IMG/VR virus record: IMGVR_UViG_3300027898_000011
Location: 1 to 54,116 of that record
Source of the DNA: a virus
Lineage: Duplodnaviria > Caudoviricetes
DNA: 54,116 nucleotides
Reading direction: 5' to 3' (one strand)
The notes below the pieces were generated by a model. That model was not told the origin of the DNA and did not search any database. It saw nothing but the letters and a program-made list of their open reading frames with translations. The translations under genes and the position numbers were made by a program. Shown one piece after another: positions 1 to 54,116 of this stretch; position 1 is the first letter of the stretch, and each line of letters begins with the position of its first letter.

Positions 1-104
1 GCGACTCCGTTAGGTTATAGGGTTATTGTGACATGCGCCGCCATGCACGCAAGGCAAGCAGACAGCACGATATAAAGAAGGGAACCGGACACATCGCGCG
101 GCAT
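1..104 (-). CDS. small hydrophobic protein, truncated by the left window edge (MPRDVSGSLLYIVLSACLACMAAH...)
   Basis: Translated by hand; ATG at 104 directly follows the stop of the upstream small gene; open to position 1. Confidence 0.45.
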
Positions 105-105
105 G

Positions 106-195
106 TTAGCGCGCCCCCTTGCTGGCATCGGCCACGGTCAGAACAAGAAGGCCGACGGCCAGGGCGGCAATGGCGAGCAGGGGAAGGTAAGACAT
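106..195 (-). CDS. 29-aa single-TM peptide (MSYLPLLAIAALAVGLLVLTVADASKGAR)
   Basis: Translated by hand; GGAG RBS upstream; promoter-like motif at 236-264. Confidence 0.55.
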   Translation of the reverse strand: MSYLPLLAIAALAVGLLVLTVADASKGAR

Positions 196-235
196 AACAA
201 GACTCCGATTCATCTAGGCAAGATTGCCAGCCCCC

Positions 236-264
236 TATCTAGTGCCCGGCTTGTTATATGTCTA
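236..264 (-). promoter_or_regulatory. putative sigma70-type promoter TAGACA-N17-TAGATA
   Basis: Same CACTAGATA -10 context as the promoter at 37180-37207; lies upstream of RBS and ATG. Confidence 0.45.
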
Positions 265-1183
265 CCCCCTAAAACATTACAATTCGTAATCAAAACAAGT
301 CTCAAAACCTGAGATTTTGTTACGCATGCCGCACAAGTCTAGCATTCGAGCGCCTTTTGTAACGTAACGCACGCGGGCTTATCCGGCACCCCCTGCCAAG
401 CCGCTAGAATGCGCCAGGAAGCCGCTATAACGTTCTGGGGTGCTAGGGTAGCGACCCCCTCACTAACAATGGCTGTACGGCGATTCGTGTATATAACTGC
501 AAACTTTCGGACCATTTTACCACCTAGGGTTGCATTCTGCTACTTTTGCGCGAATCGTGTTAGTTAGCTAACAAAAGATAACACTTAAACCGTAACGGTG
601 GCCTGGCACCACCTAGCGTTGCATCCACCATAATGTAAGGATCACTCACATCCGCCTTGCAACCTGAACGCGAAAAGTTAAATCTCTTTTAACGTTACGC
701 AGTCTTGAAAGTGAGATTGCGCAATCCATATAACTAGACAGGCACGGCGCGTGGCATCGCCACCCAGCCCAGCCCCCTAAAAGCTAACGCACGTTATCAA
801 TTCCGCGCCGTATCATTGCGCGTAACGGTTTCGTTATGTTCCGGCTTGCTATCGGTCTAAAAAACTAGATGGTTTGTCTAAAAATCTGGATTTTGTCAAA
901 TTTTTCAGATTCTGCGCAATTTTTAGACGTTTGAGGCCAAAAACTTAGATTTTGTCTCGGATTTTGAGATTTTTCCAGATTTTTGGATGGCGGCGTCTCA
1001 AAATCGAGAAAACGTCTCGCCGGTTACAATTCGTCACATTTCTCCGTTTCCGGTGGGGGTGGTGTCGCATTGAGACTCAAAAAATTAAACGCTAAGCCAA
1101 ATCATACCATCGGCAAAAACCATTTTCATTTGACGATTTTGGCTCGGGGCCGAAAGCATAGGCTGGGCTGAAAATTTTGCAGT

Positions 1184-1507
1184 CTACCTGTCCGCATCAG
1201 TGCGGCGAGCCCAACCCCCTTGCTCAAGCGCTGTCCTTCGACTGTGGCAAGAATGACACAGCGTTCGTAGGTTACTTGGCTCTAAACGCAAATCTGGACG
1301 CGAGCGCACCGACTGGATGTGATCAACATCTGTTGCTTTTTTGCCACAGCAGCACGTCGGAAAGCGGGCCAGCATAACAACCCTAAGGCGCTTCCAATCA
1401 GCATCGTAGTCCTTCGCCTTCTGCGCGTTGCGCGCCCGCTCGTCCCCCGGAGCCCGATGGACCGGGCGCGGGCCTGATTTCCCGTGGCTGGGCGGCTGAA
1501 ACGGCAT
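1184..1507 (-). CDS. HNH endonuclease, HK97 gp74-like terminase accessory type
   Basis: W..LR...L...P.C..C....T.VDHI...NLRTLCHSCH motif; same strand as terS/terL. Confidence 0.9.
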   Translation of the reverse strand: MPFQPPSHGKSGPRPVHRAPGDERARNAQKAKDYDADWKRLRVVMLARFPTCCCGKKATDVDHIQSVRSRPDLRLEPSNLRTLCHSCHSRRTALEQGGWARRTDADR

Positions 1508-1907
1508 CCTCTGGCACCCCTATAGCCCCCAGACCGAACCCGCCCTGGGCGGCCAAAAAATCGACCTTTTTAAGCGTCACTACAACTAGACGCCCTGATC
1601 GTTATATACGTGTTCGGTGGGTTGGCTGACTTCAAGGGCTGTGGCCCTCCTTTTGTGCGCCTAGAACAGTGGGAACGTTTAGACCATCCCTTTTTGCCGG
1701 TGGGTGTCAGGTTCCACGGAATCTCTGGGCTTTTGGGTCCTTCGTGGTTTGCGACCCCGGCCCCCAGCCGGGAAAAGGGCGCAAATCCATCGAATGTTTA
1801 ATGACCAGAGCCCGTTGGCTTCTGCACGCGGCAGTAGGGCTAGAGGGGTTAGGGAAGAGATAGAGAATTTAGTAACTTAACAGGACTATTAGAATCGTAG
1901 ACTTAGA

Positions 1908-1947
1908 TGCTCTCGGATTTAACGCCCTATGGGGCTATCCGAGAGCA
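1908..1947. other. inverted repeat with 11-bp stem (TGCTCTCGGAT...ATCCGAGAGCA) in an AT-rich intergenic region
   Basis: Perfect stem seen in sequence; 12-bp palindrome TCAGTTAACTGA at 1971-1982. Confidence 0.6.
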
Positions 1948-2102
1948 CTACTCTTTACCAATAAATAGTCTCAGTTAACTGACTAACTACCTTTAGGACA
2001 GATAGTACTATTAGACTCTAAGACGCGCACCCGTAGGCGCGCGGGCGCGCGTAGACCGGATTGGGGCGCTTTGTCAAGCACAAAAATAAAGTTTTTTGAG
2101 GG

Positions 2103-2130
2103 TTGAAGGTAGCTTGATTGCTACTAGATA
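2103..2130 (+). promoter_or_regulatory. putative early promoter TTGAAG-N16-TAGATA
   Basis: Precedes AGGAG RBS and the first + strand gene; motif recurs at 7526, 12679 and 16954. Confidence 0.55.
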
Positions 2131-2153
2131 TGGCGGGCAGTTAGGAGAATGTC

Positions 2154-2480
2154 ATGCCCTGTTACGACGGCAGAGATATGTGGGATCGTCAATTGGCTGC
2201 GGGTCAAGCAGCGGTTGCCGAAGCGGCGCTTTGCGCTGTTTTGAAAGCGCTTAACAAGTCTGGCATAATGGGAGCAATCACGCCAGCCGGGGCAATCGCA
2301 GTCAGCAGCAACGACGGCCGCATTGTTTTTCATGCAGACCGCGTTGAGGACGCCATCCTCGCAGCCGCCGCGCCGGAGATGCGGGATTTGCTGGCACGCT
2401 TTGAGGCTGGCAAAATCCACTGGAAGGACGCACGGGATGAGGCCCGCGCCCTCCTGGCCAAGATCGAGGGGGAAGGGTGA
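2154..2480 (+). CDS. hypothetical early protein
   Basis: AGGAG RBS; C-terminal 'AAAPEM..L...ARALLAKIEG' motif common in phage early proteins. Confidence 0.75.
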   Translation: MPCYDGRDMWDRQLAAGQAAVAEAALCAVLKALNKSGIMGAITPAGAIAVSSNDGRIVFHADRVEDAILAAAAPEMRDLLARFEAGKIHWKDARDEARALLAKIEGEG

Positions 2481-2644
2481 TGCGCAAACTGATCAAAGGC
2501 GAAATCGCCGCGCGGGCCATCAAGCGGCACGAGGCGGATCAGCTTTTTCCTAGCCGCAAAGACAGCGAAAAGCGGGATGAATATGTGGATTATTATTGGA
2601 TGACCGCATGGTGGGAACTTCCTCTTTGGGCGGTGCTGCCATGA
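2480..2644 (+). CDS. hypothetical protein, 54 aa (MRKLIKGEIAARAIKRH...)
   Basis: Translated by hand; start and stop overlap both neighbours (TGATG, ATGA). Confidence 0.6.
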   Translation: MRKLIKGEIAARAIKRHEADQLFPSRKDSEKRDEYVDYYWMTAWWELPLWAVLP

Positions 2645-3015
2645 CCCACTCAACCCCCAAGTCGTGCCCGTGTGAATGGGGACAGGACGACACAAAGCTG
2701 AACGACCACAAGGGCGAATGGTGCGTGCGTTGCGGCGGTTGCGGCCATCAGACTATGTATTGCCCCGACCCCGCCACCGCTGTCCGTGTCTGGAACGCCG
2801 GGGTTGACGCGGCGGACCCGGAGTGTGTGGGGATGGTGGGGCTGAAATGGGAGGTCAACGCCATAATGTTGAAGGCCTGCCCGTTGCCAATTGGCGGCGT
2901 GTATCAAGAGGGCGCTTATTGGATATGCGAACTTTTAGGCCTGACGCTGGGTGGTTACCACAAAACCGTTTTTGAAGCCCGCGCCGCGCTTCTCGCGCAT
3001 GTGATGGGGAGTTAG
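2641..3015 (+). CDS. Lar-family (restriction alleviation-like) zinc-finger protein with C-terminal extension
   Basis: K.CP....G ... VRC..CG ... A...WN motif; ATGA overlap start. Confidence 0.6.
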   Translation: MTHSTPKSCPCEWGQDDTKLNDHKGEWCVRCGGCGHQTMYCPDPATAVRVWNAGVDAADPECVGMVGLKWEVNAIMLKACPLPIGGVYQEGAYWICELLGLTLGGYHKTVFEARAALLAHVMGS

Positions 3016-3019
3016 GGGG

Positions 3020-3274
3020 ATGCCGGATCACATCATCTGCGGTTGCGGCCGCACGCACGACATGCCCGAACTCACCCGATTGCGGGCGGAGGTGGAGAGG
3101 TTGAGGGAGACGCTGTTAAACACCCTTGCCAATCTTGTTGCGGCGCACAGTCTATTGTCTCGTGGCGGCAAAAAAGCAGCACCGTCTGACAAAATGTTTG
3201 CGCAGATGCTCGCTGATTACGAAGCGGCGATTGAACGCGCACGCGCAGCCCTGAAGGAGCCCGGCAATGAGTGA
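3020..3274 (+). CDS. hypothetical protein (coiled-coil, EVERLR)
   Basis: GGGGG RBS; tight gene packing. Confidence 0.7.
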
Positions 3275-3515
3275 GGAAGGCGGTTTGTCCCGCGCGCTCG
3301 CATTAGAAACGGCGGAGGTATGGGAAACTATGGCCGAAATGGAGAAGGGCGCGCATCCGGCCAGACGCGAAACGCTGCGGGCGTGTGCCGATATGCTGCG
3401 GATGCTGTCTGAGCCCAAGCCACGGTTAGATTGCCCGCACGCCGACCCGTTTCGCTATTGCCCTACCTGCGTTGTCAAACCTTGCCCCATTGGCCTTGGA
3501 GACAACACACCATGA
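3267..3515 (+). CDS. hypothetical Cys-rich protein
   Basis: AAGGAG RBS; C-terminal CPH..CPTC..PCP. Confidence 0.7.
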
Positions 3516-3727
3516 CGGCTAACCCCTGCACCCCGCCGAAATGCCATGATTGCGGCAGGTTTATGAACGCCATGCAATCCGGCGTAGCGTGGAAAATGTG
3601 CTATAGCGGCTTTCCCCCAGAACCCGCTGAAGAAATCCACCGTTGCCTGGCATGCGTTGCCAAACTCGGCACGTTTACGCCGCAGCTTGGAATTGTGCCG
3701 GAGTATTCTTGCGGAGTTGTGTCATGA
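3512..3727 (+). CDS. small zinc-finger protein with PCTPP leader ([15 protein letters not shown]...)
   Basis: ATGA overlap; two CxxC pairs; shared N-terminal repeat. Confidence 0.7.
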
Positions 3728-3864
3728 CTAACCCGGCCCCCTGCACCCCGCCGTGTCCGAAAGCATGGCTGGACTCGCCGCTGTGCTGCAACTGGCAATG
3801 GCTCAAGACTGGCAGCGGTGACGTGTTTATGTGCCTGACCTGTGGAGCCACGCGCCATGACTAA
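3724..3864 (+). CDS. small Cys-rich protein with PCTPP leader ([12 protein letters not shown]...)
   Basis: ATGA overlap; shared N-terminal repeat; CLTCG. Confidence 0.6.
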   Translation: MTNPAPCTPPCPKAWLDSPLCCNWQWLKTGSGDVFMCLTCGATRHD

Positions 3865-4030
3865 CCCCGCCCCCTGCACCCCGCCGCGCTGCAACGGCAT
3901 GGGCAGAAACGCCGAATGGCCGAAGTCGCTTCTGTTCTACTTCGACCGCGTGATGACGGACGATCAGATGCGCTATTTGCAAGAGGTTATGCAGCGGGCT
4001 TGTGCCTGCATGCCGGAGGATTTGCTGTGA
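3857..4030 (+). CDS. small protein with PCTPP leader ([12 protein letters not shown]...)
   Basis: GGAG RBS; shared N-terminal repeat. Confidence 0.65.
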   Translation: MTNPAPCTPPRCNGMGRNAEWPKSLLFYFDRVMTDDQMRYLQEVMQRACACMPEDLL

Positions 4031-4491
4031 CAAGCACCCCCTGCACCCCGCCGAACGGAACACGGGAGGGGACGTGGCATGATTTCGTGCACGACGATCC
4101 CCGCAGGACACACAGATTGCGATGGAACGGCTCGCGGTATCAAGGCGTGGGTATAGGCGGATATTTGTCCCCCGAGGTTTTAGCAGCCAACGGGTTTCGT
4201 TATCTCGGCCGCGTGGAGGCGGAAAGCGCGACGGTGACGCTTACCAGCACAACACTTGACGGCGCATCTACAGGGCTCGTTGTTCCGACCGGTCCGGCGG
4301 ATTGGGAGCGCATGAAAGCCGCCCCCACCCCATCCCCCAGCGATGCGCTGCTGAGGGAGGTCGCGGACTGGATGGGTCACAAGATTGATTGCGCCGTATG
4401 GGAGACCAACGCGCGGACAGCCAACCGGCCAATAGACTGCACATGCGGGCGGGACGCGCTGCAAACCCGCATATTTCGCCACCTCGCGTGA
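4027..4491 (+). CDS. hypothetical protein with PCTPP leader (MTSTPCTPPNG...)
   Basis: GTGA overlap with upstream stop; GGAGG RBS; shared repeat. Confidence 0.7.
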   Translation: MTSTPCTPPNGTREGTWHDFVHDDPRRTHRLRWNGSRYQGVGIGGYLSPEVLAANGFRYLGRVEAESATVTLTSTTLDGASTGLVVPTGPADWERMKAAPTPSPSDALLREVADWMGHKIDCAVWETNARTANRPIDCTCGRDALQTRIFRHLA

Positions 4492-4525
4492 TCGCCCGCA
4501 TCCGCCACCACCTAGGAGAGAAGAC

Positions 4526-5305
4526 GTGAAACCGTTTGAGTCAAAAGCCCTCGAAGGCGCAAGAAACGAAGCGGCGCGACTGTCGCAACCGCTGATCGAC
4601 GCCCTCACCACCCCGCCCGCCGAGCCGCCGTTGCCGGACCCTTGCCTAGCAAAGCGGGAGCCTAATGAGCCCATGTTCGTCCTGCTGGCCCGCGATAGCT
4701 GCGCACCGGCAACGCTTGAGTTTTGGTGCCAAGCCAGGCAGGCGCAGATAGCCACTGGCGTTCGGCCTGACACCGAAGGCGAGCGCGCCCACATCGCGGA
4801 AATCACGGCACGGGCGGCAGAGTTTCGCGCTTGGCGGGCAGCACACAGGCGGCCTCAATCGGAGCCGCCGGACCAAATTGCCACCCTGACCGCCCAGCTT
4901 GCCGAGGCGCGGGGGCTGTTGGATCGGCACATCAAATTCAGCAACAAGTTGTTTCGTGCGTCCAGCCTGCACCAAGACACTGTCGATTTCCTCTCCACCC
5001 CCGCGCCCGCCGGAACGGGTGGGCAATTGCGAGTGCCCGTTCCGAATTTAAGTTTAACAGACGTAGAGGCTCAACTAAAATGGCGCTGGGAACTAGACCT
5101 AAACGAGCCTCTTCTCTTTTTGCGTGACGAAGAACTTGGCGTTGCGTATGTTGAATACGAAAACGGTTATTTTTACGCTCAGATGTGGGACGAAGATAAC
5201 CGTCGCGGTCCTTTTGAAACCTACCAACAAGCGCAACGTTCTGTTATAAGTGCTTTTGATTTTAATCAACAAAAATACCGAAGCCCAACGGGAATCGACG
5301 CATAA
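4526..5305 (+). CDS. mosaic hypothetical phage protein (EPMFVLLARD motif)
   Basis: AGGAG RBS; 259-aa ORF. Confidence 0.75.
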   Translation: MKPFESKALEGARNEAARLSQPLIDALTTPPAEPPLPDPCLAKREPNEPMFVLLARDSCAPATLEFWCQARQAQIATGVRPDTEGERAHIAEITARAAEFRAWRAAHRRPQSEPPDQIATLTAQLAEARGLLDRHIKFSNKLFRASSLHQDTVDFLSTPAPAGTGGQLRVPVPNLSLTDVEAQLKWRWELDLNEPLLFLRDEELGVAYVEYENGYFYAQMWDEDNRRGPFETYQQAQRSVISAFDFNQQKYRSPTGIDA

Positions 5306-5538
5306 TGCACCCACTTGTAAAAAAGATGGTTGAAATAAAAGCCACGTCAGGTATGACGTGGCTTGAAATCGTGAAGAAAAGCGGCGTGTTAAGAACAACT
5401 ATGTCGCGGTGGCGTAATCCGGGCCGCGACCCATACCTGGGCGCGTTCATAGCTGTGCTTAACACCCTGGGCTACGATCTGGCCATCGTTCCGCTTGAAA
5501 AGCCAGAACCGAAACCTCAATTGAAAAGCCGGTGGTGA
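5305..5538 (+). CDS. XRE-family helix-turn-helix regulator
   Basis: EIVKKSGV.RTTMSRW...P.L..F..VL..LGY.L.IVP pattern. Confidence 0.85.
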   Translation: MHPLVKKMVEIKATSGMTWLEIVKKSGVLRTTMSRWRNPGRDPYLGAFIAVLNTLGYDLAIVPLEKPEPKPQLKSRW

Positions 5539-5539
5539 T

Positions 5540-5968
5540 ATGAGCCTACTGATTGATTTTATTCACGCTGCGGGACCTCGCCCTTTGAGGCTTAGTCTGG
5601 AACAAACTCTATGGGACGATAGATTTGCTGCCTATTGCGGTGTGATGGGCGTGGGACTTGGCGAAGCGCGGGCGATCCTAGACGAACGCTTTAACCCAGC
5701 CGAGCCACCGGAACTGCCCGAGCCATGCGTCAGCCGCACAGCCCTGGCAGACGCCTATATCGCCTTCGGAGAAGCGACCAGCCTGCACCGGCAAGTCCTG
5801 GCCAAAGACCTAGGCGTGTCGATAGGGACTTTTGCGGGCTACATCAACACCGGCAAAGCGGCCAAGTGCAGCAAAGCTCAGGCAGCGCGCATGGCCGAAG
5901 AGTGCGAATGGCGTATTGAGTCCCTGCAAAGAGCCCTGGACGTGTTTAACAAGGTAAAGGAAAGTTAA
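5540..5968 (+). CDS. putative HTH DNA-binding protein
   Basis: LAKDLGVSIGTF..YIN.G helix-turn-helix. Confidence 0.6.
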   Translation: MSLLIDFIHAAGPRPLRLSLEQTLWDDRFAAYCGVMGVGLGEARAILDERFNPAEPPELPEPCVSRTALADAYIAFGEATSLHRQVLAKDLGVSIGTFAGYINTGKAAKCSKAQAARMAEECEWRIESLQRALDVFNKVKES

Positions 5969-5969
5969 T

Positions 5970-6137
5970 ATGCTATACTGCCTTGATAAACTGTCTCAAG
6001 CACTTATGTATATAAGCAACGCATGCTTGCTTTTGTATATTCGGCACGAGTTTCTGGGCAAACTGCCTATGGACCTAGCCGAGTGGTTCCTTGAACGAGC
6101 AGAAGACGTTGCGGAGTTTGTCCAGAGACATAGGTGA
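5970..6137 (+). CDS. hypothetical protein, 55 aa
   Basis: Translated by hand; AAGGA RBS; fills the gap between neighbouring genes. Confidence 0.5.
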   Translation: MLYCLDKLSQALMYISNACLLLYIRHEFLGKLPMDLAEWFLERAEDVAEFVQRHR

Positions 6138-6141
6138 TAAT

Positions 6142-6930
6142 ATGAGTGCTTATTCAGAGCTTACGGACTTTCCCGGCATCGATCTTTGCCAGCTATACGG
6201 CACGGGACGGCCTATGATTGCTTGGCTTGATTCTAAGCGCATGCAACGGGCTAAGAAAGAAATTCTTGACGCCGCGTATTACGCTGATTTTGTCAAATTT
6301 ATCGGGGATTCTGATCCCGATAAGCGCGGCGAGAAATGGCTTTTCTTGCCTGACAATCGTTCGCAAAGCACGCGCTTGGAGTCGCGCAAGCGCGTGATCT
6401 TGACCAGCAACCGCGACTGGTTTGACAAAGTTCAGATTCGACGCCCTTTCGGTGACGAAAAAGAATTTTCGATTACTTTGTATGGCGCTGACGTAACAGC
6501 GACTCATTTTGGGTTTAAGCTCCCTACCGACGCGCCTAAGAAAAACCCGGTTGTGGCTAAGGCCGCTTACAGTGGGTTTCCTGTTCTTGACCAAACAGGA
6601 GGTTTTATTGTGCCTGAGCTTCCTACGCAAATTCTGGCTCGGCAAAACCAATCTGAGCGGCGGCCAATAAATTCAATAGTTACAATCGAAGGCCGCAATC
6701 CGGACGAAAGTTTGGCAGACGCAGGTTTAGCCTTGCTGATTAGCGACGGCGAAGCAGTTAATCGATTGTTCTGGAATTACCACCGCGAAGGTGGTGTTTT
6801 CGGTGACTGCGGTGCTAATTGCATCGTGTGCGATGATTCTAGGCGCTATCCACTTGGTTCGTGCACTATGCAAGATTCGCCGCCCGACCCGTTGCCGCCA
6901 CCTACGCCGGTTTCTTGGGAAATGCAGTGA
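6142..6930 (+). CDS. hypothetical protein
   Basis: Long ORF; AGGTG RBS before ATG 6142; no recognised family. Confidence 0.7.
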   Translation: MSAYSELTDFPGIDLCQLYGTGRPMIAWLDSKRMQRAKKEILDAAYYADFVKFIGDSDPDKRGEKWLFLPDNRSQSTRLESRKRVILTSNRDWFDKVQIRRPFGDEKEFSITLYGADVTATHFGFKLPTDAPKKNPVVAKAAYSGFPVLDQTGGFIVPELPTQILARQNQSERRPINSIVTIEGRNPDESLADAGLALLISDGEAVNRLFWNYHREGGVFGDCGANCIVCDDSRRYPLGSCTMQDSPPDPLPPPTPVSWEMQ

Positions 6931-7022
6931 CGGATTGTGGACACTATGACAGGCCGATTGTATAACCCTTTTTGGTCTGACGAAGAACTTAATGAAGTTT
7001 ACCGCTTAAGGAATCAACCAGC

Positions 7023-7523
7023 GTGACGTTAGTATTAGGTGTTGATCCTGGGTTTTCGGGGGCGTTTGCGTGGCTAGACTACCGCGCCGCCGGGGATTAC
7101 GAAATCACACGTATCGAAGACATGCCGGTGGTTTCTAAGACGGTGGGGCGAGGCCAGAGAGCGCGGCTAGACATTGAAGGCGTACATTCTCTGTTGTCTC
7201 AAGCCACCGTCAAAGGTTGCGCTCTTGTGGTCATAGAAGACCCAGGAGCGCGACCAGCCCAGGCAGGAGCCATGGCGTTTGGGTTTGGTTTGGGCATCCT
7301 GCACGACGCTATTTGGGTGCAGAAACTTCGGTTAGAGACCATTGTGCCTACTAAGTGGAAACGAGAGCTTCGCGTACCGAAGGATAAAACAGAAGCGGTG
7401 CAGCGGGCTGACGAGTTGTTTCCCGCCCACAGAGCGCTGTTCAGAGGTCCGCGCGGCGGGCTGTTGGACGGTCGGGCCGAGGCGGCCATTATCGCCCTAT
7501 ACGGAGCAAAATTTTTGCTCTGA
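7023..7523 (+). CDS. RuvC-like Holliday junction resolvase
   Basis: VLGVDPG.SG, VVIED, P.KWK, DGRAEA..IA.YG motifs. Confidence 0.88.
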   Translation: MTLVLGVDPGFSGAFAWLDYRAAGDYEITRIEDMPVVSKTVGRGQRARLDIEGVHSLLSQATVKGCALVVIEDPGARPAQAGAMAFGFGLGILHDAIWVQKLRLETIVPTKWKRELRVPKDKTEAVQRADELFPAHRALFRGPRGGLLDGRAEAAIIALYGAKFLL

Positions 7524-7525
7524 CG

Positions 7526-7553
7526 TTGAAACCCACCGCAACAGACCTAGTTA
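7526..7553 (+). promoter_or_regulatory. putative promoter TTGAAA-N16-TAGTTA
   Basis: Recurrent motif; followed by AGGAG RBS. Confidence 0.5.
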
Positions 7554-7576
7554 TACATAGCTAATAGGAGAGTCAC

Positions 7577-7786
7577 ATGAACAGACGCAAGCGTTTGCCG
7601 CCACATATCGGTGGCAAAGTTGAGGTAGCCATCGGATTCGATTTTGGGCTTAACAAAGTTCTGACGGCTCTCATTCGCCCGGATAAGTCAATGAAGATGC
7701 CGCCGCGTCCGCTGACGGACAAAGATCGCGCGTATCTGCGCCCGGGCACCAGCAAGCGCCGTATGGACCGGAGGGCGGTAGCATGA
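7577..7786 (+). CDS. hypothetical basic protein
   Basis: AGGAG RBS. Confidence 0.7.
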   Translation: MNRRKRLPPHIGGKVEVAIGFDFGLNKVLTALIRPDKSMKMPPRPLTDKDRAYLRPGTSKRRMDRRAVA

Positions 7787-8013
7787 CGGATATTTGCGTT
7801 GAATCGGCGGATGCTGTTATTTCTAGCCGCTATATGCTAGCCGGTGTAGAAGCCGACAAGCCAAAAACGGTGCGCTGGATTCAAAGCGTTTCGGTGGCCG
7901 CCGTAGGCCCGGAGCATGTACGCTATATCGTGGCCCTGTGTGACGATGGCACCCTTTGGGCTCTTGACGTGCGGGGTGTATGGGCCAAGCTGCCAGGAGT
8001 GCCGCAGACATGA
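7783..8013 (+). CDS. hypothetical protein (ALCDDGTLW motif)
   Basis: ATGA overlap; GGAGG RBS. Confidence 0.75.
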   Translation: MTDICVESADAVISSRYMLAGVEADKPKTVRWIQSVSVAAVGPEHVRYIVALCDDGTLWALDVRGVWAKLPGVPQT

Positions 8014-8219
8014 CCGAATCCGACAACCAACTTTATGTTGAAATCATAGCTAAGATTATTTGTGAATGGATGGGGCACGACGAAGAAGATTGGGATTACT
8101 ATGCTGATCTTGCCAAAGAAATACTTGGCACCGCGCCTTGCGTTGGTTATTCTCAAGGCTACAAAAACGGCGTAGAAGACGAGGCCAAGCGACACGCGGA
8201 GGGTCTGGTCTATGACTGA
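8010..8219 (+). CDS. hypothetical acidic protein
   Basis: AGGAG RBS; ATGA overlap. Confidence 0.7.
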   Translation: MTESDNQLYVEIIAKIICEWMGHDEEDWDYYADLAKEILGTAPCVGYSQGYKNGVEDEAKRHAEGLVYD

Positions 8220-8406
8220 TCGCTTTGTCTGCATTCGCACCCAAGAAGGGCGGTTTCAGATCACCGACAAGAAATCCACGCACTACGTGCTGGATTGTCC
8301 TAACTACGAAGAGGCCGCGTGGATCACACGCCTTCTAAACCTAGGGAACAATATCAATGAGCGGGACGAACTTAACGACAAACCGACCTTACCTGACGCT
8401 TCTTAA
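8212..8406 (+). CDS. hypothetical protein
   Basis: GGAGG RBS. Confidence 0.65.
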   Translation: MTDRFVCIRTQEGRFQITDKKSTHYVLDCPNYEEAAWITRLLNLGNNINERDELNDKPTLPDAS

Positions 8407-8680
8407 GGAAGCCCTTCCGCATATCGCGGCTTCTACCCTATTCGGCGCTCAGGCTTTGGCCAAAGAAATTTCTGCCTACATCGATCAACCCACCGCAATC
8501 GACATTACCTGGGATGGCTTCGAGTGCAAGGTCGGTGGGGTGTTTGCCGGGCGCGTGGAAGAGCTTCCTGGCGGGATTGGCTGGGCTGTCAAAGATAGCT
8601 CGGTGCTGGTTACGTCCGTCTATCCTAGTTGGAGCGCGGCGGTTGACGCTTTGCAGGCGGCTGTTAGGGGCCAGTCATGA
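8357..8680 (+). CDS. hypothetical protein
   Basis: ORF in operon context. Confidence 0.65.
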   Translation: MSGTNLTTNRPYLTLLKEALPHIAASTLFGAQALAKEISAYIDQPTAIDITWDGFECKVGGVFAGRVEELPGGIGWAVKDSSVLVTSVYPSWSAAVDALQAAVRGQS

Positions 8681-8958
8681 TTAGCGTTGGCATTTTCATC
8701 AATGGGCGGCTGATTGAGCGCGTTGACGCGGTTAATAAAGGCCGCGCAACTCGAGACGGTCTTTGCACTCGTTATGAGGTTACAGACGGTTTGACGGACG
8801 AACCGCTGGGCCAGGTTTTGCATGAGCGTGAACGTGGAGCCGTGGCTCTTGCCAAAAAGCTGTTGGAGCATCTTCCAGAAAAGCGCTGGACGGAAAGCGA
8901 CGAGCTACGTTTGTTCATGGCAAATATGGACGACATTAAGGAAAGAACCGGCGCGTAA
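8677..8958 (+). CDS. hypothetical protein
   Basis: Start and stop overlap both neighbours. Confidence 0.75.
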   Translation: MISVGIFINGRLIERVDAVNKGRATRDGLCTRYEVTDGLTDEPLGQVLHERERGAVALAKKLLEHLPEKRWTESDELRLFMANMDDIKERTGA

Positions 8959-10319
8959 TGCCCCTTCAACTCCACCCTTATCAAGAAGAAGGCGCGTCCT
9001 TTCTCGCTCAGCGCCGTAGGGCGGGTCTGTTTGACGACATGGGCCTGGGCAAGACGGCGCAGACAATCCGCGCCCTTGACCTCCGTAGGGCGGTTAAAGG
9101 CATGGTGGTCTGTCCGGCTGCGGTGCGGCAGACATGGGTGGGCGAGTTCGCCAAGTTCTCTAGCCTTAACCGACGGGTAGCCAAGGCCACCACCATTCAC
9201 GATTTTAGGGCGTGGCAGCGCGGTCTGTATGATGTGATCATCGTTAGTTACGAAATGGCGGCCAAGTGGGCACCGTTAGTGGCCGCAGATTGCATCTGCA
9301 TGGATTTTGTAGTGCTGGACGAGTCTCACTACCTTAAGTCCATTGCGGCTGTCAGGACGCAGAAAATCCTTGGCCCAGAGGCGGCGGGCGATGGTTTAAC
9401 CGCCTGGGCGGATGCGGCGTGGTACTTGTCAGGGACGCCCGTGCCTAACGATCCTATAGACATTCACACTTTTCTCTACTCCACCGGAGCCACGCCGTTA
9501 AACCTTAACGAATTCCGCCGGGAGTATTTTACTAGCTACGCTCGGACGTTTAGCCCGGCGCACGAAGTTAATGAAGACAAAATTGACGAGCTTCGGGAAC
9601 TGTTAGACCGTTACCGCATTCGTAGAACACTAGCAACAGCGGGGCTCGAATTACCAGAAATCTTCATAACCGACACCGTCATTGACGGGGATACGTCAGC
9701 GGTTAAGCAGCTTTTGCTCGCCCATCCAGGGTTGGATCAGCTTATTGTTCAGGTACTTGAGCAAGGTTCCGGGTTGTCCGGTATTACTCTTGATGTTTCT
9801 GGGCATATTGCGACCCTGCGCCGCTTGATTGGCGAGGCAAAAGCACTACCTTACGCTAAGATGCTGCTAGAGGAACTTCACAGTGGAACAGAAAAAGCCG
9901 TTGTGTTCGGAATCCACAAGCAGTGCCTACAGATCGTGGCAGACTATCTTACAAGCCACGGGATTAGGTGCGTGTCTGTCACCGGAGACGTTAAGGAAGA
10001 CGACCGTGTTGCAAACATGGCCGAGTTCCAAAACGACCCGGCGTGCCGAGTTTTTCTCGGAAATATCAGGGCCGCCGGTGTCGGCCTGACTCTGACAGCC
10101 GCCAACCGGATTGACATGCTAGAAAGCGACTGGACGCCAGCGGGCAATGCGCAAGCGATTAAGCGCGTCCACCGTATCTCGCAGGTCAGGAACGTTCTCG
10201 CCCGTTTCATTACTTTGGCGAAGTCGTTTGACGAAACTGTTAACGCCATTGTGGCAGAGAAAACCCGCAGAATTGCGGCCATAGATGATGTAGGAGCTAT
10301 GTATGCCAACCCTGTTTAA
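8958..10319 (+). CDS. SNF2-family DEAD/DEAH-box helicase
   Basis: L.PYQ, DMGLGKT (Walker A), VVLDESH (Walker B), SGTP, GVGLTLT.A, QA..RVHR. Confidence 0.95.
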   Translation: MPLQLHPYQEEGASFLAQRRRAGLFDDMGLGKTAQTIRALDLRRAVKGMVVCPAAVRQTWVGEFAKFSSLNRRVAKATTIHDFRAWQRGLYDVIIVSYEMAAKWAPLVAADCICMDFVVLDESHYLKSIAAVRTQKILGPEAAGDGLTAWADAAWYLSGTPVPNDPIDIHTFLYSTGATPLNLNEFRREYFTSYARTFSPAHEVNEDKIDELRELLDRYRIRRTLATAGLELPEIFITDTVIDGDTSAVKQLLLAHPGLDQLIVQVLEQGSGLSGITLDVSGHIATLRRLIGEAKALPYAKMLLEELHSGTEKAVVFGIHKQCLQIVADYLTSHGIRCVSVTGDVKEDDRVANMAEFQNDPACRVFLGNIRAAGVGLTLTAANRIDMLESDWTPAGNAQAIKRVHRISQVRNVLARFITLAKSFDETVNAIVAEKTRRIAAIDDVGAMYANPV

Positions 10320-10584
10320 CTACGACGAAATCCGCCGTCGGGTCGCTAATCAGAATCATGAAGACACGCCTATGGTGCTGGCCTTCTTTGCGCTGACTCA
10401 GGCGGTCTGCTTCGCTATTGAGAACGGTTGCGACATGGCCGATCTTAATGATGCGTTTTGGGAACTTGACGCCACCATGGCGGAAATTGACCTTAATGTT
10501 CCCGGCGACGACGCTCAAGTAGCGCAATTTGTATTGCGAGCTTTCCGTGATGCCGCTAATGCGGCGGGCGTGCTGAAGGAATAA
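10303..10584 (+). CDS. hypothetical protein
   Basis: AGGAG RBS. Confidence 0.7.
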   Translation: MPTLFNYDEIRRRVANQNHEDTPMVLAFFALTQAVCFAIENGCDMADLNDAFWELDATMAEIDLNVPGDDAQVAQFVLRAFRDAANAAGVLKE

Positions 10585-10589
10585 TCAGC

Positions 10590-11024
10590 ATGAAGATTCA
10601 TATTGAACTTGACACTGATTTTGGTGACGACGTTGCGGCGCTGCGTGCTATTGCCGGGGTTTTTGCCCCGGCGGTAGAGGTTAAGGTTCGTACGGGCACG
10701 TCTGAGTTAGCCGCTCAGCTTTTTAACCCGCCGGGAAACCAAGAACCGGCGAAAATTGCAGCTACTAGCGGCTACGTTACCGTTTTGCCCGACACGGACA
10801 AGACGCAACCGCGACAGGAAGCGGTTGTTGAGCCTTCTTCGGTCACTATTGACGACATGAAGGCGGTCATGGGGCGGTTTATCGCCACCCCCACGTCCGG
10901 TGGGCCTGCGGCTCTTGTGGCGCTGTTGAAGCCCTACGGCGCTTCGTGCCTGATTGGTGAAAATCAGCTTGATCCGAAGCACTATGCGGCGGTTAAAGCT
11001 GACATTGAGAAGGCGCTTGCATAA
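10590..11024 (+). CDS. hypothetical protein typical of the position upstream of DUF2800 nuclease genes
   Basis: C-terminal 'LL..YGA.......L.P..Y..V' motif; AAGGA RBS. Confidence 0.75.
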   Translation: MKIHIELDTDFGDDVAALRAIAGVFAPAVEVKVRTGTSELAAQLFNPPGNQEPAKIAATSGYVTVLPDTDKTQPRQEAVVEPSSVTIDDMKAVMGRFIATPTSGGPAALVALLKPYGASCLIGENQLDPKHYAAVKADIEKALA

Positions 11025-11191
11025 TGGACGATGAAGCTTTTAAGCGCATGGTGATTAACTTAGAAGAGTTAGTTGCTGACGCCTCTGCTTTTGGCCGTGT
11101 TTACGGACCCAAAACCATTGAAATTATCGTTACCACAGACGACGGCGATGTGCTTACCACAACGCTTGAATTTGAAAAGGTCAAGAAGTAA
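11024..11191 (+). CDS. hypothetical protein, 55 aa (MDDEAFKRMV...)
   Basis: Translated by hand; TAATG overlaps at both ends. Confidence 0.65.
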   Translation: MDDEAFKRMVINLEELVADASAFGRVYGPKTIEIIVTTDDGDVLTTTLEFEKVKK

Positions 11192-12402
11192 TGTCTGACG
11201 GGCACGGCGAAAGAAAACACGCAAAATACAGTGGTTCTAATGTGTTTCGCTTTCGCCGCTGTCCGGCTCAGGCTCGCTTTGCGCGATCACTAAACCGGCC
11301 TGCGCGGGACACGCAATATGCCGAAGAAGGCACAAAAGTTCACGAGCTACTGGAATGGTGCCTGACGGAGGGCCACAACCCCACCGACCACGAGCATTAC
11401 AGCGAAAAACGTTACGCCAGCGTCGAGTATGTATTGAATTACGTGGCCGCGTTGCGCGTTACGCATCCCGATATTGTTATCCGTCAAGAGCAGATCGTTT
11501 ATTTTCCTCAAAACGTAGTGCCAAAAGACGATTGCTGCGGACTGGCGGATATTGTATGGTTTTCGCCCTCCGCCGGTGTCGGTGGGGTTATTGACTACAA
11601 GAACGGATACCAAATCGTCGATGATCCCGAATATAACGACCAGCTTTGGTTTTACGGCACTGCTGCTTTTTGGTCTTTACCTGTTTCTCGCGTCACTTTG
11701 GCTATCATTCAGCCAAACGGTCCTTGCGCGCCTGTCAGGGAACACACAATTGATGCGACAGAATTGTTGCAGTTTGCTGCCGACATTAACAAAGTTCTTA
11801 TGGATTGCGAAGCCTCAGACGCTCGGTTGGTCCCTGGCGATTGGTGCACGAGTTGCGGAGTCGGTGCGGAGTGCGGAGCGCGTGAGCGTGAAGCCATTGA
11901 AGCTTTGACCGGCAAGCCCGGCCCTCACACCTATCTTGCGGTGGACGAAATACCCAAGGCGGGTGAGATTGACGTTGCCCGCTGGGCGGCGATTAGGGCC
12001 AAGGCCAAGTTCATTCGTAAATGGCTAGACGACATTGACGACGCCGCGCTGGCTTACGCTTTAGAGGGCGGCGAAATCCCGGGCGAGAAACTCGTCCAGG
12101 CTAACCCGCGCCGTCAGTGGTCAGCAGGCCCCAGGGGCACCGCCGAGGCGCTCAGCGAGCTTTTGGGTGTTCCTGCTGAGCGGTTTTTAGAGACGGACGT
12201 TATCGGCATCACAAAAGCCGAGGCGTTAGTCAAGGAAGCCGCGAAGAAAGCTCCGAACCCTGACGATCTGCGCGAACGCTTTGCTCGCCTGACGTTTAAG
12301 CAATCGTCCGGTAATCTTTCTCTTGTTAGCGTGGACGATAAGCGTCCTGCGTATAACGCGGCTAAGTCTACGTTTGGCCTTGTTTTGCCAGCAGAGGAAT
12401 AA
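11191..12402 (+). CDS. DUF2800 family PD-(D/E)XK (Cas4/RecB-like) exonuclease
   Basis: HA..S.S...CP, A.EGT..H, G.AD, VIDYK.G, N.QL..Y, IIQP, PG.WC..C. Confidence 0.92.
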   Translation: MSDGHGERKHAKYSGSNVFRFRRCPAQARFARSLNRPARDTQYAEEGTKVHELLEWCLTEGHNPTDHEHYSEKRYASVEYVLNYVAALRVTHPDIVIRQEQIVYFPQNVVPKDDCCGLADIVWFSPSAGVGGVIDYKNGYQIVDDPEYNDQLWFYGTAAFWSLPVSRVTLAIIQPNGPCAPVREHTIDATELLQFAADINKVLMDCEASDARLVPGDWCTSCGVGAECGAREREAIEALTGKPGPHTYLAVDEIPKAGEIDVARWAAIRAKAKFIRKWLDDIDDAALAYALEGGEIPGEKLVQANPRRQWSAGPRGTAEALSELLGVPAERFLETDVIGITKAEALVKEAAKKAPNPDDLRERFARLTFKQSSGNLSLVSVDDKRPAYNAAKSTFGLVLPAEE

Positions 12403-12405
12403 CTC

Positions 12406-12675
12406 ATGACAAGAAAACAAATAAAAAAGCGATTAGAAGAGATAAAAAAGAAGTATCAGTTGGCGCGCCTTGAAGAACTAAAACTTCAAACTGCTTGCCC
12501 TCACGCCGATTTAACCTATGTTTATTTAGGCAGCACCGGAAACTACGATCCAAGCGCAGATTCTACTTGGATTGATTGGAAATGTTCTGATTGCGAAAAA
12601 CAGTGGCGCACTCCGCAAGGGCGCGAGTTTTTAACTAAATATCCCCATGCGGTAGATAAAACATACAGCCGTTAA
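12406..12675 (+). CDS. hypothetical zinc-binding protein
   Basis: CPH...GNYD....W..W.C..C.K.W; GAGG RBS. Confidence 0.7.
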   Translation: MTRKQIKKRLEEIKKKYQLARLEELKLQTACPHADLTYVYLGSTGNYDPSADSTWIDWKCSDCEKQWRTPQGREFLTKYPHAVDKTYSR

Positions 12676-12678
12676 CCC

Positions 12679-12706
12679 TTGAACTACGCTTAGACTTGAT
12701 TAGCTA
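12679..12706 (+). promoter_or_regulatory. putative promoter TTGAAC-N16-TAGCTA
   Basis: Recurrent motif upstream of the SSB operon. Confidence 0.45.
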
Positions 12707-12731
12707 ATATGATTCCACAGGAGAGAAGGAT

Positions 12732-12920
12732 ATGATTTTGCCAGATGTTACGGTTGAGCGTAAGCTCACCTATGATGGCAAACCCTACGTTATTGTTACG
12801 GCAGCAGGCCGGGGTTACAATGACGACCGGGTTGCAGTTTTTAGCGGTCCCGACGCAGAAAAGTTAGCTTGGGCCTTTTCCGCAGCAGTGTACAACCACA
12901 GAAAAGAGGATAACACTTAA
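12732..12920 (+). CDS. hypothetical protein
   Basis: AAGGA RBS. Confidence 0.65.
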   Translation: MILPDVTVERKLTYDGKPYVIVTAAGRGYNDDRVAVFSGPDAEKLAWAFSAAVYNHRKEDNT

Positions 12921-13633
12921 TGCCTATGAACCATTCCGCTAAGTCAGACGAGTGGATTAGTAAGGCCGTAGCGGCCAATCCGATTAAAGTGGCCGCCAAC
13001 GGCAACATCATCACTTGTCCGGTGCGGATTACCTACGCCAACGTTTTCCGGCCCGCACCGCCCCAGCGTGGGGAAGTTGCAGACCCGAACAAGACGCCTA
13101 AGTTTGGCGCTACGTTCTTGTTCCCGCCCGGAGTTGAAGGCCAGATTGAGAGTGTGATTAAGCCTGCTCTTCTTAACATGGCTCGCATCACGTTCCCGCG
13201 TAACTTTGACCCCGACACTGGCGAAGTGTCAGGTTTGCACTTTCCGATCCGTAGCCAAAGCGAAAAGATCGATCTTCAAGGTTTTACTCGTGGCGCGCTG
13301 TTCTTCAACGCAACCTCGAAGTATAAGCCGCAGATTGTCGATACGTCGATGAACGAAATCACTGACGAGTCCCGCATCTATAACGGTCTGTGGGTGCTGG
13401 CCGCGCTTAATCCGTACACATTTAATGATCCGAAGAAGAAGGGTCTTTCCCTTGGCCTTCAGATGCTTATGGTGTTCTCGGATGACACTAAGCTGGTTTC
13501 CGCTAAGGCCGATCCTGCCGCCGCGTTTGCGGGGGTAAAGATCGACTCTACGTTCGATGTGGACAATGCGTTCGGTCAGGCTAAGACTGAGCCGCCTGCT
13601 CGAACGGGTGCCGACACGACTAAGTTGTGGTAA
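12920..13633 (+). CDS. DUF2815 family single-stranded DNA-binding protein
   Basis: VR.TY..VF.P, PK.G, F.NA.S...P.IVD, IY.G, G.S.GL; located between nuclease and polymerase. Confidence 0.88.
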   Translation: MPMNHSAKSDEWISKAVAANPIKVAANGNIITCPVRITYANVFRPAPPQRGEVADPNKTPKFGATFLFPPGVEGQIESVIKPALLNMARITFPRNFDPDTGEVSGLHFPIRSQSEKIDLQGFTRGALFFNATSKYKPQIVDTSMNEITDESRIYNGLWVLAALNPYTFNDPKKKGLSLGLQMLMVFSDDTKLVSAKADPAAAFAGVKIDSTFDVDNAFGQAKTEPPARTGADTTKLW

Positions 13634-13635
13634 TC

Positions 13636-13658
13636 AGAGGGGCTCCGGCCCCTCTTTT
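13636..13658 (+). terminator. intrinsic terminator after the SSB gene
   Basis: AGAGGGGC-TCCG-GCCCCTCT-TTT. Confidence 0.7.
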
Positions 13659-13671
13659 ACTTGGAAATTCA

Positions 13672-15912
13672 GTGGACATTCTACACATAGATTTTGAGTC
13701 CGGTTCGGCAGTAGAACTAGGAGACGTCGGCGTTCACAAATACGCCGAGCATTGGTCTACGCACGTCTATTGCATGGCCTATCGTTTCAATGATGAAGAA
13801 AAACAAATTTGGTACATGTGGGAGTCTTTCCCGCAGCGCGTGATTGACCACGTTGCCGGTGGGGGGATTGTGGTAGCGCATAACGCTTCGTTCGAGCGCG
13901 CGCTTTGGAACGTAGTTCTGCCGCGACCTAACTTAATCGACGGCTACGATCCTATTCCGGTGCCCCGGATGCAGATAGACCAGATGGTCTGTACGATGGC
14001 CCGCGCCGCAGCACTGGCCCTTCCTGGCGGCTTGGATTACATCGCTCGGGTTATGGGGGCCGAATCCCGCAAGGACGACGTAGGCGGCAAGCTTATGATG
14101 AAGTTTGCCAAGCCGCTGACCCGCACCATGGGCGAAGACGGGCGCGAGACTTACACGTTTTACCGCGACCGTGAAGACATGCTGAAGGTGGGTGATTACT
14201 GCCTTCAGGACGTGGAAGTTGAAACGGAAATTGATCGCCTCCTGCTTCAGCACAAGCCGCGCGAGCGGTCTGTATGGTTGCTTGATCAAAAGATTAACGA
14301 CCGGGGCGTGAAGCTTGATTTGGAACTGGTCAAGGTGGCCACCGAAGTTGCCGACGTGGGCGAGGCGCGACTGCACAAGCGCATGGCCGAGATAACCGAG
14401 GGCGCGGTGCCGTCCTGCACCCAGGTTGCCAAGCTGGTAGCCTGGATCAATTCGCGGGGCATTCCGTGCACGTCAATCGCCAAGGGCGTGCAGACGGAGC
14501 TAATCGCTGCTGCCTCGGTCTTGGACCCCACCGTTGAGGAGGCCATACGGTTGCGCCAAGCGGCTGGAAAAGGCACGCCTACCAGCAAATATCAGACCAT
14601 GCTGGACTGCGCCGGTTTTGACGGCAAAGCGCGCGGTCAGCTTATGTACCACGGCGCTACTACAGGCCGGTGGGCCGGGCGGCTTATTCAGTTCCAGAAC
14701 CTTCCGGGGGTTGACCCTGACCGCGATCTAGCGAACGTCGAGGCGGTGGTGGCTATTTTGGGCTGCCCGCATCTGGGCGCGGAAGAAAAAGCTGACGCCA
14801 TACAGATGTTAACCGGCTCTATTATGCCGGTGCTGTCTAAGTCGCTGCGCCACATGCTTGTGGCGTCTGCGGGCTGTCGTTTCATCGGCGGGGACTTGTC
14901 TAACATTGAGGGCTGCGTTGCCGCGTGGCTGGCTGGCGAAGAATGGAAGGTTGAAGCCTACCGCGAGTATCAGGCCAAGCGCGGTCCTGATCTATACATA
15001 GCTACCTATTGTCGTACGTTTGGCGCGGATTTATCTGAGGTAGATAAGTTCCGTAGACAAATCGGTAAGGTTATCGAACTGGCTTGTGGTTTTGGCGGAG
15101 GAATAGGCGCTTTTATTTCAGCCGCTAAAATATACAATATCGATCTTAAAACGCTTGTGGCCCCGGTAAAAGCTATAACACAAGCTGAAGTTTGGGCTAA
15201 AGCGGAAAAACGCTACGAGACGACTTCTAGCGGTAACAGGTATGGTCTAGAGCTAGACGTGTGGTGCGCCGTACGTATAACTGTTGATAACTGGCGTAAC
15301 TCGCATCCGGCCATTACCGGAGGCTGGTACGACCTACAAGACGCGGCCATCCATGCTGTTAGCACGCCGGGCGAAGTTGTTGAAATATTTGGCGGCAAGG
15401 TCGCTTACGTCTACGCAAGGCAGGTGCTTTGGTGCAAGCTGCCAAGTGGCCGGGCTCTGGCCTACCACCGCCCATGGGTTAAAAAATCAACCACGGAAGT
15501 CTTGAAAAACGCTAACGGCGAGACAAAAGTAGTTGAAGAAGACGAAATTGTTGAGCATCTGAAAGACGGATGGGTCCAGACGGGCGAAAACGGCCCCGCG
15601 CGCTACCGTGTTATGTACGAGGGTTACGATAACACGTCGAAGCGCTGGACGCGGTTTAGCCTCTACGGTGGCCATCAGTTTGAGAACATAGTTCAGGCTA
15701 TTGCGAGGGACGTTATGGTTGAAGGTATGTTCCGGGCTGAAGCTAAGGGCTACCCGATTGTCTTGACGGTTCACGACGAACTGTTAACAGACGTGCCGGT
15801 AGGCCATGGTAGTGTGGCAGAATTGCAACAGATTATGTCTACGGTGCCTGATTGGGCAGAAGGGCTGCCTCTAGCAGCGAAAACTTGGGAGGATTTTAGG
15901 TATGCAAAATGA
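13672..15912 (+). CDS. polA: family A DNA polymerase with 3'-5' exonuclease domain (APSE-like)
   Basis: HIDFE (ExoI), AHNA.FER, YC.QDV, TGRWAG, DLSNIE (motif A), R..GKV.ELA.GFG (motif B), VHDE (motif C); GTG 13672 preferred over 13627. Confidence 0.95.
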   Translation: MDILHIDFESGSAVELGDVGVHKYAEHWSTHVYCMAYRFNDEEKQIWYMWESFPQRVIDHVAGGGIVVAHNASFERALWNVVLPRPNLIDGYDPIPVPRMQIDQMVCTMARAAALALPGGLDYIARVMGAESRKDDVGGKLMMKFAKPLTRTMGEDGRETYTFYRDREDMLKVGDYCLQDVEVETEIDRLLLQHKPRERSVWLLDQKINDRGVKLDLELVKVATEVADVGEARLHKRMAEITEGAVPSCTQVAKLVAWINSRGIPCTSIAKGVQTELIAAASVLDPTVEEAIRLRQAAGKGTPTSKYQTMLDCAGFDGKARGQLMYHGATTGRWAGRLIQFQNLPGVDPDRDLANVEAVVAILGCPHLGAEEKADAIQMLTGSIMPVLSKSLRHMLVASAGCRFIGGDLSNIEGCVAAWLAGEEWKVEAYREYQAKRGPDLYIATYCRTFGADLSEVDKFRRQIGKVIELACGFGGGIGAFISAAKIYNIDLKTLVAPVKAITQAEVWAKAEKRYETTSSGNRYGLELDVWCAVRITVDNWRNSHPAITGGWYDLQDAAIHAVSTPGEVVEIFGGKVAYVYARQVLWCKLPSGRALAYHRPWVKKSTTEVLKNANGETKVVEEDEIVEHLKDGWVQTGENGPARYRVMYEGYDNTSKRWTRFSLYGGHQFENIVQAIARDVMVEGMFRAEAKGYPIVLTVHDELLTDVPVGHGSVAELQQIMSTVPDWAEGLPLAAKTWEDFRYAK

Positions 15913-16081
15913 CCGAGATACGGTGCTAGCTGGTATTTCTTGGGAAAAACCCCTTGTATTTAGCTCTCTTGGTAACCTTATTGAGGCGTTCCCTGAGTTC
16001 GCAACGGCCAAACCGGTTGAAATGCTAGAGCAGGGCGGAAGACCCTGTTTTATCGACATGGGCGTTTTTACCTTCGAGTAA
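15902..16081 (+). CDS. hypothetical protein, 59 aa
   Basis: Translated by hand; overlaps the end of the polymerase gene. Confidence 0.5.
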   Translation: MQNDRDTVLAGISWEKPLVFSSLGNLIEAFPEFATAKPVEMLEQGGRPCFIDMGVFTFE

Positions 16082-16094
16082 GTAGGAGAAGAAA

Positions 16095-16397
16095 ATGACA
16101 AAAGACGAAATTATCGACCAGTTTAAGAACAAGACGCACCGGTTCATGGCCGAAAAGTTCTTTGAAGGCGGCCCGTTTTTGATTGAACACGTTTTCGGCA
16201 TGTTTAACCGCACTCCGGGCGTTTACAGCCGCCGGGAGCAGCAGCAGCGTTGCGGCTATCAAATCAGCGCGCTGAACAAGGTTCTCATTCCTCACGGGTT
16301 GCGTATTGTTTCCGGCCACCCAAAGGGCTGTTACACGCTGGCCGAGATTGTTCCTGGCACGTCTGAGGTCAATCCTACAAGTATGAGCGCGGTCTAA
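16095..16397 (+). CDS. hypothetical protein (possible winged helix)
   Basis: AGGAG RBS. Confidence 0.65.
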   Translation: MTKDEIIDQFKNKTHRFMAEKFFEGGPFLIEHVFGMFNRTPGVYSRREQQQRCGYQISALNKVLIPHGLRIVSGHPKGCYTLAEIVPGTSEVNPTSMSAV

Positions 16398-16948
16398 TGG
16401 GGCGTTTTCACGAGAGGCACGAAGACGATTACTACAAGACCCCGCCTTCGTGCACTAGGGCGCTGCTTAACGTCGAAACTTTTTCCAACGTCATTGAAGA
16501 GCCTGCTTGCGGTGACGGTGCTATTTCTGAAGTTTTGCGGGACCGCGGCTATTTTGTTTGGAGCAGCGATCTGGTTGCTCGCGGTTACGGGGCGCAGGCC
16601 GATTTTCTGCAAAAAGACGAACGATTTTGCGATAGTCTTGTAACTAACCCACCGTACGCGTTAGCAGAGCAGTTCCTTCTGCACGCACAAGAGCTTGGTT
16701 ACCACAAGATTGCTCTGCTCCTACGTTTGGCTTGGTTAGAAGGCGAAAAACGCCGAGAAACTATTTTTTCGCGGTTTCCGCCAATCCGGATTCACGTTTT
16801 CAGCGCTCGACAGACTTTGTGGAAAGGCGACGACCCTAACGCCAGGACCACAGGCGGTATGGCAGCCTACGCTTGGTTTGTGTGGGAAAAAGATTTTACC
16901 GGAAAACCAACAATCGACTGGATTTCGCGCGAAGAGAGCGTCACTTAG
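16397..16948 (+). CDS. small orphan N6-adenine DNA methyltransferase
   Basis: D.Y.TP, EPACG.G (SAM binding), VTNPPY (catalytic), Y.WFVW. Confidence 0.88.
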   Translation: MGRFHERHEDDYYKTPPSCTRALLNVETFSNVIEEPACGDGAISEVLRDRGYFVWSSDLVARGYGAQADFLQKDERFCDSLVTNPPYALAEQFLLHAQELGYHKIALLLRLAWLEGEKRRETIFSRFPPIRIHVFSARQTLWKGDDPNARTTGGMAAYAWFVWEKDFTGKPTIDWISREESVT

Positions 16949-16953
16949 CGCTC

Positions 16954-16982
16954 TTGCGCTTATGTTCAGGCGCACCTAGATA
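16954..16982 (+). promoter_or_regulatory. putative promoter TTGCGC-N17-TAGATA
   Basis: Recurrent motif upstream of the primase. Confidence 0.45.
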
Positions 16983-17012
16983 TTCAGTCCACTAATAACT
17001 ACCAGGGAAATT

Positions 17013-18995
17013 GTGAGCAAACTACAAGTAGCCCTGGATTTTGCGCGCCGTGGCTACGAGGTTTTTCGCCTCGGAGTTAACAGCAAATACCCGCTCCCGG
17101 GCAGCCACGGCCATCTTGACGCAACCTCCGACGAAACAACAATCCGTAGCTGGTGGACGGGCGCGCTAGGCGAGGCGTTAGACTATAACGTCGGCCTGCG
17201 CATCCCTTCTGGCGTGGTCTTGATTGACCTTGACCAGAAAAAGGGCCGCAATGGCATAGGCGAGTTCTTGGCGCTAGGCGGGGTGCTAGACGGCCTTGTG
17301 GTCCGCACCCCCACGAACGGCTACCACGTATTCGCCACCGGCCCAGACAGCCAAAATACCCAGGGCACGATAGCGCCAGGGGTAGACAGTCGTGGTCAGG
17401 ATGGCTACGGAGTTGCGCCCGGATCGACCATTGACGGCGTGCCTTACGAGATTGTTTCCGACAACCCGCTGTTGCCAGTGCCGGAAGCCATCCTTTCGCG
17501 CTTGCCGCCCCGCCGCATCCGCACAGCGTCTGTCACCACGCACAACGTTGACGATGACTTGCCCGCTAACATTGAGCGGTTCCGTCAAGCTTGTGAGCGC
17601 GCGCCCGGCTCCGTCTCGGGTAGCTGGCACGCGGACACGCTGCGGCTAGTTGCGGAAGCGGTGCGGCTGGCTATCTCATGCGAGACAGCCACCGAAATCA
17701 TGCTTGAAGTCTGGGTGCCGAAAGGGACAGGCTTCTATGAGGATGGGCGCAATGAACGCTGGCCGGGCGATGTATCTGCGTCCTACGATTGGGCTATGCG
17801 CCAGGGCGAGCACGGCATGCACTCTGCCGATGCAGCCTACATAACGTTTAGTGGCATAAATGTCACAGTGCCCGAGGAAGATGTGGCAGAAAAACCACAG
17901 CTTCGGATTATGTATTCGCGCTCTTGGGCCGAGGGTTTGGCTAAGCGCGCCGAGCCGGTCCCCTACTTGATTAAAGGGCTTGTGGGGCCGGGTGACCAGA
18001 TGGCGGTGCTAGGCGGCCCAGGCTGCGGCAAGTCGGTCTTGCTGCCTTACCTAGCCTTCTGCGTAGCCACCGGAACGCCGTTCCTAGAGCGCAAAGTCAA
18101 ACAGGCCCGGGTGCTCTATTTTGCCACCGAAAACGGGGAAGGTTTGGAGCGCCGCTTGCAGGTTTTAGGCGACCGTATGGGCGATCCTGGCGAGTTCTTG
18201 CGTGTGTTTCCGCTGCCTATGAACCTATCGGCTAACAGCGAGGATTGCGAGGCGTTTGCTAACACCCTGAACTATTGGCAGCCCGGGCTTGTTATCATAG
18301 ATACACTGTTCGCGGGTTTTCCTGAGACAGACCTTACAGATCGTGGCGAGTTCGGCATTAACTACGTCGTAAAAGCGTCTAAGGCGTTTACTAACCGGGA
18401 GTCGAGACCGGTGGTTGCCTACGGGCACCATACGCCTAAAAGTGGCGAAGACGCTTATGGCGGCCAGCAGCTACAGGCTATGTTCGACACCACCCTGTTC
18501 GTCAAAGGCAGTTTGAAAGAAGACCGCACCGTAACAGTTCGTAAGAACCGCATGGGGCCAGATGGCGACGATTACACGTTCCGCATAGCATCCGCGCCAG
18601 TATGTGTTGACGAAGAGGGGGACACGATAACAGCGCCCATTATTGAGTGGGTGGAGACACGCAGCGAAGAAGAGCGCTCGCAGGCCGAAAACGACAAGTG
18701 GCTGGCAGAAGTTACAACGGGCGCGCGTAACGTGCTTGATATGCTGCGCCGCTCCACAGAGTTTGAGGTTAAGGAAGGGCGCGGCTGTAGCTTGGCTGAT
18801 CAGCTTGGCGGCGGCCCGAAGGCCCGCATATCTCGTGAGAGCTTGTGCGACGATCTGGTGGCTTTTGGGTTGTTAGAGCCAACCGCGACTCCGGCAGTGC
18901 GCAATCGCGTGGCGGATAAGTTTCTTAGCGATCTTAAGAAACACGGTTTTGTAGACTACGATAGCACGAACGTATGGATTACTCGCCAAAGTTGA
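17013..18995 (+). CDS. bifunctional primase-polymerase fused to AAA_25/RepA-like helicase
   Basis: NVGL...DLD.K, TP..G.H, D.RG..GY.VAPGS; GGPGCGKS Walker A; VIIDT; HH..K. Confidence 0.92.
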   Translation: MSKLQVALDFARRGYEVFRLGVNSKYPLPGSHGHLDATSDETTIRSWWTGALGEALDYNVGLRIPSGVVLIDLDQKKGRNGIGEFLALGGVLDGLVVRTPTNGYHVFATGPDSQNTQGTIAPGVDSRGQDGYGVAPGSTIDGVPYEIVSDNPLLPVPEAILSRLPPRRIRTASVTTHNVDDDLPANIERFRQACERAPGSVSGSWHADTLRLVAEAVRLAISCETATEIMLEVWVPKGTGFYEDGRNERWPGDVSASYDWAMRQGEHGMHSADAAYITFSGINVTVPEEDVAEKPQLRIMYSRSWAEGLAKRAEPVPYLIKGLVGPGDQMAVLGGPGCGKSVLLPYLAFCVATGTPFLERKVKQARVLYFATENGEGLERRLQVLGDRMGDPGEFLRVFPLPMNLSANSEDCEAFANTLNYWQPGLVIIDTLFAGFPETDLTDRGEFGINYVVKASKAFTNRESRPVVAYGHHTPKSGEDAYGGQQLQAMFDTTLFVKGSLKEDRTVTVRKNRMGPDGDDYTFRIASAPVCVDEEGDTITAPIIEWVETRSEEERSQAENDKWLAEVTTGARNVLDMLRRSTEFEVKEGRGCSLADQLGGGPKARISRESLCDDLVAFGLLEPTATPAVRNRVADKFLSDLKKHGFVDYDSTNVWITRQS

Positions 18996-19027
18996 AGTAA
19001 GCTGGAATTTATCTTTGGGAGGTTAAT

Positions 19028-19300
19028 ATGACAGCAGCTTCTAACAAGCAAACCATCGCTACCGCTGGCGGAACGCCTATCGTGGCTGAAGTTGGCGGCG
19101 GAGTCGGGCACGACGCAAGCGTAAAAGTTACGTTGTCGTCTAGTGTAACTTTTACTTTGCCTGTAGGGTTCCCGCAGTCCCCGCATCAGACTGGCGCTGA
19201 AGTCGCCAAAAAGACCAGTGTTTTTGGCAGCGGAACGGTCTTATCCGAGTATACGACTTCGGCGGCTGCTTTGGTTGCTGCTGGCAAGGCGCATTACTAA
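19028..19300 (+). CDS. hypothetical Ala/Thr/Ser-rich protein (possibly virion-associated)
   Basis: GGAGG RBS; last gene before the terminator. Confidence 0.7.
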   Translation: MTAASNKQTIATAGGTPIVAEVGGGVGHDASVKVTLSSSVTFTLPVGFPQSPHQTGAEVAKKTSVFGSGTVLSEYTTSAAALVAAGKAHY

Positions 19301-19303
19301 AAG

Positions 19304-19335
19304 AAAAGCCCGTATCTTGCAATACGGGCTTTTTT
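19304..19335. terminator. bidirectional intrinsic terminator between converging early and late units
   Basis: AAAAGCCCGTAT-CTTGCA-ATACGGGCTTTTTT with flanking A and T tracts. Confidence 0.9.
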
Positions 19336-19372
19336 CGGCCTGAATACTCAGACCCCGGCGACTTACCGCATT

Positions 19373-19564
19373 TTAGGAATTTTGGAGCGCCTGATGTGCC
19401 GCGTCCAGCGCTGCGTCAATGGCGGCTTGCTGAGCGGCAGTCGGAGCGGTTCCGCTGTTAAAAGCAGCAATCTCCATCTTCGCGGCGTTGATGATTGAAA
19501 CGGCAACAGGGATACCCTGTTCGATAAGCTGTAGAACGGTCAGCGCAAGAGTAATCTGGGGCAT
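19373..19564 (-). CDS. small lysis-module protein
   Basis: AAGGA RBS; follows the lipoprotein gene. Confidence 0.7.
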   Translation of the reverse strand: MPQITLALTVLQLIEQGIPVAVSIINAAKMEIAAFNSGTAPTAAQQAAIDAALDAAHQALQNS

Positions 19565-19576
19565 GTTATACGTTCC

Positions 19577-19960
19577 TTAGTTCGTGGTGGCGGGCTGAGC
19601 AGCCGGAAGCACCGGGATAGTCGAGCTCAGCGCTGAAACGGCCGTAAGCGCCTGAGTCGCGGTTGCGGTGCCCGCTTCTGCGGCTTTAACCTGCGCGTAG
19701 GCGATCTGGTCAGCGTTCTTGATCTTCTGCTTAACATAGGCGTCGGCGCATACCGCGACCGTCTTGGGCGTCGTGCATACCGGCAGGCTTGTGTAGAGAG
19801 TTGCGGTTTGCTCAGCGGCGGTCAGGGCTACTTCAGCCGCGTCCACCGTGTTCATAGCGGTTGCGGTAACCGTTGTTAGCGGGCTGGTGCCGGTGGGGTT
19901 CTGGCAGCCGGTAAGGCACGTCAGAAACGCAGCGGTTAGAATGGTTGCAGAGATTTTCAT
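19577..19960 (-). CDS. lipoprotein, possible spanin component
   Basis: Signal peptide with lipobox LTGC; downstream of endolysin and holin. Confidence 0.7.
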   Translation of the reverse strand: MKISATILTAAFLTCLTGCQNPTGTSPLTTVTATAMNTVDAAEVALTAAEQTATLYTSLPVCTTPKTVAVCADAYVKQKIKNADQIAYAQVKAAEAGTATATQALTAVSALSSTIPVLPAAQPATTN

Positions 19961-19961
19961 G

Positions 19962-20282
19962 TTACTGTCCTTTTACCGGAAAAGACGCAGCGATGCCGGT
20001 AATTGTGGGTTGAAGCGCAGGGGAAGCGTGCGCTACCCCCATCTTGTATGCCTCGATGACTTTTTCAATGTCTGAGGCTGCGGTAACAGTGTTGTTAACA
20101 ACGGCGTTTGCGTTGGTGTTTTGCGGAAACAAAATCAAAAACACACCCATCAGCGCAGCGATAAACGCCGAGTGAGGATCAAGTTTGCCGTCTGCAAAAG
20201 CCGCGATAGTTCCGCTTAACAGCGCCGCGCCTTGGCCGGTGGTTGAACTGCGCAACCAGCCCATAAGATCGATAGAGGCCAT
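19962..20282 (-). CDS. putative holin or inner-membrane lysis protein
   Basis: Two hydrophobic segments; AGGAG RBS; directly after the endolysin. Confidence 0.6.
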   Translation of the reverse strand: MASIDLMGWLRSSTTGQGAALLSGTIAAFADGKLDPHSAFIAALMGVFLILFPQNTNANAVVNNTVTAASDIEKVIEAYKMGVAHASPALQPTITGIAASFPVKGQ

Positions 20283-20283
20283 G

Positions 20284-20796
20284 TTACACTCCTGCGGCTG
20301 CAAGGGCGGCTTCTTTGCGCAACTGAGTGCGGCTCAACCAGCCCCGGCCAAAAATTGGAAAGTTCGAGAGAGATTTATAATACGCAACTTGAGAATCTGC
20401 AAGCTGTAGGATAGTTTCTATGGTCGGAGACGCCAAGGCAGCGTGGATTGTCATGTTACCTATCTCGCCGTCAGGGTTCGTTCCGACAACGGATTGCAGC
20501 ACCTTGGCCGACCGAGAACATCCGGCGTTAACACCAAAATCGAACACCATGAGGTCTACGCCGTGCGGCAAGCTATCGCAGTCCAGGCGGTCCCAATACG
20601 TTGTCTGGTAGATCGCTTGCACTGTGTCGGGCGATACGTTTTGAATATCTTCGACGGTGCAGGGGCGTTTCAGATACGTTTGCAAAGTGTCCAGCGTGAT
20701 GCCGAAATTTGTCGCCCCACCGGGATCGTGCGGGTTGTTAACAAAACCGCCTTCGGCTTTAAGCGTGAACGCCAGACAATCGGTAAACCTAGACAT
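20284..20796 (-). CDS. endolysin, glycoside hydrolase family 108 with PG-binding domain
   Basis: EGGFVN.P.DPGG.TNFGIT, FD..VN.G, DG.IG..T, F..GW..R. Confidence 0.95.
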   Translation of the reverse strand: MSRFTDCLAFTLKAEGGFVNNPHDPGGATNFGITLDTLQTYLKRPCTVEDIQNVSPDTVQAIYQTTYWDRLDCDSLPHGVDLMVFDFGVNAGCSRSAKVLQSVVGTNPDGEIGNMTIHAALASPTIETILQLADSQVAYYKSLSNFPIFGRGWLSRTQLRKEAALAAAGV

Positions 20797-20810
20797 GCTG
20801 CGCCCCTTAG

Positions 20811-20839
20811 AAAAAACCCCGCCCCTTTCGGAGCGGGGT
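20811..20839 (-). terminator. intrinsic terminator
   Basis: ACCCCGCTCC-GAAA-GGGGCGGGGT-TTTTT on the - strand. Confidence 0.85.
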
Positions 20840-20849
20840 AGTATACTAC

Positions 20850-21197
20850 TTACTTGAAGGAAAACCCGGCGGGGTCGAACACCACCGTCTCCGTGGGCAG
20901 CGGCTGCCAGGTAACGGCAACGTCCTGCTCGTCCACCCCGTTGACCGAACCGCTCACTAGATAGGTGCCGGTGGCGTTCGGGCTAGACACAGTGAACGGC
21001 TGCGGCCAGATGTTCGTGCCCGGGTTGGGGCCGGTCGGAGCCGGACCAGCGGTAACCACCGCGCCCGGGGCGTTAGTCGTGATAGACAGGATAGACGGGT
21101 TGAACGAAGCGCCCCCTGGCACCGTAACCAGCATCGTGCCGTAGAGCGTCTGGCCAATAAAACCAGAAGGCGTAGCAGTATTAACAGGAATGGTCAT
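20850..21197 (-). CDS. beta-rich (Ig-like?) hypothetical protein
   Basis: GGAG RBS; Thr/Pro/Gly/Val-rich; has its own terminator. Confidence 0.7.
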   Translation of the reverse strand: MTIPVNTATPSGFIGQTLYGTMLVTVPGGASFNPSILSITTNAPGAVVTAGPAPTGPNPGTNIWPQPFTVSSPNATGTYLVSGSVNGVDEQDVAVTWQPLPTETVVFDPAGFSFK

Positions 21198-21277
21198 TTA
21201 ATTCTCCGTGGGTTTACCGCTTCCGGCGGCCCGCATTTTCTACCACACTAGGGGTAGCAGCTTCAAGCAATGGACGT

Positions 21278-21883
21278 TTATTTAGTCCTTAGTTCCTCGT
21301 AGGCTTCTAGGAATTTAGCCTCGGCATACTCAGGCAGCCAGGGCTCTACTAGTTCCAAAGGAAGCGGCTCGGGCCACTCAGGAGCAAGCCACCAAGGCGT
21401 AGAGCCGTCAAACAAAACGCGCGCCTCGGTCACCAAAAGCACGTTGTCGATTTGTTTCACTGCCGGTGGCAGTGGGTGGGTCAGTCCGAACTGCTCGGAC
21501 GCGGCGGCCATAATCAACTCTTCCATTTCATAGTAGCCTGGAAGAAACTGCTTGGCTGGGCGCGCAATGTCCTGAACGTAAGCCTCGGAACAATCGTGCA
21601 TTAGCGCATCAAAACGCATCTGCCGTTCAATCTGGGAACCGCTGTAATCAAAAAACACATCCGTAACGTAACGGGAGCAAAGCACGGAATGCTGGGCTAC
21701 CGAATAGCGGTAGCGTCCTTGTCCGGCAAATCGGTTAGCAGAAGCAAGGCCCGCCGCAATGTCGTAAATGTCAAAGTCGCCTGGGCGCGGATCAGCCGCC
21801 CAGAACTTGCGTCCGCTCTGCATAAGCATCCAGTCGCAAGGCTTTCCATAGCTGCCTTTAAGGCGGCTGCGTCTTTCTGTCAT
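21278..21883 (-). CDS. HD-domain phosphohydrolase (YfbR-like 5'-deoxynucleotidase family)
   Basis: RF.G....YSVAQHS, L.HD.SEAY..D, D..L...E. Confidence 0.9.
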   Translation of the reverse strand: MTERRSRLKGSYGKPCDWMLMQSGRKFWAADPRPGDFDIYDIAAGLASANRFAGQGRYRYSVAQHSVLCSRYVTDVFFDYSGSQIERQMRFDALMHDCSEAYVQDIARPAKQFLPGYYEMEELIMAAASEQFGLTHPLPPAVKQIDNVLLVTEARVLFDGSTPWWLAPEWPEPLPLELVEPWLPEYAEAKFLEAYEELRTK

Positions 21884-21884
21884 A

Positions 21885-22145
21885 TTAGTTATTTCTCCAC
21901 TTTAAGGCCATAGCAAGCCATATAACGTTGCTGGTGACGATCACCAACCCACCGGTAAAGCTCGCCCATTGGCCTAGGCTTGGGTAGTAGTAAAGGTTCC
22001 AGAACCCCCAGGTGGTAAACAGACCCGCCGACCACAAGCTAACGCCGCGAACTTTTCGATCTTTGTAGACCTGAAAACAGTTGCGGAGGGCACTAGCGCC
22101 CCCCGCAAACTCAAACAAGCCGTTAACTACGTCATTAGCTGTCAT
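21885..22145 (-). CDS. three-helix PQ-loop/SemiSWEET-like membrane protein
   Basis: 86 aa with 3 hydrophobic segments and 'YKD.K..GVS' loop. Confidence 0.6.
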   Translation of the reverse strand: MTANDVVNGLFEFAGGASALRNCFQVYKDRKVRGVSLWSAGLFTTWGFWNLYYYPSLGQWASFTGGLVIVTSNVIWLAMALKWRNN

Positions 22146-22216
22146 CGCGGTCCCACAGCACCCAATAGAGAAACAAAGCAGCCATGCAAGTTGCCAAATA
22201 GAGTGGGTAAGGCATG

Positions 22217-22699
22217 TTAAGTGCCTCCGCTTCCGCCGCCTGGACCAGCGGCAGTCCCTCTTCGGGTGTCCGCCATCATAAGCACACCGTAGTTGGCCAT
22301 ATCGACAAAGTTATCGTCATGACCTTTGTTGCCGGTGGCGTAACGGGCCATTTTGGTAGCAATGTTCGAGAAGCAATGGTACTGCGTCTCGGTCATGCCG
22401 TCCGGCAGCTTGACGCCCAGGGCGGTCATAATCTGCGTAAAGACCCGCGAATTGTCCGCAATGTCCGCATAATTCTTGCCGCGCTCAACCAGCACTTCGC
22501 GCATATCGGCCAGTGCTTTGTCAAGATAGGTAAAAAGCGCTTCTCGTTCCATTTTGGCCTTAAAGGTATTTCCTACGCGCAATCCAGGCGAAACGCAATC
22601 AATTAACGGCTCTGTCATGATAAATGTTGGTTGCTTACAATTCAAACAAACTCCTTCTATATTAGAATAAGTAAAACCGCAATTTGTGCATCGTCTCAT
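22217..22699 (-). CDS. zinc-ribbon plus DUF6378-like protein
   Basis: CxxC..CxxC; L.ERG..Y, K.AR...G..H.D...D..NY; GAGGT RBS. Confidence 0.75.
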   Translation of the reverse strand: MRRCTNCGFTYSNIEGVCLNCKQPTFIMTEPLIDCVSPGLRVGNTFKAKMEREALFTYLDKALADMREVLVERGKNYADIADNSRVFTQIMTALGVKLPDGMTETQYHCFSNIATKMARYATGNKGHDDNFVDMANYGVLMMADTRRGTAAGPGGGSGGT

Positions 22700-22701
22700 G
22701 T

Positions 22702-22914
22702 TTACCTCTTTTTCATGCTGGTTGTATCTTTGCCCGTTCGGGCGTATTGATCGCTTCCGTCTTCTAGGCAATCAGCAAACCCCATTGCCCAACCAAGAAA
22801 CGCGATGCTTCCGACCGGATACGGGTTGCCTTTGCCGTGGAAAGGAAACTGGCCTTCTAAATAACCCTGATAGTAGGGCTCGGTGGGTTTCTTTCGGACG
22901 GTAAACTTTCTCAC
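22702..22914 (-). CDS. small protein with RMF-like motif
   Basis: Y.QGY..G......NPY.......W..GF. Confidence 0.55.
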   Translation of the reverse strand: MRKFTVRKKPTEPYYQGYLEGQFPFHGKGNPYPVGSIAFLGWAMGFADCLEDGSDQYARTGKDTTSMKKR

Positions 22915-22940
22915 GCCGAAAACCCTTTCAAACTGCGAGT

Positions 22941-24206
22941 TTACTGTTTCCAAGACACCCAATTTGTTGTCTCGGCGGTAACCGGAGTGCTGACTTTGAC
23001 GGGCATTGTAAACGTAATGCCGTGAACCGGATGGGTCAGCCACAGAGCCTGCCTGGGCTCTTCAAAACCAAAGTTGTTATTGTAGGCGTATTCGTCATAA
23101 CCTTTTAGGCTTCCGTTAACGATCAGTCTTTCAAGCATAATGTACTGGTGCCAGTGCCCCAGGATCATCGTGTCGTAAGACTCACCAATCTGCGTCTGGC
23201 GACTTCGTTTCTTATGGTCTCCACGGATGATAGGGCCGAGGGCTCCAATCATGCCGTCACCACCGCGAAACTGGTCGCCATGTGTCAACAGGTAGGTGTG
23301 ATCGTAGACCTTGTAAAGAGCGTCGGGACCGTTAGGGATAAAAAACTGGACCCGCTTATCGTGCTCAAAATGCTTGGCCAAGAAGCAATAGATCAGCCAG
23401 TCAAAACTGGTAAAGTTACGGTTCTTAGCCCAGATTTTATGAGTGTTACGCCCGTGATTGCCTGATACGCAAGGCACAAACACGTTGCCAAAGTTGTCGG
23501 CCAGCGTCGTAATCGCCCACACAAGCACACCGTAAAGGTCTAATACGGTGGGCATAATATCGACTTCGTTAGTAGCCACTAGCTCTTCGTGAATGTTGCC
23601 GGTAACCATATCGCCGCCTAGCGGAAACACAATGCCCGGATAGTTTGGGTTAATCATGTGGTTTTTGAGAAGATCAATCGCCACTTCAATCATGCGCCGA
23701 GCCCGGGCGTGTGCGATGGTCAGATCGTATTCGTTAACTCCGCCGATCTGGCTAGGGTCCACCACTTCAGCCCAATGCCAGTCTGAAGCAAACAGCGTAG
23801 GAACGCCCGGGGAACCCTTTGTGCTGAGCGACGTATCGATCAGCCACCGGGGCGGAGAAACCGGTTCCTGGGCCAGCTTATACAGCTTGCGGCGTATGTA
23901 TTCTTCGGTGGACGAATTGGCCCGCAACGCGGCTAGCTCGGCCCGCATAGCGCGCAGTTCAATATCCGCGTCTGTCTGGATTTGTTCGGCTAACGCCGGG
24001 CCATGTGGCAAATTTGTCACACCCGGAACTGGTTTGCGAGCTTCTGGGCCGAACCGGTGGTTGGCTTCGCTAAGCCAAGCCTGCACCGCCGACCTAGAAA
24101 CAGCGCGCTTTCGCGCCAGCACGGTCTGATTGTAGCCGCAGGCGGCAAAATCCTCCCTAACCCCGCGAAAGAAATCGTCGGGGTACGTGTCTTTCGGATA
24201 GCTCAT
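22941..24206 (-). CDS. calcineurin-like metallophosphoesterase with N-terminal HTH
   Basis: SDWH, GGD, GNHG, HGD, GHWH motifs; N-terminal 'LA...AVSRS.V..W'. Confidence 0.9.
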   Translation of the reverse strand: MSYPKDTYPDDFFRGVREDFAACGYNQTVLARKRAVSRSAVQAWLSEANHRFGPEARKPVPGVTNLPHGPALAEQIQTDADIELRAMRAELAALRANSSTEEYIRRKLYKLAQEPVSPPRWLIDTSLSTKGSPGVPTLFASDWHWAEVVDPSQIGGVNEYDLTIAHARARRMIEVAIDLLKNHMINPNYPGIVFPLGGDMVTGNIHEELVATNEVDIMPTVLDLYGVLVWAITTLADNFGNVFVPCVSGNHGRNTHKIWAKNRNFTSFDWLIYCFLAKHFEHDKRVQFFIPNGPDALYKVYDHTYLLTHGDQFRGGDGMIGALGPIIRGDHKKRSRQTQIGESYDTMILGHWHQYIMLERLIVNGSLKGYDEYAYNNNFGFEEPRQALWLTHPVHGITFTMPVKVSTPVTAETTNWVSWKQ

Positions 24207-24215
24207 TTTTCGTCC

Positions 24216-24392
24216 TTAGAGCGGGAAGGCTTCAGGTTCCGTGGGCGGCACCGAAAGGCGGTTATCTCGCTCTTTCTGCTCCCAAGCTTCTAATTGGCGT
24301 TGAAGGTCCTGAATCAGGATTTCTTGACGGTCGCAAATATCGCGCAAGCGCCTCATTTCGTCGCCCGCGTCATGAAGAATTCTAGGCTGCAT
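24216..24392 (-). CDS. hypothetical coiled-coil protein, 58 aa
   Basis: Translated by hand; AAGGA RBS. Confidence 0.55.
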   Translation of the reverse strand: MQPRILHDAGDEMRRLRDICDRQEILIQDLQRQLEAWEQKERDNRLSVPPTEPEAFPL

Positions 24393-24393
24393 G

Positions 24394-24627
24394 TTACTTC
24401 CTTATGGTAGCGCCGTGAGCGCCATGAAACATGGAGATAACGTAAAAAGCCCCGGCGGCAAGGGCAGAAAGGAAAAATACAGCCTGCCAAGCCATTCTTC
24501 CTAGTCTCCCCATGGCCATCCAGTTGTTAGTAAACTCCCGGAGAGCTTCAACTTCCTTTTGGGACCAACCACTTAGGTCCGGCAGACTAGCTTTTTCTTC
24601 GGTGTCAAAATCCGGATTGTGCGTCAT
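24394..24627 (-). CDS. small membrane protein (holin-like)
   Basis: C-terminal TM segment; follows the tail module. Confidence 0.55.
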   Translation of the reverse strand: MTHNPDFDTEEKASLPDLSGWSQKEVEALREFTNNWMAMGRLGRMAWQAVFFLSALAAGAFYVISMFHGAHGATIRK

Positions 24628-24700
24628 GTGGTGCCCCAATAGAACGATACAAGAGGTAACCACTTATAGATAAGAAGTCTGTACTGTTCAACCGGCTGGG

Positions 24701-27631
24701 TTAGCCGCCAGCTATGTTAACGCCATACAAAGTCGCAGTTTGAGAAGTAACAGGGAAGCCTGAACTATCAAAAGTGTCGGCGGTGCCACCTGCGTTATAG
24801 GTAACCACCGACACAATAACATCAGCGGTGAAAGAGCCAAGGCCATGATATATAACGTTTAGGCTCTGTGAAGTGTAATGATTAGTCGGAGCCGCAAAAA
24901 GTTGGCTGGCGACAGTAGCCCCCATGTGGCCCACAGGCTTAAAAAATATTTTGTAATAGGTCGGTTGGTTCCCGCCAAAATAACCCCAAGACACGCTAAC
25001 GCTGTTGTCGGAGTTTAGAGTGGCCGTCAAAGTAAAAGTGATAAGCGGAGCGTAGATCGGGTTGTCTACTAGCGTGGACCTTAACGTAACCAGAGAGGAA
25101 GAATTTTTGTACAGCGCCTGTATGCCCGGAGCGGGAAACCCACCCGGTTCCGTTGCGTTAGGTCCTATAGACAGAGTGGTGGCTGAACCCGGCACCGAAA
25201 CAGCACTAGGAAAGCCAACTCCTATAACAAAAGAAGACGGAGTGGGCGCTCCGCTTGGCATCGTCCAGTTAAAAACGCGCCCGGCAGAAGAGCCATCAGA
25301 ATTATAAGTCGCGGTTTCTGTCAGGCTAGTCGGAGCCGGGGCGTAGCTATCGGCAGAAAAAACCCCATTTTGGGCAGACGCGATCTGGATATAAGCAAAG
25401 TCGGTATCCGGCTCCGTAGTGCCAAGCACGGATAGGGTGGCAGAATTAGTGCCCGCAAAATCAAAGCTGTATTCGTAAGTTTGTCCAGAAGTGCCCGCTG
25501 GCTCCGAAGACCACCGTAGCTGATATGTACCAGTGTTTGTATTGGCAGGCGCGTCCCAAGTAGCCACCAAATCCGTTAGGATCGGTTCCGCAGCCGCGCC
25601 TCCGTGCGAATCAACGTTCCCGTAGTTTCTAAATACTTGCAGGTTGGTCGGATTAGCCCCGACCGGCGTAAAGGCGTAAGCCGTGCAGTCTGCCAAAGAC
25701 TGCGCCTGATTAAGAAATACGTTAACGCTTGGAAACTTAAAATTTAACAGGACTCCCAAATAAGAAGGGGGAATGCTGTATTCAAACACTTTGGTTGAAT
25801 CGATGCGAGCAAACGAAGCGCCCGCAGAATGCGCGGCGGGAGACGTGCCGTACAGTCCGCGCCGCAAATATTTAAGATCGTTTGTGTATTCGCCAGTTGG
25901 CGTTACGTTACCGTAAGCCATAAGCTCTTGGTCAACTAAAATAAGAGTGCGGTAGGCATCAGCGTCAGCGTAAGTAGCCGTCGCAGGAAGAACTCCTTGC
26001 GATAAAGCCAAATCAATCGACAAGACGTTTGTTGTGTCCAAACCAGACGTTAGCGGCAAAGAAGCCGTTAAAGTTCCCTGTAAAGAAGCCGTTTCTATCT
26101 CGCCTACTTGAGTGTAGTTCGTGCCGCTGTCAAATGAAATGAACACTCCGCAACCGCCCCAATCCGGAGCCCCGCTTAGGGCTATCCACAACTGAGAAAG
26201 ATTCTGCGTGAGAGACAACGGCGGCTGCAAAAAAGCAGGGGCGTTTGTAGAGCTAGGCGTAGAATTAGTTTGAAAGGGAGACGACCCCGCCCACTGCTCG
26301 TAAGCTTGAATAGAAGCTGTGCCGATTCCTTGCGTAAACTGTTCCGCCACAAACGACAGAACGTACTTGTCGTCTTCGTCTACTTGTTTGATGCGGACAG
26401 GGACTTTTGTAAAACCGAGCAGCGGATCGGTCAACGTTACAATATCGCCGGGTTCCAGCAAAACAAAATTATACGGCAGTTTGAACGAATAATCGTTACG
26501 AATATACTGTTGTCTTTTGCCGATTAACGACACCACGACAGCGGCAACGCTATCGGTGCATATCTCGCTACTGCTAATCGTGTTAGGGGCCTGAACGCCT
26601 ACGTGGTCGATAGAAGTCTGATCCTGCCACCGGTACGGACGATCTTGATAGGCGGGCGCGGTGGGGCCTGAGCCGGTAGAGCGGATGGAACAATTAAGCT
26701 GAACCTGATTGTAGCCATCCGCCGGGTCTTTTCTTGTAACCTTGATGCGAGGTTCGTTTTTGTTGCTGTTTCTGTCTGCCACTACAAAATTATCAGGGGT
26801 AAGGTCGTACACAGGCGTTATGTTCGGAGTAAACGTAACGCCGTTGCCCGTAATCGTAGTGTCGCCCAGGCACACAACTTTAAGCGCGGTGCCGGACCAG
26901 AAAATCCAAAAATTACCTACGGTGGCCCAACGCTGAAGAAGCGACGTAACTTGCTCGGCGTCTTTTAACAACGGGGACACAAAAATCCCCGCCGCAAGAT
27001 GATATTGCGTAAGAGTGTCAAAACCTTCCAGATATTGCGCCGGAAAATTCAAAGTGTAGCGAGGGTTGGTTAAGAAATCCGGTATAACGTCTCCAAAGTT
27101 AGCGTCGGGCGATCCCGCCGCGACATTTTTGCCGCTGTAGGTGCTGTAAAGTTCAAAGTTAAAATTCGGCAGGTTTGCGCTAGCGCCTAGATCAAGGTTA
27201 GCGTGCGCATAGTAGCAGGTGTAAGGATAAGAAAGCGTGTGGCCTATCGCAGCCGCTGTGGACCACGCTGCTTGATTAGCCGTGCCTGGAAATATACCCC
27301 CGCCGATGCCATGGGGAGCCACACCGATGATAGTTTCGTTTTGGCCGTTCCAAACTCGGCCTACTTGAATGGTGTAACCATCCGAAGCGCCTTCGCAAAG
27401 AGCGAGCATAACCGACGCGGTATAGGTGTAATTGCCCCCGCCTTTGCCGCCTTTACCTTTGCTTTGGCTATGTTTTTGAAAATTGAAATAATCAATACAG
27501 TTACCGCTCAAACGATTGGCACCCCACAGGATAGGGATGGGCAATCCTTGAGCGCTAGTTTGCAACTGCAAGCTAGTGTAGACCGGCGGTTTAGTTTGTT
27601 TGACGCCCGAAGCGCCGCCAAAAAGACCCAT
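24701..27631 (-). CDS. tail tip / host-specificity protein (Phage-tail_3, GTA megatron-like) with FN3-like C-terminus
   Basis: G.PIPI.WG.NR..GN, LCEG, P.FNFE, LEPGD.V, L.RG.YGT. Confidence 0.88.
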   Translation of the reverse strand: MGLFGGASGVKQTKPPVYTSLQLQTSAQGLPIPILWGANRLSGNCIDYFNFQKHSQSKGKGGKGGGNYTYTASVMLALCEGASDGYTIQVGRVWNGQNETIIGVAPHGIGGGIFPGTANQAAWSTAAAIGHTLSYPYTCYYAHANLDLGASANLPNFNFELYSTYSGKNVAAGSPDANFGDVIPDFLTNPRYTLNFPAQYLEGFDTLTQYHLAAGIFVSPLLKDAEQVTSLLQRWATVGNFWIFWSGTALKVVCLGDTTITGNGVTFTPNITPVYDLTPDNFVVADRNSNKNEPRIKVTRKDPADGYNQVQLNCSIRSTGSGPTAPAYQDRPYRWQDQTSIDHVGVQAPNTISSSEICTDSVAAVVVSLIGKRQQYIRNDYSFKLPYNFVLLEPGDIVTLTDPLLGFTKVPVRIKQVDEDDKYVLSFVAEQFTQGIGTASIQAYEQWAGSSPFQTNSTPSSTNAPAFLQPPLSLTQNLSQLWIALSGAPDWGGCGVFISFDSGTNYTQVGEIETASLQGTLTASLPLTSGLDTTNVLSIDLALSQGVLPATATYADADAYRTLILVDQELMAYGNVTPTGEYTNDLKYLRRGLYGTSPAAHSAGASFARIDSTKVFEYSIPPSYLGVLLNFKFPSVNVFLNQAQSLADCTAYAFTPVGANPTNLQVFRNYGNVDSHGGAAAEPILTDLVATWDAPANTNTGTYQLRWSSEPAGTSGQTYEYSFDFAGTNSATLSVLGTTEPDTDFAYIQIASAQNGVFSADSYAPAPTSLTETATYNSDGSSAGRVFNWTMPSGAPTPSSFVIGVGFPSAVSVPGSATTLSIGPNATEPGGFPAPGIQALYKNSSSLVTLRSTLVDNPIYAPLITFTLTATLNSDNSVSVSWGYFGGNQPTYYKIFFKPVGHMGATVASQLFAAPTNHYTSQSLNVIYHGLGSFTADVIVSVVTYNAGGTADTFDSSGFPVTSQTATLYGVNIAGG

Positions 27632-28134
27632 TACTTTTTCCTTAACCGCGCCCAGATATCGAAGTAGCGCTTCTCGCGTTTGGCTAGTTCGGGCCAGGAC
27701 AGCAAGGTTTCAATGACCTTACCTTCATTAGCATAAGCGTGCACCAAATTATTTTCGTCCGACATAATGCCTGAGTGCCCGAAACATCTGCCAATTTTGT
27801 AAGCGACAATATCGCCTGGTTTTGGCGCTGACACTTCTTCGCCAATGGTTTCTAACCACGCAATATACTTTTCTTCGCTGCGATGCAAAAACCAAGTGGG
27901 GGAGTATGGGCGCGGATCAAACGGCTTAAAGACCCGGCTTTCTACAAGAGCGGCTACTAGCAGCATGCTGCAATCCACGCAGCCCTTTGGCCCTTTAACG
28001 TAGCCTAACTGCCTGTAAGGCGTACCGATCCAAGAACGCGCGGCGGCTATGGCGTTAGCCCGCTGCCACGCTTCTGTTTGAGCGTCTACGTCCGTAAGAA
28101 CTGGCGTAGGATAGAAAGGAGTCGGTTCGGTCAT
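27631..28134 (-). CDS. NlpC/P60 tail assembly peptidase
   Basis: ARSWIGTPY...G.DC, PGD, H.GI, HA. Confidence 0.92.
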   Translation of the reverse strand: MTEPTPFYPTPVLTDVDAQTEAWQRANAIAAARSWIGTPYRQLGYVKGPKGCVDCSMLLVAALVESRVFKPFDPRPYSPTWFLHRSEEKYIAWLETIGEEVSAPKPGDIVAYKIGRCFGHSGIMSDENNLVHAYANEGKVIETLLSWPELAKREKRYFDIWARLRKK

Positions 28135-28136
28135 AA

Positions 28137-29027
28137 TTACACTCCGTATTCCGGGGGCGGAATGTAGGGAAAACCACGATAATGCAGCAGATTGTTATAG
28201 AATTGGCAGCCGTTAGGCCCGCGCGATCTATCGCATCCCGTGGTTACGGTATAAGTATCGCCAACCGAGCTAGCCTGGAACAGCGGGTAGACCAACGTAA
28301 AGTAGCCCGACGTGGCCGTTTCAATGCCTACGGTGGTGCCTTTGTTGACGCCGCTTGTAAACGTAACGTAGCCCAAAGGAAGATTGGCGTAAATACTTGG
28401 GGCGGTAGAGCCCCAGAAAATTTGGCTAGTGGACGAGCCAGCCCCCACCGTATTTGTGTAGGTGTTAGCCGCCCTAGACGGCCCTCCGTTAGGTTGACCG
28501 GGATTAGGCGCGCAGCCGGTATCGTACAAACTATGCGTGCATCCAATGTTATAAGTATTACGAGGCATATATTGCGCTAACTGATGATTAGCGCCTTTTA
28601 CACTTAGCGTAATAGATATGTCGTCTATCGTTACTTCCGCTGTGTTGCCCATAAAGAGATCGACGGTGCCCAGCGAAGTGTCGCCTTCCACAGGCATGAA
28701 CACACGAGACAACAAAAACGTCGAGTAGTCAAAAAATCCGTTATGCGCCAACAGTTTGATGTTGGAGCCATCCGGCATGTCCGATCCATTGGACATGATG
28801 ATGACTTCCATTTCGGGAACGTCGATAACGTTTTTTATGCCCCATTTAGAACGGTCAATAATAGGCCCTAACGCCGAATAGGTGTAAGGGCCTATTACTA
28901 AATCTTTGTCATGCGAAGTCCAAGTCAGCACCGTGCCGTCAGACAAAGTTATGGTGAACAAATCCGCCATAATACTTGTTCTGCCGGTGGCTAAAAACGC
29001 GGCCAAAGAAGCGTTAGCTTTTCTCAT
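28137..29027 (-). CDS. DUF2163 baseplate hub protein (GTA-like)
   Basis: L.DG....WT..D.DL; C...LYD..C; GCD....C....N..H.RGFPYIP; ATG 29027 preferred. Confidence 0.88.
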   Translation of the reverse strand: MRKANASLAAFLATGRTSIMADLFTITLSDGTVLTWTSHDKDLVIGPYTYSALGPIIDRSKWGIKNVIDVPEMEVIIMSNGSDMPDGSNIKLLAHNGFFDYSTFLLSRVFMPVEGDTSLGTVDLFMGNTAEVTIDDISITLSVKGANHQLAQYMPRNTYNIGCTHSLYDTGCAPNPGQPNGGPSRAANTYTNTVGAGSSTSQIFWGSTAPSIYANLPLGYVTFTSGVNKGTTVGIETATSGYFTLVYPLFQASSVGDTYTVTTGCDRSRGPNGCQFYNNLLHYRGFPYIPPPEYGV

Positions 29028-29283
29028 TATCGTCTCGTTTTGTAAACTTAAGCGACAGATCGCCGTCTGCCCGCACCGAAAAAACCACGTCATAAAACGG
29101 CACCACGGCGCTGGTTTTAACCAAATCAAACTCAGGGCACACTGCGACCCATTCATAGGAATCGCGGTCGTAAAGCGGGGAACGCACGTACCAACGCAGT
29201 GCGCGCTCAAGCAATTCACGTTCTTTTTCAGAAAGCGTTTTTTCGTTAACGATAAACTTTCCGATGTGCAGCGACGTTTTCAA
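29014..29283 (-). CDS. hypothetical protein inserted between the distal tail and hub genes
   Basis: ORF filling the gap; 'S..FD......P.Y' motif. Confidence 0.6.
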   Translation of the reverse strand: MKTSLHIGKFIVNEKTLSEKERELLERALRWYVRSPLYDRDSYEWVAVCPEFDLVKTSAVVPFYDVVFSVRADGDLSLKFTKRDDNEKS

Positions 29284-29289
29284 CTCGTA

Positions 29290-31659
29290 TTAACCTTTCA
29301 AAGAGAACAGCGTGACTTTGGCTTCCCACAGGTTATTATACACTTTGTTAAACGAATAGCTGTCGTCCTTAAAGCGGCACAAATACCAAAAACTGAAAGA
29401 AGCCGTAATAACCGCACCCACCGCCGGTGGGGTCGTAAACTGAATGTAGTTATTCACCGGGGTTAGAGTGCTGATCGAATACCCGGTGGTTTGCGCTACG
29501 TTATCCACATAGATTGTAAGGGGCTTGTCGAGTTCAACCCCGCCAACATTTTCTGTTTCTTCAAAAGAGCCCAGACCAAAAGTGCGGACGAATGGGAAAA
29601 TCGTGGTGACCCCGTCGCCCACACCGAGAGCTTGCTTAGTTACCGTGTTGTCGTCGGGATCGCGGAAATAGAAAGGTTGCAACCCGCCTTGAACAGTCAA
29701 AAAGAAACCCATTAAAGTGCGAATATCCGACGACGTAGAGCCAGTGAAAGCCCCGTTGTCCGCAAGAATGTCGTAAGTTAGCTCCCACTCAAACTGAGGC
29801 GTAGCCCAATAGCCAACGCGTACTTCTCGTCCCGAAGAACCGACCCCGGTGCCGGTGCTTTGCTTCAGACTCTTTACGATCTTTGGCGTAAGACCGATTA
29901 ACTGAGGGTAGACCTGAACCACAGGAATCTCCGAATAAGGAACCAGCGCCTCTACGACAAACTGGCTGACACGTATATTGAAAGGCAAATCCGTGCTTAC
30001 AAGGGCTTCGGCGGCTAACTGAGAAGCTCTTACCGCGTTAGTAGGAGAAGCCAAAGTCTCTAGCGTAAGTTGCGCGGCCCGCGCGCCTTTGGAGCCTTTT
30101 GATAGCGATTCCAGCACCACCTGAGAAACTCTCGGCGCTAGATTCTGACCGCCCCCGTAGACGTAATGCGGGCCTCTACGCCCTTGATATTTTGGCTGCG
30201 TAAAGTGAGTCGCAACCGTCCGAGCTAGGCGCTGCGCGGCGTTATATGGACGCGGCGGAACGGGCGGCACCGGGCGCGGCCCTAAGCCGACACGAGTCGC
30301 TTGGTGGCCTTGATAAGGGGTGCGAGTAAAGTGCGCCGCAATCTTTCTGGCGAGCCGCTGGGCGGCGTCGTAAGGTTTGGGCGGCACTACTACCGTGCCG
30401 GGCGGTGCCTTGGCTACGCGAAGCGTCTGGTGCCCTGCGTAGCGCTTGTGCTTAAAGTGCGAACGAACTAAACGCTGAAGCGGGGACAGATAAGGAAGTT
30501 GCGGCGTAGCCCCACCGGAAGTGCCGTAGGGAAAATTGCCAAAGCCGGTGGGTGGCGTGTGAGCGTAAGCAATCTGGCCGCTGTTAAGCGTAATATTAAC
30601 ATAGTCGTTATATGGCAAGTAAGCCGCAAACGGCGTAAGGGGAAACGTCACGCCGGAAATATCAATGCCGCCTACGCCGGTTGCCGGGTTTGCGGTGCCG
30701 CTTCCGTTCCAATTGCCCCCTGCGTCGTTAATCCAGATAAGCTTGGCCGTTGCATCAATAGCTATGCCAAGCTGGGCAAAACCGCCGCCAGGAGTAAGAA
30801 CTTTTGTTCCGTTAACGTATATGTCGCCGTTACTAGCGACAAGTATGCCGGGAGTGGAGCTAACAGAATTTAGTGGATTACCGCCAGAATAATTTGTCGG
30901 TATGAGTCCAATAAGTTTATCAAACCCGTCGCCCGCTACAACGTATATTTCGCAATAATATTTACCAGACGAAACACCGCTATAGGCAAGGACGGTGGCG
31001 TCTGGCCCGTTTGAACTAGAAGTGACGGTGAATTCAAGATTACCGCTTGAAAGAGCATAGTTGCCCTGGTAGCCGTAGGGGTGGCTATCCCAAACGTAAC
31101 CGCTAATGTTTGAGAACCCAGACGGCGCGGTGCCCGCAAACGTAGTGGTGTTTAGCGTGCAGTCAATCGCGTTGCCGGACGTGCTAACAAAAGGCGCGAG
31201 CGGCGCGGCCAAGGCCGACACATCAAAACCACCGGCACCGGTAGCCGGGTTAGCGCTTCCGCCTGCGTTCCAACTTCCCGAGCCTACGACCGTAAACCAA
31301 ACCAATTTTGCGGTCGGATCGTAGGCTATACCTACGGCGGTCGTGCCGGGGCTGGATATACTAGTGCCAGAGTACCCGCCGTTAATAAAAATTGCGCCGT
31401 TTTCGGCTACCCACGCGGTGTTGCTTGTGCTGTTGTAATTCTGACGTGTATTAGGCCCGTTATACTTCCAGCTTGATAGCCCTAAGCACCATTGACCCGA
31501 CGCCGAGTTAACGACGATTTCAAAATACACTTTGCCGGAAAACGCCGTCCCGACAGCCTCCACCTGCGAGCCAGCAAAGATGTTGGCGACAGTGAAGTTG
31601 TCGGGACGAAATTTAGGGTAGCCCTCATACGCAGGGCTAATCCACGCCGGGTAACTCAC
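29290..31659 (-). CDS. distal tail protein (DUF2460) with two N-terminal SPRY/ConA-like domains and repeats
   Basis: Two 'GK.Y.EI...GIA.D.....W.....W...ANPATG.GG.D.S...P.GF' units; C-terminal SGRE.R..W..P...W, F.F.DP.D, GDG.T..F, RF..D. Confidence 0.85.
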   Translation of the reverse strand: MSYPAWISPAYEGYPKFRPDNFTVANIFAGSQVEAVGTAFSGKVYFEIVVNSASGQWCLGLSSWKYNGPNTRQNYNSTSNTAWVAENGAIFINGGYSGTSISSPGTTAVGIAYDPTAKLVWFTVVGSGSWNAGGSANPATGAGGFDVSALAAPLAPFVSTSGNAIDCTLNTTTFAGTAPSGFSNISGYVWDSHPYGYQGNYALSSGNLEFTVTSSSNGPDATVLAYSGVSSGKYYCEIYVVAGDGFDKLIGLIPTNYSGGNPLNSVSSTPGILVASNGDIYVNGTKVLTPGGGFAQLGIAIDATAKLIWINDAGGNWNGSGTANPATGVGGIDISGVTFPLTPFAAYLPYNDYVNITLNSGQIAYAHTPPTGFGNFPYGTSGGATPQLPYLSPLQRLVRSHFKHKRYAGHQTLRVAKAPPGTVVVPPKPYDAAQRLARKIAAHFTRTPYQGHQATRVGLGPRPVPPVPPRPYNAAQRLARTVATHFTQPKYQGRRGPHYVYGGGQNLAPRVSQVVLESLSKGSKGARAAQLTLETLASPTNAVRASQLAAEALVSTDLPFNIRVSQFVVEALVPYSEIPVVQVYPQLIGLTPKIVKSLKQSTGTGVGSSGREVRVGYWATPQFEWELTYDILADNGAFTGSTSSDIRTLMGFFLTVQGGLQPFYFRDPDDNTVTKQALGVGDGVTTIFPFVRTFGLGSFEETENVGGVELDKPLTIYVDNVAQTTGYSISTLTPVNNYIQFTTPPAVGAVITASFSFWYLCRFKDDSYSFNKVYNNLWEAKVTLFSLKG

Positions 31660-31680
31660 AGGTTTAGCCTTCTAAAGAAC

Positions 31681-32148
31681 TTAGAAAAGCTCTTCAACTA
31701 CCACGGTAGCAGTCATTGTTTCGGTCGTGCTGGGGGCAGTGTCCAGGCTCACAACAAAAGCTTGGCCCGGGCCGATCACCAGACGATCTTCTTCCGGCGG
31801 CAGATAAAGGTAGCCATTGACCACGTTAAACACGTCGCCATAAACTGTTGCGGTGCCGCTGGTAGAAGCCTGCGTGGTGTCGTTAGCGTGCGCAGTGACC
31901 GTGGCTGCCGTGTCGTTCGGGCTAACCGGGAACAAAGCAGGCGTGGTGCCGCCGGACCCGGCAGTTACCGTGGCGGGCAGGCGCTTAAGAGAAAGGTTCA
32001 GGTTGCCGACCGCCGTGGCGCTAATCTGCCCGATGGTAACGCTGTGAACCTTGAACGCTTTAACCGAGCCCGCGTAAACCGCGAGCAAATCTTGAACTGC
32101 ACTTACCGCAACGTTTCGGGCGGTGGCAATATAAACGCGACCTGTCAT
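31681..32148 (-). CDS. minor tail/virion protein
   Basis: GAGG RBS; beta-rich; in the tail module. Confidence 0.7.
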   Translation of the reverse strand: MTGRVYIATARNVAVSAVQDLLAVYAGSVKAFKVHSVTIGQISATAVGNLNLSLKRLPATVTAGSGGTTPALFPVSPNDTAATVTAHANDTTQASTSGTATVYGDVFNVVNGYLYLPPEEDRLVIGPGQAFVVSLDTAPSTTETMTATVVVEELF

Positions 32149-32158
32149 AACGAACCTC

Positions 32159-33265
32159 TTAGCTGTTGAGCTTGTAACCGGCGATTAAGGAGTTGACCGA
32201 AGTAGGCGTCCAGCTTGCCGAAGTATTAGGGTCTAGCACGGTTCCGTCTACGATGTAAGTATAACCTAGGCTTAGCACATGCGGAGTAGCGCTCGTAAAA
32301 GTAGAAGACCCGGATTTGACAATCTGAACAATGGTTTGCGCGCTGGCGTCAAGCTTGCGGTAGGCACCGACAACTTGAACAGAGAACACAACAGACACAT
32401 CAGTTGGTAGCGACCCGAACGTAAACAAGTCCGTGTAGCCAATAGTGGTCGCGTAGTTATAGCTGCTGTCGCCCGGGAACTGCGTATGGCCTACTTCTTG
32501 CCAGTTTGCGTTAGCCAGCGGAGTCCACTGAACCGAGTTATTCGCTGCGGTGTAAAGCGTGCGCGTAGCACAATCCCCAAGAAACGTGTTGCAAGGGTAG
32601 GTGCCCGGGCCGGTGGTGCTGTCGCACAGATAAAAATCGTCCAGATAAGCGGCGATGACGCCGCCGCCGCCAGAGTTAGCAAAAGACCAAGAAACTCCGT
32701 TAAACCAGTTATTAAGGCCGCCTAAGTTAGAAATGGTGCCTATGGTGCGAACGCCCGACATAGAAAACACGGAGTTACCGTTTACGTGTATGTCAAACGA
32801 TCCTGAATTGCTTGGTACATAGCCAAGCTCAAAAAAGTTATAGACGTAAGGATTAAAGGTGTTCGGTTTTGACGAGCCTAAATCATTAGGCATAGATGCC
32901 GGAACGTCAGGATCGCCGTTATAGGCAACAATAGTCCCAGAACTTAGATAAAACCTAAAAGTCATTTGAACCATTTGATTTGCGTAATCGTAGAGCCGCA
33001 TATCAAAATAAGGCGTTCCGATAGGCGCTAGCAGTATCGCAATACCTAAAAAGCCTGACGTGTAGTTATGAGCAAAAGAAGCGCCCAAAGAGCCTGCGGT
33101 GGCGGTGCCGTTGTCGTTTATGGCCACAGCTTGCCCGTAGCCCCCGCGTCCGGTTACGAACGAGTTGAACCCGCTTACTGTGTTCCACAGCAAATCGCCC
33201 TGCCGGGCTTGTAGATCGGACTGCCCGGCATAGTGGTCTAGGCCATCATGAACAATTACCGCCAC
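32159..33265 (-). CDS. minor tail protein (ConA-like beta-sandwich)
   Basis: Directly follows the TMP; 'DD.Y..D......FLGD', 'DP.T...WT'. Confidence 0.75.
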   Translation of the reverse strand: MAVIVHDGLDHYAGQSDLQARQGDLLWNTVSGFNSFVTGRGGYGQAVAINDNGTATAGSLGASFAHNYTSGFLGIAILLAPIGTPYFDMRLYDYANQMVQMTFRFYLSSGTIVAYNGDPDVPASMPNDLGSSKPNTFNPYVYNFFELGYVPSNSGSFDIHVNGNSVFSMSGVRTIGTISNLGGLNNWFNGVSWSFANSGGGGVIAAYLDDFYLCDSTTGPGTYPCNTFLGDCATRTLYTAANNSVQWTPLANANWQEVGHTQFPGDSSYNYATTIGYTDLFTFGSLPTDVSVVFSVQVVGAYRKLDASAQTIVQIVKSGSSTFTSATPHVLSLGYTYIVDGTVLDPNTSASWTPTSVNSLIAGYKLNS

Positions 33266-36200
33266 GTTTTCCTCCCGGGCAGCGTAACAGCGTTGTTACC
33301 ATACCAGTTGTTAATGTTGTGGTACAAATCGTCTCGGCCTGCTTTTAGCGCGTTAGCCATCGCGGCGGAAACCCCTGCTCCGGTGGCATTGATGACCGGA
33401 GCGTGGTTGATGTTTATCGTGTGCGAAACGTCGCCGCTGCTGTTTACTACACTGCTCGTGCCGGGTGCGGTAAGCCGCGCGGGTTGCGGCAGCGACGGGC
33501 CGGAGGCTACCATGTTGCGCACGCCCTCCGCAAGATCGCGCGGAAGTACCATTTCGTCTTGGTGAAGCACTGCCGGTGCGCCGTCGTAAGGCACGCGATC
33601 CCAGCCGCCTTCAGCAGACGCGATGGTTTCATAGCCCGCTACCGCCGCAAACGCGCCCGCAGCGGCCACGGGGGCAATAATAGGACCAATGATAGGGATA
33701 CCGGCGAGGGCCGCGTAAGTGCCAGAAAACGCCTTAGAGGCATCGCCTATGATGGTCTTAGAGTTGGCGGCGGCCTGCTGCGCGGCTCCCGCAGCGGCGG
33801 CCTGCCCTTTCACGGCTGTCTGCACGGACGTTCCGGCGATCACCGCGCCCGTTTTGGCCGATTCAGCCGCGACAAACTTAGCTACCTGCGCGGTTAAACC
33901 AGCGATTTCTTTTTGAGTCGCTTGATCCGAGCTTTGGCCTTGAGCCGCATCGCTGGCTTTACCAAGCAGCAACATTCGGAGCTCTGCTGCGGCTTTCTTT
34001 TCTACGACTTGCAGCAAGCTTTTCGCCCAGGATTGAAGCACACTAGCAGCCGCTTGCGCTTCAACTTGGCGTATGTTCTGACCGCCCTTAACTGCCGCGC
34101 CCAAAATACTATCAAAAGCGTTGCCGATGGGAGAAACTATCTTTTCCCATGATTTTTCAACCGCGTCGGCGGTTTGCTCATTGAGACGTTGAACGTTATC
34201 CAAATAAGACTTTAACTTTGCGGTTTCGGTGGCGTAATCGCTAGCCGCCCCCTGTTTATCGCCCGCGGCCAGTTTTTCGTTAATAGCTTGATTAAGCCCG
34301 GCAATCTCATCTTCCAGTCCTTTGCGCAAAATAGCAATCTTAGCGGCTACGTCAGCCTGAAGCGCGCCAGGGTCGATAGCAATAGACAAAGAGGGCGCAA
34401 AATCTATCTTGCCCTTACCCCCGATTTCGTCAAGGTTAGCTTGGGCCTGCGCCAAAGAACGCTGAATATCGGCAGCTTTTATGCGCTCTTCCGTGACGCG
34501 CTTTATCTGCTCGTTTTGAAACTCAGCGGCTCTCTTAGCTACTTCCAAAGCTTGCGCAGAGTCCGCCCCGTATATTTGGGCAGCCCGAGCGGTCCAAGCG
34601 CGCAAGATGGCTTCTTGCTCAAAGATGTTATCCTTAAACTTTGCCAGTTTTAACTCTTCAGCTTTGGCAAAATCTTGATATTCGGTATTTTTGTCTTTTA
34701 TCGCCTCTGTGCGGTTTGCACGATTAAGGCGCATGGTTGTTTGGCTTATCTCGTCGTTAAGCTGCTGCGCGGCTTCCGCAGTTAACCGCTGATCGGCCAA
34801 ACCAGCTTTGTACACGGCAAGTTCGGCGGCTGCCTGATCTTTACGATCCGCCACCGCAGCCGCGCCCGCCGCAAGCGCCTTTTGTCTAATGTCTTTAAGG
34901 GCCTGATCCGCCGCCGTTTCTTGGTAGCTATAATCGACGCTTTTAAACAAACGAGATATAGCGGGATCGTCGCTAATATCTTTTAAGCCGCGAAGGTAAT
35001 CAACCTGTTCCTTAAGACGCGCAAAAGGAAGCAACGCGGGCTGCTGATTAATTTCTTCCAGACGCTCGTGAATAGCGGTTAGATCAGGAGAAAGTTTTGG
35101 ACTTGAAGCTATGTAAGCCTCGAAATCTTTAATAGCCGCCAAGGTGCGCTTGGCGGAATCTTCAACACGCGATTGCGCCCACGCTTCGCCTAAACCGTCT
35201 GTTTTCTGCTTAAACTGAGAAAGCGGGTCTAGCAGAGCAGCGACAGAAGGCACCAAATTACCCCAGGCTCGAGCAGAACTGGCCGCCGTAGAGTCCAGGC
35301 TGGTGCCGTATTCGCGCACTCCCGCCGCTATGGTCTTTAGAAAAAAAGCCCTCTGCTGAAGGGGTTCTAGGGCCAAACTATTAAAAGTTTTCTCCGCTTG
35401 GCCTGTTTTGTCAAACTCTTCGCTTAGCAGTTTGGCGGCTTCGGCAGGGCTGCGCAGGGCTGAAGCAAGAACCGCTGCGCCGTCTTCTGCTGATTTGGCA
35501 CCGATCCGGGCAGAGAAATCAGGTAGCAAGTTTACCAGCCCGCCGATAAGGTCGGGGGTGGCGCGATTTATCTTTGCAAAGCTGCGAATAATCTTATCAA
35601 CTTGAGCGTCGGTAAGATCGCCCAAAGCACGAACAGAGTAACCCGCATCGAGAAGCATGCGGCGGTAGCTCTGCACCACATCTGCGGGTATGTTGAGATT
35701 TTCGGTTTTGAAAGAAGCGCTTAAATCGGCAGAATCACGAGCTTCTTCTAAACGGTGGGCGTAGTAGGCCACGCCCGCCGCCGCCGAGGCAACCGCCGCG
35801 CCTATCAGGCCGAATTGAACAAGAGTAGAAGCGGAAATAGTATTGAAAGAACTAAGAGCTTGGCCGACGCGAAAAAACTCTTCGCTAAAAATACGGGCTG
35901 GGCTAATACCGGCGGCCAGCCCATCCGCCACAGCGCGAACCGAGTGCTCCAACTCGGCAAACGCAACTCGATTTTGCGCGATAACGCCGCCAAACTTGGC
36001 GTGTTCTTCGTTATGTTTTTTACTTGATTCTGTGGCTTCTTCTAAAGCGGGGCGAAGTTTGCCCCGAAGTTCCGCCGCCATGGCGTTAATCTCGGCTTTG
36101 CCGCGTGCTACCTTTTCGGCAAGTTGCTGCACCGCCGGGTTCATAGACGAAGAAATGCTGGACCCGGTGGCTTGCGCTTCCCGGGCCAGCTTGTTCAGTT

Positions 36201-36300
36201 CGTTAGAATTAGCATTAAAAGCAGCGCGAGCGGCGGCGAGCTTCGTTTGAAGATCGGTTACATCCGCCGTTACGGCTACGGTAAGAACTGGTCCGGCCAT
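33256..36300 (-). CDS. tape measure protein
   Basis: 1014 aa, Ala-rich and helical; C-terminal SA.GG..VP.D....LH..EMVLP; follows the chaperone genes. Confidence 0.92.
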   Translation of the reverse strand: MAGPVLTVAVTADVTDLQTKLAAARAAFNANSNELNKLAREAQATGSSISSSMNPAVQQLAEKVARGKAEINAMAAELRGKLRPALEEATESSKKHNEEHAKFGGVIAQNRVAFAELEHSVRAVADGLAAGISPARIFSEEFFRVGQALSSFNTISASTLVQFGLIGAAVASAAAGVAYYAHRLEEARDSADLSASFKTENLNIPADVVQSYRRMLLDAGYSVRALGDLTDAQVDKIIRSFAKINRATPDLIGGLVNLLPDFSARIGAKSAEDGAAVLASALRSPAEAAKLLSEEFDKTGQAEKTFNSLALEPLQQRAFFLKTIAAGVREYGTSLDSTAASSARAWGNLVPSVAALLDPLSQFKQKTDGLGEAWAQSRVEDSAKRTLAAIKDFEAYIASSPKLSPDLTAIHERLEEINQQPALLPFARLKEQVDYLRGLKDISDDPAISRLFKSVDYSYQETAADQALKDIRQKALAAGAAAVADRKDQAAAELAVYKAGLADQRLTAEAAQQLNDEISQTTMRLNRANRTEAIKDKNTEYQDFAKAEELKLAKFKDNIFEQEAILRAWTARAAQIYGADSAQALEVAKRAAEFQNEQIKRVTEERIKAADIQRSLAQAQANLDEIGGKGKIDFAPSLSIAIDPGALQADVAAKIAILRKGLEDEIAGLNQAINEKLAAGDKQGAASDYATETAKLKSYLDNVQRLNEQTADAVEKSWEKIVSPIGNAFDSILGAAVKGGQNIRQVEAQAAASVLQSWAKSLLQVVEKKAAAELRMLLLGKASDAAQGQSSDQATQKEIAGLTAQVAKFVAAESAKTGAVIAGTSVQTAVKGQAAAAGAAQQAAANSKTIIGDASKAFSGTYAALAGIPIIGPIIAPVAAAGAFAAVAGYETIASAEGGWDRVPYDGAPAVLHQDEMVLPRDLAEGVRNMVASGPSLPQPARLTAPGTSSVVNSSGDVSHTININHAPVINATGAGVSAAMANALKAGRDDLYHNINNWYGNNAVTLPGRKTWR

Positions 36301-36318
36301 CGCTATACTCTGACAGGT

Positions 36319-36621
36319 TTACATACCGGGAGCAAGAGCCGTTCCCTTTGTGGCTTTAGCCCACCGCGCAAACTCTGCCGGTCCCATTGCGTTTGGATCA
36401 GGTTTAGTAACTTCCCCGATTTTAGGAACAGGTTTGTAGTCCATATACATAGCGGCGAGGTCGTCTACGGTGGGGTGAAGACGCCATTCTTCTTCAAAAG
36501 CATCCCACATCGCCATAGTTATTGTGTTCTCTACCGTTTCCCAAGTCCAACCCAGGCGGCGGCAAAGCCGGGCTGTTATTAAGTCCCAATTGGGGGGCTC
36601 TGCTCCCCCTGAGCTTCCCCC
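36319..36621 (-). CDS. tail assembly chaperone, -1 frameshift extension (gpT-like: ...PPNWDLITARLCRRLGWTWE...)
   Basis: The -1 frame is open from the slippery heptamer to the stop at 36319 and includes track ORF 36319..36516. Confidence 0.75.
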   Translation of the reverse strand, partial: GGSSGGAEPPNWDLITARLCRRLGWTWETVENTITMAMWDAFEEEWRLHPTVDDLAAMYMDYKPVPKIGEVTKPDPNAMGPAEFARWAKATKGTALAPGM

Positions 36622-36959
36622 GGCGCGGCAGTCTTTCGATACAGACCTGATTGTTCCATGACCACAAGCAGAGCAGACACAAGCTCCACTACGCCGATAG
36701 GCATTTCATCCATTTCCTCAACGGTGATCTGCGGATGGGCGCGAGAAAGAGCAATAAAAGCGATCTGTGACAAATCTGCCACATCTTGCTCGGTCAGACC
36801 GTCAAGGGTAATTCCGTCTCGCAGAATCTTGCCCGAAACGTTTTTGAACAAACCTTGCAACTTGCGGTTTTGCTTCAAAGTCATAGGCGGCACCGGCCAA
36901 TCGAAGCCGCCCAAAGAAACAACAGGCCAGTTTTCGGTGTTAACCGCTGGAAGAGTCAT
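36579..36959 (-). CDS. tail assembly chaperone (gpG-like)
   Basis: Between major tail and TMP; ends ...PGEA... Confidence 0.85.
   Translation of the reverse strand: MTLPAVNTENWPVVSLGGFDWPVPPMTLKQNRKLQGLFKNVSGKILRDGITLDGLTEQDVADLSQIAFIALSRAHPQITVEEMDEMPIGVVELVSALLVVMEQSGLYRKTAAPGEAQGEQSPPIGT
36615..36621 (-). other. programmed -1 frameshift slippery site G GGG GAA
   Basis: CCG GGG GAA in the chaperone frame; open -1 frame follows. Confidence 0.7.
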
Positions 36960-37135
36960 TAGCTACGATCCTTTGAGAAATCAGCTTCCGCTTGCTCGGC
37001 GCTATCCCGCTCGATGCCGCAAGAGAAAAAGTAGTAGGCGTAGGCGCGGTCGATAACCTCGTCTACGCTAAGATCGCCGCTCTTAGCGGCATCTTCTCGC
37101 GCCCAATTAAGCGCCAGCACGCACATATTGTCCAT
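36959..37135 (-). CDS. hypothetical moron-like protein
   Basis: Has its own promoter; 'LALN.A.....VI.RA.AY..F'. Confidence 0.6.
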   Translation of the reverse strand: MDNMCVLALNWAREDAAKSGDLSVDEVIDRAYAYYFFSCGIERDSAEQAEADFSKDRS

Positions 37136-37179
37136 TTTGTTTCCGTCACTAAAGCAGTTGCAGACCACCTGCAACTGCT

Positions 37180-37207
37180 TATCTAGTGAGGCTCAACGCA
37201 ATGTCAA
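37180..37207 (-). promoter_or_regulatory. promoter TTGACA-N16-TAGATA followed by a 12-bp hairpin (37152-37180)
   Basis: Consensus -35; AAGCAGTTGCAG-ACCAC-CTGCAACTGCTT perfect stem. Confidence 0.6.
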
Positions 37208-37966
37208 TTAGCCAACGTCAGCGTAAGACACTTCGTAAATGTTACCAGCCGCGTTAGCCGAAATGTTGAAGTCCAATTCCGGCATCATGAAGTCGGTCAG
37301 TTTGAACGACTGCGCCAGCTTGGTGCAGATGACGTTATACAGGCGCAAGTAGTAAGACTTGCCCTGGAAAACGGTAACGTAATCAAGCTGGAACGTCGGA
37401 GCGTAACCGATAAGCTGGTTGTTAACGATCTGCGTCTGGCCACCGTCAGCGCTCACGGTGTCGTTATAGGCGTAGGACAGTTTGACCGCCGCACCCGCAT
37501 CGATTGAGTCGAACGTGTAGGTGCCATTGCTGCTGTAGTATTCACCAGCCGCGCCAAGCAGAGAAGCCGCGCCTTCCGCAATCAGCGGCAGGCCGGTGCC
37601 GCTATAGATAACGCCCAGATCGGAGTTAAACGTCGCGGCATGCGCGCCAGCCACCGTGTACGGAGAAGTGCCGGGCACCGTCGCAGCCTCGCCCAGCGAA
37701 GCTTTAAGCTGGCCCGCGCTAAACGTATTGCCATGGAAAATGTTTAGCGCCTGACCGCTAATAACAGCGGCCTTAGCCTTGCCTGTGCACTTGATCGTGC
37801 CACGGGCCACCGCCAGCGGATACTGGTAGGAGCCAAACAGTTCCTTGGTTTCGCCCGTCTCGTCGAGGCTAAATTCCTGAGCGTAGCCAATGTTAATCGG
37901 CGTCGGGTTGGTAATATCAGTGCGAGTAGCGTAGAGCGCGCCAGGACCGAAAACTGCGAAAGCCAT
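37208..37966 (-). CDS. major tail tube protein
   Basis: FG.G.L, KEL.G..Q.P.AVARG, K..DF..PE.DF; AAGGA RBS. Confidence 0.88.
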   Translation of the reverse strand: MAFAVFGPGALYATRTDITNPTPINIGYAQEFSLDETGETKELFGSYQYPLAVARGTIKCTGKAKAAVISGQALNIFHGNTFSAGQLKASLGEAATVPGTSPYTVAGAHAATFNSDLGVIYSGTGLPLIAEGAASLLGAAGEYYSSNGTYTFDSIDAGAAVKLSYAYNDTVSADGGQTQIVNNQLIGYAPTFQLDYVTVFQGKSYYLRLYNVICTKLAQSFKLTDFMMPELDFNISANAAGNIYEVSYADVG

Positions 37967-38061
37967 GCCTGTATTCCTTCAACGGGTTGGTCGCGCCCTC
38001 CCGGCGCTACTTAGAAGCCTTTAAGCAATACTCGCATAGACGGGGTATTGCAATACCTTCA

Positions 38062-38514
38062 TTATGAAGAGCCTAACTGCCCCACCACAGCTATATGAAC
38101 CGGAACAAGACACACGACTTGGTCGCCCATTTCGCCTTGAGAATATGTGGCTTGGCCTTCGCGCCATGCGTGCTCAATCAAGTCTGGGTAGCCGAGAGTT
38201 TGGCGACCATCAAAGGTTGAGTTTGCCGCCAGCGCGGTATCTATCGCGTCCAGCAAGGGCAAAAACACATCTTCGGGGTAATCATCAACGCCGACCTTTG
38301 CGTAAAGCCAAAGTTCAACGTGCATCGTTACACGCTGCGGCAAGCCGTAAGCCGGTAGCGGTTCGTGCGTCTCGCCTACAAGGCGCTGGAAGATAGCGGG
38401 CTGCTCGATGGTGCTGGTCCAGGGCACCAGCCGCCTTTCTGCGGTCTTCCAAGCCGAAGAAGCGCTTACCAGGGAGAACAGAGCGTTTAATACGGTGGCT
38501 CGCTGCAAGGTCAT
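38062..38514 (-). CDS. tail terminator/completion protein
   Basis: QPA, LLDAI..AL.....QTLG; gene position. Confidence 0.75.
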   Translation of the reverse strand: MTLQRATVLNALFSLVSASSAWKTAERRLVPWTSTIEQPAIFQRLVGETHEPLPAYGLPQRVTMHVELWLYAKVGVDDYPEDVFLPLLDAIDTALAANSTFDGRQTLGYPDLIEHAWREGQATYSQGEMGDQVVCLVPVHIAVVGQLGSS

Positions 38515-39005
38515 TCTGTAGCCTCCACGGCTGCGTTAACTGCGGCTTCGGCAGCGTCCAAAAAGGGCGCTCCTAGTTGCTCTAAAGGCGCGCGCAGGAA
38601 CATCTGAGCCGCTATATTAGATTGCCGGGTGTAGGCCCCCACCAGCACCTGCATAGGCGCTATGTAATGACCGTAAACGGTGCGAAGCGTGCGCCCGGCT
38701 TTTTCTTTAACTTGAATGCCTTTATTTGAGCCGTATTCAAGCGCGACGGCTTGCAGAATCTTGGCCCGATCTTTGCCCGCGACGTTAACCCAGCCGCGCA
38801 CGCGGTTAGGGCCGTTTTCCACGCCCCCGTCTACGGTACTGGCCAAAGCGCCTGTTTTAACCGGTATCTTGTCGGCTACGGCAGATTGTAGTTGCTGCTG
38901 AAAATCTGTTACGACTTCCAGCAGCTTATCGTGCGCTATGTCGGGAAAAGTCTCAAAGCGTAGCGCTACGCGGCGTTCGCCTATAACTTTTACGCCTATT
39001 TGCAT
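38511..39005 (-). CDS. HK97 gp10-like tail completion protein
   Basis: PVKTG.L, EYG, FLR motifs. Confidence 0.8.
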   Translation of the reverse strand: MQIGVKVIGERRVALRFETFPDIAHDKLLEVVTDFQQQLQSAVADKIPVKTGALASTVDGGVENGPNRVRGWVNVAGKDRAKILQAVALEYGSNKGIQVKEKAGRTLRTVYGHYIAPMQVLVGAYTRQSNIAAQMFLRAPLEQLGAPFLDAAEAAVNAAVEATE

Positions 39006-39706
39006 TACTGCACCGTAGGAACGCGGTACTTCGCCAGAAGCTCGGTTATCTCTGGCTCAAATTGCGTTTCTTTTGCACTCGGAATCCAATAAACTTGACG
39101 GCCCAAACCGGGCTGTTCGTTTTCCTTAAGCATGGGGTCGCGTTTCCGGCCCTGGTAAGCTCCCGCGATCCAAAGAAGAATTGCTTGCTCGAGGTCAGAA
39201 GGTATGGTTGCGTAACCGGCTTGGTAAGTGACGGCGGTGGGGGCTCCGTCCCAATTTGTCGGAAAAGTTGTCCAGACGTTTAGACGAATTAGCTCACCAT
39301 TTTTGGCGTCAAGGTAATAGTCGGTTCCGGCAGTAAGCGTTTGAGTATAGCCGTTGCCCTGATTGACCGACACGCTCGTTACGCTAATTACCGGCCAGCG
39401 AGTTAAACGAAGAGGGGCCACAACCCCAGGCACCTGATACGGATAGGCATCTGATTGCAGCCAGATTTGATCCTGCACCGTCTCAGGCGGAAAAACTCGG
39501 TTACAATAATTAGAAAAAGCCGCCGAGCCACGAGTAATTGCCCGGCCAATCCAGACGTCTTGGCTTGTGTCGGAGTCAGGAATACCTAGCTCGTTTTTGA
39601 CCACTTCTAGCGTTGTTAAATCGTATGGATTGGCTACGGTGGTGCCTTCGGCAGTCATAGCTCCCGTGGCGGGCGTAACAACAGTAGTTGTGATCGTCTG
39701 GCGCAT
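39005..39706 (-). CDS. head-tail connector (gp6-like adaptor)
   Basis: LTTL..VK..L.I....D, YC.R.F, L...PV.SV.SV, V.Y.AGY..IP.DL..A, L..YR. Confidence 0.82.
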   Translation of the reverse strand: MRQTITTTVVTPATGAMTAEGTTVANPYDLTTLEVVKNELGIPDSDTSQDVWIGRAITRGSAAFSNYCNRVFPPETVQDQIWLQSDAYPYQVPGVVAPLRLTRWPVISVTSVSVNQGNGYTQTLTAGTDYYLDAKNGELIRLNVWTTFPTNWDGAPTAVTYQAGYATIPSDLEQAILLWIAGAYQGRKRDPMLKENEQPGLGRQVYWIPSAKETQFEPEITELLAKYRVPTVQ

Positions 39707-40029
39707 TAGTTAGTCATCACCGCGCACTGCTTATTGGCGGTGCCCACAACGGTAAAAGGCCCGCTGGTGAAAAAGCCGGTGACATAGCTGTTGAACACCC
39801 CGCCCGCCGCGCCCGCAGAGCCCGCAGGAGCCAGAGAGATTGTGCCGCTAGTGCTGGTGCCATCGGAAGCTTTCACGGCGGGCAAAACAATCGTCAGTGC
39901 CGTGGTGTCGAGGTTCTGCACATAAATGCCCTGACGGTAGGGCTCGGCGGTTACCGTGATAGTTCCGCCCGCAGACGTAGTGCCCGCCCCGTTCGTCCAG
40001 TCCGTAGGGACCGCCTTACCCTGCATCAT
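39706..40029 (-). CDS. hypothetical Thr/Gly-rich virion protein
   Basis: In the head module; coupled starts and stops. Confidence 0.7.
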   Translation of the reverse strand: MMQGKAVPTDWTNGAGTTSAGGTITVTAEPYRQGIYVQNLDTTALTIVLPAVKASDGTSTSGTISLAPAGSAGAAGGVFNSYVTGFFTSGPFTVVGTANKQCAVMTN

Positions 40030-40238
40030 TACTTTTTACCCCTTACTTTTGTGAGGTATTCGCCAGTCAGCTTCAGCAGACCGGGCTTGTCGGGCACTTC
40101 GCCTTGGCCACGAACGTAGCTAACTGCGTCCTTGCCTTCGCCACTCGCCACAATACTGTCGGCCACCGCATCTGGCAAGGGGACTCTATCCCCGCTGCGC
40201 CAGGGCCGCATGTCTTTAGTTAGAGTTACCATTTTCAT
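40029..40238 (-). CDS. small head-module protein
   Basis: GD.V...D..A..... G pattern; GAGG RBS. Confidence 0.7.
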   Translation of the reverse strand: MKMVTLTKDMRPWRSGDRVPLPDAVADSIVASGEGKDAVSYVRGQGEVPDKPGLLKLTGEYLTKVRGKK

Positions 40239-41613
40239 TGGGTGCCTCAAAAATTTCTGTGATGGAGCCCGAATAGGAATGCGAACCTACGTGAGTCAGC
40301 GCAATCTCAGGGTCAATCCAAACACTATTGCCTAGACTACGCCACGTATTGCAAAAATGATAGTCCTCGCCTACGCACTCGCCGTTAGGGCCATCAGCAA
40401 AGCGAAAATAATCATAAAACTGCTCGCCTACCCGTTCCGACATATGCGCGAGGGGGCGGCGTTTACGGTGGGGTTCAGCGGCAGCGATCTTTTCAAAAGC
40501 TGAACGATCAATTTTAAGAAAGCCTGTTCCTACGCCGCCCACTTTGATCGCCCCGTGCGCGTCTGTTTCAAGGTCCTGGCCTTCAAACCAAGCGCACCAC
40601 ACGTTAGGGTCGGAGTTAGGCTTGTCAGTGCGCTTACGCCCGACCGCACCAATAACTTCGTGTTCCGAGGCCAGGAGGCGCAGCACGTCGTTAGGCACCC
40701 AGCCCATGTCGCTGTCGATAAACAACATCGTAGAGCAATCAGAAGCCATAAACTCGGCTACAAGCTCGTTACGAGCGCGAGGAAGGTTAGAGTTGCCGAT
40801 AACCATCTGGCACCGGTGATGCGCGCCAAAACGATCAAGCGTAATAGCGGTGTCCACCAAAGCCCGCACATACTGCCATGCGCAGTCCCTATAAACCGGC
40901 GTGCAGATCATCACAGAGGAACGATTAGCCCGGCTCATACGCCGGGCGTTTGGCTCTCGTGTGATAACCTGCTCCGCTTTAGCTACCGCTTCTTCAAGGC
41001 CCCCGTTTCTCAGCCATTCGTTAAAAACTCCCCTATCTTCGTCAAAACTGTCGTAAGCGATTTTGTAGGTCTTATCTTCCGGGGCTTTCCCGTTCGCTGC
41101 GTGGTTGTGTTCGACCAGAATGTTATTATGAAACGTCCAGTTTCCAAGCTTCCGGCCTAAGCGTTCCCACACATCGTCGCAGAAAGAATGCTTAGACCCC
41201 TTCAGTGCCCAGAACCCAATCGCCCGGAGTAAATCCCCGCCAAATACCACCGCGCCGTGCATGCGCGGTCCCGAATTGAAGTTATCCGCGCTGTTAGCGA
41301 ATCCATCTTTGCCTGCCGAGGCCACGAGAGTAGTGTCCCAGCCACGGGAACGCACAACAGAATCGTCTGAGATAAATCCATACCATTCCTCCGAGTACCA
41401 CCGGCTCAGGGCGTAGTTGAGCACGGCGCATACACCGACTCTATCGCTCAGCTTGTGGAGGTGCCAGCCCTCGGGCAGACGGAGCGTGTCGTAACGCGGA
41501 TCGGGGTCGCCGTCCACAATAACAACACCGGACGTAGAAACGCCCGACTCAAATAATGAGTCGAGCGTTTGTTGGCATCGCTCAGGACGCCCATAAGTCG
41601 GGAGAACCCACAT
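40216..41613 (-). CDS. two-domain GT-A (GT2-like) glycosyltransferase
   Basis: Domain 1: LPT.GRP, VIVD.D, ISDD; domain 2: ARN.L, LFIDSD, G.GF..I.R, GED..FC, H.G. Confidence 0.85.
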   Translation of the reverse strand: MWVLPTYGRPERCQQTLDSLFESGVSTSGVVIVDGDPDPRYDTLRLPEGWHLHKLSDRVGVCAVLNYALSRWYSEEWYGFISDDSVVRSRGWDTTLVASAGKDGFANSADNFNSGPRMHGAVVFGGDLLRAIGFWALKGSKHSFCDDVWERLGRKLGNWTFHNNILVEHNHAANGKAPEDKTYKIAYDSFDEDRGVFNEWLRNGGLEEAVAKAEQVITREPNARRMSRANRSSVMICTPVYRDCAWQYVRALVDTAITLDRFGAHHRCQMVIGNSNLPRARNELVAEFMASDCSTMLFIDSDMGWVPNDVLRLLASEHEVIGAVGRKRTDKPNSDPNVWCAWFEGQDLETDAHGAIKVGGVGTGFLKIDRSAFEKIAAAEPHRKRRPLAHMSERVGEQFYDYFRFADGPNGECVGEDYHFCNTWRSLGNSVWIDPEIALTHVGSHSYSGSITEIFEAPNENGNSN

Positions 41614-41622
41614 ACCCTACAA

Positions 41623-42096
41623 TTAGGTAGGCGAGGCCAGTCTGTCAAACCCTGCGAAGAAGCCCGTCGAAATTAAAGTGACGGTATCGGTGCCAATAGC
41701 GCTCAGCGTCGGGACCGTCAACAGGCGAACGTAGCGATATGCGCCCGTAAGGTTGACGTTAAAAGCCACCTGGCCTTGCACCGCGCCACCGCCGCTCGGG
41801 CCAGTAGCAGCCACGACAGCCGCCGAAGTGGCGAAGTCGGTAAAGGTGCTGTTATTCGTGCTGTGCTGAAGATCAAACGTCACCGACAGCGTCTTGCCAC
41901 TCTGCAACGTAGTGTCAAACAGCGCGGCAAACTCCGCAGAACGAGGCAGGGAGCCGCCAGAGAAGCCGCCACGGTCAATCGTCACGCCCGTAATGGTGGC
42001 GGTCGCACCGGCAGTCTGCGCGCCCGTGCCCGCAGGAGACATGCGGCGGGTCGTGCCCTCCGCACCAATATTCGTAACGTAAACAATATCAGCCAT
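41623..42096 (-). CDS. capsid-associated (decoration/head) protein
   Basis: Directly after the MCP; 'G..IDR.G...LQHS....F.D...RYVR' pattern; GGAGG RBS. Confidence 0.7.
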   Translation of the reverse strand: MADIVYVTNIGAEGTTRRMSPAGTGAQTAGATATITGVTIDRGGFSGGSLPRSAEFAALFDTTLQSGKTLSVTFDLQHSTNNSTFTDFATSAAVVAATGPSGGGAVQGQVAFNVNLTGAYRYVRLLTVPTLSAIGTDTVTLISTGFFAGFDRLASPT

Positions 42097-42115
42097 GGAT
42101 TCCTCCGAAAGTGAT

Positions 42116-42144
42116 GGTCAGGGACTTTCGTCCCCGACCTTTTT
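42116..42144. terminator. hairpin after the capsid gene (GGTCGGGGAC-GAAA-GTCCCTGACC on the - strand)
   Basis: Stem-loop visible, but the T tract is on the + strand, so it may be an mRNA stabiliser or an antisense terminator. Confidence 0.5.
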
Positions 42145-42162
42145 AACCTACCCGCGCCTCAA

Positions 42163-43539
42163 TTACGAGATAGCGGGAGCCCAGCGAACAAACTGCGCGA
42201 CAGCCACAGACGCATCATGGCGAATTTGGAAGTCGTGCTCAGCAATAGCGCGGATCAGCGTTTGGTCATTGCTGAAAGCGCTCTGCGTAGCGCCGCTGGC
42301 ATCGATATAGGTGCCGTCGCGGGACACAGCCAATTCAAGCTGCATCGAATCAAGGATCATCGTCTCGGACATTTCCGCGAGGAAGATGAACGAGCAATCC
42401 TGATTAGTGCCGGTCGCATCCCAGATGTTAATCGGAATCTGGGTGCTGCAACGGAACGGATAACCCAGCAGCTTGCCCTGGTTAATTTCGTCACGATACA
42501 CGTAAACGCCCAGGCTGTTCTGCACATTGTACAAGTAGTTCTTCGTCCGAGGATGGAAGAACCAAACGCGCTTAATGTCCGGAACGTTTGCGGTATCCAG
42601 CTTGTTCATCAAGCCGCCGAGTTCCTGAGCGGCGGTGGACAGCGTGTAGGTGCCGTTCGAGGTAATCCAGTTGCCGCCAGAAGCCGCAGTGGAGTTAGCG
42701 CCCGTGTTCCACACGCCCGCCGTGCCGCCGTTGGCGGTGGCGTAGCCGTTGGCAAAGGACGTATAGCCGCGCGGCGTATTCTGCGTGCCGTCGCCCAGCA
42801 AGAAAGCGAGGTCTTCGCGCAAGGCGATGATCTTAACCAAGTCGTCTCGCACGAAAGCGTCAACCGCCGGATCGGCGTAGCGCATCATGTCGTTAGTCAC
42901 CGGAACCAGCGCGGTCAGCTTCTTGTAGCTGGCCACAATCTGATTCAGGGTTTGCTGAGACGAACCAATCGTAACCAGTTCGTTACCGTAGGACGCGGTG
43001 GCCGCAGACGCCTGACCCGGCAGAGTCATGGTGCCGCGCGGCATCGGGAGCACACGGGGACCGGCATTACGAACCTGCGCCATAGGACGCAACAGTTCGA
43101 TAATCTCGTTCATGTAGTCGGGCGGAATGATGAAACCACCGGCAGAGCCCGTGGAAGCGTTCAGCGCACGAGTAACAGGGTGGTTTTCGCCATAAAGCTC
43201 GGCAGCCTCGACGCGAGACGCGCGCAGATTACCGTTGCCCAGGCCGACCATCTTAGCGATGCCGCCGAGAACCAGAGTGCGGTCCTTAACGTAACGATCA
43301 TTTTCCACAGTGGCGGGCACCGTAGACGACTGACCAGCAACCGGCTGAGCGGAAGCGGCGGACATTTCGCGCGCCTTGCTAACGCGCTCAATCTGGCCAT
43401 CAAGCGACTTAATCTCGGTTTCCAGCGCGGAAAAACGAGCTTCCTGCTCGGTCGTCAGCGTGGCGCTTTCCGCCAAGCTAGCGAACTCCGTGTAAGCCTT
43501 TTCACGCTGATTGCGGAGGTCCGCTACTTTAATAGTCAT
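42163..43539 (-). CDS. major capsid protein, HK97 fold with N-terminal delta domain
   Basis: Coiled-coil N-terminus, GG..IP......IIE.LR, FL.GDG...P.G, L.G.P; AAGGAG RBS. Confidence 0.95.
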   Translation of the reverse strand: MTIKVADLRNQREKAYTEFASLAESATLTTEQEARFSALETEIKSLDGQIERVSKAREMSAASAQPVAGQSSTVPATVENDRYVKDRTLVLGGIAKMVGLGNGNLRASRVEAAELYGENHPVTRALNASTGSAGGFIIPPDYMNEIIELLRPMAQVRNAGPRVLPMPRGTMTLPGQASAATASYGNELVTIGSSQQTLNQIVASYKKLTALVPVTNDMMRYADPAVDAFVRDDLVKIIALREDLAFLLGDGTQNTPRGYTSFANGYATANGGTAGVWNTGANSTAASGGNWITSNGTYTLSTAAQELGGLMNKLDTANVPDIKRVWFFHPRTKNYLYNVQNSLGVYVYRDEINQGKLLGYPFRCSTQIPINIWDATGTNQDCSFIFLAEMSETMILDSMQLELAVSRDGTYIDASGATQSAFSNDQTLIRAIAEHDFQIRHDASVAVAQFVRWAPAIS

Positions 43540-43634
43540 GGAAGCTAGGCTCCTTCAAGTGGGATTGTGGCCTGTCGTCTCGACGGTCACTAAGTCAGCC
43601 TTGCCCAAGGGCCGATTTGGGCTAGTAGCGAACC

Positions 43635-44891
43635 TTAAGCTCTCGAAACTTTGAGCATTCGGGCACGCTGCATACGTTGCTCTTTTGTAAGCGGGGTGTC
43701 AATACCCTTCTTAGAGGTAGTGCCTTCCTCTCCGATTACACCGTCGCTGTCGGTGGTGCGAATGTTTTCGTCCTGAGTAGAACTGCCTTCTTCAGGCATT
43801 AGCTCAGCCATGGATTTCATGCACTTGCTGTGCATCATCAGCGCGCCGCTTAGTGCTTCGTGGCTATCCATAGCGCTGCGAATTACCGGTGCGGCGTCAC
43901 CGGGAACGACCCCGGGAGTCGCGGCGGCCTTGGTCATGCCTTCCGGCATGCACATTTCTTCCATGTCTTTCATGCACTTGGCATGAACTTTGTGCATCGC
44001 CATGACAGCGTTATGCGTGTCCATTGCGTCACCGATTTTTTCGGCGGTGGCTTTGGAAACGGCACGTCCTGCCTTGGACACAACTACGCCTGCGCGGAAC
44101 TTGCGGATCGCCGGGTTAGTGGACTTACCGGTGCCGTCTGGTACTTCTACGTCCGCGTGCGCATCTACCTGGGCGAGCATTTCGCCCACTTCTTCCTGCG
44201 TCATGGCCAGAAGCGCTTCGCCTGCCATGTGGATAAGCTCAGCCAGCTTGCCCGGAAGCTCGCTATCGTCGCCCTCCATTTCCTTTTCCCAAACGGATTC
44301 ACAGTGCATCCATCCAAGCTCGTTAAGCAACTGCGCGAAATCGCCTACTTGATACAGACCCTTGAAAGCCAGCTTCGGGAGTTCTTTGGCCATAACTTTT
44401 ACCTCGGGGGAAGCGCCCTCTTGGGCTTTTGATTTTTCCGTTACCCGGGCGTCAGAATTAGCCGGGATCGACACCACACTCAATTCAAACAGAACGCTCT
44501 TGTTATAACGCTGCGGCCCGCGAGGGCGGGAAGGATCGATGGGGGTGGCGTCTTCGGGTTGAAAACCGATAGAGAACGATTTAACCACCCCTTCTTTAAT
44601 AAGAGCGTAGGCTTCTTTGGCTTTTTGACTGGCGTTAACCGCAATCTTGACGGTGCCGCAGAGTTTGCCGCCGACCACACCTATTTCCGTTACCGTTCCA
44701 ATCGGGTGTAGGGGGTCATGGTTCCATAACAAAATAGGATTCTGCATAAACTGAGTAAGGTCAATGCCTTCTTGCAGAACCACGTCACCCATTTCGTCTA
44801 CATTAGGAGACGAAAAGACACCTTTGACCACGCCTTCTTCAAGCGCTTCAAGGCCACCCGGGGCGGTAAGAAGTTTACGAACCAGAGACAT
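43635..44891 (-). CDS. HK97-type prohead protease with long C-terminal extension
   Basis: D..GD, NP.LLWNH, PIG, SIGF, L.E.SVV.IPAN..A. Confidence 0.92.
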   Translation of the reverse strand: MSLVRKLLTAPGGLEALEEGVVKGVFSSPNVDEMGDVVLQEGIDLTQFMQNPILLWNHDPLHPIGTVTEIGVVGGKLCGTVKIAVNASQKAKEAYALIKEGVVKSFSIGFQPEDATPIDPSRPRGPQRYNKSVLFELSVVSIPANSDARVTEKSKAQEGASPEVKVMAKELPKLAFKGLYQVGDFAQLLNELGWMHCESVWEKEMEGDDSELPGKLAELIHMAGEALLAMTQEEVGEMLAQVDAHADVEVPDGTGKSTNPAIRKFRAGVVVSKAGRAVSKATAEKIGDAMDTHNAVMAMHKVHAKCMKDMEEMCMPEGMTKAAATPGVVPGDAAPVIRSAMDSHEALSGALMMHSKCMKSMAELMPEEGSSTQDENIRTTDSDGVIGEEGTTSKKGIDTPLTKEQRMQRARMLKVSRA

Positions 44892-44917
44892 ACCGGTTAT
44901 TCCTATCAGAACGCTTT

Positions 44918-45130
44918 TTACTGCGCAATACCGCGCCGCAATCTATCTGAAGGCGAGGCCATTACGCATTCTACCTTGTCCACCCGGTAGTTAGGGTGCG
45001 CGTCATGAAACACCGCAATAAGACGAGTTGCTTCCGTATCACAAGCTGTTTCTGTTTCGATATATTCTGTTACGCGATCGGTTTTACCTGAATGCAAGTT
45101 TAACATGAATATGACGAGCAAGAATTTCAT
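44918..45130 (-). CDS. small hypothetical protein
   Basis: TAATG overlap with the portal stop; hydrophobic N-terminus; AT-rich. Confidence 0.6.
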   Translation of the reverse strand: MKFLLVIFMLNLHSGKTDRVTEYIETETACDTEATRLIAVFHDAHPNYRVDKVECVMASPSDRLRRGIAQ

Positions 45131-46488
45131 TAGCTTTGATCCGGTGTGTCGTTATCGTCCACTGGTTTTGATCCGGGCTGCTCGCCGCCCGTAGATAATC
45201 CCGGGTTCGGTGCGTTGCCGCCCGCTGGCCTGCCGCCCCCGTCCGCTCCGGTGCCCGTCATATCCGAGCCTAGGGCCGCCGTGTTAGAAGGCACCAGCAG
45301 TTCGTCCGCCATCGGTGCGTCTTTGGGCGGCAGCCCTTCGGCCTTGCGCGCCTCGTTCGGCGTCAAAATACCCGAGGTAACGCCGATGCGATAAGTATTG
45401 TAGCGGGTAAGAATGTCTGCGCGTAACAGGCGGCTAATGTCGAACTCAACGCCCAGGCCCTCGTCTTGCAGGCCAAGGCTTTTAGCCAAGATTGCTTCCC
45501 ATCTGTCGAGGTCTGGGGCCACTGTGTTGTTTGCATAGTCTTGATCCTGTTGCGGAATGTTCATAGACGCTGCACGGTCGGCCACCGCGACCTTGTGCGG
45601 GGGCACACGGAAAAAACGGCAAACGTCCAGCACGGACATTTCCCGTTGAGCAATGAACTGAAGGTCAACCGAGCTAAGTTGAAGCTGCTTCCATTGGATG
45701 CCGTCTTCCAGCACGGCGGTCCCGCCGACGTTCTGGATGCCTCCCACAAAGTCTTGCCACGCCTGTTTAAGGCGGTTGGCCGCTTCGGCGGTCAGAACCT
45801 TGTCCGACATAAGGACGCCAGACGGGCGGGCACCGTTACCCACCCAGCGGCTAGCCTGCTGGCTCAGGCCCATATCTAGGCCGATGGTGTCGCGGGCTAG
45901 GCCGATGGTAGAGACGGCCACCAGGGCGTTAAACGACAAACCCCGGATATGCAGAATGTCTTCCGATGGGATGGCCACCGGAAACGGCTCTAGCATGGCG
46001 GTCTGCCATAGACCGATACGATTGACGTTATAGAACCAAGAGCCGTCAGCGGCTTCTAGGACCATAACAGCGTCTGGATTGATCGGAATCAGACGGATAG
46101 GGTCGCCCTTGCTGTTGCGAATGATCGCGGCATAGGCGTTACCCCGAAGCAGATAACCCGTGTGCATCTGCTCGACAAACTCGAACCATGTCTGAGGAAG
46201 GTTGGGGTTTTCAAATAGTTTTGCTACCGGATGGTCTTTGACGTAGACCTTAGTTCCGTCAGCTTGCATTTTATACAGTTTGGGAGCGCAACGAGCTACG
46301 TCTAACGCACGACGAGTAACACAGGCGTAGACGGTGGGGACCGTCATCGCTGTGGACTGGCTGATTTGCAAGCCGCTGGCGGAAGACACCGACCCTAGAG
46401 GCGGTATCATACCGTAAGATGGAACAGAAGCGCTGCTACGTGTTACGGTGGGGGCGAAGCCGCGCGCTACGCGATCAAATAGACCCAC
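45130..46488 (-). CDS. portal protein, HK97 family
   Basis: VYACV, L.GNAY, ILHIR, NG.RP.G, LE.G..., F.VPP, T.NE.R...GLPP. Confidence 0.95.
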   Translation of the reverse strand: MGLFDRVARGFAPTVTRSSASVPSYGMIPPLGSVSSASGLQISQSTAMTVPTVYACVTRRALDVARCAPKLYKMQADGTKVYVKDHPVAKLFENPNLPQTWFEFVEQMHTGYLLRGNAYAAIIRNSKGDPIRLIPINPDAVMVLEAADGSWFYNVNRIGLWQTAMLEPFPVAIPSEDILHIRGLSFNALVAVSTIGLARDTIGLDMGLSQQASRWVGNGARPSGVLMSDKVLTAEAANRLKQAWQDFVGGIQNVGGTAVLEDGIQWKQLQLSSVDLQFIAQREMSVLDVCRFFRVPPHKVAVADRAASMNIPQQDQDYANNTVAPDLDRWEAILAKSLGLQDEGLGVEFDISRLLRADILTRYNTYRIGVTSGILTPNEARKAEGLPPKDAPMADELLVPSNTAALGSDMTGTGADGGGRPAGGNAPNPGLSTGGEQPGSKPVDDNDTPDQS

Positions 46489-46503
46489 TAAACCCTGCCT
46501 TTG

Positions 46504-46698
46504 TTACGTCTGCTCCGACCGCGCCATAAGGAACGCGACACCTGCAAGCAGCACCCCGGCGACGATAAAGCCAGCGGGAGGGTAAGTCAACCACGCACCG
46601 TAAGAAATACTAGCCATACCAGCAAGCCCGGTTAAGTCTCGTAACAAAACAAGAAACATTGACCAAACCGAACCAATAAACCGTCCAAACTTTTTCAT
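46504..46698 (-). CDS. small two-TM protein preceding the portal
   Basis: G....SYG.W..YPP.G.I.AG; AGGAG RBS. Confidence 0.75.
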   Translation of the reverse strand: MKKFGRFIGSVWSMFLVLLRDLTGLAGMASISYGAWLTYPPAGFIVAGVLLAGVAFLMARSEQT

Positions 46699-46712
46699 GC
46701 TTACTCCTAGTT

Positions 46713-46795
46713 TGGTGCCCGTGGAGGGACTTGAACCCCCACTCCGAAAAAGCGGAGCTTAAATCCGCTGCGTCTACCAATTCCGCCACACGGGC
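46713..46795 (-). tRNA. trnL: tRNA-Leu(TAA)
   Basis: Cloverleaf; GCGGA-TTTAAGC-TCCGC anticodon arm; variable arm; encoded CCA. Confidence 0.93.
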
Positions 46796-46799
46796 TCTC

Positions 46800-46873
46800 T
46801 GGTTCCGGGGGCTGGATTTGAACCAACATAACAAAGACCAAAGCCTTGTGTCCTACCATTAGACGACCCCGGA
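46800..46873 (-). tRNA. trnQ: tRNA-Gln(TTG)
   Basis: CAAGG-CTTTGGT-CTTTG; GTTCAAATC; CCA. Confidence 0.9.
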
Positions 46874-46878
46874 ATATC

Positions 46879-46954
46879 TGGACCCCCAGACAGGACTCGA
46901 ACCTGCATCCTCCGAACTAGAAAATCAGCGCTCGCCCAGTTGAGCTACTGAGGG
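46879..46954 (-). tRNA. trnR: tRNA-Arg(TCT)
   Basis: CTGAT-TTTCTAG-TTCGG (weak stem); GTTCGAGTC; CCA. Confidence 0.82.
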
Positions 46955-46959
46955 TAAGC

Positions 46960-47035
46960 TGGCGTCCCTTGCAGGAGTCGAACCTACGTTTGCCCCCTGA
47001 GAAGGGGCTGTCCTAAGCCGCTAGACGAAAGGGAC
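46960..47035 (-). tRNA. trnE: tRNA-Glu(CTC)
   Basis: GCCCC-TTCTCAG-GGGGC; GTTCGACTC; CCA. Confidence 0.92.
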
Positions 47036-47040
47036 TAACT

Positions 47041-47116
47041 TGGAGCCCGGGGCGGGACTTGAACCCGCAACCTGCGGTTTACAAAACCGCTACTCTGCCA
47101 TTGAGCTACCCAGGGC
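47041..47116 (-). tRNA. trnT: tRNA-Thr(TGT)
   Basis: GCGGT-TTTGTAA-ACCGC; GTTCAAGTC; CCA; one bulged nt in the acceptor stem. Confidence 0.9.
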
Positions 47117-47256
47117 GTATTCGGTCGGTTGCAAGTATGGACCCATGCAACCGGAGGCCCGACGAGCCCCTTGTCAAAAAGCGGGTTCAGAGGGGAACTG
47201 TGCAAACCTCTGAACCCAAAGACCGTATCCGCCCACACGCCGACACGGCCTAACTT

Positions 47257-47346
47257 TGGCGCACGGGGTTGTCGAAGTCCCGCCGCCTATCCCTCCCTCA
47301 CATATGGGGGAGGGACTACCCGGGTGGAGTCAGGCCCGGGTCGTGT
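47257..47346 (-). ncRNA. tRNA-like cloverleaf RNA ending in CCA, non-canonical arms
   Basis: CACG/CGTG closing stem, 7-bp and 8-bp hairpins, TTCGA loop, 3' GCCA. Confidence 0.55.
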
Positions 47347-47423
47347 TGGTGGCGGGAACCGGATTTGAACCGGTAACCAAGTCGTTATGAGCGACCCGCT
47401 CTGCCTGATTGAGCTATCCCGCG
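47347..47423 (-). tRNA. trnM: tRNA-Met(CAT), with a 1:72 mismatch as in initiator tRNA
   Basis: GTCG-CTCATAA-CGAC; GTTCAAATC; ACCA. Confidence 0.9.
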
Positions 47424-47429
47424 TTTATA

Positions 47430-47505
47430 TGGCTGGCAAGGTAGGACTCGAACCTACGATGGGCACATTAACAGTGTGCTGCTTTACCGACTAAGCTACT
47501 TGCCA
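47430..47505 (-). tRNA. trnN: tRNA-Asn(GTT)
   Basis: GCACA-CTGTTAA-TGTGC; GTTCGAGTC; GCCA. Confidence 0.93.
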
Positions 47506-47509
47506 AAGT

Positions 47510-47620
47510 TTAATCCGTCTCTCCGGATTGCCGCACCACTTTCATCCCTGGTAGGTGTCACCCCCTCTCTAGGCACGTTAGATCATATAAGACGGTTTAG
47601 TGCGTTTACAAGAGGGTCGG
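47510..47620 (-). ncRNA. candidate c4-antisense-like RNA
   Basis: 3' GGTGCGGCAATCC-GGAGAGAC-GGATT hairpin resembles the GTGACAGCC-GGAGAGAC-GGC end of c4/P4 CI-type RNAs (recalled, not searched). Confidence 0.5.
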
Positions 47621-47629
47621 CTAACTTTT

Positions 47630-47713
47630 TGGGGGGCAGGGAAAGAATTTGCACTTTCACAGTTTACCGGCGGTTTTACAGACCGTTGGGCTCACTCATG
47701 CCCAGCCTGCCCC
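47630..47713 (-). tRNA. trnY: atypical tRNA-Tyr(GTA)
   Basis: CGGT-CTGTAAA-ACCG anticodon arm, variable arm, CCA; T-loop TGCAAAT instead of TTCRAAT. Confidence 0.75.
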
Positions 47714-47744
47714 TTCAACACATATAGAGCGGTTGCGGTGTGCT

Positions 47745-47978
47745 TCAACCCCCGGCCTTGCAAGTTATTTCCGGCGTATAGACCGGGTTGACCAGAGGGT
47801 TCCAAGGATGCGGGGTATAAGGCACCGCAGGGGAAGGATTAGGCGGATAGACCGGCAGCGGGTTCGTAGGCGGCAAAAGAATAGGCATTGGATAAGGCTT
47901 ACTTGCCTTCAAACCAGCTTTGAAGCCTTTGTCGAAACCGGTGGAAAAACCACGCTCGTAATCTGTTTCGTCTGCCAT
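47745..47978 (-). CDS. Pro-rich hypothetical protein (YERGF..GF..GF repeat)
   Basis: ORF between the MTase and the tRNA array. Confidence 0.65.
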   Translation of the reverse strand: MADETDYERGFSTGFDKGFKAGLKASKPYPMPILLPPTNPLPVYPPNPSPAVPYTPHPWNPLVNPVYTPEITCKAGG

Positions 47979-47982
47979 GACT

Positions 47983-48552
47983 TTATAACCTACAAAAAAT
48001 AGTAACAACTCGGAACCGGTGGTTGGTGCTTTTTACCATGCCCACTACGCCTTCAATACGAAACGTATCCTTGCGGTACATCGGCAACACTTGATCCAGC
48101 CATACGACGTGAGCGCCGCTCTGCAAACGGCTTAAAGCCGCCATGACTTTGTTACGTTTCACCATAGTTGTTTGGTAGTGCTCGCAATCTTCTACGCTGT
48201 AAGGCGGATCGGCCAGCACCAGATCATAATTCTCTAGGGGCACCGCCAACAAGCTCTGGGCATCGTCAACGTAAGTAGCGCCTAGCTCGCCGTTAATGTC
48301 TACCGTATCGCCCGGCAGCACAGATTGATCTACCCGACCGCTAAACAAGTGCAGCACTGAGCTTTTGTCGGGAAAAAGCGCTTTTACCCGGCGAAGATAG
48401 CCCGCCGGGTAACCACCATAGTAGCCCGACTTAACCCGGTAATCTTGGCCCATAATCCACGTTCCGACGATCCGCCCGTCTTCTGAAACAAACAGAGAAC
48501 GCGGGTAGTCAGTTGTGGCAACATAGCTATCAACTCGATCTTGTAGGTTCAC
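47983..48552 (-). CDS. small SAM-dependent (N6-adenine type) methyltransferase
   Basis: Y.G.YP, VLHLFSG, VDIN, DLVLADPPY. Confidence 0.82.
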   Translation of the reverse strand: MNLQDRVDSYVATTDYPRSLFVSEDGRIVGTWIMGQDYRVKSGYYGGYPAGYLRRVKALFPDKSSVLHLFSGRVDQSVLPGDTVDINGELGATYVDDAQSLLAVPLENYDLVLADPPYSVEDCEHYQTTMVKRNKVMAALSRLQSGAHVVWLDQVLPMYRKDTFRIEGVVGMVKSTNHRFRVVTIFCRL

Positions 48553-48764
48553 GACGTTTCCTTTTTATAACGGCGATGCTCTTTCAGCAAAGCGGCAATC
48601 GCGGCTTCTTCGGTTTCCTCCATCTGCCGCCAATCTGTTAGCTTGTGATGCCACCGAAAGCCCGGGCCACGAGGATACAACTCGCCTACCAAACAAGGTC
48701 GCCCTTCGGCGTCTTCCTCGTATAGCAGCCAAAACGTATCTTCGTATTCTTCAAGCTTTATCAT
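48549..48764 (-). CDS. hypothetical protein
   Basis: ATGA/GTGA overlaps at both ends. Confidence 0.65.
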   Translation of the reverse strand: MIKLEEYEDTFWLLYEEDAEGRPCLVGELYPRGPGFRWHHKLTDWRQMEETEEAAIAALLKEHRRYKKETS

Positions 48765-51076
48765 ATAACTAACAATCCTCGACTCTCATAAGGCGACCGA
48801 ACCGGTCCGGTGTCCAAGGTGGCCCGGCCTACGCACATAATCAAGGCTACCGGACTATCGATTTTCTTACTTTCCTGTTCTTTTACCGGGTACACGTTGT
48901 CCTTGTTGTCCCGGCGCGACACCACGTTGCCAATTTGCCACGTCATAGGGTCCGAGGCACCGCAGTTATGGTGCAGCTTTCCGCCGATGATCCACGAGTC
49001 CAGCGTCTTCATAGGGTCCGACATGGTTTGAATCGTCTGGCGATACTCCACCATGTTGACGCCCTGCTCCATAAGGCGCGTGGCAACGTACGTGGCCTGG
49101 AACGGATCGTAGCAGCAATCCGCCACCGCAAACTTTTTACAGGCGTCCAGCACATCCTCTTCTATCCGGCTGTAGTCGATGATGTTGCCATCCGTTACGT
49201 CCAGCAAGCCCTCTTCGCGCCATTGCTGATAGTGCGCGTTTTTTGGGTCTTCTACTGTAAACTCTGGCAGATAAACCTTGCCGTAGCGAGCATAGTGACC
49301 GTCTCCGAGCGGGAACAGCATTTCCAGGGCGGCCAAGTCCACCTTGGAGGCCAAGTCAAGAGCGATCCAGCACCGCATACCACGCATAGACTCTAACGGT
49401 GGGGCTGCGGGACATTTAGCCCAAGACTCTACGTTGAAATAGGCTTGGCGGCTGTTAACCCACATATTCAGGTGCTTTGTCTTGAACCGGCCCTGGTCGC
49501 GCGGGTTGCGAATAGCCGCCTGCTGCATGTCAAGCAGGTATTCTTCACCCACCGACACACCCATGTTAGGGTTTGCTTTGCGTAGCGAAGCAGGATCGGC
49601 CCAATCGTCTGCCGGAAAGCTTACTTTAAGACCGGATTCGGTCCATTCTGCTGCCTGTGTTTTGCAAATATTCCAATGCCGCTCTGACGCCCTCTTCGCT
49701 ATCTCCAAGAAAGCCAATCGCCGCGTTGCACTGCCTGCAAAGCAGTCCCCTAACATTTCCTCCGCTGTGGCAGTGATCCACGCAAAGGTCTTTTTCCATT
49801 TTGCAGACGGGGCATCTTCCTTGACATTCCGAGTGTAACTTGTCGTATTGCTCAGAAGTAAGTCCGTATTTTCTAAGTCTGGCTCTTTCCCTAACGTATT
49901 CTCGATTGCCTTGCCTCCAACGCTCCGAATTGTTGTGTACGGCGTCTGGCTTCTCGTCGGCGTATTTTCGCCTAGCAAGTCTGAGATTTTCTTTTCGGGT
50001 CGGGCTTGTTCTAAGTAACTCTTTGTCGTAGCAATATTTGCAGAGTCCTTTGACCTTAGCGAGTCTGTCCGGGTGGTTGGGACAAGTGGGTTTGCCTTCG
50101 TCTGATTGCGCAGCGTGACAGCTTTTTCCTGACATATCTCTAACCAAGTGTCCTTTAGCCATTGCTCGTCTAACTGAGCACCATTGTCTACTAAAAATTT
50201 TAGCGCTTCTACCCCAGACAAATGAGCGTCGTAAGGCGCGGAGTCAAGCGTGTATATAAGGGCAAACGATCTTTCATCTTCTATAGCCCCAGACAAAACA
50301 TCTTGCATAACAAGTTGTTTGTTATAGCAAGGGCCTGCAAGATTATCACCAGCAGTAGTAATAATCCACAAAATAGGTTGGTCACGAGCGCCCATGCCTG
50401 TGATCATTGTGTCGTGGGCTTCAGAAGTATCGTGCTGGTGATACTCGTCAATCGCAGCAAAACTAGGGCTAGAACCATCCCCCGGCTTGCCAATAACAGG
50501 CTCAAACTTGCTGTTAGTTGCTGGTATGTTAATATTGCTAGCATTAACTCTTATGCCTTTGGCGGCCATCAAGTTAGGGCTATTGGCCACCATAGTTTTA
50601 GCGGGATTAAAAACTTCCCATGCTTGTTTTTCAGTGGTGGCGTTACAATAAATCTCTGCGCCGTTTTCGTTGTCGTATGCAAGCATGTAGACGCCAACAC
50701 CAGCAGTCAACAGAGACTTGCCATTTTTTCTCGGTATCAAAATGAAAACTTCGCGGAACCGTCGAAACCCGGTGCGCCGGTCCACCCAGCCAAACACCGA
50801 GCAAATAATGAACGCTTCCCAGGGTTCTAGGTGAATTAGCTCTTTGGACGCCGCCCACTTACCTTTGGTGTGAGGCAGTAGCTCCACCACCTTGCAGGGC
50901 CGCTCTGCCTTGACCGGATCAAACACCCAGCGAAAACCGCCTTGCTCTGCCCGCAGCATGTCGTTTTTATGCCGCTGGCAGGCAAGACGGACCCACCTGC
51001 AAGCGGGCTCTTTGCCGCTCAGCACGTCTTCTACATACTGAAACGCTTTGGTTACGTTAGGCGTTTTGTCGGTCAT
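48761..51076 (-). CDS. terL: terminase large subunit (Terminase_1 / HK97-type) with ~210-aa in-frame insertion
   Basis: PRKNGKS (Walker A), IDEYH (Walker B), ITTAG, KANPN.G, LDLAS..D, KID..VA. Confidence 0.95.
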   Translation of the reverse strand: MTDKTPNVTKAFQYVEDVLSGKEPACRWVRLACQRHKNDMLRAEQGGFRWVFDPVKAERPCKVVELLPHTKGKWAASKELIHLEPWEAFIICSVFGWVDRRTGFRRFREVFILIPRKNGKSLLTAGVGVYMLAYDNENGAEIYCNATTEKQAWEVFNPAKTMVANSPNLMAAKGIRVNASNINIPATNSKFEPVIGKPGDGSSPSFAAIDEYHQHDTSEAHDTMITGMGARDQPILWIITTAGDNLAGPCYNKQLVMQDVLSGAIEDERSFALIYTLDSAPYDAHLSGVEALKFLVDNGAQLDEQWLKDTWLEICQEKAVTLRNQTKANPLVPTTRTDSLRSKDSANIATTKSYLEQARPEKKISDLLGENTPTRSQTPYTTIRSVGGKAIENTLGKEPDLENTDLLLSNTTSYTRNVKEDAPSAKWKKTFAWITATAEEMLGDCFAGSATRRLAFLEIAKRASERHWNICKTQAAEWTESGLKVSFPADDWADPASLRKANPNMGVSVGEEYLLDMQQAAIRNPRDQGRFKTKHLNMWVNSRQAYFNVESWAKCPAAPPLESMRGMRCWIALDLASKVDLAALEMLFPLGDGHYARYGKVYLPEFTVEDPKNAHYQQWREEGLLDVTDGNIIDYSRIEEDVLDACKKFAVADCCYDPFQATYVATRLMEQGVNMVEYRQTIQTMSDPMKTLDSWIIGGKLHHNCGASDPMTWQIGNVVSRRDNKDNVYPVKEQESKKIDSPVALIMCVGRATLDTGPVRSPYESRGLLVI
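49626..50162 (-). CDS. endonuclease VII-family HNH (homing-type) endonuclease nested out of frame in terL
   Basis: GLC..CY; KYGLT.EQY..L...Q.G.C.VC; VDHCH..G.VRGLLC..CN...G...D; YL. Confidence 0.88.
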   Translation of the reverse strand: MAKGHLVRDMSGKSCHAAQSDEGKPTCPNHPDRLAKVKGLCKYCYDKELLRTSPTRKENLRLARRKYADEKPDAVHNNSERWRQGNREYVRERARLRKYGLTSEQYDKLHSECQGRCPVCKMEKDLCVDHCHSGGNVRGLLCRQCNAAIGFLGDSEEGVRAALEYLQNTGSRMDRIRS

Positions 51077-51390
51077 GCGCGGCGCTTAGGCGGCTCCGGT
51101 GGGGTTGGCGGCTCTTCAGGGCGCAACGATCTGATCGGCGTCAAGTGGCCAGGAACCTTGGTAGGGCTAGGGCCATAATGCTTCTCAATCGTCGCGTAGA
51201 GCGCTTTGCGGGCTTCCATTTCAGCCACCGACAAGACAGCGAAGCGAGTCTTAATCAGATGACCTTGTGGGTTCAGCGCGCCGTCTTTGTCGGCTAGATG
51301 ATTGCCGTGCTCGTCCACCCACTCGCGGTGCTCCACCGCGTCGTAAGCGCGCCACCAGACAACCAGCGCGTCTTCAATCTCAGCGTGCAT
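51073..51390 (-). CDS. hypothetical protein
   Basis: ATGA overlap with the terL start. Confidence 0.7.
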   Translation of the reverse strand: MHAEIEDALVVWWRAYDAVEHREWVDEHGNHLADKDGALNPQGHLIKTRFAVLSVAEMEARKALYATIEKHYGPSPTKVPGHLTPIRSLRPEEPPTPPEPPKRRA

Positions 51391-51823
51391 CGCCAAACGT
51401 CCCGGCTGCTTCGTAATTGCCATAAACCCATTGCTCTAGGTTGTTCACGCGATTGACGGTGCTGCTTACAACGTCACCGCAGTAGTCGGACCACCCGCAT
51501 AAACTTTCGATTTGCTCCGAATGGTCGTTAACAAGCGGGGCGAGCGTGCCAATACGATCCGTCAAAGCGATCACAAGACGTTCAAGATCGGCCACCCTGG
51601 CTTCTAGCTTGGCTTTATCCACAACATCGCTGTCGTAATCCATATCACTATCTCCAAGAAGGCGAGTTGCCCGCGCTTCCTCACGGACGCTAACCCAGCC
51701 TTTGTCCCACGCTCTATAAGAAGCCGCCTGGGTTTGCGCATCATAAGGGTTACTTTGAATTGAACAGTGGTTTGCAAAAGCCCATTCACCATCTTGGTAG
51801 GCTAAACTTTGTTTGACGTTCAT
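51380..51823 (-). CDS. protein with N-terminal RMF-like motif and coiled coil
   Basis: AYQDG..A.......NPY.......AW.KGW; AGGAG RBS. Confidence 0.7.
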   Translation of the reverse strand: MNVKQSLAYQDGEWAFANHCSIQSNPYDAQTQAASYRAWDKGWVSVREEARATRLLGDSDMDYDSDVVDKAKLEARVADLERLVIALTDRIGTLAPLVNDHSEQIESLCGWSDYCGDVVSSTVNRVNNLEQWVYGNYEAAGTFGDAR

Positions 51824-51824
51824 A

Positions 51825-52247
51825 TTAGACTCCTATGTTCTTTGGTTTGACGCAGGACGCAAGGAACCTGCGTATATCTGTCTCAGCCTCATCAAACGCC
51901 TTATAGGCGGCGTTGGTGGGTTCTAGGCTTGATTCTATCGTTTCAGCCGCTTCGGCCCACCGTAACAAGACTTCCATCAGCTTGCGCGAGCGCCCTGGTT
52001 TTGGCGTTCGGTATTGCACGCCCCGGGATATAAGCGGCGCATCGCCTGGGCGCACAGGATCGTCCAGCAGGGATTCCAGCACGTCATCCGCAACCGCGTA
52101 TAGGTTGGCGCTGGCTTTCGCTAACCCCGCTGTAGCCGCGTCTTTTCGTAGCTCTGCCGTCAAGCTCCCATCCGTCTTATTAGCGTCTCGCAACGCCTCA
52201 TACGCATTCAACCATAACGACAAAGCTACGCGAAGATCGGCGTTCAC
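51825..52247 (-). CDS. hypothetical helical protein
   Basis: GAGG RBS before GTG 52247. Confidence 0.65.
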   Translation of the reverse strand: MNADLRVALSLWLNAYEALRDANKTDGSLTAELRKDAATAGLAKASANLYAVADDVLESLLDDPVRPGDAPLISRGVQYRTPKPGRSRKLMEVLLRWAEAAETIESSLEPTNAAYKAFDEAETDIRRFLASCVKPKNIGV

Positions 52248-52402
52248 CCGTGATCCTCTCCCGAACCCGCAACATAAGCGAGAAGCGTTAGATACCAAAA
52301 GAACCCGGTGACGAGCAACCAAAAAGCTCCGTGGATCATAGTTCCTCTCCTATGCAGACTACTGCTATAACAATACATATAACAACAGTCATTAAAACTT
52401 GG

Positions 52403-52642
52403 TTAGTCAAAGGTCCAAGCGGCCCCAACGCAGCGCAAGAAAATGTAGGCCCAAAAACCCATAAAAGCGTCCACCATCCAAGCAAAAGGGTTACTAAAGC
52501 CAAACGACAAGCAAGCAAAAAACCCCGATCCAAAACACCCAAACAGAAAAAGAAACAGAAGGCTGACCAGCAGACGAAGGCGAAAACTTGGATTATGATT
52601 TTTGCGGGGTGTATGTGCGTATGTCATGTTATATATCCTCAA
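52403..52642 (-). CDS. hypothetical membrane protein
   Basis: Very hydrophobic ORF right after terS; start uncertain; overlapping alternative 52336..52542 is also hydrophobic. Confidence 0.45.
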   Translation of the reverse strand: MRIYNMTYAHTPRKNHNPSFRLRLLVSLLFLFLFGCFGSGFFACLSFGFSNPFAWMVDAFMGFWAYIFLRCVGAAWTFD

Positions 52643-53129
52643 ACTCGTTGTTAGCTTTCTTGTCCATTACTGCGGCAACGCGCATTCTGGCCGCAGGAGT
52701 AAGTCCAAACTGAGCCGCAAGCTGAGCAAAACGCCTGCTGGCATCAGCGGCCACACCGACAGCGGGGTGAACTTTATGCACGATTTCTTTGTTTCGGTTT
52801 TCGGAAGTGTAATAGATACCTCCGAGGTTGCGTATTTCCTGACGGGCATCGACAATTTCCGCGTAAGTTTCCACCAATTCCGTTAGCATAGGGCCGTCAG
52901 CTTCAGTCAACACGCCCATGTTATACAAAATGTCGGCAAAGGTGCCCCAAAGCTTTTGGGCGGTGGGCGACAAGTGCGCGAGACTTTCATCTAGGTCATT
53001 ATCAAGCGCTTTCAAGATGCAGTCAGGCTTTTTAGGGTCCAACTGCGGCTCGTACGGATTCATCCGGCAAGGCTGCACGGTTCCTTCCAGGCGCTTCAGC
53101 GCGGATGGCTTTTTAGGCGGACCCGGCAA
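52629..53129 (-). CDS. terS: terminase small subunit (P27/Terminase_4 family)
   Basis: PGP..KP..LK.L.G, HPAV, FGLTPAAR; AGGAG RBS. Confidence 0.93.
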   Translation of the reverse strand: MPGPPKKPSALKRLEGTVQPCRMNPYEPQLDPKKPDCILKALDNDLDESLAHLSPTAQKLWGTFADILYNMGVLTEADGPMLTELVETYAEIVDARQEIRNLGGIYYTSENRNKEIVHKVHPAVGVAADASRRFAQLAAQFGLTPAARMRVAAVMDKKANNEFEDI

Positions 53130-53291
53130 AATGACGCTCTCCTGCTTCGTACGCTTTATCGATATTAACAGCAGCGCGAGCTAGCCAATCGTGGCCCAAG
53201 AACATATTTCCGCGCGTCCGCGCAATCTCGAAACTTTGTTCAGCTATATTGGCGTGATAAACAGCATCGGCGTTATCATCACTGTGGTTCA

Positions 53292-53588
53292 TTAGGCCGC
53301 TCCTGATTCATTAAAAGCTTTGTCCGCTCCACAATCCCACGCTTTTTGCAGCGGGCTGGTTGCATCGTAAGGGCACACGGGAGGGGCAAAACAAAACCGC
53401 AAAGCGTCACGGTACGCCTTGTAACCTTCGTCAAACGCCTTACGTTCTGCGTCGGCTCTTGACGCTGCTTGCTTTGCCGACCGTTCGGTCTTGTAAGCCG
53501 AGCACCAGTTGCCGCCTTGATAGATAAGCGTTTTGCGTTGTTCTAAAGGTCGCATGTTAAAGCAATCATCTTGTATGTTGGTTAGCAT
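53292..53588 (-). CDS. protein with C-terminal RMF-like motif
   Basis: AFDEGY.AY.......CPY.......AW..G. Confidence 0.65.
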   Translation of the reverse strand: MLTNIQDDCFNMRPLEQRKTLIYQGGNWCSAYKTERSAKQAASRADAERKAFDEGYKAYRDALRFCFAPPVCPYDATSPLQKAWDCGADKAFNESGAA

Positions 53589-54002
53589 ATAGTCCGTTTT
53601 CGGTGGGTTTCAATGGCGAATTTAGAAAAAGCGCAAAATATAACGTTTGTCACGCACAACCAGGCACACTGTTGCAAATATGTCACAGTTAACGGGCAAC
53701 TTGCACGCGGCAAAATTTGACCCAACACCGGTTGCTCGGTTACAGCTATGCGTCAGGCGAAACCCCACCCCTCCATCCATGCGCCAGACGCGGGGCTTGC
53801 CTACCTGCGGTTGCAATTTACAACCTGCGGTTGCCGTAGGCTCTGCACCGCAGAGTCATCTGGCATGGTTATTGATTCGTTGCGTGGCACGCGCCTTGCA
53901 TTGGCATGACCGATTGGTCAGCGTAATAGAAACTTATTCGATTATGCAGGCGGTATGATGTGCTGCGTTAGTGAACAATGGTAAGTTAACCGCGTTAAGG
54001 CT

Positions 54003-54116
54003 GGCGGTGCTGGGGCTGCCTGGGGCGTGCGGTCAGGCCGGTGCTGGGGCTGCCTGGGGCGTGCGGTCAGGCCGGTGCTGGGGCTGCCAGGGGCGTGCGG
54101 TCAGGCCGGTGCTGGG
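54003..54116. repeat. 34-bp GC-rich tandem repeat, about 3.3 copies, truncated by the window end
   Basis: Unit GCCGGTGCTGGGGCTGCCTGGGGCGTGCGGTCAG; CGGTGCTGGG at 54005, 54039, 54073 and 54107. Confidence 0.95.

What the first reader, a model, noticed from the sequence alone, without database searches (positions are those of the whole stretch)
49610..50242. Homing-type endonuclease overprinted inside the terminase: a ~630-nt dual-coding insertion with no intein or intron
Seen: terL is one unbroken 771-aa frame. Between ...FALIYTLD and DDWADP..RKANPNMG, which are only a few residues apart in HK97-type terminases, there are about 210 extra codons. Inside them, on the same strand in another frame, is a complete 178-aa endonuclease VII-type HNH protein (49626-50162). 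The terminase-frame translation of the overlap is S/T/K-rich and looks like an off-frame reading, yet it has no stop in about 179 codons; roughly 8 would be expected at 3/64 per codon (crude estimate). There is no intein end (no HN followed by C/S/T). Only about 80 nt 5' and 16 nt 3' of the nuclease ORF lie inside the insert, too little for a separate group I/II core. Known: homing nucleases in terL are usually carried by inteins or group I introns, or are free-standing. Inference: this may be a splicing-free selfish element kept harmless because the host frame is purged of stops and the product is looped out, with the short flanks SAPYDAHL...DEQW and ESGLKVSFPA perhaps forming a scaffold. Alternatively it is removed by an unrecognised RNA or protein processing step.
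Basis: partly seen in the sequence, partly recalled or inferred. Interest (0 to 1): 0.9.

Follow-up and report, generated by a model that had tools for sequence, protein, structure and literature searches.

The report
Unspliced homing nuclease inside terminase gene
A phage DNA-packaging gene carries a 627-base mobile insert that encodes a DNA-cutting enzyme in one reading frame while the packaging gene's own frame is kept open through it, apparently with no intron or intein to remove it, which would be a new way for a selfish gene to live inside an essential gene.

Summary
terL (48761-51076, minus strand, 771 aa) holds a precise 209-codon insert (49616-50242). An insert-free relative of 82% identity lacks it. 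A 178-aa endonuclease VII-type HNH gene (49626-50162) lies inside it in another frame.

This is a family. Twelve further distinct IMG/VR sequences (13 contigs) and six database proteins carry the same insert at the same terL site.

- **Open frame.** The terL frame has no stop across the HNH gene in 12 of 13 distinct DNA sequences, and one TAG in the thirteenth. None of 65 free-standing relatives has a stop-free equivalent frame (median 7.6 stops per 180 codons).
- **Recent gain or loss.** One carrier and an insert-free phage share 92.7% identical terL DNA with a clean junction.
- **No splicing element found.** There is no intein domain, no intein end residues (0 of 18), no Rfam intron and no conserved RNA structure.
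- **Dual coding.** The two ends of the terL-frame peptide are conserved beyond what the HNH protein forces. AlphaFold2 predicts them folded and the middle disordered.

Best reading (about 0.6): a translated-through homing element. The closest known are actinophage terL inteins with an out-of-frame endonuclease VII gene (2025 preprint). Earlier reports of this scan found those on other DNA. This one lacks the intein. No expression or protein data exist.

The parts
48761..51076 (-). terL, large terminase subunit of HK97 type, 771 aa, one open frame that includes the insert
   Evidence: ORF list. Pfam TerL_ATPase 1.7e-33 and TerL_nuclease 5.1e-46. AlphaFold2 model with mean pLDDT 85.5 matches HK97 TerL 6z6d, Foldseek E 5.8e-27. 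phmmer of insert-free relative P0002 to 6z6d gives 1.3e-34.
50243..51076 (-). terL part 1 (aa 1-278, ATPase core), ending ...FALIYTLD
   Evidence: Alignments with insert-free relatives.
49616..50242 (-). The insert: 627 nt, 209 codons, in frame with terL. GC is 0.486 against 0.524 in the rest of terL.
   Evidence: Boundaries. The same site is used in all carriers. An exact insertion is seen in the pair L002/L004.
50163..50242 (-). 5' flank of the insert before the HNH start (80 nt here, 59-65 nt in the other carriers). In the terL frame it reads SAPYDAHLSGVEALKFLVDNGAQLDEQ. It contains a GGA/GAC-type purine stretch 8-10 nt before the ATG that may serve as a weak ribosome binding site (my reading of the sequences).
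   Evidence: Geometry, sequences. Identity by terL codon position is 0.31/0.45/0.28, which is coding-like. AlphaFold2 predicts strand 282-286 and helix 288-297 at pLDDT 86-87.
49626..50162 (-). Nested HNH gene of endonuclease VII type, 178 aa, frame 3 relative to terL. It has an N-terminal C..HPD..(7)..G.C..CY zinc-finger-like motif and a C-terminal CVDHCH...RGLLCRQCN catalytic core.
   Evidence: Pfam PF02945, 2.1e-19. PHROG endonuclease VII families, 2e-32. Purifying selection in this frame in the pair L095/L097: differences at codon positions 1/2/3 are 38/21/65.
50099..50242 (-). terL-frame N-terminal module of the insert (aa 279-326), predicted folded
   Evidence: pLDDT 80-87, E282-286, H288-297, H304-326. 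The insert-only model agrees. terL-frame conservation exceeds the synonymous-shuffle null for aa 306-326, z 4.1, with 0 of 150 shuffles as high.
49847..50098 (-). terL-frame central linker (aa 327-410), S/T/K/R-rich, predicted disordered, kept only free of stops
   Evidence: pLDDT below 50 for 328-409. Conservation is not above the null: z 1.8, with 5 of 150 shuffles as high. HNH wobble positions differ at 57% between L101 and L102.
49616..49846 (-). terL-frame C-terminal module of the insert (aa 411-487): helices, then two short strands ending ...GLKVSF. It overlaps the HNH catalytic core.
   Evidence: pLDDT 55-71 for 411-450 and 79-93 for 451-487. Conservation above the null: z 3.8 (411-450) and z 13.7 (451-484). 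Wobble differences are only 15-18% between L101 and L102.
48761..49615 (-). terL part 2 (aa 488-771), starting PADDWADPASLRKANPN: rest of the ATPase domain and the nuclease domain
1232..1348 (-). Context: a separate HNH motif (PF01844) in a 111-codon open frame near the other end of the record
   Evidence: the genome search on the window's own record, 32.6 bits, over the cut-off.

Best explanation
The insert is a homing-type mobile element that sits in frame inside terL and is not spliced out at either the RNA or the protein level.

Its cargo is an endonuclease VII-type HNH nuclease, translated from its own start codon in frame 3 of terL. By inference, this nuclease cuts insert-free terL alleles at the conserved ...Y-T-x-D|P-x-D-D-W site during co-infection. 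Repair from the carrier allele then copies the insert in.

Because nothing removes the insert, ribosomes reading terL must pass through it. Selection therefore does two things.
- It keeps the terL frame free of stops over about 180 overlapping codons.
- It maintains a small two-part module in that frame, of about 48 residues at the start and about 75 at the end, joined by a disordered linker of about 85 residues. This module is predicted to fold on itself, so the 209 extra residues hang from a surface loop of the ATPase domain without disturbing TerL.

Shown here: the anatomy, the family, the stop depletion, the frame-specific constraints, the sporadic distribution, the clean insertion, and the absence of recognisable intron or intein features.

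Inferred: that the nuclease cuts the empty site, that the 771-aa TerL is the working protein, and that the two ends of the module pack together.
For: **1. A family with one fixed site.**
- The window, 12 further distinct IMG/VR sequences (13 contigs) and six database proteins (P0008, P0114, P0272-P0275) carry an insert of 181-225 codons.
- For all but P0275, whose junctions my script did not print, the insert lies between the same D and P/G/D/E residues.
- TerL identity among carriers is 26-98%.

**2. The HNH relatives closest to the window's are all in terL.** The 13 best of the 80 kept loci (558 relatives) from the HNH-profile scan of IMG/VR are all nested in terL in the same relative frame.

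**3. Stop depletion.**
- The terL frame has 0 stops across the HNH ORF in 12 of 13 distinct DNA sequences and one stop in the thirteenth. The third frame has 4-22 stops.
- In 65 free-standing relatives from the same scan, 0 of 65 have no stop in the equivalent frame (median 7.6 per 180 codons).
- With the HNH protein held fixed, P(at most the observed stops) in five carriers is 0.006, 0.06, 0.008, 0.04 and 0.19.

**4. Mobility.**
- The insert is rare among relatives: 1 of 80, 0 of 12 and 0 of 80 closest IMG/VR terL relatives of three TerLs carry it.
- The insert-free P0002 is 82% identical to the window TerL.
- L002 (carrier) and L004 (empty) have terL DNA 92.7% identical. The 648-nt insert lies exactly between GAC and CCA, with no host bases lost or duplicated.
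- Insert GC is 4-10 points below the host gene in 5 of 5 loci measured.
- L107's HNH is 53% identical to L103's, although L107's TerL is at most 35% identical to that of any other carrier.

**5. The HNH is a working gene.** In the pair L095/L097, differences fall mostly on HNH codon position 3 (65, against 38 and 21). In the terL exons they fall on terL position 3 (118 of 165 and 109 of 165).

**6. No splicing element was found.**
- Rfam finds no intron at E<=10 in the window region or at E<=1 in 12 loci.
- RNAalifold finds no conserved structure at either junction (-1.13 and 0 kcal/mol).
- Pfam finds no intein or Hint family in 14 of 14 inserts at E<=1. A PDB profile search finds nothing at E<=10.
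- 0 of 18 sequences have C/S/T after the insert, 0 of 18 end in Asn, and 0 of 18 start with Cys.

**7. Dual coding at the ends.**
- terL-frame conservation exceeds a synonymous-shuffle null that also forbids stops. The z scores are 13.7 (aa 451-484), 4.1 (306-326) and 3.8 (411-450), but only 1.8 in the central part.
- The same pattern appears as suppressed HNH wobble change: 15-18% in the end regions against 57% in the centre.
- It also matches the pLDDT profile of two AlphaFold2 runs.
Against: - There is no direct evidence that the full-length protein is made or active. No RNA run holds this DNA and no proteomic data were available.
- One carrier (L096/L104) has an in-frame TAG in the central linker, on a contig where TAG otherwise ends genes. 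Either that copy is broken, or an open frame is not strictly needed.
- A 209-residue insert in the ATPase domain of an essential motor is a heavy load. That is the usual argument that such inserts must be removed.
- Conserved H, S, T and C residues in the C-terminal module (the H-S-x-T-C stretch) leave room for an unknown chemistry.
- Part of the AlphaFold2 confidence may simply reflect alignment conservation caused by the HNH frame.
- The wobble conservation could in principle serve a nucleotide-level function rather than the terL-frame protein.
- The HNH tree is weakly resolved. 11 of 13 nested sequences group with SH-aLRT 84 together with 4 long-branch outsiders, and L105/L108 fall elsewhere.
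- Scans of JGI metagenome contigs and GTDB genomes with the terL-frame profile confirmed no further copies.
Confidence: 0.62

Rival explanations
1. The insert is removed after translation by a protein-level processing step not yet described. This could be an unconventional self-splicing or self-cleaving domain formed by the conserved N- and C-terminal modules. The open frame is then needed only so that the precursor can be made.
For: - The frame is kept open, as it must be for any protein-level removal.
- The two ends of the terL-frame peptide are conserved beyond what the HNH frame forces, and they are predicted to fold.
- The C-terminal module holds well-conserved His, Ser, Thr and Cys residues.
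- The closest published elements, which have an out-of-frame endonuclease VII gene in terL, are inteins.
Against: - No Hint or intein family is found in 14 of 14 inserts, and there is no PDB sequence match.
- The predicted fold is helical with short strands, not the all-beta Hint fold.
- No structural match exceeds Z 4.5.
- The residue after the insert is P, G, D or E, never C/S/T (0 of 18). The last residue is never Asn (0 of 18) and is not conserved.
Confidence: 0.13
2. The insert, or its terL-frame module, has been taken over by the phage for a function of its own. It might modulate the packaging motor or shield TerL from host sensors that recognise terminases. It would then be kept for that reason rather than by homing.
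For: - There is real dual-coding constraint on about 120 residues in the terL frame.
- The geometry is conserved across carriers whose TerL is only 26-53% identical.
- A solved complex of a host Avs3 sensor bound to a phage terminase is among the fold matches of the TerL model (8dgc_E). That shows only that such sensors exist.
Against: - The insert is rare and scattered among close relatives: 1 of 80, 0 of 12 and 0 of 80.
- A 92.7% identical terL lacks it.
- The insert GC differs from the host gene.
- The nuclease itself is under purifying selection, which a purely structural co-option would not need.
Confidence: 0.1
3. The nested HNH is the packaging-associated nuclease that HK97-like terminases need (the gp74 role). 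It is nested in terL so that both are made together.
For: The TerL is HK97-type. From my own knowledge (Kala et al. 2014, not read here), HK97-like phages use an HNH protein together with terminase.
Against: - The window's record has a separate canonical HNH (PF01844) at 1232-1348.
- The nested protein is endonuclease VII-type (PF02945), not PF01844.
- Most relatives package without the insert.
Confidence: 0.05
4. RNA-level removal by an unrecognised intron, or ribosomal bypass or frameshift that avoids translating the insert or fuses TerL-N to the HNH.
For: Phage homing nucleases are classically intron-borne. The HNH frame is open for 27 codons upstream of its ATG in the window.
Against: - An intron or bypass would remove any need for an open host frame, yet the frame is open in 12 of 13 sequences, against 0 of 65 controls.
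- There is no Rfam intron and no conserved structure or covariation at the junctions.
- Only 59-80 nt and at most 25 nt lie outside the HNH ORF.
- At least 6 of the 13 carriers have a stop in the HNH frame inside the 5' flank, and I saw no shared slippery site.
Confidence: 0.04

Closest known systems
[quoted passage not shown]
   Same: - The nuclease family is the same (endonuclease VII-like).
- The relative frame is the same (frame 3 of the host ORF) and so is the strand.
- The host gene is often the same (terminase large subunit).
- The host-frame reading of the overlap forms no recognisable nuclease.
- The distribution is sporadic, with closely related empty alleles.
   Different: - Those elements are inteins. 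The paper states that the second ORF typically lies outside a well-conserved splicing domain, which removes the insert from the protein.
- Here only 59-80 nt and at most 25 nt lie outside the HNH ORF.
- No intein domain is detected in 14 of 14 inserts.
- The end residues needed for splicing are absent in 0 of 18.
- The predicted host-frame module is helical.
- I could not compare sequences directly. The supplementary tables were closed, and no terminase-nested hit appeared among the 40 listed of 1820 phage records.
Cyanobacterial dnaX intein with an out-of-frame LAGLIDADG homing endonuclease (Phillips, DeSimone & Gogarten, bioRxiv 10.64898/2026.09.14.751524; I read the outline and section 17)
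   Same: - A homing nuclease overlaps the host-frame reading.
- Selection is frame-dependent: purifying selection acts on the nuclease frame and the host frame is relaxed across the overlap.
- Presence is sporadic.
   Different: It is an intein with a LAGLIDADG nuclease in a bacterial chromosome gene. Here there is no intein, the nuclease is an HNH, the host is a phage terL, and part of the host frame is under constraint of its own.
Free-standing endonuclease VII / HNH homing-type genes of phages, including genes embedded in or splitting host genes such as mobE in nrdA of phage Aeh1 (Gibb & Edgell 2007, cited in the Gosselin preprint; not read here, recalled)
   Same: It is the same kind of nuclease with its own start codon and no ribozyme or intein of its own. 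The closest isolates' proteins are annotated endonuclease VII (at most 38% identity).
   Different: Free-standing genes lie between genes or split the host gene into two polypeptides. Their +1 frame is full of stops (0 of 65 stop-free). Here the host gene stays one open frame through the nuclease gene.
HK97-type large terminase (PDB 6z6d)
   Same: The host protein has the same two domains and fold.
   Different: HK97 TerL and the 40 phage TerLs listed have no insert at this loop. The site corresponds to ...HVYEAPKD|AD... of 6z6d in the alignment.

Membership tests
Recombination endonuclease VII / HNH (Pfam PF02945) | Profile match above the curated cut-off | tested here: met
   69.6 bits against a cut-off of 23.6, E 2.1e-19, residues 94-168. 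PHROG endonuclease VII families down to 2e-32.
Recombination endonuclease VII / HNH (Pfam PF02945) | Metal-binding and catalytic Cys/His/Asn motif (C-x-D-H-C-H ... C-x-x-C-N) | tested here: met
   CVDHCH...RGLLCRQCN is present in the window and is invariant or nearly so in the 5-sequence and 13-sequence alignments. That these are the catalytic residues is recalled, not tested.
Homing endonuclease element (mobile by homing) | Sporadic presence among close relatives, at one fixed site, with an exact insertion | tested here: met
   The site is the same in 18 sequences examined. Carriers are 1 of 80, 0 of 12 and 0 of 80 close relatives. L002 and L004 have 92.7% identical terL and a clean junction.
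Homing endonuclease element (mobile by homing) | The nuclease cuts the empty allele and the insert is copied in by repair | not testable with these tools
   This needs a cleavage assay and co-infection crosses.
Intein | Hint / intein splicing domain detectable by sequence | tested here: not met
   No intein or Hint family in 14 of 14 inserts at E<=1, or in the window insert at E<=0.1. A PDB profile search gave 0 hits at E<=10.
Intein | Splice-junction residues: Cys/Ser/Ala first, His-Asn (or Gln/Asp) last, Cys/Ser/Thr as the next residue (definition recalled) | tested here: not met
   The next residue is P (12), G (2), D (2) or E (2), so 0 of 18 are C/S/T. The last residue is never Asn (0 of 18). 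The first residue is S (9), T (2) or other (7), and never C.
Intein | All-beta Hint fold | tested here: inconclusive
   AlphaFold2 predicts mainly helices with short terminal strands. Foldseek gave no hit at E<=0.001 and VIA-align's best Z was 4.5, with generic helical matches. The middle of the model has low confidence.
Non-canonical intein with out-of-frame endonuclease VII HEN (Gosselin et al. 2025) | Endonuclease VII-like ORF in frame 3 of the host ORF, same strand | tested here: met
   The offset is 914 nt, which is 2 mod 3. The same relative frame is seen in all 13 DNA sequences.
Non-canonical intein with out-of-frame endonuclease VII HEN (Gosselin et al. 2025) | The nuclease ORF lies inside a functional intein splicing domain | tested here: not met
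   See the intein rows. In addition, only 59-80 nt and at most 25 nt of the insert lie outside the HNH ORF.
Group I / group II intron | Match to a ribozyme covariance model | tested here: not met
   The Rfam evalue-mode scan of 48700-51200 gave only one chance hit outside the insert (E 6.4). In 12 further loci there were three hits at E<=1, none an intron and none in an insert.
Group I / group II intron | Conserved secondary structure with covariation at the boundaries | tested here: not met
   RNAalifold on 13 sequences gave -1.13 kcal/mol for the 3' region (11 pairs, 2 with compensatory change) and 0 pairs for the 5' region.
HK97-type large terminase | ATPase and nuclease domains, and the TerL fold | tested here: met
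   Pfam PF03354 and PF20441. Foldseek to 6z6d, E 5.8e-27.

The most novel reading that the evidence does not exclude
Homing endonuclease genes have a fourth way of living in an essential gene, besides introns, inteins and intergenic or gene-splitting sites. The element is simply translated through.

It carries, overprinted on its own nuclease gene, a stop-free host-frame reading. The two ends of that reading encode a self-closing 'bandage' module that keeps the host protein functional. No ribozyme and no protein splicing are needed.

The single carrier with a stop in the linker (L096) might even be a natural split TerL held together by that module.
Probability: 0.55. Interest if true: 0.88.

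Novelty: new variant of a known kind. Interest (0 to 1): 0.8.

Why it matters
Selfish nucleases are thought to survive inside essential genes only if an intron or an intein repairs the damage, or if they stay between genes.

A family of elements that stays in frame and is tolerated as a loop of about 210 residues in the packaging ATPase would show that splicing is dispensable. It would also be a natural example of about 180 codons of same-strand dual coding with measurable selection in both frames.

It would suggest a route by which new insertion domains, or new inteins, could arise from free-standing nucleases.

In practice it flags a permissive site in HK97-type terminases for engineering. 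It also warns annotators that a long terL may hide a complete nuclease gene, which gene callers drop because it is fully overlapped.

Tried and rejected
**Mis-assembly.** Rejected. One contig of run X1, the likely source, spans 49523-51500 at depth 18 and covers both junctions. No joints were seen in three runs. Thirteen other IMG/VR contigs carry the same layout.

**RNA evidence.** No RNA holder is listed for this DNA, so expression and splicing could not be examined. Runs X2 and X3 hold only short identical pieces and show no insert-free allele.

**Further copies.**
- Profile scans of JGI metagenome contigs and GTDB genome contigs with the terL-frame alignment A3 matched 596 and 403 pattern stretches, but none was confirmed.
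- The broader alignment A4 was too divergent for the tool.
- A single-protein scan of IMG/VR with the window HNH found nothing.
- A word-based search with the insert region alone found only the query itself.
- tblastn of the terL-frame insert against 50,697 phage records found nothing.
- megablast of terL against phages found nothing.

**Fold of the terL-frame module.** Foldseek against PDB gave no hit with E<=0.001 (best E 1.0). VIA-align against 48,161 chains gave a best Z of 4.5, matching generic helical proteins. No fold is assigned.

**Tree of nested and free-standing HNH proteins.** The careful search and the one-clade test did not finish in the time allowed. Only the quick tree is used. 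It was built from 54 rows. Sequences under 120 aa and exact duplicates were dropped first.

**TAG recoding in L096.** Rejected, because TAG ends two other ORFs on that contig.

**Klebsiella phage hit H57 'under a tail protein'.** It turned out to be an unannotated ORF between two tail genes, not a nested one.

**L130.** It has an HNH directly upstream of a terL-like gene, not inside it.

**Co-conversion.** Identity between L002 and L004 is a little lower next to the junction: 7 differences in 48 nt, against 7.3% overall. That is too few sites to call.

**Literature.** Four full-text searches found the two intein preprints, but no report of an intein-less, intron-less, translated-through nuclease insert. 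Supplementary tables of the Gosselin preprint were closed, and they may list elements like this one.

**Earlier reports of this scan.** A word look-up returned eight reports of terL inteins with out-of-frame HNH genes on other DNA. A sequence look-up with this HNH found no look-alike.

Full report
**1. The observation**

The window is an IMG/VR virus record of 54,116 bases, estimated 96% complete. terL is a single open frame, 48761..51076 on the minus strand, 771 aa. A 178-aa ORF lies inside it at 49626..50162 on the same strand, offset by 914 nt, so it is frame 3 relative to terL.

Pfam finds the TerL ATPase domain at residues 85-253 and the TerL nuclease domain at 490-753. It calls the nested ORF Endonuclease_7 (PF02945, 69.6 bits, cut-off 23.6). 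The insert read in the terL frame matches nothing at E<=0.1. PHROGs agrees on endonuclease VII.

All 40 listed phage TerLs, of 2438 matching records, align in two pieces that skip the insert. The closest database relative, P0002, is 561 aa long, 82% identical, and has no insert.

The insert is the 209 codons between D278 and P488, window 49616-50242. The HNH ORF leaves 80 nt of it free on the 5' side and 10 nt on the 3' side.

**2. A family, not a singleton**

Two database TerLs, P0008 (791 aa) and P0114 (775 aa), have an insert of the same size at the same site.

Scans of IMG/VR found DNA copies. I used P0008, a terL-frame profile of the insert, and a profile of the nested HNH proteins as queries.
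- The carriers are L002 (also fetched as L094 and L103), L095 (also L101), L096 (also L104), L097 (also L102), L098, L099 (L100 is identical, on a second contig), L105, L106, L107, L108, L109 and L110.
- In the HNH-profile scan, 558 stretches encoded relatives and the best 80 were kept. The 13 best are all inside a terL gene, and of the other 67 only L130 has any TerL match. tblastn with the window TerL runs through each of the 13 as one segment.
- A last profile search added TerLs P0272-P0275, 763-772 aa.

In all 18 sequences whose junctions I examined, the insert lies between the D of ...(Y/F)-(T/G/A/E)-x-D and the two residues before D-D-W. Carriers' TerLs are 26-98% identical to one another, and GC ranges from 0.37 to 0.61.

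The geometry is constant. There are 59-65 nt before the HNH start (80 in the window) and at most 25 nt after its stop. In two cases the stop lies just beyond the insert.

**3. The host frame is kept open**

Across the HNH ORF, the terL frame has no stop in 12 of 13 distinct DNA sequences. It has one TAG in L096/L104. The third frame has 4-22 stops.

The best control is the set of free-standing endonuclease VII ORFs from the same scan. An ORF could be identified in 65 of 67 loci.
- Their equivalent (+1) frame has a median of 7.6 stops per 180 codons.
- None of the 65 is stop-free.

Within the window's 34 long genes, the +1 frame has 0.043 stops per codon, and the longest open run is 129 codons.

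If the HNH protein is held fixed and only synonymous codons are shuffled, the expectation falls to 1.3-3.4 stops. The per-sequence probabilities are then 0.006 (window), 0.06, 0.008, 0.04 and 0.19. So a single sequence is only suggestive, and the family with its control is what carries the point.

Database proteins are open by construction and are not counted as evidence.

**4. It behaves as a mobile element**
- Carriers are rare among close relatives. They are 1 of 80 closest IMG/VR relatives of P0008, 0 of 12 of P0114 and 0 of 80 of P0002, judged by ORF or match length.
- L002 (carrier) and L004 (empty) have terL DNA 92.7% identical. The 648-nt insert sits exactly between ...GTCGAC and CCAGAA..., with nothing lost or duplicated.
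- Insert GC is 4-10 points below the flanking terL in five of five loci measured.
- HNH and TerL similarities are only partly coupled (Spearman 0.49 over 78 pairs). L107's HNH is 53% identical to L103's, while L107's TerL is at most 35% identical to that of any other carrier.
- In a quick tree, 11 of 13 nested HNHs fall in one weakly supported group (SH-aLRT 84) that also holds four long-branch outsiders. L105 and L108 sit apart. A single origin is not excluded.

**5. Which frame is under selection**

In the close pair L095/L097, the terL exons differ mainly at terL codon position 3 (118 of 165 and 109 of 165 differences). Within the HNH ORF, the differences fall at HNH positions 1/2/3 as 38/21/65. 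The HNH is therefore a maintained gene.

The picture is not uniform along the insert. Between L101 and L102, HNH wobble positions differ at 57% of codons in the central part (terL residues 327-410). They differ at only 15-18% in the parts that correspond to residues 280-326, 411-450 and 451-484. terL exon third positions differ at 38-39%.

I then took 11 distant lineages and shuffled synonymous HNH codons within each sequence, rejecting any shuffle with more terL-frame stops than observed, for 150 replicates. Observed terL-frame conservation (BLOSUM62) exceeds the null as follows.

| terL residues | z score | shuffles as high as observed |
|---|---|---|
| 451-484 | 13.7 | 0 of 150 |
| 306-326 | 4.1 | 0 of 150 |
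| 411-450 | 3.8 | 0 of 150 |
| 327-410 | 1.8 | 5 of 150 |

Wobble identity at conserved residues is 0.60 near the 3' end (alignment columns 200-226), against 0.44 in the terL exons.

In the stretches that do not overlap the HNH at all, identity by terL codon position is 0.31/0.45/0.28 in the 5' flank and 0.29/0.38/0.26 in the last eight codons. That is the order expected for a coding sequence.

**6. Predicted structure**

AlphaFold2 on the 771-aa protein with a 111-sequence alignment gives mean pLDDT 85.5. The TerL parts are above 90, and the model matches HK97 TerL 6z6d (Foldseek E 5.8e-27).

Inside the insert:
- residues 279-326 have pLDDT 80-87 (strand 282-286, helices 288-297 and 304-326);
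- residues 328-409 are below 50;
- residues 411-450 are 55-71 (helices);
- residues 451-487 are 79-93 (helices, then strands 476-479 and 482-487).

A separate run on the insert alone with 14 sequences gives the same pattern. The regions of high confidence are the regions of dual-coding constraint, although the two measures are not fully independent. The module matches no solved fold.

Whether the terminal strands pair could not be checked, because coordinates are not returned.

**7. No splicing element was found**
- Rfam in permissive mode finds no intron in the window region or in 12 other loci.
- RNAalifold finds no conserved structure at either junction.
- No intein or Hint family matches any of the 14 inserts at E<=1.
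- A profile of the inserts hits no PDB chain at E<=10.
- The residue after the insert is P, G, D or E (0 of 18 are C/S/T). The last residue is never Asn, and the first is never Cys.
- An RNA-level mechanism would also leave the open frame unexplained.

**8. Other points**
- The record has a separate canonical HNH (PF01844) at 1232-1348. This argues against the nested nuclease being the packaging HNH of HK97-like phages.
- The L096 TAG lies in the unconstrained linker, and TAG is an ordinary stop on that contig. The copy may be broken, mis-sequenced, or a split TerL.
- Contigs of three freshwater runs hold the DNA. One spans the insert. No joints and no RNA runs were found.

**9. Comparison with what is known**

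The closest published case is the set of actinophage inteins with an endonuclease VII-like nuclease in frame 3 relative to the intein, many of them in terL (bioRxiv 10.1101/2025.01.02.630785). A second is the dnaX intein with an out-of-frame LAGLIDADG nuclease (bioRxiv 10.64898/2026.09.14.751524).

Earlier reports of this scan describe terL inteins with out-of-frame HNH genes on other DNA. None resembles this HNH by sequence.

The present family shares the nuclease type, the relative frame and the host gene with the actinophage cases. It fails every intein test applied.

Four literature searches found no description of an intein-less, intron-less version. The preprint's supplementary tables could not be read.

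**10. Verdict**

The refinement is that the host-frame reading has conserved, probably folded ends.

The step from 'no recognisable splicing element and a frame kept open' to 'the 771-aa protein is the working terminase' remains an inference. I put it at about 0.6. A novel protein-level processing step is the main rival.

Noticed in passing
window 46713-47505 (-): A cluster of seven tRNA genes (Leu-taa, Gln-ttg, Arg-tct, Glu-ctc, Thr-tgt, Met-cat, Asn-gtt) lies just downstream of terL and the methyltransferase.
   Followed up: no
window 47983-48552 (-): A 189-aa DNA methyltransferase (PHROG 3816, 2.9e-43; DPPY motif) sits directly downstream of terL, where a portal gene would usually follow. 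The three ORFs upstream of terL (51073-52322) match no PHROG, so the small terminase subunit is not identified.
   Followed up: partly
window 1232-1348 (-): A second, canonical HNH motif (PF01844, 32.6 bits) lies in a 111-codon open frame near the other end of the record. It may be the packaging-associated HNH of HK97-like phages.
   Followed up: partly
L096 1629-1631 (same contig as L104): This is the only carrier with a stop (TAG) in the terL frame of the insert. It lies in the unconstrained central linker of an AT-rich phage contig where TAG also ends other ORFs. In-frame ATG codons follow 20 and 27 codons later. It could be a broken gene, an error, or a natural split TerL.
   Followed up: partly
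window 49523-49552: The two Logan contigs of the likely source run overlap and break here, 64-93 nt downstream of the insert's 3' junction. No variant or joint explains the break.
   Followed up: no
L259 2501-2992 (PP848843.1, Klebsiella phage vB_Kpn16-P3): An endonuclease VII-like ORF with no annotation lies between the 'tail protein' and 'tail spike protein' genes and overlaps the end of the first by about 110 nt.
   Followed up: partly
L098 523-586 (+): A near-threshold Rfam match to DUF3800-VIII RNA (36 bits, gathering score 40.2, E 0.007) lies upstream of the terminase genes of another carrier phage.
   Followed up: no
L002 3540-3563 against L004: The 24 nt just downstream of the insertion site differ at 5 positions (4 synonymous) between a carrier and a 92.7% identical empty allele. 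This is more than the average and may be a co-conversion tract or changes that protect the site.
   Followed up: partly
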